Of a stretch of DNA of 64,000 nt, positions 1-64,000 are shown piece after piece; positions within the stretch are counted from its first letter, which is position 1, and each line of letters starts with the position of its first letter. The stretch lies in the NCBI GenBank assembly GCA_009859145.1, contig VRVR01000013.1, forward strand, positions 148,786 to 212,785, read 5' to 3'. The translations under genes and the position numbers were made by a program. The stretch comes from Andalucia godoyi And28. Taxonomy: Eukaryota; Protista; Jakobida. The notes under the pieces were generated by a model that was not told the origin of the DNA, made no database searches, and saw only the letters and a list, made by a program, of their open reading frames with translations.

Positions 1-314
1 ACGGATTTCGAGCCAATCGACGCGTACTGCACGACGAACAAAATGTTGCGGCTGTGGAAATGACCTTGTATTACCTTTATTTCGGTTTTGTCAGCATCCA
101 AAGAGGGTGCGCATGAGGATGCTTGCGAATCCAGCGACACGCCGTTCCTGTGTCACCAGATATTCCTAATGCAAGCGAGTTGGAGTCTTGAACAGCGCGT
201 CCGTGGAAGGTGAGTATGCGAGGACTATATGTCAGGTTCTGCCGGACATTTCACGACCGTTCCCCGGATTCTATGCATGGATTGAAATGGGTGTGCTCTA
301 AAGGAATGAACAGC

Positions 315-359
315 ACAGAGAGACAGAGAGACAGAGAGACAGAGAGAGAGAGAGAGAGA

Positions 360-400
<41 letters not shown>
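315..400. repeat. Compound (AG/AGAC)n-(AC)n microsatellite
   Basis: Read directly: agag/agac run followed by (AC)20 at 361-400. Confidence 0.95.
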
Positions 401-402
<2 letters not shown>

Positions 403-415
403 GGACGGGTAACAC

Positions 416-1543
416 ATGGTCCAAAGAAGTGGATTACTGTTTTTCCACGGTGCATTCGTTGGAGAGCGAGCCGAAGTTCCGAGCGATAATGCGTTCGCGA
501 TTCCTCTTACGAACGCAGTCAAACTAGTTCCTGAAAAGGTCACTGTCTCTGTCACTTATACAGATGATGCTGTTCATAGCTGCATTCGGACGGTGTTTCG
601 CATTCCCACGGCTCCTGCAGTCCTTTCCGATGCAAAATCGCTGCTGTTTGTGTTTGACGGCTCCCTAATTCCAAAGTATGAGGCAATGTCGTTCTGCGGC
701 GAAATTGAAAACCCGACACATCTGACGAAGAAGGAGAAGGAGAAGGAGAAGGAGAATAACAATGGCCGTGATGATGAGGCTGCTGATCGGGTTGGTGATG
801 CTCACGTAAGAAGGCATGTGAAATGGTTTGGCCTTCGTGGAGAATGGATCGACAGAAGAGAGTGGACCGATTCGCCATATGCAGAAATTATGTTTCCGGA
901 CGTTTTAGAAGCTTTGCGCGAGGAAAGGCCATTGGTGAAGACTGACGCGCCGCAGAACGACGCTTTGAATGCGCTGAGCAATGCAGTGTATGTGGGATGT
1001 GTACCAATGTCTGCAGCGGTTCGAGACCAGTTGCTGCAAAGCGACGGGAACTTTGCGTTCATTGTAAAGTACAGGAGCAAGCCAAGGAAGCTCAAGCCAA
1101 CTAGTACCTCAGGCTGCAGCTACTTGTCATGGTCGTTTCCTCTCCGGGCCTGTTTGGACATTCCTGCTGAGTTTGTATGTCAAGTCTCCACCGCAAGGGC
1201 AATATCACAAATAGCGTCGTCCACGCATCCAAGCGCTCTCCATCCCCTTGTGACTGGGAACAAGGCGCTTTTTCGCCTGTCGAAGCAAACAATCGCGCAT
1301 TCGACGGGGTTTTTCAAACAAAAGGTTTCAAAGGTTAATATTGCCGTGAACTTTGGTACTCCTCTTAATGCATCGATTGCCGAATGGTTTCCAATGCTGC
1401 TTGCCATTGCGTTTCTTGCGTGTCTCGTGTGGGCGCTGCACACAAGGCTCGTGGAAGGGTCACATCCATCACCACGAAGATCGTTCGCACGCAGCGGCCT
1501 CGACGGGTTCGACGTTGGCGATGATGATTTGCATGAATTGTAA
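416..1543 (+). CDS. Hypothetical protein with a C-terminal transmembrane helix
   Basis: 375-aa ATG-started ORF. Hydrophobic stretch WFPMLLAIAFLACLVWAL lies near the C-terminus. No family recognised and the start is uncertain. Confidence 0.6.
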   Translation: MVQRSGLLFFHGAFVGERAEVPSDNAFAIPLTNAVKLVPEKVTVSVTYTDDAVHSCIRTVFRIPTAPAVLSDAKSLLFVFDGSLIPKYEAMSFCGEIENPTHLTKKEKEKEKENNNGRDDEAADRVGDAHVRRHVKWFGLRGEWIDRREWTDSPYAEIMFPDVLEALREERPLVKTDAPQNDALNALSNAVYVGCVPMSAAVRDQLLQSDGNFAFIVKYRSKPRKLKPTSTSGCSYLSWSFPLRACLDIPAEFVCQVSTARAISQIASSTHPSALHPLVTGNKALFRLSKQTIAHSTGFFKQKVSKVNIAVNFGTPLNASIAEWFPMLLAIAFLACLVWALHTRLVEGSHPSPRRSFARSGLDGFDVGDDDLHEL

Positions 1544-1748
1544 ATACGTCATCTGCAGAAGAAAAAAGAACTGATGTGTTGCATGAAACTTTTATGCGCA
1601 CAACCAAACCACAAAGGCACTCTGGTCTTTTTTTCTTTCTTTCTTTTTAAAACAGGAAGAAAAAGCAGACCGACAAACAAACAAATCTGGACGCAAAAAC
1701 AAACAAACAAACAAACGCCAACGGGAAAGGAGAGTGCACCATAAATTT

Positions 1749-1752
<4 letters not shown>

Positions 1753-1830
<78 letters not shown>
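1753..1830. repeat. (AG)n microsatellite between convergent genes
   Basis: About 75 nt of near-pure AG repeat, read directly. Confidence 0.95.
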
Positions 1831-1832
<2 letters not shown>

Positions 1833-1840
1833 GCATCTCT

Positions 1841-3493
1841 TTAAAAATTGTACCCAAGAGAGTCCCAGAAATCGCACTGAGACTTGTAGTACTGCTGGGA
1901 AATGTGCGAGCCCTGACCTGCAGTAGTAAATGTGGACTGTAAGAGCGTTTGGGAATCAAACTGGGGCCACTGGAACGGAGTCTTGCTACCCGCATTGGGA
2001 TCCCCAACAGATCCGATGTACTGGCCCCAAAACTTGTTCATGACATCGCCAAGGACCACCTCGGCAGGAGTGTATTCGAAACCTTCAAGTCCGTCAAGAT
2101 TGAAGACGAAGGGTAGCTCCGAGCCATGGCACGTATAATTGACGCAGTACGCATAGTTGGGACCCCATGGATCGAACGACAGCACATGATCAAAATTGTA
2201 GAAGAAGACTGGGGCACCGTTGGCTGCAGCCTTGTACGCCATCTGTCTGGATGGACATACGAAAAGGTAGTCCGTGATGAGAACAGCCAATGTTCCCCGG
2301 CAGTCCTCGAGTGTCCAATCCCATTTGCAAGACGGATACTGCTTGATCACCAAGTCGTACTTTGACTCGAAAATCACTTTAATGAGTGCATCGTAGGCGA
2401 TGTCAGGCAAATGATGCGCAAATCCGCCAAACGAAAACATGATCCCTTCATCTGCATTCGTCCCCATCAGAATAGGCATCTTCTGGAACTTACCTTGCTC
2501 AAACAAGTCGACGGGCTGCCCCATGACATTCGAACCATCCACCACGGGCGAGTAGTACAACGCATACGACAATGAAAAATTGAAAACATCCGGAAGCTTG
2601 AACACCGCCTGCTCTGCGTTCAAGATGTCATCCATGCTCTTTGACCGCAAGCAGGCCTCGTCTGCTCCTTTGCATCCCATCTTATCGGCAAGCAAATTTC
2701 CGTACTGAATGGCTTCGTCTATGGTCTTGTAGAGCACAGCAGCGGGATTCGACTCCATGACTGCCGCATGGAACAGCCCAACGGACAACGGGGAAGTCAA
2801 GTGCAGTGCAACGCTCATGGCACCAGCCGACTCTCCAGACAGGGTAATTCGATCAGGGTCTCCACCAAAGTATTCAATGTTCTTCTGGACCCACAGCAAA
2901 GCCATGCGCTGATCCTCCAGTCCATAGTTGCCGTGGTTCAGCGACTCGGTCACAATAAATCCCGTCGCACCGACTCTGTAATTCACAATCACAGACACCA
3001 CGTCATGATCTTCGGCAAAAATTTGGCCTCCATAAAGCCCCGTCATTGCCGAGCCCTGCGAGAAGGCCCCCCCAGGTAGGAACACATACACAGGCTTCAA
3101 GTTCTTGGACCCCTTTTCGCCCCCGAGCGACGACACTGGAGAGAAGACATTCAGATACAAGCAATCCTCCGATACCGTGTCTGGGCACAGAAACTTTGGG
3201 AGATCGCACCGTTGCGGACAGCCAGGCTTGTACGCATCAGCAGCCCAACGGCCAAACGGCTGCACCTCCACAGGGGATTTCCAGCGAAGGGAGCCAACAG
3301 GCGGCGACGCAAATGGAACTCCAAGAAACTGCGCGGCGGTTGGATACGCAGAATCCACAAATCCGGTTACTTCGCCTAATGGAGTCGATACCGTCACAGG
3401 AGTAGTCGATGCCGAGCACAACACCAAACTCAGCACGACTGCGAACGCGGCACACTGAAGCCGTGACCGCGGGCCGCGGGATCTCGAAATCAT
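1841..3493 (-). CDS. Secreted type-B carboxylesterase (cholinesterase-like alpha/beta hydrolase)
   Basis: Signal peptide; motifs FLGVPFASPPVGSLRW, SEDCLYLNV, GG oxyanion loop, NYRVG, GESAG nucleophile, DEG acid and CHGSELP histidine. First ATG at 3493 (the ORF track starts at a TTG). Confidence 0.93.
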   Translation of the reverse strand: MISRSRGPRSRLQCAAFAVVLSLVLCSASTTPVTVSTPLGEVTGFVDSAYPTAAQFLGVPFASPPVGSLRWKSPVEVQPFGRWAADAYKPGCPQRCDLPKFLCPDTVSEDCLYLNVFSPVSSLGGEKGSKNLKPVYVFLPGGAFSQGSAMTGLYGGQIFAEDHDVVSVIVNYRVGATGFIVTESLNHGNYGLEDQRMALLWVQKNIEYFGGDPDRITLSGESAGAMSVALHLTSPLSVGLFHAAVMESNPAAVLYKTIDEAIQYGNLLADKMGCKGADEACLRSKSMDDILNAEQAVFKLPDVFNFSLSYALYYSPVVDGSNVMGQPVDLFEQGKFQKMPILMGTNADEGIMFSFGGFAHHLPDIAYDALIKVIFESKYDLVIKQYPSCKWDWTLEDCRGTLAVLITDYLFVCPSRQMAYKAAANGAPVFFYNFDHVLSFDPWGPNYAYCVNYTCHGSELPFVFNLDGLEGFEYTPAEVVLGDVMNKFWGQYIGSVGDPNAGSKTPFQWPQFDSQTLLQSTFTTAGQGSHISQQYYKSQCDFWDSLGYNF

Positions 3494-4123
3494 CAGAACT
3501 ATCCAAGATACGAAGCCGCGCAAACGTGGAATCGAAAGCGTGATATTTCAGGTTTTCTTAATTGAGAATCTGGTCTGATACGAAATGTGGAAAGTATCGT
3601 ACGGAAGGACGCAACCAAAATACGACACCTTGGCAATTTGGCATCCGTCGTCAGTTTGTCGTTGTTGTCGGAAGACTTACAGCAGAAAGAACAGGCAATG
3701 AAGAAAAGAACATGGCCCCGCAGGCGTCGCAGTCTTCGTGTGCGTGACTCATGCAATTGACGATGTTGCAATCTGCAGACAGGTGGACATGCACGGATGG
3801 AAGAAAAGGAAACAAGCATGAAAATCGTGTACCGATAGAAACAGAGAGAGTTAGAAAAAGAAAGAAAGAGAGAAAGAGAGAGAAGATACGACAAATGAAA
3901 CCAAACATCATTGTAGCAGAGAATGTACTATACAGAAAAACACACAACGAGACATGAATGAAGGCTCAAAAAGCAACAACACCCCACTTGCAATTTTCCA
4001 ATTGAACGGCTGACAACACCAGGAAAGAAAAGATGCAGTCTTGAAGAAGAAGAAGAAGGAGGAGGAGGAGAAGGAGGAGAAGGAGAAGGAGAAGGAGAAG
4101 ACGACGAAGACAACTCGAGTTGA

Positions 4124-4550
4124 CTAAACTTCTCGCTCTGGTTCGACGATTGGATACATTTGCGCCATGTAAATGAACATCCAGATTAGCCACATCGAAA
4201 CCGTTGCCGCCACAACTGACGTTCTCGCAAGACTGATCACATTGTTCAAGTCAATCATTAATAACAACAATACAACCAAAACCAGACAAATTAATATATG
4301 TATTTTTTCGATTTTTTTTTTTTTGAAGATCATCATCAGAATAAAAAGTACGCATCATCATCATGAGGGCTAGCATCATCATCCTCACAACCATCACGAC
4401 AAATCACAATCTTAATCATAAGCATTTTAACAATAACAAAACATACGATTTGTCTTTGCCGCAGCACACCATTGTAGCAAACAGCATGAGGGCTCCCAAA
4501 GCGAGAAAGGCGAATGAGCCGTAGAGAATTCCGAGGGATGGTACGCCCAT
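4124..4550 (-). CDS. ATP6V0E: V-type H+-ATPase subunit e, 2 exons: 4550-4447 and 4232-4124
   Basis: Splicing across GTATGT...CAG (intron 4446-4233) gives a 70-aa two-TM protein ending MWLIWMFIYMAQMYPIVEP, which matches the subunit e WxxxYMAQxxP motif. Confidence 0.85.
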
Positions 4551-4756
4551 TTTCTGTTGTTTTAAAGTAACCACAAAAAAAAAAAAATCAACAACAACAG
4601 CAACGAAAAGAAAGCCGAAAAAATAAATTAAAAAACAGAAACCAAAGCAGCAGAGTGTTAAATGGAAAGGCAAAAAAAAAAAATCGAGAAAATTGCATAT
4701 GTGCGGAAGGAAATGTGTTTAGTGTACAGCAACTACGAGCAGTGGGGAACGTCTCT

Positions 4757-4935
4757 CATAGTACAATCAGCATAGGGCGAATTATGGCTGACCATCCCTA
4801 AGCAGTCTTGCATCGATACCGAATGCGGATAAAATTCAGAATGGGGTGGCAGGCCCCAGTACGCCGAAGCGTTCTTCTGATAGATGTCGCGCGCACCATT
4901 CCAATCTGTCGATCCAGACGTGCCGAACAGGACGG
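4757..4935 (-). mobile_element. Decayed Fanzor2/TnpB-like relic (C-terminal Zn-finger/RuvC-III remnant plus conserved 3' tail)
   Basis: Frameshifted PSCSARLDR/DWNGARDIYQKN/GVLGPA. DNA is homologous to the 54.6-kb relic, including a 25/33 ungapped match in the non-coding tail. Confidence 0.75.
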
Positions 4936-5234
4936 GTCCATCGGAACGACGATGAACGGGCGTGAATGAAAAAAAGGCGAGCGGAATAGCACTGTCTGAA
5001 ATTTCTGGGTGAGCAACGGAAAGTTAAATAAAGAGTGAGCTGTTAGGACAAACAAGTTGGAACATTCGGAAAACGAGATGAGGCTCATTTGCTTGCAGAC
5101 GGTGAACAATCGCTTGTGTGCCAACTGCCGAGCGCAGTTCTCGTTTGACTGCCGCTCACGCTCTCACTCTATCTCTTTCTCAGTATCGACGAAGGCACCG
5201 TTAGTGACAACAAAAAAAAAGTCGTGAGAGGGGC

Positions 5235-6599
5235 TCATCTGCCTTCGAGGAAGAAGTTGGGATAGAAAAAGACACCTTGGGAACTTTCGTCTCTGCATAG
5301 AACGCACATTTCCTCGGCAAGCTGTAGATAGTGTTTGGCGACGGGAATGGACATTTTGAGTTCCTTGCTGAGATCGATTTCTGTAATGCATGTGCGTTCT
5401 CGCGCAAGCTGAGCAATTTTGTGGTTCATGGGCTTTGGGTCAAACGACGCCGACTGCACAACTCGGATTGCAGAATTCGACGAAAAAGACCGAACCGTCA
5501 GCTCAATGCCGAGTTTCGGAAACACCTTGACTGCCTCATCCAAATCTTCGGGCGAAATCATGTCCGTCCCTCTCGCCCTATTGTACATGACATAGACATC
5601 GATCAGCGACATCATGCCGTGGTTCTTCGGAAGCTGAGCTGCGATAAAATCACCAAGTTGCTTTGCGAGCTCTCTATGGAACCGTTCTCCGGCAACCTGC
5701 TTGGTGACTGGGTTCAGAATACCTGCTGACACAAGCATGCTATCGAACTCACTCTTCTCGGAATCGTCGATGAGCGCAACCCGGTCCGCGAGCTTCACCA
5801 GTTCCTCTGCATACTTCATCAGCGCATCCAAATCAGAAAAGGCCTCCGACAACGAACTCTTCTGCGCCATCGACTGCTTGGTCACCATGTTAATGATACC
5901 AGAAATACCAGCAGATCGAGACTCGAATCCTCTCTGTACTGTTTGTCGCGAGTTCTTTGCAGACTTTGACGACACCCACTTTTTCTGATTCAGAATCTTG
6001 CGTAGCTGAAGCAGAAACTGGTCTCTGCCGCCGTCCATGGATGACTTCGAACGGAACGAAAGTTTAAAGTACGTTGTAAACAGATCGTCCGATTGCCGAA
6101 CTCCGGCGTCCGGACTGCTGGACAAATCGCTGCTTGACACCGAAACTGGGACTAAATGAAGCGTAAGCTTGGGCGAAGAAAACACCCCAGGAAAGAACCC
6201 AGCCTGTGTCTTTACGGATGCGACATGCGACAAATGAAGCTGTAATGCTCGTCTCTGACCTTCTTTTTCAAGCCATCTTCCCGACCATTCATCATACATA
6301 ACACACGTAACGTATATAAAATTAGCATTTGGTATTAAGAGTGGGAAGAAGGGGAAAAAAACCACGAAATGCTCAACCAGCAGTCACGACATTGAATAGA
6401 GATGAGTTTGTTTTTTCTTGAAGAGATCATACAACAAGCGATGTGTACTGAGTATCAGATCTCCGTCGTCGTAATCTGTCGCATCATCTCCATTGTACAA
6501 TCGAATATGCTTTTCAATCACCACAATAATTTCGTTTTCTTCGTCCCACAACACAGGCGCAAACGAAGAAGTTACTTCGCATGGTCGCCATCGATCCAT
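5235..6599 (-). CDS. VPS36: ESCRT-II subunit VPS36 (GLUE plus winged-helix), 2 exons: 6599-6433 and 6276-5235
   Basis: Intron GTATGA...AAG (6432-6277) restores GDLILSTHRLLW. Motifs GISGI, LSEAFSDLDALM, GMMSLIDVYVMYNRARGTDMISPEDL and LCRDESSQGVFFYPNFF are typical of VPS36. Confidence 0.92.
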
Positions 6600-7675
6600 T
6601 CTTCTTTTTTGTGGTGTTATGCTGCGTATCTGCTTTGCGTTCATTAACAAACAGAAAAAAACAGAAGAAAAAAACACGAGCGCTCGACTCCAGAAACCCT
6701 CGTTGGACAGAAAAGGGTTTCCCGGACTGCTGGGTCGGGTCGTGTGCGGCGTGCTGATGATGCGGCATCATGTTTTGTGGGTTTCATATTACCCTCCAAC
6801 CCAAATATGTCTTGCGGACAGCTGTGAAAATCATCGGATAGTATGGGCAAGTTTTTTACAGCCGCCGACATTGCTGTTGAATGAAGACCGACCTTTTCCC
6901 CCCTGCAGATTGCTGCTACCGGCTGTCGTCGTTGTCGCTGTTGTTGGTGTCGCGGCGGCGTAGGTGTGCAGGTCGACGCCCCAATGAGAGACACTGTCCA
7001 ATACTGACAACCCGATTCCTTGTAATCGATGACTCCTCCACCGCGGCCTCTCTCTGTCTGCGGTGCACACCATTTGCCAATCAGCAAAATAAATACAATA
7101 TCCGCTCGATTGTAGTGGTGAAAACAGAGAATGAAAGATCGAGAGAGAATGAACAAGTGGATTAAGAATGCGGAATGGCAATAAATGAAGCTCGTTGAAA
7201 TCCCTGGCTTTCTCCTGGTTCCGAGGGTCCAAACGGCTTCTAACGAATGCACTCATTGATCCATTCGAGAGCTCTGAACAGGAAAACATGTTGTTTCTGT
7301 TTCGGGGTGCGGACACCCGCGGATGTCCCACTCAAAAGGAGAGCTTTCATTGGATGGGACGCTGATGCTCATTGATAAAGTCCCTCTACGCCAAATAATC
7401 TGTTGTTGAGACGCAGCATGCGAGCCAAATGTTTGAAGAAGTATGTATTTGAGGGTAATAATACTCAAAAGGCATCAAGTACTGTAAGTAATGGAATCCA
7501 CTTGCTGTCTGCTTGTACCCGCACCTGCTGCAGGTGAAAAAAGGTGAAGGGTGGTCTTGTTTGTGGGTCGCTTAGGGAGGAAAAACATTTCGAACACGAG
7601 TGCTCGCGCCACACGAGACGACCGTCCTTGGTGGTGAAAGAGAACGGAAGACCCCGTGGGCAAGAAGAGGACAGG

Positions 7676-9193
7676 ATGGCTGAACTGGATATAAGAAATA
7701 TAAATTTTGATATTCCGTACAAGGCACAGGAGATTTTGGTGTTTCCAGAGTTGCGACGACAAGCGTGTGAATTGCTTGCGAATCTCGAAAGGCCGAGCAT
7801 CTCGCTTCTTGCAAAGCTTGCGTCCCACAAGACAGTCCGCAGAATTCTGGCGATTGAGTTGGATGTGGCGTATTCTGTGTCTTTGGCTCTCAAACACTGT
7901 GCGTTGCCCGAAGACTGTGCTGAAGAATGCTGGTATTTGATGGACTGCTTGTGCTTAGGAACGCTGTCGTCGATGGAAATGGCGCAGTTTGTGGCATTTC
8001 GACTGACTTCTGCTTCACCGTCTATGATTTCGTTCTTGGCCAACGTCTTGTTTCTCAGCAGGGAAAATTCGAGCGCAATAACACAGAGTGACGACAGATC
8101 CGATGTGCTATCGGTGTCACATCTGCATGGAAGAAGTGCCGCTGGGACCAGCATTCGAGCGTCTGCTGGCGGTTCGTCATTGAACGATGACGAGATGCGG
8201 ATCAGCTCCGAGAACCTGCTGAAATGCCTACAGTCAAAAGAGATACACAGTGTTCTGATTGTCCTGTTGAGCCAGCCCAAGTATGTGCGACCGGTGCTTC
8301 ACTTGCTGTTGCTAGTGTCTGATGAGTTTCGCGAGGTCGTTGAAAATCTGGACCACTCGCTCAGTTTTTCATTCCGAGTGCTGCGAAACGCATTCGAAAA
8401 GATGCAGACCTCCATGCTGAGAGCAGCCGAGGTTCTCGAGGTGGAACAGTGTGCATTGTTGGCTCAGACCGTGCTTGAGAATATGGCGCGTGTCGTTGGC
8501 GAACCAGCATTGCCTACATACATGGCGCAACTGGACTTTTATCCTTCTGCTTGGAGTATCGTCCACTGGTTTATGACGCAAAAGGCAGATGATCGCATTG
8601 TGCTTGCAATTCAGCCATTGTTGGATGCAATGCACAGGATTTCGGGCGTCACGGGGGGGCTTGCCCCCATCGCGTCTCCAGCGTCGAGCTTTGCTGGCAT
8701 GGAGAGCAAACCAGCAGTCGCTCTGGCCAAGAACACGCAGACGACCACCACGGTCGCCGCTTCACAGTCCTCAAATCCAACTCCAATGCTGGCGTCTCAG
8801 ATAGAAGAGAAGAACTTGCAAGAGCAGGAAGCAAGCTTGAATCTCAGCGAGTTGCAAGACTGGGCGTTTGAACAGAGCTTGAGAGAAGTGGAAAGTACTC
8901 AGCGACCGGTCGTTGCAGAATCTGAGAGAGGCTCTAGCAGCGCAAGGGACAACACGTCATGCGGCACTCGACATTCCAGCAGGGCTCCCACCGTCCACGA
9001 CGTTTCTTCTTTGAGCATGGATATCATCTCGAAAGTGCAATTGCTCCGCGATCACTGTTCTGCATTGCTGATGGAGGCTGAGAAGTCACGCACGACTGTG
9101 GCGGACATGCAGCAACAAGTAGACAAGTACAGAGGGCTTGCCCAGACGATCCACCGCCTGACCATCGGAAGCCAGCAACCCGCTCTGCAATGA
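7676..9193 (+). CDS. Hypothetical protein with helical N-terminal region and C-terminal coiled coil
   Basis: Long open frame; first ATG at 7676. A 5' exon is possible because GTATGT at 7441 looks like an intron donor. No family recognised. Confidence 0.7.
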   Translation: MAELDIRNINFDIPYKAQEILVFPELRRQACELLANLERPSISLLAKLASHKTVRRILAIELDVAYSVSLALKHCALPEDCAEECWYLMDCLCLGTLSSMEMAQFVAFRLTSASPSMISFLANVLFLSRENSSAITQSDDRSDVLSVSHLHGRSAAGTSIRASAGGSSLNDDEMRISSENLLKCLQSKEIHSVLIVLLSQPKYVRPVLHLLLLVSDEFREVVENLDHSLSFSFRVLRNAFEKMQTSMLRAAEVLEVEQCALLAQTVLENMARVVGEPALPTYMAQLDFYPSAWSIVHWFMTQKADDRIVLAIQPLLDAMHRISGVTGGLAPIASPASSFAGMESKPAVALAKNTQTTTTVAASQSSNPTPMLASQIEEKNLQEQEASLNLSELQDWAFEQSLREVESTQRPVVAESERGSSSARDNTSCGTRHSSRAPTVHDVSSLSMDIISKVQLLRDHCSALLMEAEKSRTTVADMQQQVDKYRGLAQTIHRLTIGSQQPALQ

Positions 9194-9825
9194 GCTGCCA
9201 TTTCGCTCCGAGAACCTGACGAGGCAGGTGGCGCTTCGTTTGACGTCTAATGGCCAGCCCCCCCATCAAACTGCTGTTTGTTTGCAAAGGACGGATTATG
9301 GAACCCTGAGGATTGCAATTCTCCCCTTCCTCTCTCTCCTCTCGCTGTGTGTGTGTGTTCGATTTTGTACCGCATTACCCTTTTAGGAGAATTTCCGCAT
9401 CGACTGCTCTATCCGTTGACGTGTTTTCCGCCAATGAGAACATTTCTTGAGACTTTTGCTCGACTGCACTTTATCCTTTTATGGAAGTACAACCTAGCAC
9501 AAGGAATGCCACCTCGGGCACTGACAACTGGATGCAGCACCTGACACTTTTGAAATTCCTCCTGCAAATCACGATTCGCTCCTGGATGCGTGCTGCCACT
9601 GAAATTCAAGCAGGTCGTCAAAACCCTCCCCGTCTTTTGCATCCCGCATGACTACCGCACTGCTTGCGAATACCATTGTCGTATTTTTTGTGGTGTGACT
9701 TTGTTTGTTAGTTTGTTTGTCTGTCTGTTTGTTCCCCCCCCCCACAGGCATCTTCTTCGTGATTCTTTTTCCTGTCCTCAAAGAGAATTTTGTGCAAGAA
9801 CTGTGCACAATCATTCACTCTAGTC

Positions 9826-10986
9826 ATGCATTCTTCTAGTTTCCCCAGCAGTTTCCTGCTCTCAAATTTGCAAAATGCGTCCAGCGTCCCCCAGATCCTC
9901 CTGCCAAACGCTGGATACGGGCAACTAAATCTGACACAGATGTTTGGTGCGCATTCAATTTCACTGGACAGCTCCCATGCTCCACCATGGACCGACAACA
10001 ATGCGCAACTGTTCATTGCACAACAGTCTTTGATTCCCGGTCTTCTTCGCCCAGTCAGCGGCATTGATGTTTGCAGTGCGTCGGATGTTTCGTGCGCAAG
10101 CATTCCTTCGACTTCTCCAACGACGTCTTTTTTTGATGTCAGTTCGGGGATGAAAACAGCCTTTCGATGTCATTCTTCGGCGACGTCACCAAACGTCGAG
10201 AAACGGTCTGAGGGGTTCCCAGTACGCAGCAGCGGCACATCAAGGACCCATCGACCTGTTGCGTGTCTTCAGTGTCGGCTCGTACATCGTTCATGTGATG
10301 GCAGTTCTCCGTGTCTTCGGTGCGTAGAAAAGGGGACCGGACAAACATGCGCGTATCCGACGCGGAAGAAAAAAGGACAGGTTGCTTCTGAAGTTGCTGC
10401 GCTGCTGCGTGTGGACAGCCCGCGAGTGGAGGAAAGAAAAGAATCCCAGCCTATCGAAACCCTCCCAAGAACCCCTTCCGGCACTTTCACGTTGCCTTTT
10501 GGGCAGTTTTGTGTCATCGATATGCAACGTGAATTTCGGAAACGGTTTCTGTCACACTACCAGATTTCCGAGAGCGATCTTGTGGCAGACGATCTCTGTT
10601 TTCGTCAAATTGCAGAGTATCAAACGGTTTTGGATGTAATTCAGGTTCCTGCATTGCTTGCCGTTGGCCCCAAGGTCAAGAGCTTTAACAAGGCAGTGAC
10701 AGATCTTTGTCCTTACAATGCGGAGGAGTTCAATGGTGCTCGATGCCCAATGACTTGGGATCTTATTGCTCCAGAGTCAATCTTGCAGCTCATGGAGCTG
10801 TGTCTTGGTGCGTTTTGCACTCCCGGCAAACAAGTCTTGTCTGCAGTTGTCTCACTACGCGGGAAGAACAATCAGCAACAATGTGCGTCCGTGGCCGTTC
10901 ACATTTTTCACAATAGCGTCGGATTTCCCATTGGCACGTTTACAATTGTCACTCCACTCGACCCGCTTCCCAAGAAGGCCAAGTAG
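9826..10986 (+). CDS. Zn(II)2Cys6 binuclear-cluster transcription factor with C-terminal PAS-like domain
   Basis: ACLQCRLVHRSCDGSSPCLRCVEKGTGQTC has six-Cys Zn-cluster spacing. The C-terminal region (FNKAVTDLCPYNAEEF...LIAPES...GTFTIVTPL) is PAS-like. First ATG at 9826. Confidence 0.85.
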   Translation: MHSSSFPSSFLLSNLQNASSVPQILLPNAGYGQLNLTQMFGAHSISLDSSHAPPWTDNNAQLFIAQQSLIPGLLRPVSGIDVCSASDVSCASIPSTSPTTSFFDVSSGMKTAFRCHSSATSPNVEKRSEGFPVRSSGTSRTHRPVACLQCRLVHRSCDGSSPCLRCVEKGTGQTCAYPTRKKKGQVASEVAALLRVDSPRVEERKESQPIETLPRTPSGTFTLPFGQFCVIDMQREFRKRFLSHYQISESDLVADDLCFRQIAEYQTVLDVIQVPALLAVGPKVKSFNKAVTDLCPYNAEEFNGARCPMTWDLIAPESILQLMELCLGAFCTPGKQVLSAVVSLRGKNNQQQCASVAVHIFHNSVGFPIGTFTIVTPLDPLPKKAK

Positions 10987-11452
10987 GCCCCATTACGAGA
11001 AGAAAAACCAGAAAAAGGATGAGCTATCGAGGACTGCTCGTGCTCAACAAAAACCGTCTTAATCAAATCAAACCCGTTCGTCCCGCAGAAATATATCTTA
11101 GGTGTGACTGGCGTCTTTTTCTCTTTTTCATACATGCCTTGCCAGCATGTCAACTGGCCCAAGCTCTCGATGATGCGATCGAGGTTGGACTTTCTTGTAC
11201 TGTTCGATGTACTGAAACGTTCATGGCAATGGGAACGACGGAAAGAGAATCGAAATTTCTTCTTTTGTGAAAAAGAGCGCACCTACGCCTTGTGGGGCCG
11301 AAAGACCCATTAGCAAAGGAGCGTGCAGATATCCATGTGCACGCATCACGAGTTTGCCACTGTCTGTCATTCACCCATAAATGCATGATCTCTACTTCTC
11401 TAGCAACTGGGCAGAAAAGCGGGCGCGCAACGGCAAGCGCAGGAATCGAAAA

Positions 11453-13957
11453 CTAGGACTTTAACAGTCTTGCATAGATCTTCAGGACTGCCCATACCAA
11501 GACACGAAAAGCAACCAGAAACAACACCATGGAAAGGAAATCGAATTCCAAGTTGTGGAGGTTGTAATGGTAGTTTTGATTCTCGACGTATTCTGTGATT
11601 ACAGACTGCTGTGTTGGTGTGTACTTGCCTGGCTTCTCGAGCCCAAGTTCCACAATGTAGAGCGCTTCTCCAAACCATCGTGCCCACGAAATGTTCCCGA
11701 TTGCTCCCATGTCTTCGACGCTCTGTGCACCCCCTGTGCTAAGGCCGGAGAGCAACGTTGCAACGGCAGCCAGGAGTGGCGCCAGATGGGCCGGCAGAAG
11801 AACAGAACACAAATATCCGAGGCCGAACATTATGGCTTCGAACATAATCATGATGGACCAGTATTGTCCAAAATCTGAAGACGGAGCCACAACCACCGCG
11901 AATGTGGCAGAAAACATCAGAGAATACAGGAGAATAAGAGGGATGTCCGCAACTGACCGAGCAACGACATACGCAGATGTCGAAGTTCTTCCAAAGCCAT
12001 GTTCTCGCAAGAAAACTGACTTCTCGTTCGTGAAAAATCGGCAAGCAAGAGCGGAGGCGGCAAGACCAAGGGCCATTGTCGTGTAAACGATCATGCGTCC
12101 GATTTCATCTTGAACCGCAGTCACACAGAAGGTCATGCGAACCGGAGGAGGGCAAAACGGAATGTACTCGGATGACAGAGGGGGTTGGAACAGATTCGTG
12201 GAAACAAAACCGATTCCAATGATCAAGCCCGTCAAAACGTGAAGTACGACGTCCAAGGCAACCGAAGATATGTCTCGGTAGTGCTGCAAGAGCGCACGAT
12301 TCGTCAGCAACCACACCTGATAGAACCAAGACACAGCCTTAACCGTTTCGTCGGCCATGCCTCTTGATGAAGCAGCGACCAGATCTCTTCCGCTGTTTTC
12401 CGCGATCTCGGCTGTTCGCGCATACGACGATCCGGCTGCTTTCCATATGTCAGCCAACTGAGACACAGTCATGGGGCCCGATTTAGTCCTTGGCTGAATC
12501 GATCCCTTTCCATTTGCGGCAGCATTGATGATGTCCAGCACCCAGTCTGCAGGGTTTGTAAACTGCGACCGAATGTAGCCACACTGCACTTCGAACCAGC
12601 GGACAATGCTGGAGAAGGGGCCGTAGTACACGAGGTTTCCGCCTTTTGCGAGAACGACGATATTATCTGTATACGTGCGAATGATTTCCAGTCGAGGCTG
12701 GTGAAGCACGGCGACTACTGTCACACCAGTGTCATGAGCAATCGAATGCAGATACTTCATGAGCTCAATGGAGGTAGATGCATCCAATCCAGTCGTGGGT
12801 TCATCCAGGAACAACAGTCGCGGTTTTGCTACTAATTCCATACCGATGCTCACCCGCTTTCGCTGCCCTCCTGAAATTTTCTGGCCACTTTGAAGGGGCA
12901 TTTGGGACGAATTCTGTCCGTCCGCTCGGCTTTCAGCATCCACACCACCCTTTGCGGGCAATCCAGTCAAAACGACATTGCCGTGAGCTCCGGACGAACT
13001 TCCAACAATGCTGTTCGCAACATCGACCAATCCCAAAATCGCCAGAACCGTCGCCACAACTTCCTCCACCTGCGCGGCAGGCGTACCTCTTGGAAGTCGC
13101 ATACGAGCTGAGTGAAGAAGTGTTTCCCGAACTGTTAGAGACGGCAACATGATGTCATCCTGAGGAACGAACCCGACATCTGGAATGCCAGACAAGGACT
13201 TTATCTCCAGGGTCCCTTGTTCCGCCGAACCTCGCAGTTTGATCGTCCCTTCCGTAGGATTGATTTTCCCGAGCAGGACGTTCAACAACGTTGTCTTTCC
13301 AGCGCCGGACGCGCCGAGAACGACGGACACAGAGCCGGACGGAAGTTCACAACTCACATCATTCAGCAGCACCTTCTGACCATCGCCCTTCAACACTACT
13401 CGAATATGATCGAGCAGGATTGACGGGCCAGGGATTGCAAATTTTGCCGGGAACGAAGGAATGCTCTCCGCTTTCAAGTTACCAGTCGGTACTCGCCCCC
13501 TGCGCTTCATGAACCACTTGGAGAACCATCCGCGCTTCATCGCCATGACCAGAAGGACAAACAGGCCGAGAACTGCGAGAATCAGTAGCATTCCGCCGTA
13601 CCACACATATCTTTCTGAGCCCTCGGGGCACACGGAAAGCGCTGGACAGTCCCAAGCTTGAAACGAGCCCTTCACACAGTACTTTCCAGCAGGACACTTC
13701 ACCTTTGTCGATCCGTCAGGACACAAGTACCCTGCTGGACACACCTCGGGACCCTCTGAGCCTCCTCCGCAGAAGTATCCAGGCTCGCAGCGCAGCTGCA
13801 ACTCAGGAGAAAGTGGGGATCGCAAGCAGACTTGCCCTACCGGACACCCAGGAGTCACAAACGGATCATCTGGAACCATAACAACGTCTGTGCACAATCC
13901 GAGCGTTGCAAACACCACTATGAACAACGCACTCGCAAACAGCGTCTTTTTCTTCAT
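11453..13957 (-). CDS. ABCG-family half transporter with N-terminal signal peptide and Cys-rich extracellular region
   Basis: Walker A GASGAGKTT, signature ISGGQRKRVSIG, Walker B LLFLDEPTTGLD, H-loop VLHQP, and NBD-before-TMD order. N-terminal CPAGYLCP/CPAGKYC repeats. Confidence 0.93.
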   Translation of the reverse strand: MKKKTLFASALFIVVFATLGLCTDVVMVPDDPFVTPGCPVGQVCLRSPLSPELQLRCEPGYFCGGGSEGPEVCPAGYLCPDGSTKVKCPAGKYCVKGSFQAWDCPALSVCPEGSERYVWYGGMLLILAVLGLFVLLVMAMKRGWFSKWFMKRRGRVPTGNLKAESIPSFPAKFAIPGPSILLDHIRVVLKGDGQKVLLNDVSCELPSGSVSVVLGASGAGKTTLLNVLLGKINPTEGTIKLRGSAEQGTLEIKSLSGIPDVGFVPQDDIMLPSLTVRETLLHSARMRLPRGTPAAQVEEVVATVLAILGLVDVANSIVGSSSGAHGNVVLTGLPAKGGVDAESRADGQNSSQMPLQSGQKISGGQRKRVSIGMELVAKPRLLFLDEPTTGLDASTSIELMKYLHSIAHDTGVTVVAVLHQPRLEIIRTYTDNIVVLAKGGNLVYYGPFSSIVRWFEVQCGYIRSQFTNPADWVLDIINAAANGKGSIQPRTKSGPMTVSQLADIWKAAGSSYARTAEIAENSGRDLVAASSRGMADETVKAVSWFYQVWLLTNRALLQHYRDISSVALDVVLHVLTGLIIGIGFVSTNLFQPPLSSEYIPFCPPPVRMTFCVTAVQDEIGRMIVYTTMALGLAASALACRFFTNEKSVFLREHGFGRTSTSAYVVARSVADIPLILLYSLMFSATFAVVVAPSSDFGQYWSIMIMFEAIMFGLGYLCSVLLPAHLAPLLAAVATLLSGLSTGGAQSVEDMGAIGNISWARWFGEALYIVELGLEKPGKYTPTQQSVITEYVENQNYHYNLHNLEFDFLSMVLFLVAFRVLVWAVLKIYARLLKS

Positions 13958-13978
13958 GTTCGATTATTTTTTCTGATT

Positions 13979-13982
<4 letters not shown>

Positions 13983-14038
<56 letters not shown>
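13983..14038. repeat. (TG)n microsatellite just upstream of the ABCG start
   Basis: Read directly. Confidence 0.95.
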
Positions 14039-14043
<5 letters not shown>

Positions 14044-14453
14044 GTTGGTGTTCCTTTCCGTTTCTATTCTTTTACAAAACGAAGAATCAAAAGGTTGTTG
14101 TATCGAGAGTCCTGCAAACGGTTGAAGCACGTATCGGCTTGCGTCGGTATTCGCCTAGTCGGGAATTTCGGGAATTGTCGGAGACACCAGACATGCCGAT
14201 TGCCGACTGCTCTGTCGACACCGTTTATTTACGATCGGCGCTGATGGCAATGGATGTACGTACGTACAAGCAAAGCGCAGGTTTTTTCTTTTCAGAATTG
14301 GGTTTTTTTTTCAGGGAGAGCGTCCGTTTGGAAATTTATTTGATCTTTCAGCCGTTTTCTTTTGAGCATGCCGTCTTCTGAGCTGTACTACAAAAACAAA
14401 AAAAAAAAGACTGAAATACAATATTCGGACATCACCATCATTGTACACATAGC

Positions 14454-17402
14454 ATGCAGTCATCACGCCCTTCCTCGGCAAAAAGTGGGTTGTCGAGTGC
14501 GCAACGAAATGGGACTCCGCGTCCTTTAGAGTCATCTCGCAATGCGGATTCGACAACGGAAAGTGAAGACATGAAGCACCCGATTGAGCTCAAACATCCT
14601 CCTGTGAAATCCAAAACCATACATTCCAACTTGGCTCATGGAGATATCATTACAATGACGGCACGTGTTCCCGTCAGATCTTCTCTCGCTGCTCATGATA
14701 TTGTTGGTGGTGCTGAAACGGATTCCAACAGCAACAACTATGCTGCTTCCTCACCATCTCCATCTGCTCATAGCAAGAGCAACAAGACTTCGAACAACAT
14801 TGATTCGTCGAGAAAAGGGAAATCCCCGTCCCGCTCCTCGAATGCCTCCAGAAAGAGCACTGCGCCCTTGAACAGGTCTGTACATGGAAGTGGGAATGAT
14901 AATGGCAATGGTAATGGGAAACAGCAGTATCTGATGACGCAGCCGACATCATCTAAAGCCTCCGAACGTGATCCGCGGTCATTCACTGTTTCTGCTGCTG
15001 AGTCGCACAAGTCTATGTCAAGAACTCGTCTTCGGAAATCCGGTTCTATGGACATCGAAGCGAGCCAGGATATTGAAGCAATGTTGCAGAACGATGCACA
15101 ACCATTCCGACAGATTCCATTGTCTGAAATCGCAGCAACATTCGCAGAGAAGAAGGAAACGGACAGAAGAGCGCGAATGGCGGAGTACAGCAAACCTATT
15201 GCAGAAAAGTCAACCCGATATGCCAAGCTGTCCATCACGAAGCCAAAAGATGAGTTTGCACCCGATCGTGATTTAACCGATTCAGATCGAGCACGAATTC
15301 GGCGAGTGGACGCTCTCGTCCCCGAACTGCTTCATCAGCTAAATCCGGACAAGCAGATTGCGCTGCGATCGCCTATCAAGAAACGTAAGCCCGGAATTCT
15401 TGTACCGGATGCGCGCTTGCAAGGGTCCGCGGCAATCTCCACGGAATCTGCTGTGCCGACGTCGCGCAAGAGTCGCGACAGCCTTCTTGTCACCAGTATG
15501 GAACAGCAGGACAAGAGCTTCCTGACTGGACTGAACATGGAGGACGATGATGGGGACGATGACGATCCGTCCGACGCTCGTCATAACGAGCTGCTCAGAC
15601 AGTTTGAAGCCCAGGAAAAGGACGATGACTTCGCGGACGAGGACTTGGAACACCAGCAAGCGATTCTGCAAGCATCTCAAAAGGGGCACTTCACTCCTAG
15701 ACCTGTTGTTCAAGAAACGGTGCGAGAAATGGTCTCGAAACGACGCTCTGTGTTCCGATACAATCTCTCTGTTGAGCTCCGCAAACGTGAGATCTCGCGT
15801 CTGGACCAGCTGATGCGGGAAAAGGAGGCCCAGCTGAATGCGTTCGAAAAGCAGCTGACTGCAGATGAAAAGGCCTTCGATGACTATGTCGCCTCCTGCG
15901 AACAAGATCTCGTTTCGAAACTGGAGGCAACGGAACACGTCGTTACGGAAAACACGCATCTGATTTCCGAGCTGCGTGTCCTGAAACAGGAGATATCCAA
16001 ATGCAAAAAGGACAATTTTTCGCTGGATGAACAGTTGACCGAACTGCGAACGTACAAGCGATTCTTAAACAGTGCTGCTCCTCGCGAATGGCTGGAAACG
16101 GAAGCAATGTCCGCGAGAGCCCAAAAGGATCGAGATCGATCGCTTCGCGGCTTGAACAATGGAGCAGTGAGGTTCAGTGGAAACTCTCCTCGCTCGGATA
16201 GTTCTGGTCCTCGATCCGAGAGCTCGATGGGCAACGCCCCTGGCCAGCGTGGAAGACCGTCTCTGAAACATTTTGCATCGGTTGCGATTCTTCCGATCAA
16301 GTTGGCGCGCTCTTTTACGAATGGAAAGCTAATCAGCACATATACTCCAACAGCAGGTGATGGTGGGAAGCGATTTGGGGCGAGTCCCGAACGGTCGCAT
16401 ACAGAAGCCAATTTGCGCCCATCGCCAACTTCCAATATTCCTCTCACACAGAAGAGGGCGCCAGCGCAGGGCGACGTCATTGACACTGTGGAGAGGCTCT
16501 ACTTTACGAAACCAGAGCAGCTGATGCAAGCCCTCGCTTCCATGGAGGACGAGAACTTGTTTCTCATGCAGAATCTGGAGCTCTTGGAAGAACAGATTGA
16601 CGACATGAAGCGAACAAGGGCGTCAAAAATTGACCAGATGGAAACGCTCGCGACCCAGCTTCGGGAGGCTGAGACATCCCTTCAGGCCCGCGTAGCCGTT
16701 CATCATAATCACCTTGCCGCCATTGCACAAGCTAAAAAAACCGTATCAACGCAGAAAGCGGCCGCCAAGGAGCGATCATTGGAGCAAGTGTGCCAGGCGA
16801 TCCTCCAAGTGTACAATGAGCTTCATCACGAGTTCCGAGGGCACATCGGCGACCATGACACGGCTCAGCCTCTGACCATTTTGACACTCTTTGAAAAGAT
16901 TCTTGACCGCTCGCTGGCCGACGTGGAGAATCTGCAGCTCGACGTCGTGCTGGCTCGCGAGCGCGAGCGCATGAAGCATCGTAGAGAAATTGCTCGGGAG
17001 CAGCAAGCGCAGCAGGAAAAGCAGCAGGCGCTGGAGCGTGCGACTCGAGCTCAGCAGCGTTTTGAACAAGTTGCAGCGAAAGCAAGCATGAAGAAGACGA
17101 AAAAGAAGATGGAGCGAACGTTCTTGCCGGGAAAAGAAACACGGCATCTGTCAGTCGACACTTCTTTGGAAACCCTTCCTCCACCGACCGTCACAACCCC
17201 GACAGCCAATGGGTCAATGACTGCAGGAGCTGATGCATTCTCAACAGCAGCAGCAACAGCAGCAACGTCACCCAAAAACATTCGAGCAGCATCAGCAGGA
17301 CGACGAAGCCCAGGCGAATCCCATTCGCTGAAGAAGAGCGCGCCAAATTGGACTGCGTCTCTTGGTGTGCAATGGGACTCTGTCTCTGAGTTCTTTGCCT
17401 GA
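14454..17402 (+). CDS. CFAP100: CFAP100/CCDC37-38-like (DUF4200) axonemal coiled-coil protein
   Basis: KRRSVFRYNLSVELRKREISRL...EKAFDDY coiled coil and LYFTKPEQLMQALASMEDENLFLMQN match the CFAP100/FAP100 family. Long low-complexity N-terminus. Confidence 0.8.
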   Translation: MQSSRPSSAKSGLSSAQRNGTPRPLESSRNADSTTESEDMKHPIELKHPPVKSKTIHSNLAHGDIITMTARVPVRSSLAAHDIVGGAETDSNSNNYAASSPSPSAHSKSNKTSNNIDSSRKGKSPSRSSNASRKSTAPLNRSVHGSGNDNGNGNGKQQYLMTQPTSSKASERDPRSFTVSAAESHKSMSRTRLRKSGSMDIEASQDIEAMLQNDAQPFRQIPLSEIAATFAEKKETDRRARMAEYSKPIAEKSTRYAKLSITKPKDEFAPDRDLTDSDRARIRRVDALVPELLHQLNPDKQIALRSPIKKRKPGILVPDARLQGSAAISTESAVPTSRKSRDSLLVTSMEQQDKSFLTGLNMEDDDGDDDDPSDARHNELLRQFEAQEKDDDFADEDLEHQQAILQASQKGHFTPRPVVQETVREMVSKRRSVFRYNLSVELRKREISRLDQLMREKEAQLNAFEKQLTADEKAFDDYVASCEQDLVSKLEATEHVVTENTHLISELRVLKQEISKCKKDNFSLDEQLTELRTYKRFLNSAAPREWLETEAMSARAQKDRDRSLRGLNNGAVRFSGNSPRSDSSGPRSESSMGNAPGQRGRPSLKHFASVAILPIKLARSFTNGKLISTYTPTAGDGGKRFGASPERSHTEANLRPSPTSNIPLTQKRAPAQGDVIDTVERLYFTKPEQLMQALASMEDENLFLMQNLELLEEQIDDMKRTRASKIDQMETLATQLREAETSLQARVAVHHNHLAAIAQAKKTVSTQKAAAKERSLEQVCQAILQVYNELHHEFRGHIGDHDTAQPLTILTLFEKILDRSLADVENLQLDVVLARERERMKHRREIAREQQAQQEKQQALERATRAQQRFEQVAAKASMKKTKKKMERTFLPGKETRHLSVDTSLETLPPPTVTTPTANGSMTAGADAFSTAAATAATSPKNIRAASAGRRSPGESHSLKKSAPNWTASLGVQWDSVSEFFA

Positions 17403-17511
17403 AGAGCGAAGACTCTGCAAGAATGAACAGTTCAGATGGTGGCGAAGACGGTGGGGATAGTGATGGAATAATGATAACAACAATGCTAGTAAACGAATGC
17501 GGGATGGAAAA

Positions 17512-18126
17512 TCACTTCTTCGATGCAGGCTGTGCAAATCCAGGTGAGGAAATTGTTTTTGGGACTTTTGCTGCTCTTGCTGCGTTGTCGGTCGCTGCAT
17601 TCTCCCCCTCGCGCTTCACTCCTCGCACCACGGTCTTCTTGCCTGTCGCTGCCAAGCCCGCAGGCCCCATGTGGCTGCCGAATGCTGATCCAGAGCCCAA
17701 GCCCGATCCAGAGCCAGAGACTGAGACTGAGCCTGAGCCTGAGCCTGAGCCTGTGTTTTGCGCAGCTGCTGCAGCAACATCCGAGGATCCTGCAGTTGGT
17801 TGGGGCAACTCGACTTTCCCGCTTGTTAACGGGTGTTTTTTCAGTGCTTTCAGCGGTTTCGAAAAGTCCCATTCCACACGAGACGGGTCAATCCGCATGC
17901 GAAGAGGCTCGTCGGGCACGGGATCCAGAGGCATGCCCTCAATCAATGGGAGAATCTGCGATTTTGCGATTCCAAAAGGCAGCGGTTTTTCTATTGCATA
18001 GGGATAAAGAGAATTCACGATGTGGAAGAATCCTGACGGCATGCTACCTGAGGGGTTCGACGCAGATTGGTACAGGCTCGTCAGCGCAGGAGTCGAATCA
18101 AACAAGGGCGGTCGCTTGGAATCCAT
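17512..18126 (-). CDS. Hypothetical protein, weakly Mediator Med19-like
   Basis: 204-aa ATG ORF with a GS linker and basic tail. EKPLPFGIAKS...EGMPLDP...KVELP loosely recalls plant Med19 (weak). The overlapping + strand ORF is treated as its shadow. Confidence 0.55.
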   Translation of the reverse strand: MDSKRPPLFDSTPALTSLYQSASNPSGSMPSGFFHIVNSLYPYAIEKPLPFGIAKSQILPLIEGMPLDPVPDEPLRMRIDPSRVEWDFSKPLKALKKHPLTSGKVELPQPTAGSSDVAAAAAQNTGSGSGSGSVSVSGSGSGLGSGSAFGSHMGPAGLAATGKKTVVRGVKREGENAATDNAARAAKVPKTISSPGFAQPASKK

Positions 18127-18848
18127 CTCTGAGCGTTTTTGTTTGTTTGTCTTCTTTTAAAGAATGAAGAGGAATACAAGGTCCGTTTTTCTCTCTTCGA
18201 TGTATACACCCAGAAGTGCACACAGACTATGGGAGGGGAGGAGAAAAACGAGAGCGAGTGGGAAAGAACAGAAGAACAACGCAGTACCAAAGAAAGCTGT
18301 GAAAATCAAAAATGCCTTCTTTTCCATAGCTGCTAGCTGGACTGCCCCACATGAGGAAGGAGGAAAAGGCAGCTACTCAATCTTCCTTGTCCCAAGCGGA
18401 CGTCCCGAATGGCATCAGATAGCTGTTTTGCACGCGTGAGGCTTTCTTGGCACCCCTTGGAATTTGAAGTCTGTTCAAGTACACACAGCGCCTCTTTCAT
18501 TCTCTCTCTCCATTTCTCTCTCTCTCTCTCTCTGTCTCTGTCTGTATGATTTTCGCGATTGCGGGTTCACTTTGCAAAAAAAGAAACCCAGCAAAAAACA
18601 CCCACACAAAACACATAAATCTCTCTTTTCTGCTTTTATTTTCTCTCTCTCTTTTTCTTCTTCTGTAGTTTCCTATTTGCGAGATTTTAGGAGAATTCGC
18701 AAAGAATAAGAGGAGAAGAAGGAGAAGAAGGAGAAGAAGGAGAAGAAGGAGGAGGAGGAGGGGGCTCTTTGGATATTCACACACACACACACACACACAG
18801 ACACAGACACAGACAGTCACGCATACAATCACACTATCACATACAACA

Positions 18849-19745
18849 ATGCCAAACGTATCGTCATCTGTGTTCGATAATGCGATTGCTGGTTCATTGG
18901 CGGGAGCAACGACTGCGGTGATCACGTGTCCTTTGGATGTGGTGAAAGCGCGAATGCAGGTCCAGATTCTTCAAAAGGGAATTTCTCCCAAGTACTCGGG
19001 AATCATTCGATCTGCGACGTTGATTGCACGAGAAGAAGGATTCCGGGGTCTGTACAAGGGTCTTTCGCCAACATTGATGGCACTTTCCCCCTCGTGGGCA
19101 GTGTATTTCACGACCTACGAATGGACAAAAAGACGTTTGCGAGAAGAATATAGATATTTGGATCAACACCAAAAAGTTGTGCATCTTCTTGCCTCTGTGT
19201 TTGCAGGATCCGTGAATGCGATTGCGCTATCGCCAATATGGGTCGTTCGTACACGTCTGCAGCTGCAGACATCCAACAAGTACAAGTCGGTTCACGACTG
19301 CATCAGGAAGATATATCGACATGAGGGATTGCGGTCGTTCTATGCTGGTCTGGCTCCATCGTTCTTCGGACTGATTCATGTGGGTGTCCAGTTCCCAGTA
19401 TACGAATATTTCAAGGAGGAACTGCGCCGGAGAAGGAGAAGAGGCATCCATGATCCATTGCATCACGATTCAAAGCTCCCAATTCACGAAATAATCGGTG
19501 CGTCGGCGTTGTCAAAAATGATCGCGTCGATGGTGGCGTATCCACACGAGGTACTCAGAACGCGGATGCAGCATGCCGGTGCAAACTCAAAATCCATCGG
19601 ATGCCTGGTTTCAAAAATGTTCAGGGAGGAGGGCCTAAAATCGTTCTATCGCGGAATGTCGGTGAATCTTGTGCGTGTCGTTCCTGCTGCTGCGATCACG
19701 TTTACCACGTTTGAGCTCGTAATGTCGATCTTGAATCCGGAATAG
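18849..19745 (+). CDS. Mitochondrial carrier family protein (NAD+/folate carrier-like, SLC25A32/NDT1 group)
   Basis: Three carrier repeats: PLDVVKARMQVQ, PIWVVRTRLQLQ and PHEVLRTRMQ, plus GLYKGL/FYAGL/FYRGM motifs. Confidence 0.92.
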   Translation: MPNVSSSVFDNAIAGSLAGATTAVITCPLDVVKARMQVQILQKGISPKYSGIIRSATLIAREEGFRGLYKGLSPTLMALSPSWAVYFTTYEWTKRRLREEYRYLDQHQKVVHLLASVFAGSVNAIALSPIWVVRTRLQLQTSNKYKSVHDCIRKIYRHEGLRSFYAGLAPSFFGLIHVGVQFPVYEYFKEELRRRRRRGIHDPLHHDSKLPIHEIIGASALSKMIASMVAYPHEVLRTRMQHAGANSKSIGCLVSKMFREEGLKSFYRGMSVNLVRVVPAAAITFTTFELVMSILNPE

Positions 19746-19879
19746 CTCAGACTTAACAGGGGTTCCCGTTCTTGCTTTGTTGTGGTGATGGTCGTCGGTC
19801 CTGATTTGTTTTGTTTTGTACATAAGTTTCTGGAATTTGATCGCCGAGACAGCCGGGTTCAGTTGCGCAAACCGCAGTC

Positions 19880-22777
19880 TCACTCTTGCGAAGGATTCTC
19901 GGTGAGTGCATCCACGATGCTGGAGCCCTCCATAAAAGTTGCTCTTGGTCTTGGCTTCGCGGATTCTTCGAGGATGCGTTGGAGATGCACAATGTCGTTG
20001 CTGTGTTTTGCCCTTTGGATTTCCTCTAAACACGACCGTATCTCAGCGGCTGACCACCGGCTGAAGTCGACGTTCCCCGTTTCATGGACATGCTTCCGCT
20101 CTTCCGCCTCGCGTTTGAACGTTTCAATCATTGTCATCGTGTGCATTTGATCTTTGTCTCCTTTCTGTTTCAGATCCCGTCGGAATTCTTTGGCTACTTC
20201 GACAATGGCGGGCGGGTATCCACAGTGCTGGGCAAGTTGGATGCCGTAGTCTTCTGCACATTCCCCAGTATCTGAGACCCTGTATGAGTGCTGCAGTCGG
20301 GAGACGCTACCCTCGGCAATAGACTCCGTGTGGAGATGCAAGAGCTTGCATTCCGAATACACAGCTGCCAACTGTCTGATTTTTGCATAGTGCGTGACAA
20401 AAAGCGTAAAGGCATTCATGGACATTAAATGCTCGCACACTGACCATGCTATACTTTCTCCATCTGCGTGGCTTGTGCCGCGGCCCAGTTCATCCATGAT
20501 TACCAAGCTGTGAGAGGTGGCGGCATGCATAATGTTTGCAACTTCGCGCATTTCGACCATAAAGGTGGACGCATTTGAAAGGATATCGTCGTCTGCGCCA
20601 GCCCGCACGAAAATCCGGTCGAAAACCCGCATGGACGCAACCGCTGCGGGTACAAACGATCCAATGTGCGCCATGATCACGAGAAGTGCTGTTTGCTTAA
20701 CATACACCGATTTTCCGGCCATGTTTGCCCCCACAACGAGCTGCAGCGGCTGCTGAAATGTCATAAGCGTGTCGTTGGGGACAGTTCCGGAAGCCAACTT
20801 GTCCAGAATGGGATGCCGCCCTCTCACCAGCCCCAGAGGGGCCTCGATCTCATCGACCATCTCTGGGCAACTGTACATGTCTGACACTTTGGCAACTTCG
20901 GCAAAGGACGCAATCATGTCCAGCAATGCGAGACCGTCTCCCAGTTCGAAGAGTTTTGGGATTTTGGATCGAACGTCGCTCGCGGTTTCTTCGAGCACGC
21001 TGCACGTGATGATGATGATTTCCGACAAGATTTCTCGAAGTCGCTCATTCAGAGACATCACTTCCTCCGTTGTGCACTCCATCCGATTACTGTGGATGAC
21101 CTGTTGCAAGAAAACATTTCGCGACAGTCCTGGAATGGAAGACCTGTTTGGTAATGTGGACATACTGATCCGTGAAGAAGAAGACGAAGCTGCATAGGAC
21201 GATGAAACTGTGTCATCGTCGGTGTCGACATCATCCCCCCGGGGGCTTCCCAGCGTTGACGACGAAGCAGCAGCAGACAACGAAGCAGAAGAAAAACTCG
21301 CATCTCGAGGTCGCTTCTCTCGTTGATTTCCGGCCGACTTTCCTCGAGAAGAAAAACTGAGCTGGAGAAAGTATCCGCGCTGAGTTGAAAAGGACAGTTT
21401 CAGACTCGGGATGTTGTACTCCACCCGATACTTGTCCCCCAAAGACAGGATTTCTTCTGTGATATCACTGTACTGTTGCCGGGCAATATCGAGCAAAGGA
21501 TTGATGCCCTGCTTGACAGCAAAGATCTGTGAGACCTGTGTCGCCAGCGAGCCTTTTCCAAACGACTGCTTTCCTCCAACTAAAGAGACGTCCTCCTCCA
21601 GAATCGTGTCAAGGTTGGCTCGAAGTGTTGCTAGCGTGTCATCGTTGCACATCTCTCCAATACTTCGCAGCAGCGGCGAGTCCGAACAGCAGGAGAGTTC
21701 GTCTGCAATGTCTGGTAGCGTGCGCAGCCCTTTGTGTACCTGCATGATGGCGGAAATAATATTTTGCAAATGGGATCTAAAAGGATTGAGATTCGACGAG
21801 ACCATCGCGTCGCTATGTTGCCACCTTTTTGGGGCAGATGCCGCTGACGCTGCCAACTGGCCACACAGGAATCCGAAATCTGGGATGCTTCGCAGTGCTT
21901 CCTGGACCCGAAGGTGCACATCATCCCGATTGACGAGCTCCGCAACTGCTTTCAAACGGCCACGAATTGCCCCCGTTTCGCGAAGCGGCTGCAGTATCGT
22001 TGTTCTAATCAAACGAGCGCCCATGGGAGTCTTTGATCGATTGAGAACTGCGAACAGTGTGTTTCTGTCCGATCCATCCGACATATTCTGCACGAGCTCC
22101 AGCGAGCGGGAAGTCGGAGCGTCTATCACCATGAACGAATCCAGACTCCTGAATGAAAATCGGATTGTCTTCGGAAGCAGCACAACATTTCGGCATGTTT
22201 CGGCATATCGCAAAACAGCACAAGCAGCAGACAATGCAAGAAATCGATTTTCCAAGTCGACATCCACCACATTTCTGTCCTCGGCAAGCACTCGATCCCT
22301 CAAGATTGCGTATCCAACAGAGGAATCAAACATTTTGCGAGGCATGGATTTGATTTGCGACTTTGGATAAGCCTCCTGGACAGAGTTCCATATCTTTGAC
22401 GATGCATCTCCTTGGACCGAAGAAGGCAGTACGATCTCCGATGGATCGGCTACATTCAGGACTGTCACGGCGTTCCATCGCGTCGGAGAATCCAAAAACT
22501 GATAGACTGTCAGCGTTAGAGAGTGGACTTCAAAGGAAGCAAGACCCACCTCATTTGACTTGGATTCCAGAGCCGAGCAAATGACAAGCGGTTTGCTTTT
22601 GGATGTTGCGTCCGAAAAGGAGACTGCAGAGGTCGCGGTACGAATGGACCCCGGAGTCGTCCTTGCTTTCGCAGACTGGCCCACGGTGGCCGGTGTTCTA
22701 CTGGGATTGTGGTACGACCTGCGAATCTGCAGTGCTTCGGCAGGCTTTGGTCTCGGTGTAACGAAGTCGGAGTTCAT
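19880..22777 (-). CDS. MSH4: Meiosis-specific MutS homolog 4
   Basis: No mismatch-recognition domain I. Motifs SLELVQN, TLFAVLNRSKTPMGARLIRTTILQP, Walker A GANMAGKS, STFMVEMRE and DELGRGTS. First ATG at 22777. Confidence 0.85.
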   Translation of the reverse strand: MNSDFVTPRPKPAEALQIRRSYHNPSRTPATVGQSAKARTTPGSIRTATSAVSFSDATSKSKPLVICSALESKSNEVGLASFEVHSLTLTVYQFLDSPTRWNAVTVLNVADPSEIVLPSSVQGDASSKIWNSVQEAYPKSQIKSMPRKMFDSSVGYAILRDRVLAEDRNVVDVDLENRFLALSAACAVLRYAETCRNVVLLPKTIRFSFRSLDSFMVIDAPTSRSLELVQNMSDGSDRNTLFAVLNRSKTPMGARLIRTTILQPLRETGAIRGRLKAVAELVNRDDVHLRVQEALRSIPDFGFLCGQLAASAASAPKRWQHSDAMVSSNLNPFRSHLQNIISAIMQVHKGLRTLPDIADELSCCSDSPLLRSIGEMCNDDTLATLRANLDTILEEDVSLVGGKQSFGKGSLATQVSQIFAVKQGINPLLDIARQQYSDITEEILSLGDKYRVEYNIPSLKLSFSTQRGYFLQLSFSSRGKSAGNQREKRPRDASFSSASLSAAASSSTLGSPRGDDVDTDDDTVSSSYAASSSSSRISMSTLPNRSSIPGLSRNVFLQQVIHSNRMECTTEEVMSLNERLREILSEIIIITCSVLEETASDVRSKIPKLFELGDGLALLDMIASFAEVAKVSDMYSCPEMVDEIEAPLGLVRGRHPILDKLASGTVPNDTLMTFQQPLQLVVGANMAGKSVYVKQTALLVIMAHIGSFVPAAVASMRVFDRIFVRAGADDDILSNASTFMVEMREVANIMHAATSHSLVIMDELGRGTSHADGESIAWSVCEHLMSMNAFTLFVTHYAKIRQLAAVYSECKLLHLHTESIAEGSVSRLQHSYRVSDTGECAEDYGIQLAQHCGYPPAIVEVAKEFRRDLKQKGDKDQMHTMTMIETFKREAEERKHVHETGNVDFSRWSAAEIRSCLEEIQRAKHSNDIVHLQRILEESAKPRPRATFMEGSSIVDALTENPSQE

Positions 22778-23027
22778 GTTGGCGGCGGCAAAGCAGTTTC
22801 CCAAAAACAAGCTCAGAACAGCACGTACGTGAGAAGGAAAATGAAGATTGTGTGTATAAGAGAGGAAGGGAGAGACAGAAAGAGAGAGAGAGAGACAGAG
22901 GAAAACAAGTCTGTTTTATTGTTTTGATTTCTGTTGTTGCAAATTATTTTTTTTTAATTTGTGCGCGGAGACACGACTTTCCGCAAAATCATGACAGATG
23001 AGTCTGGATGAGTCGAGAGTCAGTTGA

Positions 23028-23076
23028 TGACGTCCACGTCACAGCACTGACAAATTTCTCAAAATGCCACGTGTCA
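23028..23076. promoter_or_regulatory. Candidate UPR/bZIP elements upstream of calreticulin
   Basis: TGACGT-CC-ACGTCA (23028-23041, contains CCACGTCA, the reverse complement of UPRE TGACGTGG) and GCCACGTGTCA (23066-23076), 170-215 nt upstream of the ATG. Confidence 0.5.
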
Positions 23077-23242
23077 GAGCATGACACGCAGGGGATGCAT
23101 GATGCACAAACCCCTCTGATTGCTTCTGTCCCAACTCTTTCTCTTTCTTCTGCTTCTCTTCTCTCCCTCGTTGTCGTACTTCTTTTCGCCTTTCTTGCTT
23201 ATTATATCCAACAGCTATTTGAGGTAACGGTTCGCCATTAGA

Positions 23243-24487
23243 ATGTCGAAGCTTACTTGTCTGTTTGTGGTGCTTGGCCTCGTAGCCGCAGCACACGCAA
23301 ACTCCTACTTTACAGAGAATTTCGACGACAGCTGGACTTCTCGCTGGACGTACTCCAAGCACAAGGAGGCAGAGGGCACAGCTGGAAAGTTCAAGCACAC
23401 TGCTGGAAAGTGGTTTGGCGGTAAGGAGTCTGATGCAAAGGGCATCCAGACTTCGCAGGATGCTCGTTTCTACCAGATTTCTGCACCCTTCACCAACAAC
23501 GGTGTGTATTCCAATGAAGGAAAGGACTTTGTTCTCCAGTTCACTGTCAAGCACGAGCAGAGCTTGGACTGTGGTGGTGGATACATCAAGGTTTTGCCCA
23601 AGGGTCTTGACCAGACCAAGTTCAACGGTGATTCGGACTACAACATCATGTTCGGACCGGACATCTGCGGATCGACCACTCGCCGTATCCACCTGATCTT
23701 CAACTACAAGGGAACCAATCTTTTGTGGAAGAAGGATGTTCGCTGCGAGACGGACCAGCTTTCACATGTCTACACATTGATTGTCCATCCAGATAACACT
23801 TATAAGGTTCTCGTTGACAACCAGGAGCGTGCTGCCGGTTCGTTGTATGAAGACTGGGACTTTTTGCCCGCCAAGCAGATCGATGACCTTTCCGTCAGCA
23901 AGCCCGAAGATTGGGACGAGCGTGAGGAAATTGCAGATCCCGCGGACCACAAGCCTGAGGGCTGGGACAACACTCCTGCAACCATTGAGGATCCGAACGC
24001 ATCCAAGCCTGCAGACTGGGATGATGAGGAAGATGGTGAATGGAAGGCACCCCGTATCCCGAACCCCGAGTACAAGGGGGAGTGGAAGGCCCGCATGATC
24101 AAGAACCCCGCATACAAGGGCAAGTGGTCTCCACCCAAGATCGACAACCCCGAGTTCAAGGATGACCCCACGATCTATGTTCAGAAGGATATGGCCTTTG
24201 TTGGATTTGAAATCTGGCAAGTGAAGGCTGGAACCATCTTTGATGCCATCTACGTCGGGGACTCTGTTGAGGAGGCCAAGGCGCTAGCGGAGAAGTCCAT
24301 CGAGACCTTCAAGGAGGAGAAGAACGTCTTTGACAAGGTTGAGGAGCAGCGCCGTGCAAAGGAGGAGGAGGAGCGGAAAAAGCTCGAGGAAGAGCGCAAG
24401 AAGCGGGAAGAGGAGGATAAGAAGAAGAAGGAAGCCGAGAAGGCTGACGATGACGAGGAGGAGGAGGAATTCAAGGACGAACTCTAA
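23243..24487 (+). CDS. CALR: Calreticulin
   Basis: Signal peptide, KHEQSLDCGGGYIK, MFGPDICG, P-domain repeats (KPEDWDE, WKAPRIPNPEYKG), acidic tail and terminal KDEL. Confidence 0.97.
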   Translation: MSKLTCLFVVLGLVAAAHANSYFTENFDDSWTSRWTYSKHKEAEGTAGKFKHTAGKWFGGKESDAKGIQTSQDARFYQISAPFTNNGVYSNEGKDFVLQFTVKHEQSLDCGGGYIKVLPKGLDQTKFNGDSDYNIMFGPDICGSTTRRIHLIFNYKGTNLLWKKDVRCETDQLSHVYTLIVHPDNTYKVLVDNQERAAGSLYEDWDFLPAKQIDDLSVSKPEDWDEREEIADPADHKPEGWDNTPATIEDPNASKPADWDDEEDGEWKAPRIPNPEYKGEWKARMIKNPAYKGKWSPPKIDNPEFKDDPTIYVQKDMAFVGFEIWQVKAGTIFDAIYVGDSVEEAKALAEKSIETFKEEKNVFDKVEEQRRAKEEEERKKLEEERKKREEEDKKKKEAEKADDDEEEEEFKDEL

Positions 24488-25071
24488 ATGTACGCTTCCG
24501 TCGTGTGCTGTTTCCTTTTAAACTGGATGAAAAAGAGAAAGGAAAAACGTTTTCTTTTTATCGTCCCATCCACCACTCTTGTCAGTTTTTGAGTATACAT
24601 TCTCATATAGCTCGCATCGTGCAATTTTTTTTTCCTTTCAAAACAACAAGCAACCCACAAAAAAAACAACTTGGAAAACTAGAAAGCTCTCCTTTTCTTT
24701 CTTTCTTCGTGATTTTTTCGTTCTTCCTTCAGACATTGCCGATGCCGACACACCGCAGACGACATCTTCTTGTCGGGAGTGCGGTCGGAATCTTCATTTT
24801 CGTATTCCAACATCGCTTCGTTCTTCAAGGATGGGACGTAATCGCATTTTTTTTCTTTTTCGTCGCTTCGCTACCGCCAGGTCCCCGACACTGCCGGACT
24901 GTTTTCAGAATGTCCCGAACACCCGCAATACCAAAAGCAAAAGCAAAAGCAAAAACAAGGAGCAAGAGCAAAAACAAAAACAAAAGAAAGAAAGACGAAG
25001 AGTGCTCGTTTACTCTGGTGTTGCTGCTGAAGAAAGCTGAAGAAGAGGGGAGGAAAAGAAAAGAAACGGAA

Positions 25072-25677
25072 ATGAGGATAATGAAAGCAAGATGCGTGTT
25101 ATGTGTAGTTTTGGTTGTAGCACTGCTTCTCGATGTATCCGGAATCGCGAATGCTCAAGACGGGGTTTTTGGAATTGATGTTTCCAAAGTTGAAAATCTG
25201 CAGCCCTTCGAGGCGTTTGTTCGGATGGAGCCTCACAAAGACATTGAGGAGTCTGTTGTTCGTGGGGATGGCTACTGTGCCGTGTCCTTTCGGTCGTCTT
25301 CGGGAAATGTAGAGAATTGGAGACTGCTGCTCACGAAGCGCGTGTTGCCCAGCGGAAAAGAAGGCTACTTGTGCGCGTTTTCACCACTGCTTGGCGGGGT
25401 GCCGGCGATTCGGTTTCTTGGATTTTCAATGGATGCGTATTCGATCGCGGAAGACCAGCGAGTACGAATTGATGATGTTGAATTTTGGTCCAGCACGGAG
25501 CTGTTGCACGAGGGAAAAGAGTACCATGTCGATCGATCGATTGGCGAGGTCTCGTCTCTCCCTGGCTGGTCCGGGAATTTAGCCAGAGTCCACATGTGGT
25601 TCCATTTAGAAACCCGGCCGAGAAGTGTTGCACGGGATTCTCCAGCAAGCCTCGAAACGAACTCGGGCATTGCGTAA
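25072..25677 (+). CDS. Secreted/ER protein, MYDGF (UPF0556/C19orf10)-like
   Basis: Signal peptide CVLCVVLVVALLLDVSGIANA. YCAVSFRSSSGNVENWRLLL...YLCAF...IRFLGF aligns by eye with MYDGF TCMFTYASQGGTNEQWQMSL...FTCTI...LYFTQF. Start at 25072 or 25081. Confidence 0.6.
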   Translation: MRIMKARCVLCVVLVVALLLDVSGIANAQDGVFGIDVSKVENLQPFEAFVRMEPHKDIEESVVRGDGYCAVSFRSSSGNVENWRLLLTKRVLPSGKEGYLCAFSPLLGGVPAIRFLGFSMDAYSIAEDQRVRIDDVEFWSSTELLHEGKEYHVDRSIGEVSSLPGWSGNLARVHMWFHLETRPRSVARDSPASLETNSGIA

Positions 25678-26090
25678 TACGACGATACGACACTTGTCTC
25701 CTCGTTTCTGCCATTACTCAGCCCTTTTTTCTCTTTCTCTTTTCCGTTTTTCTCCCTTGATTTGTCGCTGTCTGAAATGTAAAGCATAGGAACATCATGT
25801 ACTGCTGTTTTTCAGTAAGCGACAAATTTACTTTGTTCAGAAGGAGACAGTATGATAAATACGGCAATCAGAAAAACAGACACATCATAACAGAAGAAAG
25901 AAAGGGGGGGGGGGGGGGGGGGGGAACAGTGAGAACCAACAACGACACGCGTACAAATGAGAAGATGATGCAGGATGCCGTTCATGACAAACTCCAACCC
26001 CTCCAACCCCCCACCACCACCCCACAGCAGAGAAAAGAGACATGTTGGGTTTTTTATCCCTCATCCCATGCTGCGCTTTGGCTGAAGACA

Positions 26091-26951
26091 TCAACAATCG
26101 ACGCATTCCACACTTAGCAGTCCCTGAGTCTTGTACGGGTATGGCATCTTTCCGAACGTGTTGTTGTGGACCTGCACGCCGACCTTTGTTGTGAGGATCT
26201 GCCAGATGTCATAGATGTCCTGTGGGTGTGCATGGAGGCATCCATGGCTGTCTGGCATTGGCTTCGAGGGATCCCAATCTTGCCACTCTCCTGTATGCAG
26301 CAGAATTCCGTTTCGCACGTTGGGGACGGTGAACCGGGCATTTCCGTCAATGCCCGCAACGGCGCGATTCACAGGATAAGGGCCATATTCCTGTGGATCA
26401 GACTCTGGAGAATTCAGATCAAGCGACATCAGCCCAGAAGGCGTGTTACCATTCGATGCAAACTGCGTCAAGTTTGCCTGGCCCTTTGCCCGAACCGTGA
26501 ATGTGTGCAGCACTGCCATGTTTCGGTCGTACAGCGTCGCTTGGACTTCGACACTTCTGTCTTTGCGGACGGGAACATGAACCTTGTACAGAATTCCATC
26601 GGGTAGCGTACCTTTCAGATCGTCATGATACCCATCGTATTCGTACATTTTGTAAAGCAGATTTTGCGTGTACACATCTGCGATGCCAGTCACTGGGAGT
26701 CCTTGGGCACTCTGGAACTGGCGAATGGCAGCTGTCGTCAGACCATCAAACTTTCCGGAAACAGAAAGGCCAACGGGCGCATTTGGCATCCTGCTTAGAA
26801 ACACCTGTAACACATACACCGCATCTCCAGAACCACCCAGCGCCAAATCACTCGAGAACGGAGGAATGTATTCAGGCTTGTCTGCAGCAACCACCAACAA
26901 CAGCCCCAAGCCACAGATAACACCCGTGAAAAATACTGCTCGCAGCAACAT
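26091..26951 (-). CDS. Secreted peptidoglycan-binding (PG_binding_1) plus YkuD/L,D-transpeptidase-like protein
   Basis: Signal peptide; PGBD motif LALGGSGDAVYVLQVFL...GKFDGLTTAAIRQFQSAQGLPVTGIAD; catalytic-type motif ILLH-X15-SHGC. First ATG at 26951; no introns. Confidence 0.82.
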   Translation of the reverse strand: MLLRAVFFTGVICGLGLLLVVAADKPEYIPPFSSDLALGGSGDAVYVLQVFLSRMPNAPVGLSVSGKFDGLTTAAIRQFQSAQGLPVTGIADVYTQNLLYKMYEYDGYHDDLKGTLPDGILYKVHVPVRKDRSVEVQATLYDRNMAVLHTFTVRAKGQANLTQFASNGNTPSGLMSLDLNSPESDPQEYGPYPVNRAVAGIDGNARFTVPNVRNGILLHTGEWQDWDPSKPMPDSHGCLHAHPQDIYDIWQILTTKVGVQVHNNTFGKMPYPYKTQGLLSVECVDC

Positions 26952-27265
26952 GTTTTGCGTGTTTTCTTTCTTTGTCCCTCGGTTGTTAGATTTTGAAAAA
27001 CACAAGCTAATGCGAACATCAAAAAGGACGCGTGAAGGAGGTTATGAACCATGAAAAAAACCAGCATCCATACCAAAAAGGAATCGGCCCAGTCGGGCAA
27101 TTTGATTTTTTGCGGATAGTTTTATCCACTCGGTTGTTTACGACGGGTGCAACGAGGCCTTCGTTTGAACGGACTTTGTCTAAGCTGAATTACACAGGTC
27201 GAGCCCGTAGCGATGTGTAGAGACGAGCGAGCAGTATGCAGTTTTCGGAGGGAAGAGTGGCGAAG

Positions 27266-28102
27266 CTAATCTCTGAATCGGTATAAAAAGTCATTTGTGA
27301 CGGAATGAAAGACGTCGGGCTGTTCGTTGTGGATCCAATGGCCGGCGTCGATGTCTTTGAACTCTGCCTTTGGGAAGAAGGCTTTGACATCTGCGAAAAA
27401 CTTTGGATCCAAAAGCCTGCTTCGTGTGCCTCTCACAAACAACGCGTCCTTATCAAAAGAATGAAGCGATGGATCATATGGGAAGCCAGCAATGTCGTCC
27501 AGATGTCGATATATTGCATCGAGGTTCATTCTCCATCGGGGAGGATCGGTCAGGAAATTCGTCATGATGAAAGACCGCACATCTTTTTCCGGAATCGACG
27601 GTTTCAGCTGCTCTTCCACCTCGAGTCTGCTATGACTTGGGCTGTGACTGAGACTGTAAATGGAACTAGGCCCGCCTGTAAGGTTGATGCGGCGCAGCGC
27701 ATCGATAATGACTGGAATGTCCCAGTTTGCCAGAGAATACCTGACAGGCGCAATATCACCGACTACAATTCCTGCAAACCGATGTGGATCAGACACTGCG
27801 GCACTCATCAGCTGCTTGCCCCCCATGCTGAAGCCAATCGCCACGCACCGCTTGATCTTGTGGAAATCAAGATACCGAAACAGATCGTCTGCCATATCTG
27901 GATACGTCATTTCAGGAACATGCGGATTCGATCCGTGGTTTCTTGCATCAAGCATGTGCACTTCATATCCTTCCTTTTCGTAAAAACGCGCCGTCAAATT
28001 CATGTTGCGGTGATTACCAAGCAGTCCGTGGAGGAGGATCAGCGGAAGAGAGCTCACCACCCTGTTTCCAATTATCTTGGAGTACACGATAGGATGCACC
28101 AT
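27266..28102 (-). CDS. Alpha/beta hydrolase, ABHD11/YbfF-like esterase
   Basis: LHGLLG, DARNHGSNPH, GFSMGG nucleophile, VGDIAP and AGHWIH motifs. Confidence 0.88.
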   Translation of the reverse strand: MVHPIVYSKIIGNRVVSSLPLILLHGLLGNHRNMNLTARFYEKEGYEVHMLDARNHGSNPHVPEMTYPDMADDLFRYLDFHKIKRCVAIGFSMGGKQLMSAAVSDPHRFAGIVVGDIAPVRYSLANWDIPVIIDALRRINLTGGPSSIYSLSHSPSHSRLEVEEQLKPSIPEKDVRSFIMTNFLTDPPRWRMNLDAIYRHLDDIAGFPYDPSLHSFDKDALFVRGTRSRLLDPKFFADVKAFFPKAEFKDIDAGHWIHNEQPDVFHSVTNDFLYRFRD

Positions 28103-28581
28103 TCTTCAGGAGGGGGGAGAGGGCTTGAGCAACGCAATTACCACACTAATTGTTGCGGTTCCTCTTGACTACTACTATCTGCTTTTTTGAATCGTTGGCC
28201 CGTCTACAAATAGCAAGGATGCGAATTAGGATGGACTTCGCTGGTCGAAATGGATGACGGAACCACGAAGCATTTTGTGGAATTTTCTCAATGGGTTTTC
28301 TCCAAGCTTGAGGTCCCTCTTTTTATATATATATATATTTTTTCGGGTGTTTCAGGAAATGCAAAGAAGGGAAATGTTGCCAAATGTCGACCGACAGCCT
28401 GACTCTTTTTTTTTTGAAACGTTCCCTTCCTTTCAACAATTGGGCGCCTCTTTGCTATTTTGCCTCTTTTCCTTCTTCTTTTCGTCTTTCTCTCTGCTGT
28501 TCATTTGCCTCGCACTATATTTCCTTATCCTTTCACTCATAAACTCACTTCCTCTTCTTTTCGTATTTCGTGTTTCGCACA

Positions 28582-31500
28582 ATGCGTTCCAGTACTGTCT
28601 GGCAGGAGAAGCTTGTATGCATCTTCTTCTTCTTCTTCTTCTTCTCTCTTTTTATTATTTTTTTAATTTGGAGGGAAAATATGATCTGTTTTTCATTCCA
28701 AAATGCCGTAAGTATTCAGCTGACTAATGACTTATTCTTATTATTTTTTTTGTGCGGCAACGGTCTGCAATTACGTGTGTCTGTGTGTCTGTGTGTGTGT
28801 GTGTGTGTGTGTAGCCTGATTCAAAAGAAGATGGAAAGGCGCCTGCAGTCTATTCTGTTGCGTATCGACCTGGTATGTTCATTGGATCCATAGTTTATTT
28901 CCTGGTGTTTTTTTTCAATTAAGAAAGTAACTTGTTTGTGAAGTGCCAAACGTTGCTTATGAGAGAATGTGTACTAGATGGAGCTCAATTGGTGGTTGCT
29001 GCTGGGTCTCGGGTCCTTGTTTTTGATGCAGCAACGGGCGAAGTAGTGAATGTTTGCAAAGGGCATAAAGAAATGGTGTACTGTGTGTCATATGCTCCGA
29101 ATGGAAAGCGCTTTGCGTCTGGAGGAGCGGACAAGTATGTCATTCTGTGGACACCGAAAGGCGAGGGAGCGCTGAAGTACCAACATGCAGAGTCGATTCA
29201 GTGCGTGGCATTCAATCCAGTGCACCAGTACCTTGCTTCGTGCACGGCAGTGGACTTTGGATTGTGGTCTCCAGACCAGAAATCCGTTGTCAAGTTCAAG
29301 GCACCTGCGAAGATCAATTGCTGTGCATGGACGAATGACGGGTCGTATCTGGCGATTGGGATGCAGAACGGAACGATTTCGATCAGAACAAAAACAGGAG
29401 AAGAACGAACAAAAATCACGAGGAATGCTCCAATTTTCTCGATTGCTTTTGCGCCCATTCTCAATCCGCAGAGCGGTGCTGGAAATGCTGCGGGCGTCGC
29501 AACGGAGACGGCCGCAACCAATGCTGGCAAGCGAACGAATGTTACACAGGATATGCTGACGGTTGCATCGTGGGATCAAATGATCTCCTTCTATGACGGA
29601 TCGAACGGTCGCATGCTGCAACAGAAAAAGGTTGACTTTGATCCGTGTTTTGTGTCGTATTTGCCTTCGGGGGAGTACTTCATCACCGGAGGCACCGATA
29701 AGAGAGTCACATTGTGGACCAGGGACGGAATCAAGTTGTCGGTGGTTGCAGAACGCGATTCTTGGGTTTGGTCAGCTGCGTGCCGGCCTCGAAACTCGAC
29801 GGTTGCGCTCGGGACAGAGGATGGGTCTATTGCTTCCCAGCAGATGGTGTTTTCCACTGTCCACGGCTTGTATCTTGATCAATACGCCTATCGGGACAAT
29901 ATGACAGATGTGATTCTCCAGAATCTTGTGTCGGACGAAAAGATCTTGCTGAAGTGTCGCGACTACGTGAAAAAGATCGCGATTTACAAGGATAGGCTTG
30001 CTGTCCAGCTTCCCTCTCAAGTTTTGATCTACGAGGTGTACGAAGACGCAGATACTCTTCAGCTGCAGCATCGTGTTATCCAGAAGGTACCTCTTGCTCA
30101 GGAGTGTTCGCTTCTTGTCGTCACTTCCCACCATTTTTTGCTCTGCTTGGATCGTCGACTGTCTCTGTACACTTTCCATGGTGTGAAGGAGCGCGAATGG
30201 ACGGTGGAATCTGTTATTCGGTACGTCAAAGTAACGGGGGGCCCTGTCAAGAAAGAGGGCCTGCTGGTTGGGCTAAAGTCTGGAGCTGTTCTCAAGATTT
30301 TTATCGACAACCCATTCCCAATGGAGCAGCTGCGGCTGAAGGATCCTGTACGCTGCCTGGATTTGTCAGCATCGAAAGACAGGCTTGCTGCTGTGGATGA
30401 GAATTCCAATCTTCTTGTGTATGACCTTAATACAAAGGAGTTGCTGTTCACGGAACAGGGTGCCACATCTGTTGCATGGAATACTCTGGATGATGAAATG
30501 CTTTGTTTCTCGGGAATGAATGGTGTGCTTTCGATCAAAACAGGTATGTTCCCTGCGCATACGCAGCGTATGCAAGGGTTTGTTGTGGGCTTCCAAGGCT
30601 CCAAGGTTTTCTGCTTGCAGTATGTGACGATGCAAACGCTGGATGTTCCACACTCGTTCTCAATGCGTCGGTACCTCGACAAGGGAGATTACATCCGTGC
30701 GTACGAAATCGCGTGCCTTGGTGTTACCGAACAAGACTGGCGTGCTTTGGGGTCCGCTGCATTGGTTGCAATGGAGTTGAATGTTGCCCGAAAGGCGTTT
30801 GTGCGAGTCCGTGACATCCGCATGCTTGACCTCGTGCATCGCCTTGAGAACACCCGAAAAACAGCGCAGTACAAGGCAAATACGCAGCAAGAGGAAGCTT
30901 GCTTGCAAGCAGAAGTACTGGCCATTGTTGGACGATTTGAAGATGCTGCCAAAGTGTACACCAAGGTCGGTCGGAATGACATGGCCGTCGAGATGTTCTC
31001 GCAGTTGCACATGTGGGACTCGGCGATGAAATGGGCCCAGTCCTCGGCAGACACCGCTGCTGCCGGCGGTGCAAAGGGCGATGGCTTCCGCCAGGTCATG
31101 TTGCGCCAAGCCAGTGCCGCAGAAGAGGCCGGCGATTATGTTGCAGCTGGCGAAATCTACGCACGAATTGGAGAGGTTGGGAAGGCGGTGCAGTTGCTCG
31201 GCGACCACAATGCTGACGATTCTCTTGCGGATGTCATTAAGGGTCTCCAGTCGAATTCTCAAGATGCGGCGCATTTACGGACGGCATTCAAATATTTCCG
31301 GCTGCACAGACAGTATGCCTATGCCAAGGAGACTGCATTGAAGCTCGGAGATACCAGGCTGTTGCTGGAGCTGGTTGTTGAAAATCAAAAATGGGACGAA
31401 GCTTCGCCGCTTGCGCAATCCCTTCTTTCCTCTGCGACTGCAGAAAAGGAAAAGAATGCGTCTGCCGCTGCGGATACGACGGAATTTGTCGCGCGTGCAT

Positions 31501-32903
31501 TTTATTTGCCATATGCTCAATGGCTGGTTGTCCAGGATCGGTTTGAAGAGGCGCAGGCTGCGTTCCGTCTTGCTAATCGTCCGTTCGATGCGATCCGGGT
31601 GATGGAGCAACTGACCTACAATGCTGTTGTACAACGGCGATTTTCAGATGCTGCTGCGCATTTCTGGATGCTCGCCAGCGAATTGACTCGTGTTCAGTAT
31701 GACCCGGCATTCAAATCCATGCAACCACTCGTCCGAAGGCATTCAGAACGGTGCCAGCGGCTTTCCGAAATCTACTATGCGTATGACATCGTTGCCAAGT
31801 ACGTGGAGCAGCCGTTCTCGTCTCATGATGTGGAAAATCTGTTTCACACTGCGCGGTTTGCGTTGATTCGTGTCTTGGAAGACTCTGTGGCGCCGTTTGG
31901 GATCTCCCAAGGCCTTTTGTACTATGCGCTTGGCAGGCTCGGTCAGATTCTGGAATGCAACAAATTCTCGAGGTTTGCTCTTGACCGTCTGCTGCTGTTC
32001 ATGGTCCCGATGGAGTGGCGTATGAAGGCAGAATCAGCAGCATTGGCCATCCGTGGAAAGCCCTTCCGGGATCGCGAAGAAGTGCAGTACGTGTGCTACA
32101 AATGCTCTTCTGTGAATCCTTTGACCTTTTCCACGGTGCAGCATCACCAGCAGCAGCAACAACAACAGCAACAGCAACAGCAACAACAATCGATGCATAA
32201 AGCGGGGTTGAGAGGCTCTGGTTCTCGGTCGCTTGATTCGTGTGTCGCTTGCGGACACCCATTCGTTCGGTCATTCTACGGATTTCAGCCTCTTCCTCTT
32301 GTGGAATTTGAGCTGGATCAGGCTGAAGCTCCCTTTTCACACGAAGAAGCGCTTCGTATCCTGCGTTCTCGGTCTTCTGCAATTGTTCATTCTTCGGCAG
32401 CTCCAAGCGGAAGCAAGCCAAATGCCCAGAAACCAGGCGGCAAAAAGTGGAATGAAAAGAAGGATGGCTCCGCTGACGTGCTTGCGCTCAATGATTCCGT
32501 GGAATACACGGAGGATAACGATGACGACGGGGAGGGCTTCCTGGCCACGCGTGCTCCGGTTTCTCGATCCCGGCTTGCCCCATCGGACGATCCGTTTGCT
32601 CGTCAGCTTATTGCACTTGAAACTGGCCAGGTGTATGAGCCTGTTCGTGTGCTTCGAAGGCATCTCGAAGCCCTGGAGGCCGAAGAAGTCTTTGTTGTGG
32701 TTCCTGGCGGTCGCGACTCGGGCGCACCACCAAAGTACTATCGATCCATCCTTCCCGACGTTCCCATTCATTTGTGCGGTGCGTGTGGTCACTTTTTCCA
32801 TCAAGAGGACTTTTCTTTTGAATCTCTCAAGAACGGAAACGCTTGTCCGTTCTGCCGAGCACCCGCATCCACTTTGGGATCCTCTGCCACCAGCTCCAAC
32901 TGA
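28582..32903 (+). CDS. IFT122: Intraflagellar transport protein 122 (IFT-A), 3 exons: 28582-28614, 28815-28872, 28978-32903
   Basis: Splicing (GTATGC..TAG, GTATGT..TAG) yields MRSSTVWQEKLPDSKEDGKAPAVYSVAYRPDGAQLVVAAG. Followed by WD40 repeats (KGHKEMVYCVSY...FASGGADK), a TPR-like region and C-terminal Zn ribbons. Confidence 0.95.
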
Positions 32904-33312
32904 TGCTGTCAAACAAGATATTAAAAAGGATACATATCTCGCTGTTCATAGTGTGCATCCTTTTTCCTGCGTCCCCCGTCGCCCCCGATTTATTTCAAAA
33001 ACAATTAACAGTCATTTCATCTGAGTTCCCTCCTTCCTTTCTCATTACCAATTTGTGTTGTTGTTGTCTCGGTCGGGTCTCCAAGTCTTCAGTCTTTACT
33101 GCCCCCCCACTATTCTCACGCGCGAGAAACAGACGGCTGCCAATCTTCCACTTTGCGTTTTCATTTCGCGTTTTCTCTTTTTGCCCTCTCTTCTCTCCTC
33201 CTTCTTCTTTCCTTTTTCTGCTTTTCGTCCTCCTTTTCCCTCTGGTTTGTATACTTGATTTTCCGTTTCCTATCGATTTTTGGATTCGTTTGAGGCGGAT
33301 TTGGACACGAGC

Positions 33313-34215
33313 ATGAATTTGGATGTGTGGGTTTCGTCAATGTTTGGCAACCTGCAGCCAATGTTTTTTGTCAGTTCGATGATTGTGTGCGGTGCCTTGC
33401 TTGGTGTTTCTCGCGTATTCTTCTCTTCCGTGAGCCGCCACTATCGTGCGCTTCCTGGGCACATCAAGACGGAATTTGACTCTCGGATTGTTTCCAACTT
33501 CCATGCTATTTTCATGGTTGGAAGCGCGTTGTCGATGATTCAGCAGTATCCGCAAGCGATTCACATCCCCGACTTTCCGGCGGTAACGCGTTCACTCTCG
33601 TCACCAACCGACCGAATGCTCCTGTTTGAGTGGGACGTTTATCTAAGCATCTCGTTCGGATACATTGCGTACGACACACTTCTTGTGATATTCAACTGGT
33701 CAACGATTGGAATGCCTGCACAGACCATTGCGCATCACATAGGTCTTTATGCTTCGCAAACTCCTCCTTTGCATCACTATTTCGTTGGTCTTTCGTTCCT
33801 TTGCTATCTTTTTGAAGCTTCCACCCCCTTTGTGAACAACCGATGGTTCATTGATCATCTCGGACAGGTCGCTGCTAAACATCCCGAGTTGGCAAAAACC
33901 AATCCTTCCAAGTTCTCCCAGTTCTTCCTGTCGCATTCCACAACGTTTGCGAACGGGTTGGCAATGACTCTTGTGTTTTTCGCGTCTCGTATATTGCTCA
34001 ATCCGTACGTCGTGTTTAAGCTCTACTACTCGTTTGCAACGCAGGGATGGAATGAGTTCCGCATCCACTGGATTCTGTGTTCTTCGTTCTCAATCTTCTT
34101 CATGGGACTGAACTTCTACTGGTTTTCACTCATGGTCCGCGGAATTATCAAGCGGTTCTACAAGAAGCCAAGTAAGTCCCGCGATGCGAAGAACCATACG
34201 ACCAAGAGTAGTTAG
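33313..34215 (+). CDS. TLC (TRAM/LAG1/CLN8) domain membrane protein, TLCD4/TMEM56-like
   Basis: SRIVSNFHA, GYIAYDT, IAHH, FEASTPFVNNRWF, FFASRIL and LNFYWF motifs; multiple TM helices. First ATG at 33313. Confidence 0.87.
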   Translation: MNLDVWVSSMFGNLQPMFFVSSMIVCGALLGVSRVFFSSVSRHYRALPGHIKTEFDSRIVSNFHAIFMVGSALSMIQQYPQAIHIPDFPAVTRSLSSPTDRMLLFEWDVYLSISFGYIAYDTLLVIFNWSTIGMPAQTIAHHIGLYASQTPPLHHYFVGLSFLCYLFEASTPFVNNRWFIDHLGQVAAKHPELAKTNPSKFSQFFLSHSTTFANGLAMTLVFFASRILLNPYVVFKLYYSFATQGWNEFRIHWILCSSFSIFFMGLNFYWFSLMVRGIIKRFYKKPSKSRDAKNHTTKSS

Positions 34216-34686
34216 CATCTACTAACTCTCGGCCTAAAAAATATGCCGTTTCCTTATGCTCATCCCTCCCCGCGCCCCCTTCTTCCCCACTGTCAAATCG
34301 GCCCAGCAAGCAAAACCCAATTCTGGAAACCGCACCTGAACTTCAGACTCAGCAAATGGACGTCACAAGAAACATTCGATCAGGCATCCAACTGTCGCAG
34401 ACCTCGCACGTTGCAGCGTCCAACCTTGATGCCACAACTAGGTTTGTTAACTGCAATACTGCAATGCAGACTCACGACAGGTTGTCATGTCAGCGTGACA
34501 TGGTAAGGAGCCGGCTTAGCTTCCCTTTGCCAACCCCAACCGTATCGCACACTATGCTATAAGGCAGGAGTGATTCTGGCGTACTGTATCAGTGGTTTTA
34601 GTGACTGGAAGATATGGAGACAGAAGACGAAAAAACGTCGAGAGAAGAAAGACAGAGGTTTCGTTACTCGTCGGTTGTCGGATACG

Positions 34687-35468
34687 ATGCAGAACGACAA
34701 CAGCGAGCAAGCGCCGAGCGACCCAAGCGTCGAATCTTCTGGCCATTCTTCATACACCAGATCCGAATCTGCAACTTCGCGTGCTTATGATGGCGAAGAC
34801 CGTAGCCGTAACCACGAGCATGATGACGGCGAGTCGATCGGCGAGGTGCCGCAGCAGGAGGAACAGCAGCGAGCGGATGTTGCTGTGCGCGCGGTGGATG
34901 CTCGTCAAGCACCTCCAAGGGTCTTGACATATGCAAATGGTGAGCTGAAGCGCGTGAACTTGCTGTACAATGCTATTGGGTGCTTCTCGAACAGCGGAAG
35001 CGGACTAGAGCCCCAGATTCCTGACGAGCTGTTTGAAAATGGGCTGACACCCGAGGTAGTTAAAGAGTGGGCTGCCATATTAGAAGACATCCGAGCGATA
35101 CGCGCTACTGGCTGCCGCCAGTGTGGTCGCTGTCTGTTATTCCTATTTCTGCTTCCATGCCTTTGTCGCAGAGAGTGCAGGAAGATGCGTGCGAACATCG
35201 AGGAGTGGGATTCTGCATTCCGGAAATGGCAAGCAGACTTCAACAGGGAGGTCCTTGAACCCCGCTTGGAATGTTCGTCAAGTCACAGTCACATTGCGAC
35301 GTGTTTTATGACCGCAATGGTAAACATCGTATTATAGAACGGTGGCTTGCGTTCGCCATGAATCCGGTGGATGCAGAGACCCTCAAAGCGGAACCTCATC
35401 TTACCGGCGACATCGAATCCGGATGCTGCGGCGGCCCAAGCGAACATGAACTGTGCATGCATCCCTGA
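34687..35468 (+). CDS. Cys-rich protein, possibly ERF4/GOLGA7-like, interrupted by a one-base frameshift near 35262
   Basis: ORF 34687-35337 loses protein-like character after EVLEPR. The shifted frame continues LGMFVKSQSHCDVFYDRNGKHRIIERWLAFAMNP...CCGG...LCMHP* to 35468. Confidence 0.55.
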
Positions 35469-35579
35469 TCTCAACGTCGAAAACATTGTGCCCCACTCTT
35501 GTAGCTGCATTGCAATCGGTTGTATCGTAAAAAGCATATACACATTACATCACCATGCGTTCAGCATCGAGGACATCGA

Positions 35580-35745
35580 AATGGTCGTCGGGCTGCCCCG
35601 CAAGATTGAGCACACGCAGCCTGTCCTGGGGCCATTTTGGGGTTTCAACAGCGGTTGTTGCACACCGCACAAGAGTTCAGGGACTGTCAGATCAGGTCGC
35701 CATCGTCAGCGATAGTTATGGATGGTCAGTGCATAATGTCGGCGA
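35580..35745 (+). mobile_element. Possible third, more decayed Fanzor2-like 3' end relic
   Basis: GTCCTGGGGCC (VLGP) at 35623-35633, and TTATGGATGGTCAGTGCATAATGTCG (35716-35741) resembles the 4.8-kb relic tail TTAGGGATGGTCAGCCATAATTCG. Confidence 0.4.
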
Positions 35746-36199
35746 ACAATGAGATGCCATAATGTAGTCATTGTCGCCCGGCTGTGAGCACCTTTCACAT
35801 CAGTTCACTTGCCATTTGCGTAGACATTGTAGACGTTGATGCATGTTCGTGCCAGCGGCATGAACTACTTTTGCCTTGCTTTCTGTCTGTCCCTTTCTGT
35901 CTGTCCCTTTCTTTCTTTCTTCTTCTTCTTCAATAGATCCAGGGAATCAAGAATTTGCATCAAGAAGAGAAGAAAAAAACACAAAGTCAAACAAAACAGT
36001 ACGGAACAGAAGGTCAGCGATACTCGTCAATACGCAATAAAAACAATGTATATAAATAATGATAAGAGTAGAAATAGCAGAGCCAGGGTGGACTTCGGAT
36101 CCAAACAGAGTCTCAGTAGCGACCTTGGTCTCCAAACAGTGATTGAATTTTGCCACCTTTTTTTGGGTTCACATCACCGAGGGCCTGTGGCATGTTATC

Positions 36200-36460
36200 G
36201 TCGAGAACTGCCAAACATACTCGAAGACAGATCCAAGCCACGTGTTTTTATTTGGGGCGAGCACCCACTCTTCAATGCAGATTGCTCCGCATCAAAGGGT
36301 CATCGCTTCTTCTTGCTCTCCGTCTCCAACGAGAGGGGATCAACGGTTTCCTTGGTTCTCGCTATCTTCGCGCATGGCCAGTTTGAGTTTGTTGGGAAAG
36401 ATCCCTCTTTGGAGCCATGAGATGCTTTGTCTCGGATGACGGGTGCTGCGTGAGGGTTTG
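36200..36460 (-). repeat. Diverged third copy of the 306-bp dispersed element
   Basis: Shares long blocks with the 42841-43146 and 56140-56445 copies, e.g. GCATGGCCAGTTTGAGTTTGTTGGGAA, ATGCAGATTGCTC and CATCAAAGGGTCATCGCTTC. Confidence 0.8.
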
Positions 36461-36794
36461 ATTATGAAAAACGAGCAGACACAGAATAATAGAAAAAACG
36501 ACGTCGGGGAATTTTTGTTGTGGCGGGGAAATGGGAAGTCCAGCATCACTTGAGCCATCGTTGGTGTTACAGTATGTAGGAGGTGAGGTGGGGACTCTGT
36601 GGGCTTTTGCTTTCTGCATTCTTTGACGATTTCACCGACGACTGGCAGTTCGATGGCAGCTTTTTGTTCTTCGTTCTGTGCATTGTTTCGGCTTGGCTTC
36701 GTTCGCAGAGCATAGCAGACGGGACCAGAGAAGAGAAGAGAAGAGAAGAGAAGAGAATAGAAGAGGTGGAAACAAGAGGTTTTTTTGATCCGAC

Positions 36795-38696
36795 ATGTCG
36801 CAGCCCAATCCACTGATCCCGCCGCCTGTTCCTGCACCTCATCTTCTCCCCTCATCTACATTCACGCCTGCACCTGCAGCTTCCTTTCCTAACCCTAACC
36901 CTAGCCAAATTGTGAATCCGAATGTCAACCCAAATGTGGGCCAGGCACACCCTCCTCCACCGATCAACCATGTGGAATTCAAGGTTCTTCGGCTTTCGGC
37001 GCCTGTGTTTGACCGCCGTCCGGTGACGATTGACGACCCGCCGACGGACTCCGTGATCAACGCGTCTGCGCCCGAGGATGTGATCAGCAAGTTCTTTACT
37101 CTTACGCCGCGGCTTTCGCTGCCTGCGTCGTTTGGAGATGTGCGAGTCGGTGAGACGTTCCGTGCGCTCATGGTACTTGTGCGGACCCCGACGTCTTCTC
37201 CGACACTTGCACTGCGATCGGTGTGCATCCATGTGCAGGTATCGGTGCAGTCCGACGCGCTGAGCTCCACAATTGGCCAAGGTACGTCGATGGCGAATGC
37301 AAGTGCAAACGCAGGCATGATGAGCTCGGCTTCTGGAATGGGCATGGGAAAGCGAACCGTTGTGGAAACACTGCCGATGGACAACATGCCGCCTCGCTCG
37401 CATCTGGATACCGTGATCAATCACAGAGTCATGGCCCCAGGCCAGCATATCATCCAGGCAACCGCGACGTTTTCCATTGATCCAGCCGGAAACGCATCCC
37501 AGACACAGATCCAAGCTGCACAGAGCATCACTTTCCGAAGGTTTTTCAAGTTCATGGCAGTTCTTCCGTTTGCGGTGCGGTGTGTTTCGTTCATTGCAAG
37601 CAGAACTGTTGTCGCTGTCGACATTGAGTGTTTGTCGGATGCACCTCTTTGTCTTGTGGCTGTCCAGGGCATTCCAATCGCTTCCGGAAACAATTCGGGT
37701 GGAAGTGGTGGCAGCGCGTTGCTCGACGATGGCGTGTACATGAAAAAGGGAGATGTGTACAGATGCGTGAGATCTGTTTCGGTGCCTGCGTCGACGATGG
37801 ATGTGCATGTGGCGTGGCGATCATCGTTTGGTGCGAGTGGCGAGTGGCTGTTTGAGAGGAATGCCGTAGCGCTCGTGCACCCAAGCGCGTCGCCGTTCCA
37901 GTCCTCCTTCTTTTCTACTCCGAATTCAGGATCTGTCATGTCGGGAAGTGTGAGTGGGGTCGTTCGAAATCCACCGTCCCCAGCGGTTCTCGCGAGACGC
38001 TCGTCAGTTCCGCACTTGGATTTCACGGATACGATGCTTTTGCTTGCGACGCAGCCGGCAATTAACACTGTTTCTTCTTCGCAGTCTTTGCTCAATCTTG
38101 CGTCGGTTTCCGCTGCTCCGCCGACGACCGCAATTTTTGTTTCCAATCCAAGCAGCACTGGCAGTAGTGGCAGCATGATTTCCAATAGCAGCGGTCATTC
38201 CTCCGCGGCTTCCGGGATGGCGATGCCAATGATGATGGCAAACGACAAGAGCACAAAGATGACAGTCCGGATCGAGGTCTTAAAGATTGAGCCTGCGACT
38301 GTTGTTTCAGAGTCTGCATTCCGTGTCACGTTCCAGATCACGCGGCTCTCCACTGGTGAAAAGGAAAAGGAAAAGGAAACGGGCGACTTGTTGTTTTATG
38401 GCGCATATCATGGAAATACAAACTTTCCAGTCGATGGACCGCTGTCTGTGCCGTTGGGGCCTTTTGACGCATCAGGACGAATACAGTTTAGCGTCCGTTT
38501 CTTTGCCGAGTCTCCAGGATTGCATCCCCTCGGTCCCATTTATCTCGTGAACACCGCCTCTGGACAGCAATTTGCATTCCACGCGCTTCAGCATATTCTT
38601 GTCGTTCCATGCTTCTCCCTCGATGCAACTCCAGCAACCGCATCCTATGGTCAAGAGGAGACAGTGTCCGCCGCAGTCACCATTGATCCATTCTAA
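36795..38696 (+). CDS. TRAPPC13: Trafficking protein particle complex subunit 13-like (DUF974)
   Basis: FKVLRLSAP, LSLPASFGDVRVGETFRA and FRRFFKF match the TRAPPC13 N-terminal domain; low-complexity insertions. Confidence 0.78.
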   Translation: MSQPNPLIPPPVPAPHLLPSSTFTPAPAASFPNPNPSQIVNPNVNPNVGQAHPPPPINHVEFKVLRLSAPVFDRRPVTIDDPPTDSVINASAPEDVISKFFTLTPRLSLPASFGDVRVGETFRALMVLVRTPTSSPTLALRSVCIHVQVSVQSDALSSTIGQGTSMANASANAGMMSSASGMGMGKRTVVETLPMDNMPPRSHLDTVINHRVMAPGQHIIQATATFSIDPAGNASQTQIQAAQSITFRRFFKFMAVLPFAVRCVSFIASRTVVAVDIECLSDAPLCLVAVQGIPIASGNNSGGSGGSALLDDGVYMKKGDVYRCVRSVSVPASTMDVHVAWRSSFGASGEWLFERNAVALVHPSASPFQSSFFSTPNSGSVMSGSVSGVVRNPPSPAVLARRSSVPHLDFTDTMLLLATQPAINTVSSSQSLLNLASVSAAPPTTAIFVSNPSSTGSSGSMISNSSGHSSAASGMAMPMMMANDKSTKMTVRIEVLKIEPATVVSESAFRVTFQITRLSTGEKEKEKETGDLLFYGAYHGNTNFPVDGPLSVPLGPFDASGRIQFSVRFFAESPGLHPLGPIYLVNTASGQQFAFHALQHILVVPCFSLDATPATASYGQEETVSAAVTIDPF

Positions 38697-39413
38697 TCGA
38701 CGCCCGCCGAGGTACGTCTATAACCTTTGGAACAATAAATAAACTTCCATTGTACAGGAACATTTCAGCACTCAGCTCTTCTTCGGCCTGGACTGCTTTG
38801 AGGTCTTTGAGTCAAACGATGCAGCCGGAAGCACCCAGCCGAGCGCGCGGTACAGAGAAGGCTGAGGGTACCATTTGGACACCGTGAGAGTCGCAGTTGC
38901 AGCAGCAGCGAGTGGAGGGCCGTTTCCTGCGTGCTGCTGCGGCTCGCTTGCGCAAATCGGCTGTGTGTCATCTGCCGACGATCGTAGCGATCCGTCCACG
39001 CGGTGAACTCCCGCAGATTCAAATGCAATCACACGAGCAGGCTTCATCATTATCTATCGGCTATGCATACCCGCTGTCTCCCTGAAATTCGTGTCGTGAT
39101 TGTGGATGATGACGACGAGAATGATGATTCCGACTCTGTCGAGCGGTGCAGAATGCCTGTCTACAGCAGATACAGAGAGATCGTTGACGCTCAAGCACGC
39201 ACTCAAGTTCGTCGCCAGAACTCTTTTTCCCAATGCGTTGTTGTGTCGACTAGGTGTTCGTTTTCCAGTTTGTTTTGTTGCTGTTGTTACTTTGCAGCGT
39301 TCTCACACTGGGCTCAGTCGCACACTGGCTCGCAGTCACTGGGGTTCGCACCGCATCGACACTCGATCGTTGCAGGCTTGTTTGTGTGTTTGTGTGCTTG
39401 GTTGTATTTTGAA

Positions 39414-39710
39414 ATGGGTTCGTGGCCAACAGTCGTACATGGAAGGGGACGGGGGTTTCTTCCGGGCGCAAAGAGCCTGCGGTACTTTATGCTGCAGAGC
39501 CAGGCGATTGCGCTGTACCGCCGCGTGTGTCGGTGCACGGCGCCCCGGAGTCTTGCGGACCGGGCGCTTGCTCTTGACATTCGCAGACAAGCTCGATCGG
39601 AGTTCGAGGCGAATCGCAATGTCGTGGACGAGTTTCACATGAGAACACTTCTTGCGGACGGACACGCCAGGCTCAAACAGCTCAAGCAATGCTTCCATCT
39701 CGTCGAGTAA
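39414..39710 (+). CDS. LYR-motif protein, LYRM2-like
   Basis: SLRYFMLQSQAIALYRR...ARSEFEANR...LLADG pattern. ATG at 39414 inside a longer non-ATG ORF. Confidence 0.78.
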   Translation: MGSWPTVVHGRGRGFLPGAKSLRYFMLQSQAIALYRRVCRCTAPRSLADRALALDIRRQARSEFEANRNVVDEFHMRTLLADGHARLKQLKQCFHLVE

Positions 39711-39998
39711 AACATCGGTTGCACTGCTGTATCCGGGCAATGGTGATCTTTTCATTCTGGAGGATGCGCGTCAGTCGTAAAAAGAATCATAAGAATTTGA
39801 AAGTCGTTCTTCTTTCTTCATTTCCTTTATTTCCTTGACTTTTCTTGATTTGTACAGTGTATATGGAGCAGGCCTTTTTTGTTGGGCTCTTGGTTCACGG
39901 AATGAGGCTACCTGCACAATTCACACCATTCTCACAATTCACACGAGTCCTGACCACAAAGTAGTCATCCGCAAGCATTTTTTGATCACTGGCACTTC

Positions 39999-40469
39999 AT
40001 GAGCGGCGGCCGGATTGCATGCTTGGATGTTGGGCTGCGGCGCATTGGGATTGCAATGTCGACACCGGATGCAAGGATCGCACTTCCGCACGCGATTCTG
40101 ACGATTCCAAGAGCAAGCGCAGGAGCAAGAGGAAGCGCAGCGCAGTTTGCGGCACGACACGTGGAGACGGTGTTTCAGACAAAGAACGTGTTTCGCTGTG
40201 TGGTTGGAGATCCCATCAATGCCCAAAATGGTGCAATGTCGAGACACGTGCACGCCACCGTGGACGCCATGCGCTGCGCTTCCCAATTCCTGGCGCATCG
40301 TGTCGAATGGGTGTTTTGGGACGAGCGGTTCTCGTCGGTGCAAGCAGACCGAATTGTCACTGCGGTGGGAAAAGACATTCGCAATCACCACAATGACGAT
40401 GTGGCCGCCAGTCTCGTGCTCGATTCTTATCTCCAGTTCCTCGTGACCACGTCCCACGTGAAATCGTAA
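39999..40469 (+). CDS. yqgF: YqgF/RuvX-family RNase H-fold nuclease (pre-16S rRNA maturation/putative resolvase)
   Basis: LDVGLRRIGIAMS, VVGDP, WDERFSS and DDVAASLVLDSYL motifs. Confidence 0.9.
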   Translation: MSGGRIACLDVGLRRIGIAMSTPDARIALPHAILTIPRASAGARGSAAQFAARHVETVFQTKNVFRCVVGDPINAQNGAMSRHVHATVDAMRCASQFLAHRVEWVFWDERFSSVQADRIVTAVGKDIRNHHNDDVAASLVLDSYLQFLVTTSHVKS

Positions 40470-40649
40470 CAAATCGCAGTGTATCACAAAACAAAAAAAC
40501 CAGTCCTCTATTTTTCTTTTTTTCTGATGCTGAACGATTTACATACAAAGGGGAGAAAACAACGGAAAACCAAATCGAAAAAAAAATAATTTCTTCTTCT
40601 TTTCGTATTTTTCTTCTCGGAAGAGAAAAGGAAAAAAAAGAAAACCTGC

Positions 40650-42362
<1,713 letters not shown>

Positions 42363-42646
42363 CTAATTGGGGCTTCATTGATGCTACCCGACGTTTCTTT
42401 CCAGCGGGCTTTTCTTTCGTGCAGCGTGCACGATATCGCTTGCACGCCTATCATTCTCAGAGGAGCTTTCTTATGACGTCTTCGTCTGGCGTCTTTTGTG
42501 CATTGCTTTTGAATTGTTTGTATATTCTTCTTCCTCTTTCTTTCTTCTTGCTGCGTGTGATGGACAAAGATTCCCTGTTAGCCTGAAAGAAATTCATGAC
42601 GAACAGATTTTTTATTTAAAACTGATGCAGCCACAATACACATACA

Positions 42647-42684
<38 letters not shown>

Positions 42685-42840
42685 CAGAAATCTATCTTTT
42701 TCATTTGAATTGCAGAAGAGGGGCGCCTTGATATAGAATTAAAAAACGAAGCAACCAATCCTGGCGTGTTTTCTGAACGGTTAACCCGCTTTATGTATCA
42801 ATGTATCAATGTTGAACATCAAACAATATCATACCAGAAG

Positions 42841-43146
42841 TTTTTCTATTGAACCCTCAAGCAGCACCTCCTCGTCAGAGACAAAAACATCGCATGGCTC
42901 CAAAGAGGGGTCTTCCCAACAAACTCAAACTGGCCATGCGAGAACCAAGAAACCCGTTGATGCCCTCTCGTCGGAGGCGAAGAGTAAGATGAAGAAGCGA
43001 AGCGATGACCCTTTGATGCAGAGCAATCTGCATGGAAGAGTTGGTCCTAATTAAAGAAGCAGAGCAAAACATGCGGCTTGGACCTGTCTTCGGTGACACC
43101 TAGCCGATGATGATCAATCATGATTCATGTCTTTTTTTTGGCGAGC
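42841..43146 (+). repeat. 306-bp dispersed element, copy A (inverted relative to copy B)
   Basis: Reverse complement of 56140-56445 with one mismatch by manual comparison; ends in T8-GGCGAGC. Confidence 0.92.
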
Positions 43147-43278
43147 GGTAAGTGAAACACAGTAATGGGTATCTCTGCACGCATGCGAAAGACTTTCATT
43201 TTACCAATGCTGTAATGCTGCTGCGACTACTGGTACTAGTACTAGAATCAGTGTTAAAAACTACTACTACTGCTGCTA

Positions 43279-45057
43279 CTACTTCTTCTTCTTCTTGTCG
43301 TCGCCTTTGCCTTTGCCTTTGCCCTTGCCCTTCTTCTTTGACGCCTTCTTCCTGCTTGTATAACCCCGCCATGCCACCTGGATGGTGCTCGCTGCATTTT
43401 CTCGCTGCTCGCTGCGCTTTCTCTCTGCTTCCAACTCGGCAGCAATTCTGGCCTCTTCTTGTCTCTCCGCTTCCTGGGCAACCTCTTCCGCATACCGCGT
43501 CTCCATCTCCTGCAGCCTTGCAACTTGCGCTTCCCGTTCCTTGTTGCGGTACTCCAGATCTCGCTCCATGTCTGCGGTTTCGGCATCATATCGCTCATTC
43601 CAACGATCCAGCAAGGAACGAGCTTCTGTATTCCGCTTGTCCAAGAACTCTGCCAGCGTAGCATGCGCCCTCTGTTCCATTCCTAGTTCAATCTCGAGTC
43701 TTTCCAATCGCTGCTGATACTCAGTGGCCTGCAGAGCTTGTGCGCGGGCCGATGCTACGTGCTTGGCATCCAACTCGCGAGAGAGCTTCTCATTTTCAAC
43801 TCGTAGCGCCAGCATGACCTGCGCAACTTGTCGCCTGAGATTCTCCATTTTGGTCTGACGATCACGAATGTTGGTGGCTCGCTCCGACGCTTCTCGGTCC
43901 ATCTTCGCTCTCAAATCCTTAAGTTCCCGCTGGACAGCTTTTTCTCTCTCAACAACTTCGAGTGCCCAATCGTGCCGTGCTGCAGCATCATGAACTCGCT
44001 TCGCAAACGTCTCAAACTGGACATCGCGAGGCGGAAGATCCGTCACCAAAGCACCTGCATTTCCACCAATCAGCAAACTGCTGTGGCGCTGCCGCCCCTG
44101 CGAAGAAGCAGCATTTGCAGACCCTTGGTTGTGGGAAGTAGCAGACAACGGACCGGGGGAACTCACACCGGGAGAAGACAGCGACAGAGACATGTTGCTA
44201 GCAGGCGGTGGTGTGCCTGCTATGGCAGTCGCATCCAGGGACATCGAGCTTGCAGATGCATGGAAGCCCCCGCTGGATCCCCCGGCCGCATGATTACTTG
44301 CGGAATGCGGAGTGGTGCCACCTCCACGGATGGAAAGCTGCGGATGACCCGGAGCATTCTGGGGTGGAGTCGGGAGTGCACCTGCTAAATTTGTTGCAAT
44401 TTCGCGAAAACAAGCTTGCAGCACCGTCATGATATCTGCTCTTTCACGCGCAATCTTCTTTGCATTGTCTGCATCATCCGGAGTTTCTCGTAAAGACCGA
44501 CAAAGCTTCTTGGTGATCACCTTGAGATCGGACTGTGCAGTCTTCAATTCGACTTCCTGCTCCGCAGTGAACCCCACTCGCTGTGCAGAGCCCAGCTTGC
44601 TTTTCCCCGCACCACCGGCTCCCTTCACATCCTCCATTGGAAGCTTCTGGGCTTCTAACCGAGCCCGCAGCAACGATTCGTATCGATCCTGTGCTTGCTT
44701 CTGCTCCGCAAGCAGCCGGGCAATTGGAGCACCACCAACCGATCCGGTGGCATCCTCCGATGCATCAAGTGCTGTGTTGGCTGCGTTCGCTCCATGATTC
44801 CCTAGAAGAGAAGAAGTCGTCGAGAGCATGGACAGCAGCTGCAGTTTCTGCAATGCATCTTCCAGCACCGACGACACACGCGCAGCATCCGCAACGCCCA
44901 TTCGCGAAACACGCAGCGAAGGCAGTCGCGGACCTCCTGCTGCATTCACCGACAAATTCAGACTCAGCGCAGAAGAACTCGGGCCATTCGAAGGACTCGT
45001 GGGAGACATTGGAAGCGCCAACGACAATGGAGCTCGTAATCCCTGTGCAGACGCCAT
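43279..45057 (-). CDS. DRC10: IQ motif-containing protein D / dynein regulatory complex subunit 10
   Basis: Coiled coils; SDLKVITKKLCRSLR...KKIARER motif; C-terminal IQ motif TIQVAWRGY and KKGKGKGK tail. Confidence 0.8.
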   Translation of the reverse strand: MASAQGLRAPLSLALPMSPTSPSNGPSSSALSLNLSVNAAGGPRLPSLRVSRMGVADAARVSSVLEDALQKLQLLSMLSTTSSLLGNHGANAANTALDASEDATGSVGGAPIARLLAEQKQAQDRYESLLRARLEAQKLPMEDVKGAGGAGKSKLGSAQRVGFTAEQEVELKTAQSDLKVITKKLCRSLRETPDDADNAKKIARERADIMTVLQACFREIATNLAGALPTPPQNAPGHPQLSIRGGGTTPHSASNHAAGGSSGGFHASASSMSLDATAIAGTPPPASNMSLSLSSPGVSSPGPLSATSHNQGSANAASSQGRQRHSSLLIGGNAGALVTDLPPRDVQFETFAKRVHDAAARHDWALEVVEREKAVQRELKDLRAKMDREASERATNIRDRQTKMENLRRQVAQVMLALRVENEKLSRELDAKHVASARAQALQATEYQQRLERLEIELGMEQRAHATLAEFLDKRNTEARSLLDRWNERYDAETADMERDLEYRNKEREAQVARLQEMETRYAEEVAQEAERQEEARIAAELEAERKRSEQRENAASTIQVAWRGYTSRKKASKKKGKGKGKGKGDDKKKKK

Positions 45058-45492
45058 TGCTCAAAATCAAAAACAAACTCAAAACCAAGGTTTCTCTTAA
45101 TTAATTCAGTGAATTGATCAATTTCCAAAACAAAAACAAAAAAGAAAAAAAAAGTGGATGTGTGTTGTGTGTGTGTGTGTGCGTGTGTTGTGTGCGTGTG
45201 TGTGTGCGTGTGCGTGTGCGCTGTGTAAGAAGGCTGATATACAGTATGTACGAAATGATGAACGACGATGAACGATGGAGATCGATGATAAACTATTCGT
45301 GATTGGGAAATGAGCGAGAAGAGGCCGAGGAGAAAAAAAACAGAGGAATTTGAAAGGATACTCTCGTTTTTTATCGAGGGTTTTTATGAGAAGGGAAAAA
45401 CGGTTTCCTTTCAGCCAGCTTCAGGCTGTGGGGAAAATGCACGGAAGCAATTGCAGGATTGCAAGGAGGGAGGAGGGAAACCATTACGACGG

Positions 45493-48400
45493 CTAGTTCT
45501 GCTCGGTCAAGGTCGAGAAGTCGATGCCCAAGTTTGCACAGCGAGCGTCGGAGCCAACGAGAGCGTTGTAGGCGGCCGCATTTTTCGGGAATGCTTCAAT
45601 GTCCGAACGCTCCCATCCATCATAGTTGTTTGCGCTCTGGCCAATCGGTCCCGGGATTGTCTCGTCAACGTAATTTTTGAACGTGGCGTCCGTGGATCCA
45701 ACATTTCCGCCGTTGTAATTGTAGTAGATCACAGGAGCGGTGCGCAGAGGGAACGCTGCTCCGCCAAAGTGTGTCGCAGCGGGATCGTCTACATCTCCAA
45801 CAATCGACTTCCATCGGGGAAAGTCTGTCATGATGCCAACTTCCATACATCTGGGATATGCACCGCTGCTCTTGCCGTCCAATAACCCCTTGAGCGTCAT
45901 AAGTCCTGCATAGTTGTTTGCTTGACTGGAAGACCACCCCACCGCATTCAGCACTCTGATGTAGCATTTCATAAGAGGAATCTGTGGCGCTGCATTTGCT
46001 GCATTTTCAAACATTGAAAACGCCGCAGTAAACTGAGCAGTCACGGCTGCATTGACGCTTGCTTCAGTTGTCAGTCCGCTGACACTTGGTTCGAAAATAC
46101 CAATAATCTTCGATTTGTCATATCCAGCAAAAATAGCGTCTCTGATCATGTCAACCGCGGAAGACGACCGAGAACCCACGTTGTTTACGCCCCCTGGGAC
46201 AACAATGTCCACAAACAGATAGTCTTGTGACGCAGAGAGGCAGTTCGACACGGGGTCTTTGTGGAAGGACATGTCGAAAGAATCGAACAGGCTTCTCGTT
46301 CGCACTTGTGTCGAGATGGAAATTCCATACCCATGGTGAACATCGCAAGTGAACTTTGTGTGTTTCGAATATGCCTTGGGAGCCCCCGGAGGTGTGAAGG
46401 ACACGAACTGAACATTGGTGCACGTGATCGGAGAGCAATCGCTTTGTCCGGGGATGCAGTGATCGGAAGACGTTGCTGCCGACGCGGACTCTGTGTTTGT
46501 CAGGGTGACACTGACTTCCGCCGGCAATTTTCCAAAGTGGTCTCCAGTAATTGTGAGCGTTGTTCCCTCCGTCGAACAAAAGTCTCCGTTCGCAAAATCT
46601 GATCTCGAAGAGCAGTTGAAATAACGGATGTCGGGGGCCACGTAGCTGAAGCTTCCACTTTGCGTCATCGTCTGCGAACCAACGGAGACGAAGATATCCT
46701 GATTAATGCCCGTATTTTCCGGCGCGGAGCAAATGACTGTGTGGTGATCAGCGGGATAGTTGGTGGGGGCTCGCGACGCAAACGTGCAGTCCTTTCCATC
46801 AATCTTGAGTACTAGCGCTTCATCGGATCGTCCGAAATTGTGTCCAGACACAGTTACCGTCGTATCGTGCGTGCCGCAAGTGGCAGTTGCGATAGATCCT
46901 CCGTTCCACGCATCGTAGTAGTTGCACACATGAGATACGATCGAAGGCGCTGTGTACGTAAATGTAGTCTGCGGAGACGACACATCGACCTGGCCACCGA
47001 TTTTCAGCTGCATGGGCAGCGAGGCCCCTGCTTGAATCGGGGTGCGGCAGGCGACCTTCACATGAAGGCTGCCAGACACGGGTTCGGCATAATCAGCAGT
47101 ATTGCCACTCGGATCGATAACCATCCAGTTCGGACTGTGGTCGGCATCACAGTATAAAGACCCAATCGAAAACAAATCGACGTCATCGCGAATGGAACCG
47201 AAGTTCACTCCAGAAACAGTAATTGTGTTGCTATCCGTTTCGCAGTTGGAAGAAGATCCTGACAATCCTGCAGATGAGCAGAGATGGCTGTCGATGCGAG
47301 GAGGTGCAAAGGAAAACGATGCAGCCTTTGAAAACGCGTACGTGTCCGTGCGCGTTATCAAAGTCGCGACGGATGTTCCAACCCCATGGAACGTTGCCGG
47401 ATCACAAAATACCGTTCGGTGCTTGAAGTCGTTTGATTGCTGATCGTGGACACAGGTCGGAGAAGTGGAAAGGCTCCATCTTCCTGAGCGAGACAATGAA
47501 ACAACACTGCCAGCGCTGCCAAAATCATCTCCAAAGATCGTCAAGGTGTCTCCGGTTGTTCGGCATAGTTTTCCGGGAGCATCCGCTGGAGGGCCTCCAG
47601 CGCTGTCAAATCCATTTGCAGAATGGTGGTTGAAAGCCTGCGCACCTCCACAGTAAACGTCCTTTATAAACGGGCTTCGGTACGCAAACCCATTGCTCAG
47701 TCGGGCCGTCTGTCCACCAACGGTAATGTCCAAGTTCATAATGCTACCCATGCTGTTGGAAAGCTCCGGCAACCTGCAAGTCACAATCTGATGACGTGCG
47801 GATCCAGTGTCCGGGGACAGGCGAGCGTACGTGGAATGGCAGCTCGTTTCGCCGCCTGCATTGCCCGCATCTCCACCGATCGAGAGAGTCTGCACGTGAT
47901 CCAGATCCCAACCAAAGTTTTCCCCACGGAATGTTATCGAAGACGAACCGTCTGTCCGGCAGTACGCATTCCCAGGACTGGCTTCGGATCCGGACCCCTG
48001 GAGTTCCGCTAAACCATTCGAGCCCGTGGAACACCAGAATTTCGAAATGGTCGGAGGTCGAAAACTGAAGGCGTCTGGCAAGGTGTGGACGGCAGTGTCG
48101 CCCCTTGTCAGGGTAACATCGATGTTGGTCGACACAGCCTCCAGACTCGTGCAAACCAAACCGAAATGCCGGTTTGTTCCGGAAAGAGCAATGCACGATG
48201 TTGGATGACGGACGTTAAAGGTGCCGGCATCTATGGTGACCTTCGGATCCAGTGCGTTTGGCAAAAACTTTCCAAAATTCTTGCCAGTTATCGTCAGTGC
48301 ATCCCCGAATGTTGAGCACAGGTTAATTCCACCTTCCTGCACACATCGAGCAGAGGAAATAATTGGAGCAGCATATGAGAAACTTGCCGCAGAAGATTCT

Positions 48401-51400
48401 GCTTGGTTTCCAACCGTCATTTGTAAAGTGTTGGTGCCGTACTCCGGGCCTTCTGGAAGGATGCATTGAAACGTATCGTCATCAATCCAAACAGCGGATC
48501 CTGTGCAGGGATTCCTGGTGCCCGCATTTCCAACAGATACGCTGTCCAAATTGTGAAGCACATGCGGGAAATTCGTACCAGTTAGCGTGAGTGTTGCGGT
48601 CCCATCGGTAGCGCAATCATTGTCATATTGTCGGGCAACATCCACACTGCATGAGTAAGCAGTGATGGCCGGTGGGATATACGAAAACGATGTCTTGCAG
48701 CAATGACCAAACATTGTTAGTGCACATACTCACACACAGAGACACTTGCATACACACCTGCGCATGTGCACAGACGGACGTGGCAAAAAAAATGGCGACG
48801 CTGATCAGAACAAGAAAACATACAGAAACAGTCTGGGAATCTGCTCGCGTAAACTGAACATCAATATTCGTCCCAGCACCCTTAAAGTTGGAACAGTAGA
48901 TCGTTGTGTGGGCGGAAGCGACGTAGCAGTTGTGCCCAGAAGAAGTGGGAACTGCGCTTCCGGGAAACACCGGACTCAGTTGGGTGTACGTCTTTGGGAC
49001 TGTGCCGGGATCAGACAGATCGATTTTTGGAGCATACTTCCCGAAATTCGTTCCAACAATAGTAATCGTGTCAAGGTGCGTTTTGCAGAGACTGCCCGTC
49101 GAACACGATATGCTTGCGATGGTCGGTTCTAGAGAATCATACAGAATTCATTATTAAGCAAGCAGAGAAATAGAACAACAACAACAACAACAACAACACG
49201 AGAAAAAAGAGAGAGAAAAGAAAAAAAAGAGAATGGAGTGACGAAGCATAAACATTAATATTAAAAAAAAGAACACTCGACATCAAAAACAAAACAAAAA
49301 AAACAAAAAAACATACCTGCATAATGGAAAGATGGCACGGTACCCACGAGATCCTGGTTCCCTATTCGAAGTTCGACAGTGTTTTTCTCGCTGGCATCCA
49401 CAGAAACGCCCTCTGGTAGACTGCAAACAATTTTGCTGTGGGAGGACAACGTGGCCGTAACCGCTGCTATCGGCAGACAGTTCACGGATCCAATCTTCAG
49501 GTATTGCACATTTGTCGCAAGCTGCGGCCCAAAGTTGTCCCCCTCAAACGTAATGGTTGCAGAACCGTCTGTTCTGCACTCCGCATTCTTTTTGGTCATG
49601 ACATCGGACGATCCACTGGCAGAAGTACAAGAGTACTTGGAAAGAGAAGGAGCAATGAAGCTGAACGCCGCGGGCAGCGTTGTCTGCGTCCGAGCGTTGT
49701 CATCCTCGTACGCCCTTTCGTACTTGATAATCACATTCTGCCCTACACCAGTGAAACCGGAGCACTTGACGGTAGCATGGCCGGAAGACACAATGCACGA
49801 AGGAGAAACAGAACCAACGAAGGAAGACGGAAGTGTCAGCGACACCGTCGGTGCGGATTGTCCAAAATTCTTGCCTGTCAGTGTAACCGTATCTCCAGTG
49901 GTTTTGCACAGACCACCAGAGTTGGAGCAGGACGCAGTCTGCAGCGTGACCGCTGCATAGTCAAAATCAATCACACTGGACACCTGCGCCCCCACAGAGA
50001 TTTGCAAATCATTCACTGCTTGAGGACCTTCTGGAAGTGTGCACGTGAGCGACGTGTGACTGACGAGCGCCGCAGAGCTCAGACAGTCGACTCCACCGAC
50101 TCTGACATAGTCAACACTCCCGAGCGTCTGTGAAAACTCCTTGCCTGTCAAGGTTAGTACCGAGGAGCCTGCGGTTCCGCATTCCGGGGAGCACGCATAC
50201 GATGTAATCTCTGGTACCCTGAATGAAAACGCGCTTGACAGAACCGCCGACTTCGCATCAAATCCATTCTGCGTAAACTCAATGCCTATCCCGGTGGATG
50301 CGCCCGTGAATCCTGAGCACTCGATGGTTGTGTGACCAGCAGTACAAGACGTTGGACTGACCGTTGCGTACGTTGCATGAGAAAGAATCAGCGACCCAGC
50401 AGTGTTGCCAAAGTTCTTCCCCACAACAGTCAGTACATCCCCCGATGTCTTGCAAGTGCCACCGTTGCAGGCTGCAGATGTTATCGCCGGACTCTCGTAA
50501 TGGAATGCAACGCCGGACGATGTCTGTCCTCCCACTTGAATTGTAATATCTGCTGTTGAAGGACCTATCCCTGCGGGCAAAACAGCGCGAACCTGTGTCG
50601 AAGAGTCAAAGTACAATGTTCCGGCAAGACTGCCTTGAACAGATACGCTGTCAACGTGAGCCAGAGACGTTCCCAAGTTCGTCCCAACGATCGTTACTAC
50701 GTCTCCGCCATCCGTCCTGCAGTTTGTACTGTCTGTTGCGGTATTTCCATTGCAACTCCACAACGAAATCGATGGTGGAATGAACGAAAATGCGTCTGCC
50801 AGACTACTGGATTGCTGAGGACTTTCGTACGATCGAGTGAGCGTGACGTCAACCAAAGTCCCCACGCCTTTGAAGCCCTGGCAAATCGCCTGCGTGTGGG
50901 AGGGCACTGTGCATGAAGTCGGGTTTACAGCGGCATACGGTGAAGGCAACGAAATGGCCACAGTTGGAGCAGAAATCCCAAAATTGCTCCCGATAATGGT
51001 AAGTGCGTCTCCTTCAACAAGACACGGACTACCACTGCTGCCACAATATGCACCAGTCACTGTGGGAGGTGCATAGTTGAAGTTTCTCGTCGCAAATTGT
51101 GACCCAACGGTGAGCTGAAAAAGGAAAAATAAATTAGTTTGGTTGTCAATGATAACTGGAACACCTCTTAAATCTCAAAAAAAAAAAACGCCATACAGTA
51201 AGAGTGTTCTGCCCATTGGCGGGGCCTGCTGGGAGCGTACACGAAAACTCTGTGTCGGAAGTTACTAAAGCTGCGGATGCTGTGCAGGATACTCCGCCAA
51301 CAGTCATTGCATTGATGTTCGCCAAAGTGTGCCCTAAATTGGTTCCGGTCACCGTTACAGTGGCCGTCCCATCGGTAGAGCATTCTGGAGCGCAAGTGTG

Positions 51401-53995
51401 GGAAGTAAGAGAAGGGCCAGTGAACGTCATTGTCGAGGATGCCGACGCACTATCTCTTGTGCGAACAAACGAGACGGTGACAAGCGTACCGGCTCCTCTA
51501 AAGCCACTGCACACAATGGAGCTATGGCTGGAAGTGCAAGACTGGGGATTGACGAACGTGATTCCGGCTTTCGACAGACTGAATGTTCCGGTCGCCAGTC
51601 CGAAATTCGCCCCGGTAATCGTAACTGCATCTCCGGACGTTGAGCATGACCCGCCGTTGCAAGTCGCGGAAGTAATGCTGGGACCATCGTAGGCAAAATC
51701 GATGGGGCTCGACGTCTGCCCACCACTGTGATCGAAATCTTACGGGTCCCCGCCCCTGGTCCTTCTGGTAAAGACATGGAGATTGCGCTGGCAGAGTATG
51801 CCACCACATTTGCAGTCTCTTCGTGCACAGATCCTTGTGAAGAATGAGAAGATGTGTAGCCAAAGTTCTTCCCGGAAATATGGACTTGCGCTGTGCCAGC
51901 CGTGGAGCAACCGGCAGACGATGTGGAACTTGGAGAAGTTGTTGTGCATGAATAGAATGTGATGGTGGGAGGCGTGTATGAAAATGTCGTCTAATGCAAA
52001 AAAGAAGAAGAAGAAGAAGAAGAAGAAGAAGAAGAAGAAGAAGAAGAAGAAGAAGAAGAAGAAGAGGTGAGCATCAAAAACCAGTCAGCATGATCGGGGG
52101 GGAGGTGGAGTGAGAGGGAAAGAAGAGAAGAGTGGACATACGGATGCTGAAATGCCGTCGCTGCGCGTGAACTCGGCGTTAACACCGGTTCCAGCACCTT
52201 TGAAATTGGAACAGGTGATCACGGAATGCGAGGCAACAGTACAATCTCCAGAACCAGCGTACGAAGTAAATCCGGGACTTTGTTGCGTGAACGTCCCGGA
52301 AAGTACTATCTTTGGTGTCTTGGGTCCAAAATTCTTTCCGGAGATTGTCAAAACGTCGCCAGTAGTAGCGCAGGTCGCGGAGGAACCGGTGCAGGTGAGG
52401 GATGTTATACCAGGGTTTGCATAGTAAAACCCAATTGTATTGGACCCCTGGCCCCCCACGGTGACTGACAATGCATGATAACCACTCTGTCCATCGACTA
52501 GCGGTCCAGCTGGCAGACTGCACGATATCGTCGAATGGCCGCTAACGGCGAGGCCGGACGAGCAAGACGTTCCACCAAGAGAAACAGCAATGTTCGCGGA
52601 GTTGGGTCCAAAATTAGAACCGGCAATACTCACAGTATGTCCGGTGCCGACCGTGGAACACTCAGAACTCGGTCCGGAACATGAAAAGGAGCTCACAGTC
52701 GGAGCAACGAATGAGAAAGCCGCGGCCTTGGAGACCGTCTTCGTGTCAAAGCGTTGGAATGTTATTCCGGCAGTTCCGACCCCCTGGAATCCTGTGCAGG
52801 ATGCCTGTGTGTGAGAGGAGCTCGTGCAGACACCACTTACAGCTCCAGTTCCTGCTGTCGTCAGCGAGAGGGTGTGACCGCTCCCCAGTCCAAGATTTGT
52901 ACCTGTGATTTCAAGGGTTCCGCCCCCGGTCGGACAACCGCCGGAACAAGACGCTGATGTTATGGTGGGACTCCGATAGTAAAAAGCTGTTCCAAAAGTG
53001 GCTGACTGCGATCCTATGTACAACGACAGCGTAGTTGTAGATGATGAAACAAGCTCGGGTAGTGAAGCAACGATCGTTGTCGTCGACGTCAATGACTGCA
53101 CAGCTCCGGCTTGTCCACCAACACTGACCTTGGAGCAGGTCGCCTGGTTGGACACACAGATTGCAGCAATGTCATTTCCGAAGTTGGATCCCGATATGGT
53201 GATGGGGACTGATCCGTCTGTCGGACAAGTAGTTCCTGAACACGAAAATGAAGATATAGCGGGCGCTGCCCAAGAAAAGGCTGTGGAAGAAGTGACACTC
53301 TGACTATAGTATCCAGCCCTCGTTACTGTGGCAGTCACCCCAGTGCCCTGTCCTCTCGCACTGGTGCACGACATCGAAGTATGAGTGTTCGAGCAAGTTC
53401 CAGAAACATGGGTTCCAAAACCGTTCAAGGTCAGTGCCGCAGACGGTCCAAAATTGGTGCCGGCCACAACTATGGTGGCTCCACTCGTTGAGCAGGGCGC
53501 AGTGCAGGAAAGAGAAGTAATTGTGGGGTTTGGAAATGCGGGGAAGGTTGCTGAAGCGCTGACTGAAGTCGATGTGTACATCACTGACATCGTCATGTAT
53601 ATAATGAATTCGTTGTTGATACCGTTGTTCCAGATGGTCGTGGAATACGAAAAGTACAGAACATTCGACGAAGCTCTGTAACAAGTATACGACACAGAAC
53701 CGACCGCGCAGCTATACGTATTCAGATACCAGTTCGCATCGTCGAAACTGGACGTTAAGTACACCGTTCCGGAACTTGTCGTGCAAGAAACGCACGAAAC
53801 GCTCATGGTTACGGTCTCGCAGTTCCCTCCGTACGTTCCATACGGGCAAACGCACGTTTGTGAGTTCAAATAATCGCAGTAGCCTCCTATGTTGTCGTTG
53901 CACTCTGAGTCAAACGAGCAAGCCACAGCGAAGCGCAGCAGCTGCGAAAGCAGAAGGAGGCCCCAGACCAGGCAGCTAACATGCAGACTCCGCAT
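45493..53995 (-). CDS. Giant secreted protein (~2650 aa): signal peptide, EGF-like module, ~22 IPT/TIG-like repeats, C-terminal GH25 lysozyme-like domain
   Basis: Exons 53995-52142, 51990-51197, 51114-49317, 49128-48824 and 48693-45493, all with GTATG donors and AG acceptors. A one-base deficit at ~51723 must be corrected to keep frame. Recurrent GxNFG and FxYxxP motifs. Confidence 0.8.
52004..52063. repeat. (GAA)n trinucleotide tract in intron 1 of the giant gene
   Basis: Read directly. Confidence 0.95.
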
Positions 53996-54320
53996 GATTA
54001 GTCATGAAAGCCACTCCCGCGATTTGGAGGAAAAGAATGCGAAAGAGACTGGAAAGCTGAAAAGCTGAAATCAGAAACATTTGCGATTTGCCAAGACACA
54101 CCAAAGTAAGTAGTTGATTGGTGATTGCGTGAGATTGAAAGTTGACTATTGAAAACTCTGAGTGCGCTGCGGACGGCACGTTTTCGGTAAAGTTGATGGG
54201 TGTGAGATTTTCGAAAAGAAACCGCGCCTCTTCTTTTAATTTAAGGATGATTCGTTTCATTAATTCATTTCCCCCACTTTCGTTCCTGTTTCATGACTTT
54301 CCGTTCCGAGTTCTGACTGC

Positions 54321-54382
54321 CGAGTTGCAACTCGCAACTAGCAAGACGTAAGACGCAACTCGCAAGACGTAAGACGCAAATC
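54321..54382. repeat. 14-bp perfect palindrome plus 2 x 21-bp tandem repeat
   Basis: CGAGTTGCAACTCG (54321-54334); GCAAGACGTAAGACGCAA(C/A)TC at 54341-54361 and 54362-54382. Confidence 0.85.
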
Positions 54383-54462
54383 GAAAATGGTTATTTGGCA
54401 ACAGGAACAGGCAACTATCGCCCAGTAACAGAGTAGAAATGAAAAATGGAGCAAGACACCTA

Positions 54463-54860
54463 CATTGTACACTAACCACGGATAATCATCGCTGATCAAC
54501 CATAATCAATGTTGCAACCCAACAACATGCATAGCATGATTGGGAAGGGGGGTAGGCCCCAACACGCCCCCGGCATACGAGACGTTCTCAAGATAGATGT
54601 TGCACACGCCGTTCCAATCGCGGTCGAGCGTGCATGTGCACGATGGGCAACAAAACACCACCTTGTTTCCACACAACTTGCGACGCATTTCCCCCCGCAA
54701 CGGCCGCACGCTTTAGATGTGTACTCCTCCGTCACAAGTCACAATCGACACCTGCCGCCCTGCGAATTCGCGCGATTTGCAGAGCATCCGCTGTTGGAAT
54801 TGATAATGGCCCCGTGTCAACATCTGCCGCGCAGTTGTTGCCTTGGCGATCTTTCCTGGC
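54463..54860 (-). pseudogene. Fanzor2/TnpB-like nuclease relic with two frameshifts, plus 3' non-coding tail
   Basis: Reassembled: KIAKATTARQMLTRGHYQFQQRMLCKSREFAGRQVSIV-TEEYTSKACGRCG-EMRRKLCGNKVVFCCPSCTCTLDRDWNGVCNIYLEN...VLGPTP. Lesions are a 7-nt tandem duplication at 54731-54744 and a C6 run at 54691-54696. Confidence 0.88.
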
Positions 54861-55203
54861 GGCGGCCCAGCGCCGGAAAGTGGCGGTGGAGATTGTCATG
54901 GGTCTTGCCGCAGCATTGCGGGCGTGACGGACATGGTGCGTTGCATGGACAATAAAAACAAAAACAAAAATAAGAAATGAGCGTCGCTGTGCGAGAATGC
55001 AACGCGGCGGCGTGCTTATAGGGATTTCATGATCAAAATGGTGGGCGAAACGAATCGGGCATCGTGTGACGAAGTTGCCAAGATAGCAAACGCATGCGCA
55101 TGGCGCGTGGCAGTCGTTTTGTTTTACGTGCGCTTTAGATTGCTTCATCATATCGCAATAAGTGGCAGCGGTGCATTGCCTATCTTACTTTTTTCTTCTT
55201 CTT

Positions 55204-55911
55204 TTACTGAAGAACGGGAGCTTGTTGCTTGGAGATCACATCCTTCAAAAATGCAGCGAGCACTTCATCAACCTGCGATTCCTCGCCGTTGTCGCCTTCC
55301 TCTGTTCTAGAATTTTCGAGGAGAGTTTCAAAAAAGGGCTTCAGCTCCAAGTACCCTCTGGGTCCGAAAGTAATTTCATCCCCCGTCTGTTCAACCCACC
55401 GATCTTCCAAGAGCTTTTGCATCACTGCACTTCTTTTCTTGTCATTCAAGAGATCTTGGCAATGCAGAATAATCGACCCTTTGTCCCGTTTGCCTCCCAT
55501 TTCTGCAAGATACGTAAACATCCTCTTGATGAACTCCATCTCTGCAGAGTCAAAACCTGTTGCCAATTTTGAAATCTCATCTTCCAACGTATTTGTCAAT
55601 CCAAAAAACCTATCTCTCTTTAAAACTACCATTCGATAATCCATCCCATACTGATGTAGAATTTCAATGCACTGCTTCAAAATGGAAGGACCATCGCGGT
55701 CAACCACAAACGCACCTTGCCCGAACAAATCCATCGATGTTCTAATTGCTTCAAGTAGCTCGGCAAGAGTCATTAGTGGTTTCACAAGAATCTTCTGCAG
55801 AAGCGATTGCTCCGTTTTGGTCCTGCGGTCACATTGCGACCATATCGGATGCAGCCCATCCAAACCCCCTCCAGAATGCGAGGGCACAGATTGTGTGGGC
55901 TGAGAGGACAT
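55204..55911 (-). CDS. NSE1: SMC5/6 complex subunit NSE1 (winged-helix part; no in-frame RING)
   Basis: FGLTNTLEDEISKLATGFDSAEMEFIKRM and KLLEDRWV...GPRGYLEL match NSE1 winged-helix motifs. Confidence 0.8.
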   Translation of the reverse strand: MSSQPTQSVPSHSGGGLDGLHPIWSQCDRRTKTEQSLLQKILVKPLMTLAELLEAIRTSMDLFGQGAFVVDRDGPSILKQCIEILHQYGMDYRMVVLKRDRFFGLTNTLEDEISKLATGFDSAEMEFIKRMFTYLAEMGGKRDKGSIILHCQDLLNDKKRSAVMQKLLEDRWVEQTGDEITFGPRGYLELKPFFETLLENSRTEEGDNGEESQVDEVLAAFLKDVISKQQAPVLQ

Positions 55912-56139
55912 GTGTGTATCAAAAGCACTTAAAGCCGCTTCGCATCGAAAAAAACAACCACAATAACAATAATAACAAAACGAAGAAAGGGAGGGGAAAT
56001 GGAAGACAAAAAGAAGGGAAAATGGTGGGAAATTGCGGGAAATTTTTTGAGAGGGAAAAGAGGCCTGTAAGGAAAAAACGTTTACGACAGCACGATGTCC
56101 AACAACGGAGTCAGATTTCCATTCTGTTTTTCATCCTCG

Positions 56140-56445
56140 GCTCGCCAAAAAAAAGACATGAATCATGATTGATCATCATCGGCTAGGTGTCACCGAAGAC
56201 AGGTCCAAGCCGCATGTTTTGCTCTGCTTCTTAAATTAGGACCAACTCTTCCATGCAGATTGCTCTGCATCAAAGGGTCATCGCTTCGCTTCTTCATCTT
56301 ACTCTTCGCCTCCGACGAGAGGGCATCAACGGGTTTCTTGGTTCTCGCATGGCCAGTTTGAGTTTGTTGGGAAGACCCCTCTTTGGAGCCATGCGATGTT
56401 TTTGTCTCTGACGAGGAGGTGCTGCTTGAGGGTTCAATAGAAAAA
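56140..56445 (-). repeat. 306-bp dispersed element, copy B
   Basis: Inverted near-identical copy of 42841-43146. Confidence 0.92.
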
Positions 56446-56856
56446 AACAAAACAAGCAGAAAGAAGAATAGAAAGAATGAACAAACAGTGAAGAATGAAA
56501 AGAAATACTGGACTTGACTACGGTAAGAAAATCGTATTGTTTGATGTTCAACGTTGATACACAAAGCTATCAACCGTTTCCTTCTGCATTTCTGCAAACC
56601 TCTGTGCCTTCCAGGAAAAAGAAGACTCACGGCATTCTCAGAATTCCGAGAGGGCATGAGAAAAGAGTCAATGTGCATGGTCCAAACCAACTCTTCAGAC
56701 TGTTGTCCGGTTCCTCATCTTTTTTTTTTTTTTTTTGGGCAGCGAATGGCGAAACAAGTCCAAGAAGAAACCCAATCGATCGAGAAAACGGAAAACAGAC
56801 ACCGGAACAGCATTCCAGCAATCTTTTTTTAAATAAAGGAACGAGCTTGAAGATCA

Positions 56857-58569
56857 TTATTGCAAATTCTGAGAATGCTGATACGAGGGATAGGGGATTC
56901 CGGGAGAGGGATTGGGAAGATGACGTTGCTGTTGCATATGAGAGGGAATCGGAACACCGCTTGCATGTTCTTGGGGACGGAAGGGCGGGAACGGATGAGA
57001 TGGAAAGAGAAAGGGTGCTGACATGGGCTGTAAATGCGAAGCGGGATGCGGAGGAAAGCCCGGCATTACTGGCCCTCCATACGGAATAACAGGAGGAAAA
57101 GAATTAGGTTGAAACGGGGCTGCTTCTGTCCGGATTTTTCCTTTGAATGGTAATCCGGAATTGGAACTGTCCATCGAAATTGGGGCATTCGAAGAAACCG
57201 CAGCAGAAGACGCAGACGCTACTGTGAGTGGGGCGGTACCAGGGACGTACTCTGCAGCGTCCACTTTGAGCTTGAATCTCGACGGTTTTGCGCTCCCTGC
57301 CGCAGGCTTCGACGCGGACGTTGCTTGGGATGTGTCGCCAGTAGGCACTGGAGCACCCGCAGCAGCACCCGTTGAAGCGGGAACTGGCGGGCCTGCAGTA
57401 ACAACTGCAGCCTTCTCTAATGTGGACGCAACTGAAACAGTAGAGACGACTGGACTGGATGCCCTTTCTTCTGGAGAGGCTCCAGTTCTCGCAGCCGGAG
57501 CAACAGGAGTAGCAGTAGCAGAAACAGAAGCAGGAACAGGCACCGGTGATGGCAGGGGCGCTGCAACAGATGCTGATGCAGGAGCCTTCCTCGAATCTGC
57601 AGTCTTTTCCTCGGGGGCATTGCCTTTCGAACTTGACAGAGTCGTGGTGGACACGGCCTGGGTCTTTTGTGGCGGCGCAGTTGATGCAGACGTTGTTCCT
57701 AAAACAATGCGGGCATACGAGGAGCTTCCAGAAGGCGGAGCGGCAGTCTGAGAGGCTGATTTTTGGGTGACTGCAGAGGGTGCCGCTGCAGATGGCGTGC
57801 TAGCCGATGATGCAGAGGCCGTTGCAGGGGTGGATTTCTTGTTCGACGACGGACCGGAAGCACCATTTCGGATGACGGCACCATATCGTTCTTCCTCGTC
57901 AATTTCCTCGTTCTCCAGTCCACGTTCCTCTCGAAGATGCACATTATCCGAGCCACCATTCGCGAGAATCTCAGCTTCTATCTTGGAGGCACGGCTCGCA
58001 TTCTTCTTATAAAACTCGGAATCTCGATCAAGAGCCGTTGTGTACAGGGATTCTTCATAATTGGAACGAACTCCGAATCGTTCTTCATTCGCTTTGAATT
58101 GGTCCCAACTGCGAGATCCAGAAAGCGATCCGAGGCTAGCATCCACTGGGGCACCAGAATCCCACTTTTGCATATTGCGAAAGCGGTCGTCCACATCACG
58201 GTATCCTTTTCCAGAGCGCTTGGACCCGATTTCTGAGTCCACACCAACTTCTCCATGGCCCTTGGCAGCAGCACGGGACTCCGCACCTGCCAGCAAAGCC
58301 ACATCCTCCACGGTGGACAAGGACAGAACATCGGCATATGCCAGTTGAACGGTCTTGTGAACAACGACCTTGGAGGACAGGTCTTGAGGATTGATTTCCA
58401 CAGCTGCATTCAGGAGAAGCCCTTTCGATGCATCGATGGAGACCAGCAATCCTCGAATTGCATTCTTGTGGACGGATGACCGAACCTCGACAAGTCGTCC
58501 AATCAGCATGGCTGCGATCCATGCAAATCGGTCAGCAGACGCACCGGATGCCGCAGAAGACGGTTTCAT
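56857..58569 (-). CDS. ATXN2: Ataxin-2/Pbp1 homolog
   Basis: N-terminal LSm domain; LsmAD WDQFKANEERFGVRSNYEESLYTTALD...EEERYGAVIR; PAM2-like KLKVDAAEYVP and RTEAAPFQP. Confidence 0.92.
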   Translation of the reverse strand: MKPSSAASGASADRFAWIAAMLIGRLVEVRSSVHKNAIRGLLVSIDASKGLLLNAAVEINPQDLSSKVVVHKTVQLAYADVLSLSTVEDVALLAGAESRAAAKGHGEVGVDSEIGSKRSGKGYRDVDDRFRNMQKWDSGAPVDASLGSLSGSRSWDQFKANEERFGVRSNYEESLYTTALDRDSEFYKKNASRASKIEAEILANGGSDNVHLREERGLENEEIDEEERYGAVIRNGASGPSSNKKSTPATASASSASTPSAAAPSAVTQKSASQTAAPPSGSSSYARIVLGTTSASTAPPQKTQAVSTTTLSSSKGNAPEEKTADSRKAPASASVAAPLPSPVPVPASVSATATPVAPAARTGASPEERASSPVVSTVSVASTLEKAAVVTAGPPVPASTGAAAGAPVPTGDTSQATSASKPAAGSAKPSRFKLKVDAAEYVPGTAPLTVASASSAAVSSNAPISMDSSNSGLPFKGKIRTEAAPFQPNSFPPVIPYGGPVMPGFPPHPASHLQPMSAPFLFPSHPFPPFRPQEHASGVPIPSHMQQQRHLPNPSPGIPYPSYQHSQNLQ

Positions 58570-59410
58570 TCACAAGCCCTCCACAATGTAAATACCTCCA
58601 ACAAGAATAAATCAAGAACGAGGGCAAGAAGAAAAAGAGAAAAGAGAGAAAAGAGAGAAGAAGCACAAGAATAAGAAAACATTCGGGGGACTTCTCAACA
58701 ACAGGCCATCCTCCCAAGATACGATTGGAAATTGTCATTTTCAAAGCCTCTGACATCTTTTGTCAGACTGCGAAAGTAAAAGAAAATTCTATTTGAAAAA
58801 GGGATGGCTGTCCTTTCATTCTCCTCGCTTTTTCCTTTCTTTTCCTTTCTTTTCTCTTTCTTTCCTTTCTTTTCTTTTCTCGACAATGTCGATTTGAGTG
58901 TCTCGATAGCGACTCCGATGTGTTAGTATCGGAGCATTTTTTTTAAAATTCGAATTTAGGTATGTTTTGTGGCTTGCTTGTTGTTCATCCTTTCCCTTTT
59001 GGGACTTTTTTTATGTTTTTATTTTAATGACGAGGAGGCCTCGGAAGCAGATGATGTGATGATATATGTTAGCGATGGGCTGTATGATCCCTGATTAGAA
59101 ACCGCTATGTGTACAATTTTATGTCTGATTATCTGTCTTTATTTCCGGGGGATTCTCACCTGCTTTGTGGCTCGTCATCATGGATTGATCTAACTTTGTT
59201 TTCATTTTCAAGTGGGTTTTTTTTCCCCTTCTCCCCCTTCTCCTGGGGAACACCCCACCTCCACTCCCCCAATCCTTGCAAAACAAAACATTTAAATTAA
59301 AAAAAAGTAAAGTCCGTGAACGAAAGCATCCTGTACATTCCAACAAAAATAAAGACATAAATATAACAGTAGTCAACGAAGTCCAAGATTCCCTGACATG
59401 GACCACGTCG

Positions 59411-59824
59411 TCATCCCGATTCTTCGTCTGACAGGTCTTCGCGCTGCTCTGGCGGTTCTGCTGTCTCTGCAGTAGCCGCAGCGGAAGCGGACCCTGATTG
59501 TCGCAGATGGCTGAGTTCGGACTGCAGCGACCTGATCTTTGCTTCCAAAGCTGCTTTGCGAGAAACCAGGTTTGACTCTTGTTCACGAAGCAATGTGACC
59601 TGTTGGATTTGACGAAGAAGCCCGATCATTTCAAGCTGTCGCACACGAGCCTCCAATGCCCGGGCTTGCGCACATTGGACTGCAACTTCGCTCTTCATTC
59701 TGTTGAGATGCTGCTGAACATCCGCCTCTTTCCGCGACTGCTCTGTGAACAAAATTGCACACAAGTACGGCCGCAGGAGATCCACATGCTCCAGATTGCT
59801 TGCGTCAAACATTCGCGGAGGCAA
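59411..59824 (-). CDS. Small coiled-coil hypothetical protein, 5' end uncertain
   Basis: Heptad-rich ORF. A likely acceptor TTTTAG just upstream suggests a further 5' exon that was not resolved. Confidence 0.55.
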   Translation of the reverse strand: MPPRMFDASNLEHVDLLRPYLCAILFTEQSRKEADVQQHLNRMKSEVAVQCAQARALEARVRQLEMIGLLRQIQQVTLLREQESNLVSRKAALEAKIRSLQSELSHLRQSGSASAAATAETAEPPEQREDLSDEESG

Positions 59825-60219
59825 TTTAAAAAACCTAAAAGAGAACCCAGTGCATGAATATATATATGTATATACATATATTATTATTTTTTTGAACCAG
59901 AAGGGATGCGTCGAAGGCGAGGATGGGAATCATGATGGGAATCGTGAATCACGATTCGTCAGCTGCTGTAACCCCGCCAGACGCACAGGAGAGCAGAAAA
60001 GGAAACGATTTCTCTCGAAACGGGTGCGACTCTTCCCGCCGGGTCGTAACAAACCAAAAAGAAAATATTAAAATATTAAAATAAATATTAAATAAAGACA
60101 GACAACACAGACTCGCAAGGAAAAGCAAAACCCCCCAGGATTGCGGAGAGCCAACCCCTGTGACCTGTCCATTTCATTGACGTGGCTGCCTGGTTCGTTC
60201 GCATTTCAATGGCCTCTTC

Positions 60220-62130
60220 ATGAAATCCTCAGTACATAGAAGTTTCTCTCCGTTGATTGCGGTGAACTCGGTAGGCCAAGTCGCAATTGCAACACGTATG
60301 TGCATTACATTCAGTAGACCTCTTTGCATTCTGAACTGTTCGATTTTCGTCTAATCTGCAGCTTTTTTTAACGATTGTTATGACTACGTTGATGATGATG
60401 ATGATTTGGCGCTCGACGTTTGTATAGCACGTGCGATTCATTTTTCGTGGGTACCGGCTTGCTGGGCATACCCGCCGTCGTTTGGGTATCCAAAGTTTTT
60501 GCAATTTTTTGGAAATCAGCTGGTGGTGGTTACAACTTCGGGAACTTGCCACTTGTTTGAAAACTATGCAGCAAATCCAGTTCCCATTCTCACATCGCGA
60601 CCCGTACGACATGTTTGTGCGTCATCAGGCCATCGCATGCTTGTCGTTTCGGAAGATTGCAATGTTTTTATGTTTCACAGAGACTCGTTGCCGTCACAAA
60701 GTCAAAGGGAGCCGTCCTTGCGCGCTGTGAAACTGGATTTCTTGGATAACAAGGCAATTCGACGAGTCGGTTCTTCCGAGGCGATCGGAATTGCTCTCTC
60801 AAAGGATGGTTCTGTTTTTGTGTGGTTTTGGAGTAATCCTGAGCCAACACTCCGTCATATTACCCCTCCAGTACCTTTCAAGAGTATTTCGGTTTCGGAA
60901 CGGACGAACTATGTGTTGTTTCGGACTGTGGACGGACAAGTGTTTTCTTGTGGATCGGGAAAATACGGTGTCTTGGGTCATGGGGGATACGGAAATGAGT
61001 TTGTTCCTCGAAAGTTGGTCGCGCTGAATGGCGTCGAAGTCGCTACCGTTGCAGCTGCGAACACGTTTGCTCTGTGTTTGTCTTCGGAAGGTCGCTGTTA
61101 TCGATGGGGAACCTTTGGCAAATCCGAAGTTGTGCATTTGCCACAGGAAGTCGAGTCCACTGGATCGACAAATGTTGCTGCGGCTGCGGGAAGCTCCAAT
61201 GGTGTCATCTTATCGTTTTCATTGTCCGTAGATTTCTTCTGGTCGGAACAGGGCATTAACCGTGCTCGCTATAGTGAATGCGAAGAGCTCACGTTGCGGC
61301 TTCGCTCAGAAGAGCAGTCTTCATCGGAAAATATGTTTTTCGACTCTTTGATGAGGAGACATTTTGAGAAACGAGATTCCTCCGAGACGTCACATCTCGC
61401 TCGAAATCCAGAGTCTCGCTCTTCCCCAGAACCATTCCGCCGACCTTCTCCGAGAGGGAGAGGACCGATTGACAACTCAAAGAAAAGACGAGATCTGTCG
61501 TTTTACGCTGTTGATATCGAGAAGAATCTAGAAGACATTGATGCTGAACTGAACAGAATCCGGCACACTTTGGTGGGAAAGCCCGGTGTGCGACCCCACG
61601 GACAGGCAGAGCACATACGCAGTGATTCGCTTGCAGAACGAAGGTCTTCTTTCTCGCCTCCGAATCGGCTGGTCATCGAAGACAACGGGGAGGCGGTGGA
61701 GGCAAGTTATGGCTCCGAGATTTTATGGAAGTCGGCTGATGATCAGTCGTCCACGGGTGCGGACTCTTATGATGCGCTCGCTGCGGAAATTGATTATCTC
61801 TCTGACGCTCTGGCAGAGCGAGATGGAGAGCTTGCTGTGTGGAAGGTTGCAGGGAAACGGCTGATGGAACTTTTGCAGGCAGAAAAGGCTTCGCATGCCA
61901 GGATGCAGAAAGAAGTATCTGACCTTCGACAAATGATGTTGAACAAGGAGCAGCTTCTCCAAAGACAGTTGACCCGATCGAATGCTTGGATCGAGGAAGT
62001 TCAGACTTTGGAGAGAACATCAAAGGCTCTCATTGAGAGTAAGAATTCGCAAATCAAATCATTGCAAAACCAGGTAGATTCGCTTTCTCGAAAGATCGAA
62101 ACTTTACATGTAAAGCAGGGGCATCCTTGA
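60220..62130 (+). CDS. RCC1-repeat protein with C-terminal coiled coil, exons 60220-60295 and 60362-62130
   Basis: The intron GTATGT...CTAAT...CAG joins in frame. RCC1 repeat GQVFSCGSGKYGVLGHG...VAAANTFALCLSSEGRCYRWG. Confidence 0.8.
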
Positions 62131-62145
62131 ACTTTTTCTCCTCGA

Positions 62146-63468
62146 TCAAGGCTGTGGAAGTCCCCAAAATCGTCCTCTGCAATCGTGCGAACACGAGAAA
62201 AAGGCCATTTCAGTGGGTGATGCTGCGATCCAGCGGATGTTTGCAGTGTGCCCGGAGAGAACAAACACCTTCTCTGATGTTCTGACGTTCCAGACGACAA
62301 TCGAATTGGTACGCTCGTCTGTAGAAAACACCAGCTGCTCGTTAAATGACATTGTCGCGACGCAGGGATGTTTGGCAACAAAGTTCCTTGATGAATTGGA
62401 CGACTGGATGTTGGACAAGTTGAATTCTCGGACAGGGGCAGGATTTCCCGATGAGGTTAGGAGCGAACGGATGTCGAAAAGCCTAGCCACACCATCTCGC
62501 CCAGAAGTCAGGAGGAAGCGACCTGACTTTGACCAGCAAACAGAGTTGACTTCAAACCCGCCATGAATACGTGGCATTTCAAAAGCCAATTCTCCAGAAA
62601 CCGTCCCCCACAACTTGACGACGCCGTCTCTGCCAGCGGTCGCAAAGAGCTCGGCAGTAGGAGAATACCGGACACAACCGATACCGGGATACGCATGTCC
62701 CACTCCCTTCGTTGCCTGGTACCGCACTTGCTGACTTGATGCAATGTCAATGAGCACAAGATCGGAATCAGAGCCAGCAAGCAAAAAGTCTCCTGATGGG
62801 TGGATATCGAGCGTCTTCACACTGGTGGTGTTCGTCTGATAGGAGCGAAGCTTTCCTCTTCTGCTCGAAGCACTTCGAGAACAGTCAAAGACCAACACAG
62901 ACGAATCATCCGAAGCAGAAAACAACAGCTGTTCTCTTGGATGAAACACAACTTCGTTGATTGGTTTTCCGCGTTCAAGGTCTTTCCAGGTTGCAATAAC
63001 AGGATGTTTGTCTTTTGAAGAGCTGTCGCCACGATCGTACGTCCGGACTTTCTCGACATCAATAAGCTTGATACTCTGATCGGATGACCCCGTAGCGCAA
63101 AGTCTTCCATCGGCACTGAAAGCACAGGTATTGATTTCTCCTTGATGGGTCGTGAGATACCAGGTTGAGAAAGATGACGCTGGCAAGGAGAGACCGACAG
63201 AGGAGCTTTCGTCCAGAACTTCTTCAACGCTCGTGACTCCCGAAGAATGCAAGGCGCTTCCATTTCCACGCTGCGCTTGTTCCAGAGCTGACCTTTCGCG
63301 ATGCACACTGAGGCCTTCTTGAACTAAGGAGGAGAGAAACCCGGTTGGGACAGACGGATCTGGGGTGACCATCGTCGCTGCGGATACCTGCTGAGCGGCT
63401 CCTACGTAGCCATCCGCAAGCAACTGCGCAATGATCAGCTGATACAAATACGCAGACCGAGTAGACAT
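62146..63468 (-). CDS. CSTF1: Cleavage stimulation factor 50 kDa subunit
   Basis: N-terminal dimerisation motif LYQLIIAQLLADGY; WD40 repeats beginning YLTTHQGEINTCAFSADG...ATGSSDQSIKLIDVEK; FHPREQLL and IHPSGDFLLAG. Confidence 0.9.
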   Translation of the reverse strand: MSTRSAYLYQLIIAQLLADGYVGAAQQVSAATMVTPDPSVPTGFLSSLVQEGLSVHRERSALEQAQRGNGSALHSSGVTSVEEVLDESSSVGLSLPASSFSTWYLTTHQGEINTCAFSADGRLCATGSSDQSIKLIDVEKVRTYDRGDSSSKDKHPVIATWKDLERGKPINEVVFHPREQLLFSASDDSSVLVFDCSRSASSRRGKLRSYQTNTTSVKTLDIHPSGDFLLAGSDSDLVLIDIASSQQVRYQATKGVGHAYPGIGCVRYSPTAELFATAGRDGVVKLWGTVSGELAFEMPRIHGGFEVNSVCWSKSGRFLLTSGRDGVARLFDIRSLLTSSGNPAPVREFNLSNIQSSNSSRNFVAKHPCVATMSFNEQLVFSTDERTNSIVVWNVRTSEKVFVLSGHTANIRWIAASPTEMAFFSCSHDCRGRFWGLPQP

Positions 63469-63770
63469 TATTTACAATGAGTTCACACAGCCACGGGACA
63501 ACGATCGCTCACCGAATCAATATTCAATTTCTACAATAATTCAAGAAGACCGTCCTCTTCACGCGCAGGCTTATTTGCCGTCGACCGCTTTTTTTTTTTT
63601 TTTTTTGGTGCAGAAATGTCGCAGCATGATGTGTACAGCAGTTGGAAGAGTGAGAAACTGATGCCAACCACGAGGGTTTCATTTCGACGTGGTGACGAGT
63701 GCAGAATGCTGGGTGTTACGGAAGATTCTTCTACTTCGGCAAATATTCGAACCGCTGCACAACTCGGAAA

Positions 63771-64000
63771 ATGCTGGAAGACGTTTTGGAGCAAGATCTC
63801 GAAGTGAAACAAGCTCTGTTTCGGCTGGAGCAGCTGCTCAAACGTTCGGAGAGTCTTTCGTCGAACCGAACGCAGTCCGCCGAGGCAAACCTGATGCACA
63901 AAGCGGGAGCACCCGAGCCGAGAACCGAGAATGTGCAAAAATCCGAATGGAAAATTCACGGTTTTTTGGATGATCGTGGTCGACGCAGTTTCGAGAAGCA
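63771..64000 (+). CDS. Possible 5' part of a hypothetical gene running off the window
   Basis: Open frame MLEDVLEQDLEVKQALFRLEQLLKRS... continues to the window end; start uncertain. Confidence 0.35.
   Translation, partial: MLEDVLEQDLEVKQALFRLEQLLKRSESLSSNRTQSAEANLMHKAGAPEPRTENVQKSEWKIHGFLDDRGRRSFEK

Follow-up and report, generated by a model that had tools for sequence, protein, structure and literature searches.

An orphan conserved domain, provisionally TIM-barrel-like, at the end of a secreted TIG-repeat protein of the jakobid Andalucia godoyi

Described proteins with long TIG arrays or Ig-plus-barrel modules

Proteins of the fibrocystin/PKHD1L1 type combine very long extracellular IPT/TIG arrays with a domain of carbohydrate-enzyme-like fold, presumed to act as a far-projecting recognition module; their further features are G8 modules, PbH1 beta-helix modules and a transmembrane anchor at the C-terminus. 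In protists, the TgrB1/TgrC1 and ComC-type IPT/TIG adhesion proteins of Dictyostelium are likewise extracellular TIG-repeat proteins. Several glycosidases, such as those of GH13 (cyclomaltodextrinase, SusA) and GH2 (beta-glucuronidase, beta-galactosidase), place an Ig-like (E-set) domain immediately before a beta/alpha TIM barrel. The GH25 lysozymes of the Chalaropsis type, which include Cpl-1 of phage Cp-1, cellosyl and the nematode and Entamoeba "protist-type" LYS enzymes, adopt a (beta/alpha)5-beta3 topology. We know of no GH25 enzymes carried on TIG stalks.

The protein described here, from the jakobid Andalucia godoyi, shares with the fibrocystin type a long TIG array with a presumed projected module, but it has an alpha/beta tip, an EGF-like head and no anchor. 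The Dictyostelium proteins, in contrast, are membrane-anchored and have no alpha/beta terminal domain. The Ig-plus-barrel arrangement of GH13 and GH2 glycosidases is matched in the order of the last TIG domain and a tail predicted to be a beta/alpha barrel. However, their structures fit the model of these two domains poorly (TM scores 0.13-0.26, rmsd 15-22 A), similarity at the sequence level is lacking, the GH13 and GH2 catalytic motifs are absent from the tail, and a single Ig domain stands against 22. GH25 lysozymes resemble the tail in being secreted, in size (~200-260 aa for both), in alternating strand-helix units over the first two thirds followed by a helix-poor end (predicted for the tail), and in a plausible tie to bacteria as food, whereas HMM and profile comparisons detected no similarity of the tail to them.

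Gene, stalk and terminal module

The sequence belongs to A. godoyi assembly GCA_009859145.1, contig VRVR01000013.1; the window is the whole 64,000-nt stretch that was analysed. On its minus strand, 45493-46290 is the C-terminal end of a TIG-repeat gene (Table 1), modelled from stop-to-stop frames by joining five GT..AG exons; the deposited model of this gene is truncated. The A. godoyi genome is ~20 Mb and intron-poor, with GT..AG introns averaging 151 bp (PMC7050145), and the introns of the TIG gene agree with this. The joined translation of the whole product is open except for a single frame break, past which the TIG consensus (ITVGGQ) carries on in the other frame. A tiny intron was considered as its cause and rejected, as the sole GT..AG candidate is 18 nt long, a multiple of three. 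The break may be an error of the assembly or a genuine lesion, and given this one-base shift the A. godoyi copy of the gene may be damaged. Several eukaryotic genes of unrelated kinds separate the TIG gene from a PGBD-YkuD gene at a distance of 19 kb, and a functional link between the two would be speculative.

Table 1. Coordinates of the gene and of its features, in positions of the window
Feature	Position	Strand	Basis or remark
Whole gene	53995-45493	minus	five exons, product ~2,650 aa
Exons	53995-52142, 51990-51197, 51114-49317, 49128-48824, 48693-45493	minus	GTATG donors and AG acceptors read from sequence
Signal peptide MRSLHVSCLVWGLLLLSQLLRFAVAC	53918-53995	minus	only Kyte-Doolittle peak >1.5 in protein
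22 IPT/TIG domains (aa ~157-2393)	46267-53530, high end approximate	minus	PF01833 and F.Y..P linker segmentation
1-nt frame break	51724-51732	minus	exon 2, inside ISITV/GGQTSS
Specialised last TIG domain (GDHFG...CIPGQSDC.P..C...HGYG...FDMS)	46267-46632	minus	alignment
C-terminal orphan domain, 257 aa (FHKDP...TEQN)	45496-46266	minus	no family match; AF2 models
YIRVL, proposed counterpart of GH25 WLDIE	45949-45963	minus	family alignment columns
Stop codon	45493-45495	minus	read in translation

From its N-terminus, the product consists of the signal peptide, a Cys-rich EGF-like head, the 22 IPT/TIG domains and a non-repeat tail. After the signal peptide come the Cys-rich EGF-like segment and an N-terminal region of ~100 aa; the EGF-like segment has a weak Pfam match, and an equivalent N-terminus is found in the relative P0002. 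PF01833 matches in repeated copies place the array in the IPT/TIG family, with E-values of 5e-28, 1e-27 and 3e-17 in three large minus-strand ORFs and HMM scores of 97.3, 96.2 and 63.0 bits (gathering cut-off 20.9), alongside weak Pfam matches to the ComC beta-sandwich and DUF7498. A preliminary description of this DNA had proposed about 22 Ig-like domains and the absence of TM or GPI signals, and both proposals were borne out. Segmentation counts 22 TIG repeats, in two alternating subtypes and interrupted by four introns; a hydropathy scan of the 2,650-aa product detected no TM or GPI signal, the signal peptide being the sole strongly hydrophobic segment and the C-terminus (..STLTEQN) being hydrophilic. 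The product is secreted, without a membrane anchor. Its 22 disulfide-containing IPT/TIG domains would form a rod-like stalk with an estimated length of roughly 80-90 nm, which would keep the tail at a distance from whatever the head at the N-terminus is attached to.

The peptides previously quoted from the end of the protein (FDMS, NCLS, AVDMIRDAIFAGY, IIGIFEP, KCYIRVLNAVGWSSSQANN, MEVGIMTDFPRWKSIVG, PVIYYNYNG, TFKNY and RCANLGIDF) all occur when 45493-46290 is translated from the minus strand. The accompanying claim of a C-terminal non-repeat domain was right in that a distinct conserved tip exists, but this tip starts at FHKDP (46266) and not at FDMS. In an AF2 model of the last TIG domain with the tail, FDMS forms the last beta-strand within the TIG domain, and strands 108-114 and 117-123 form a hairpin directly before the tail. 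The last TIG domain is itself conserved in each of the four homologs that extend to this point. The protein ends in a conserved two-part module, a specialised TIG domain followed by a predicted alpha/beta domain.

When 1.84 billion representatives were searched exhaustively, six matches came back, namely the query itself, one bacterial artefact inflated by repeats, and four relatives, in which the tail is 34-43% identical and always stands behind the same specialised last TIG domain. P0002 (source SRR15116022) is collinear with the A. godoyi protein over ~2,100 aa at 38% identity. The bacterial protein P0006, which is invasin-like and has Big repeats, was not accepted as a homolog, since its match consists of 11 short stretches of repeat aligned with query residues 208-255 only. 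Because four other proteins share both the tail and the same last TIG domain, the tail is a real conserved unit and not a chance ORF tail. Its conserved residues are E59-P60, C101, W111, YPRC137-140, C140, G157, N183, D201, R220, S221 and E224; two of its four cysteines are invariant, and position 107 is N in A. godoyi and D in three relatives. A word-indexed homolog search with the tail alone found nothing, and with the family profile it found only the fragment P0005; two metagenome scans, with patterns drawn from the N-terminal half and the C-terminal half of the tail, gave no confirmed relatives. None of the five family members matched a family in Pfam, NCBIfam or PHROGs (E<=1-10), PDB sequence searches with the tail gave nothing relevant, and a PDB profile search gave nothing at E<=10. 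The tail family is previously undescribed and very rare in public data. With no Pfam family and only four relatives, the architecture is, as had been suggested, unlike any described.

The proposed relationship to GH25 lysozymes

The preliminary description read the tail as a GH25 lysozyme-like domain with a degenerate active site. This identity found no signal by any sequence method. In hmmscan searches of Pfam-A at E<=0.1 and E<=10, PF01183 matched neither the A. godoyi tail nor any of the five members. Comparison of the tail by hhalign with ten diverse phage GH25 domains gave a probability of 0.07%, E 0.68 and a score of 11, the eukaryotic LYS-type enzymes being compared via the Pfam model only; the phage domains served as the comparison set, and a search with the Cpl-1 domain had given only relatives of at least 80% identity. 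GH25-HMM scores of about -2 bits were equalled or exceeded by 49-61 of 100 shuffles, and hmmsearch in both directions stayed within the shuffle distribution. Neither of the two top-50 Foldseek lists contained a GH25 structure, though the PDB holds 1H09, 2IXU, 5A6S, 4KRT and 3HMC.

The individual motifs fared no better. Genuine GH25 domains, as an alignment of phage domains shows, retain (L/M/D)D(Y/F/W/I)E and (V/I)D(V/W)(S/A); the tail family has neither the catalytic D-x-E that closes strand 4 nor the conserved Asp on strand 1. FDMS, put forward as the strand-1 "xDxS" motif, lies in the last TIG domain, and relatives have FNMS, YSYD or FRFD in its place. At the YIRVL site, the four members with coverage read YIRVL, YFRIS, FIKVV and FLQIT (by column Y/Y/F/F, I/F/I/L, R/R/K/Q, V/I/V/I and L/S/V/T). 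Acidic residues are absent from all of them, so that the supposedly degenerate DxE is non-acidic family-wide, and the columns give no sign of a decayed GH25 site as against an unrelated strand. The final "VD" of the proposed motif chain is not conserved in the family either. A GH25 register shifted by one beta-alpha unit (PVIYYNY/PIYYSY, NYVDETI/NVDYQQI, EAFPKN/EYFPSM) was also tried and rejected; hhalign prefers a third register, and none is significant. At least three mutually exclusive GH25 "motif registers" can be built by eye, which indicates that such chains arise easily. At the level of sequence, the tail has no detectable relationship to GH25 or to any catalogued family. The label "pseudo-lysozyme" rests on a motif chain that fails statistical testing, and it should not enter annotation.

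Predicted fold and candidate roles of the tail

AF2 predicts for the tail an alpha0 helix, five beta-alpha units and two strands, with five to six helices and seven strands in alternating order, against the eight parallel strands of a closed (beta/alpha)8 barrel. Model 1 (tail only) has a pTM of 0.66, core pLDDT of 70-90 and strictly alternating strands and helices, and model 2 (last TIG and tail) repeats the order of elements; both are low-confidence models from five-sequence alignments, with mean pLDDT of 59.7 and 62.1, and the last ~75 residues of model 1, D201, R220 and E224 among them, have pLDDT <50. Foldseek gives probabilities of 0.99-1.00 to matches between Ig folds and the TIG portion of model 2. 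The top PDB matches of the tail, nearly all of them TIM barrels (MmuM, TGT, endonuclease IV, pyruvate kinase, GH18 EndoS2, GH56 and LeuA), reach probabilities of at most 0.77. All matches with the tail alone have E >= 0.02 and TM scores of ~0.3, and model 2 retrieved Ig-plus-TIM-barrel glycosidases of GH2 and GH13. These matches provisionally suggest a TIM-barrel-like beta/alpha fold, although the tail may alternatively be a Rossmann-like or VWA-like three-layer sandwich. A specific VWA/MIDAS reading was rejected, with no DxSxS motif and no VWA Pfam match found.

Barrel proteins bind ligands at the C-terminal ends of their strands. In the AF2 models, E59, D/N107 and N183 lie at or just past predicted C-terminal strand ends, and D201, R220 and E224 are conserved nearby. 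These conserved polar residues at predicted strand ends suggest that the tail is most likely a ligand-recognition module; its putative ligands are probably glycans, and it is possibly a hydrolase. Candidates for the ligand would include the wall of bacteria and polysaccharide of the cell's own matrix or cyst. On balance we lean, by a little, towards reading 45493-46290 as the end of a secreted rod-like protein whose tip is an orphan domain that is restricted to its lineage, resembles a TIM barrel and possibly binds glycans.

Could the tail nevertheless be a highly diverged GH25 barrel of the protist/nematode LYS type, a putative peptidoglycan-binding pseudo-enzyme for prey capture in which the catalytic D-x-E has been lost? 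The predicted order of elements, in models of low confidence, is compatible with GH25 topology, since five beta-alpha units are followed by helix-poor strands, and the Foldseek fold class is the TIM barrel. Two BFVD "lysozyme" entries are among the higher TM scores, though not significantly (TM score 0.37, E 0.5-0.8), and A. godoyi is a groove-feeding flagellate that eats bacteria. However, a predicted beta/alpha barrel would fit dozens of other barrel families equally well, and the silence of PF01183, the hhalign and shuffle results, the location of FDMS, the non-acidic columns, the unconserved "VD" and the missing GH25 structures in both Foldseek lists all make this origin improbable. Similarly doubtful is a catalytically active tail, a glycosidase or esterase from a new family of TIM-barrel hydrolases, which the stalk would present to an extracellular substrate, with E59, D107, D201 and E224 as putative catalytic acids at sites unlike those of GH25. 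E59-P60 closing strand 2, D107 closing strand 3 in three relatives, the invariant D201 and E224, and the GH2, GH13, GH18 and GH56 barrels retrieved by Foldseek are consistent with such an enzyme, but A. godoyi has replaced D107 by N, the surroundings of D201 and E224 are modelled at low confidence, no family can be assigned, and the acids are not spaced as in any known clan among those testable.

Least likely, by a small step, we consider a structural or assembly domain that would oligomerise or be cross-linked into a cyst wall or surface coat, without a specific small-ligand site, and that may be a Rossmann- or VWA-like sandwich and not a barrel. The four cysteines, two of them invariant, in an extracellular protein without an anchor would suit this role, as would the cysts that A. 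godoyi forms, and the barrel assignment comes from weak matches, with a VWFA protein second in BFVD. Against it, the PDB matches are overwhelmingly TIM barrels, the sole Rossmann match has a probability of 0.10, and Pfam and motif evidence for VWA or MIDAS is missing. The preferred reading of a ligand-recognition tip also has a bolder, and unlikely, extension: a new extracellular TIM-barrel family for glycan recognition or cleavage, limited to jakobids and a small number of uncultured relatives, that would cap a TIG filament of ~90 nm and act as a prey-capture or wall-processing feeding adhesin without counterpart in better-studied phagotrophs.

In practice, the result is mostly corrective, and the tail could enter Pfam-type databases as a new domain family. 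Jakobids are key for reconstructing early eukaryotes, and how they capture and process bacteria is almost unknown; a secreted 22-TIG stalk with an uncatalogued conserved tip is a candidate surface or secreted recognition molecule.

Structure of the TIG gene and architecture of its product

Read on the minus strand, the interval 45493-46290 is protein-coding; its translation contains all of the peptides quoted in the preliminary description, and it forms the 3′ end of a far larger gene. The same repeat, an IPT/TIG Ig-like domain (Pfam PF01833), recurs in all stop-to-stop minus-strand frames between 54.0 and 45.5 kb. Joining the exon frames gave five exons and a product of 2,650 aa; the four short introns between the exons have GTATG at the donor site and AG at the acceptor site. 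These introns agree with the published description of the A. godoyi nuclear genome, which is compact (~20 Mb) and intron-poor, with GT..AG introns averaging 151 bp (PMC7050145). Intron 1 carries a long (CTT)n microsatellite (window ~52010-52075, minus strand), and intron 3 has T-rich and (GTT)n runs. The sole defect of the joined gene is a frame break between ISITV and GGQTSS of an otherwise perfect TIG consensus, where the residue was entered as X; either an indel of the assembly or a true lesion may lie behind it. In the public annotation, gene model P0001 (1,764 aa) starts from an ATG that lies shortly downstream of the break and out of frame, and the deposited annotation therefore truncates and splits the gene.

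Features of the TIG gene and of a second gene in the window
Feature	Window coordinates	Strand	Remarks
Exons 1 to 5	53995-52142, 51990-51197, 51114-49317, 49128-48824, 48693-45493	-	joined reading frames
N-terminal head	53600-53917	-	aa 27-156; also in P0002
TIG array	46267-53530	-	22 repeats, two subtypes
Frame break	~51724-51732	-	1 nt, exon 2
Tail	46266-45496	-	257 aa, FHKDP to TEQN; non-repeat
Stop codon	45493-45495	-	end of translation
PG_binding_1 + YkuD gene	26091-27005	-	signal peptide; PG_binding_1, E 8e-12; YkuD L,D-transpeptidase, E 5e-5; H...SHGC motif

The TIG protein opens with a classical signal peptide (residues 1-26), its only strongly hydrophobic segment, followed by a head made up of a Cys-rich EGF-like stretch and ~100 aa with no database match. 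No significant Pfam match was found for the head (aa 27-156), which, judged by sequence, is a second conserved uncharacterised module common to the relative P0002 and possibly the end by which the protein attaches. Behind it lie the TIG domains, counted by segmentation at F.Y..P linkers; with PF01833 they score as high as 97 bits (cut-off 20.9), which places them in the IPT/TIG repeat class. One subtype (...GD.LTI.G.NFG...C.GF.G.G...F.F..P) alternates with another (...C.TDG...G.N.G...V.VGG..C...LP.GP...VG.Q.S..F.Y..P), so that the array looks like 11 di-domain units. The C-terminus is hydrophilic, and hence the protein has no TM helix or GPI-type signal. The protein is secreted and unanchored, a long row of Ig-like domains with disulfides that closes with a conserved terminal module, and the preliminary description was correct in making it secreted and in giving it some 22 such domains and no anchor.

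A rare terminal domain family and the GH25 family

Six matches came from an exhaustive HMMER search of the tail against 1.84 billion representative proteins: the query itself, one bacterial invasin-like protein and four genuine relatives. P0002 (2,270 aa), which comes from a transcript-like Logan contig (run SRR15116022), is collinear with the A. godoyi protein over ~2,100 aa at 38% identity; P0004 (1,610 aa) has a garbled end, and P0003 and P0005 are fragments from JGI metagenomes. The bacterial protein, P0006 (2,207 aa, invasin/intimin-like), was rejected as a homologue. It matches tail residues 208-255 only, through 11 short stretches of its 11 identical Big-type repeats, and its E of 3e-14 is read as repeat-inflated significance. 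Word-indexed searches and two metagenome scans yielded no further relatives. On sequence comparison the tail family is real, conserved at 34-43% identity, very rare in public data and uncatalogued. Every member reaching that far has the same specialised last TIG (GDHFG...CIPGQSDC.P..C...HGYG) before the tail, so the conserved unit is the last TIG plus the tail.

The tail had been described as a probable GH25 lysozyme-like domain with a degenerate active site, on the basis of a chain of collinear motifs. The first element of that chain, FDMS (read as 'xDxS'), falls in the 8 residues before the tail and is the last strand of the final TIG domain: it occupies the F.Y..P position that closes every repeat, forms a hairpin with the TIG strand before it in the AlphaFold model, and is replaced by FNMS, YSYD or FRFD in the relatives. 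The terminal 'VD' is unconserved. In place of 'WLDIE' the family members have YIRVL, YFRIS, FIKVV and FLQIT, none of which includes an acidic residue, and the site is therefore not callable as a decayed D-x-E.

Profile comparisons gave the same picture. No Pfam-A match, PF01183 (GH25) included, was obtained at E<=10 for any of the five family members, nor any match in NCBIfam or PHROGs. Searches of PDB sequences gave two chance-level matches (E ~1, neither GH25) with the single tail sequence and nothing at E<=10 with the family profile. Ten diverse GH25 catalytic domains were taken from phage records (Cpl-1 and lysins of Streptococcus, Lactobacillus, Enterococcus, Arthrobacter and Clostridium phages, 28-56% identical to Cpl-1), and their alignment displayed both motifs expected of the family, (V/I)D(V/W)S and D-x-E. 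Against this profile, hhalign gave the tail family a probability of 0.07% (E 0.68); the GH25 HMM scored about -2 bits on tail sequences, with 49-61 of 100 shuffled copies equal or better, and the reverse test of the tail HMM on GH25 sequences was equally flat. A second GH25 register, one beta-alpha unit off, was built by eye (PVIYYNY/PIYYSY, NYVDETI/NVDYQQI, EAFPKN/EYFPSM) and was not significant, and hhalign picked a third. None of the registers is significant, and the exercise shows how easily collinear motif chains arise between beta/alpha proteins. None of the three defining features tested was found in the tail, which is not demonstrably a GH25 member; by sequence nothing places it in the family, the eukaryotic LYS-type subfamily having been compared through the Pfam model alone.

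Predicted fold of the tail

AlphaFold2 was run twice, each time from five-sequence alignments. Model 1 (tail only) had a mean pLDDT of 59.7 and a pTM of 0.66, with a core of ~140 residues at pLDDT 70-90 and the final 75 residues below 50; model 2 (last TIG plus tail) had a mean pLDDT of 62.1. Both place a short helix before five strand-helix units, which only model 2 follows with two more strands. When model 1 was compared with PDB structures by Foldseek, no match fell below E 0.02. The list was almost all TIM barrels (TM ~0.3, probabilities up to 0.77), among them homocysteine methyltransferase MmuM, tRNA-guanine transglycosylase, endonuclease IV, pyruvate kinase, LeuA, GH18 EndoS2 and GH56 hyaluronidase. 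In model 2, the TIG part matched Ig folds, and weak matches were seen to Ig plus TIM-barrel glycosidases of GH2 and GH13. No GH25 structure appeared in the top 50 of either list (the PDB contains 1H09, 2IXU, 5A6S, 4KRT and 3HMC). Nothing in BFVD was significant; two entries named 'lysozyme' (TM 0.37, E 0.5-0.8) stood among xylose isomerase, AP endonuclease and others. These models suggest that the tail is probably a beta/alpha, TIM-barrel-like domain, a predicted fold compatible with GH25 topology and not specific for it.

Genomic neighbourhood and putative role

The surrounding genes in the window are unremarkable for a eukaryote (beta-tubulin, IFT122, MutS, TRAPPC13, calreticulin and an ABCG transporter). 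An ORF at 9790-10986 (plus strand) encodes a fungal-type Zn(2)-Cys(6) binuclear cluster domain (PF00172, E 1e-6), a transcription-factor type unusual outside fungi. The PG_binding_1-YkuD gene, flanked by ordinary eukaryotic genes on a jakobid chromosome, is a candidate bacterial-derived gene. It exists as described, at a distance of 19 kb from the TIG gene, and several unrelated eukaryotic genes separate the two; since there are no operons here, their proximity does not speak for the proposed bacterivory toolkit. The ecological guess was apt, as A. godoyi, a free-living jakobid flagellate, takes up bacteria through a ventral groove.

Conserved polar residues of the tail (numbered within its 257 aa) are E59-P60, D107 (N in A. 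godoyi), N183, D201, R220/S221 and E224, several of which are inferred from the models to lie at or near the C-terminal strand ends. In barrel proteins these ends form the ligand-binding face. This placement and the four cysteines, two of them invariant, suggest that the tail is a folded module for recognition outside the cell, most plausibly of a glycan, and possibly catalytic. Candidate ligands are the bacterial wall, a polymer of the cell's own cyst wall or surface coat, or another material; the stalk would keep it tens of nanometres from the attachment partner of the EGF-like head. That the tail founds a new barrel family serving prey capture is a possible reading, for which the evidence is circumstantial. 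Fibrocystin and PKHD1L1, giant IPT/TIG proteins with carbohydrate-enzyme-like modules, are the closest architectural analogues; others are the Ig plus TIM-barrel glycosidases matched by model 2 and protist TIG adhesins. The extracellular TIG-stalk class is itself known, and the new element in the A. godoyi protein is its novel tip.
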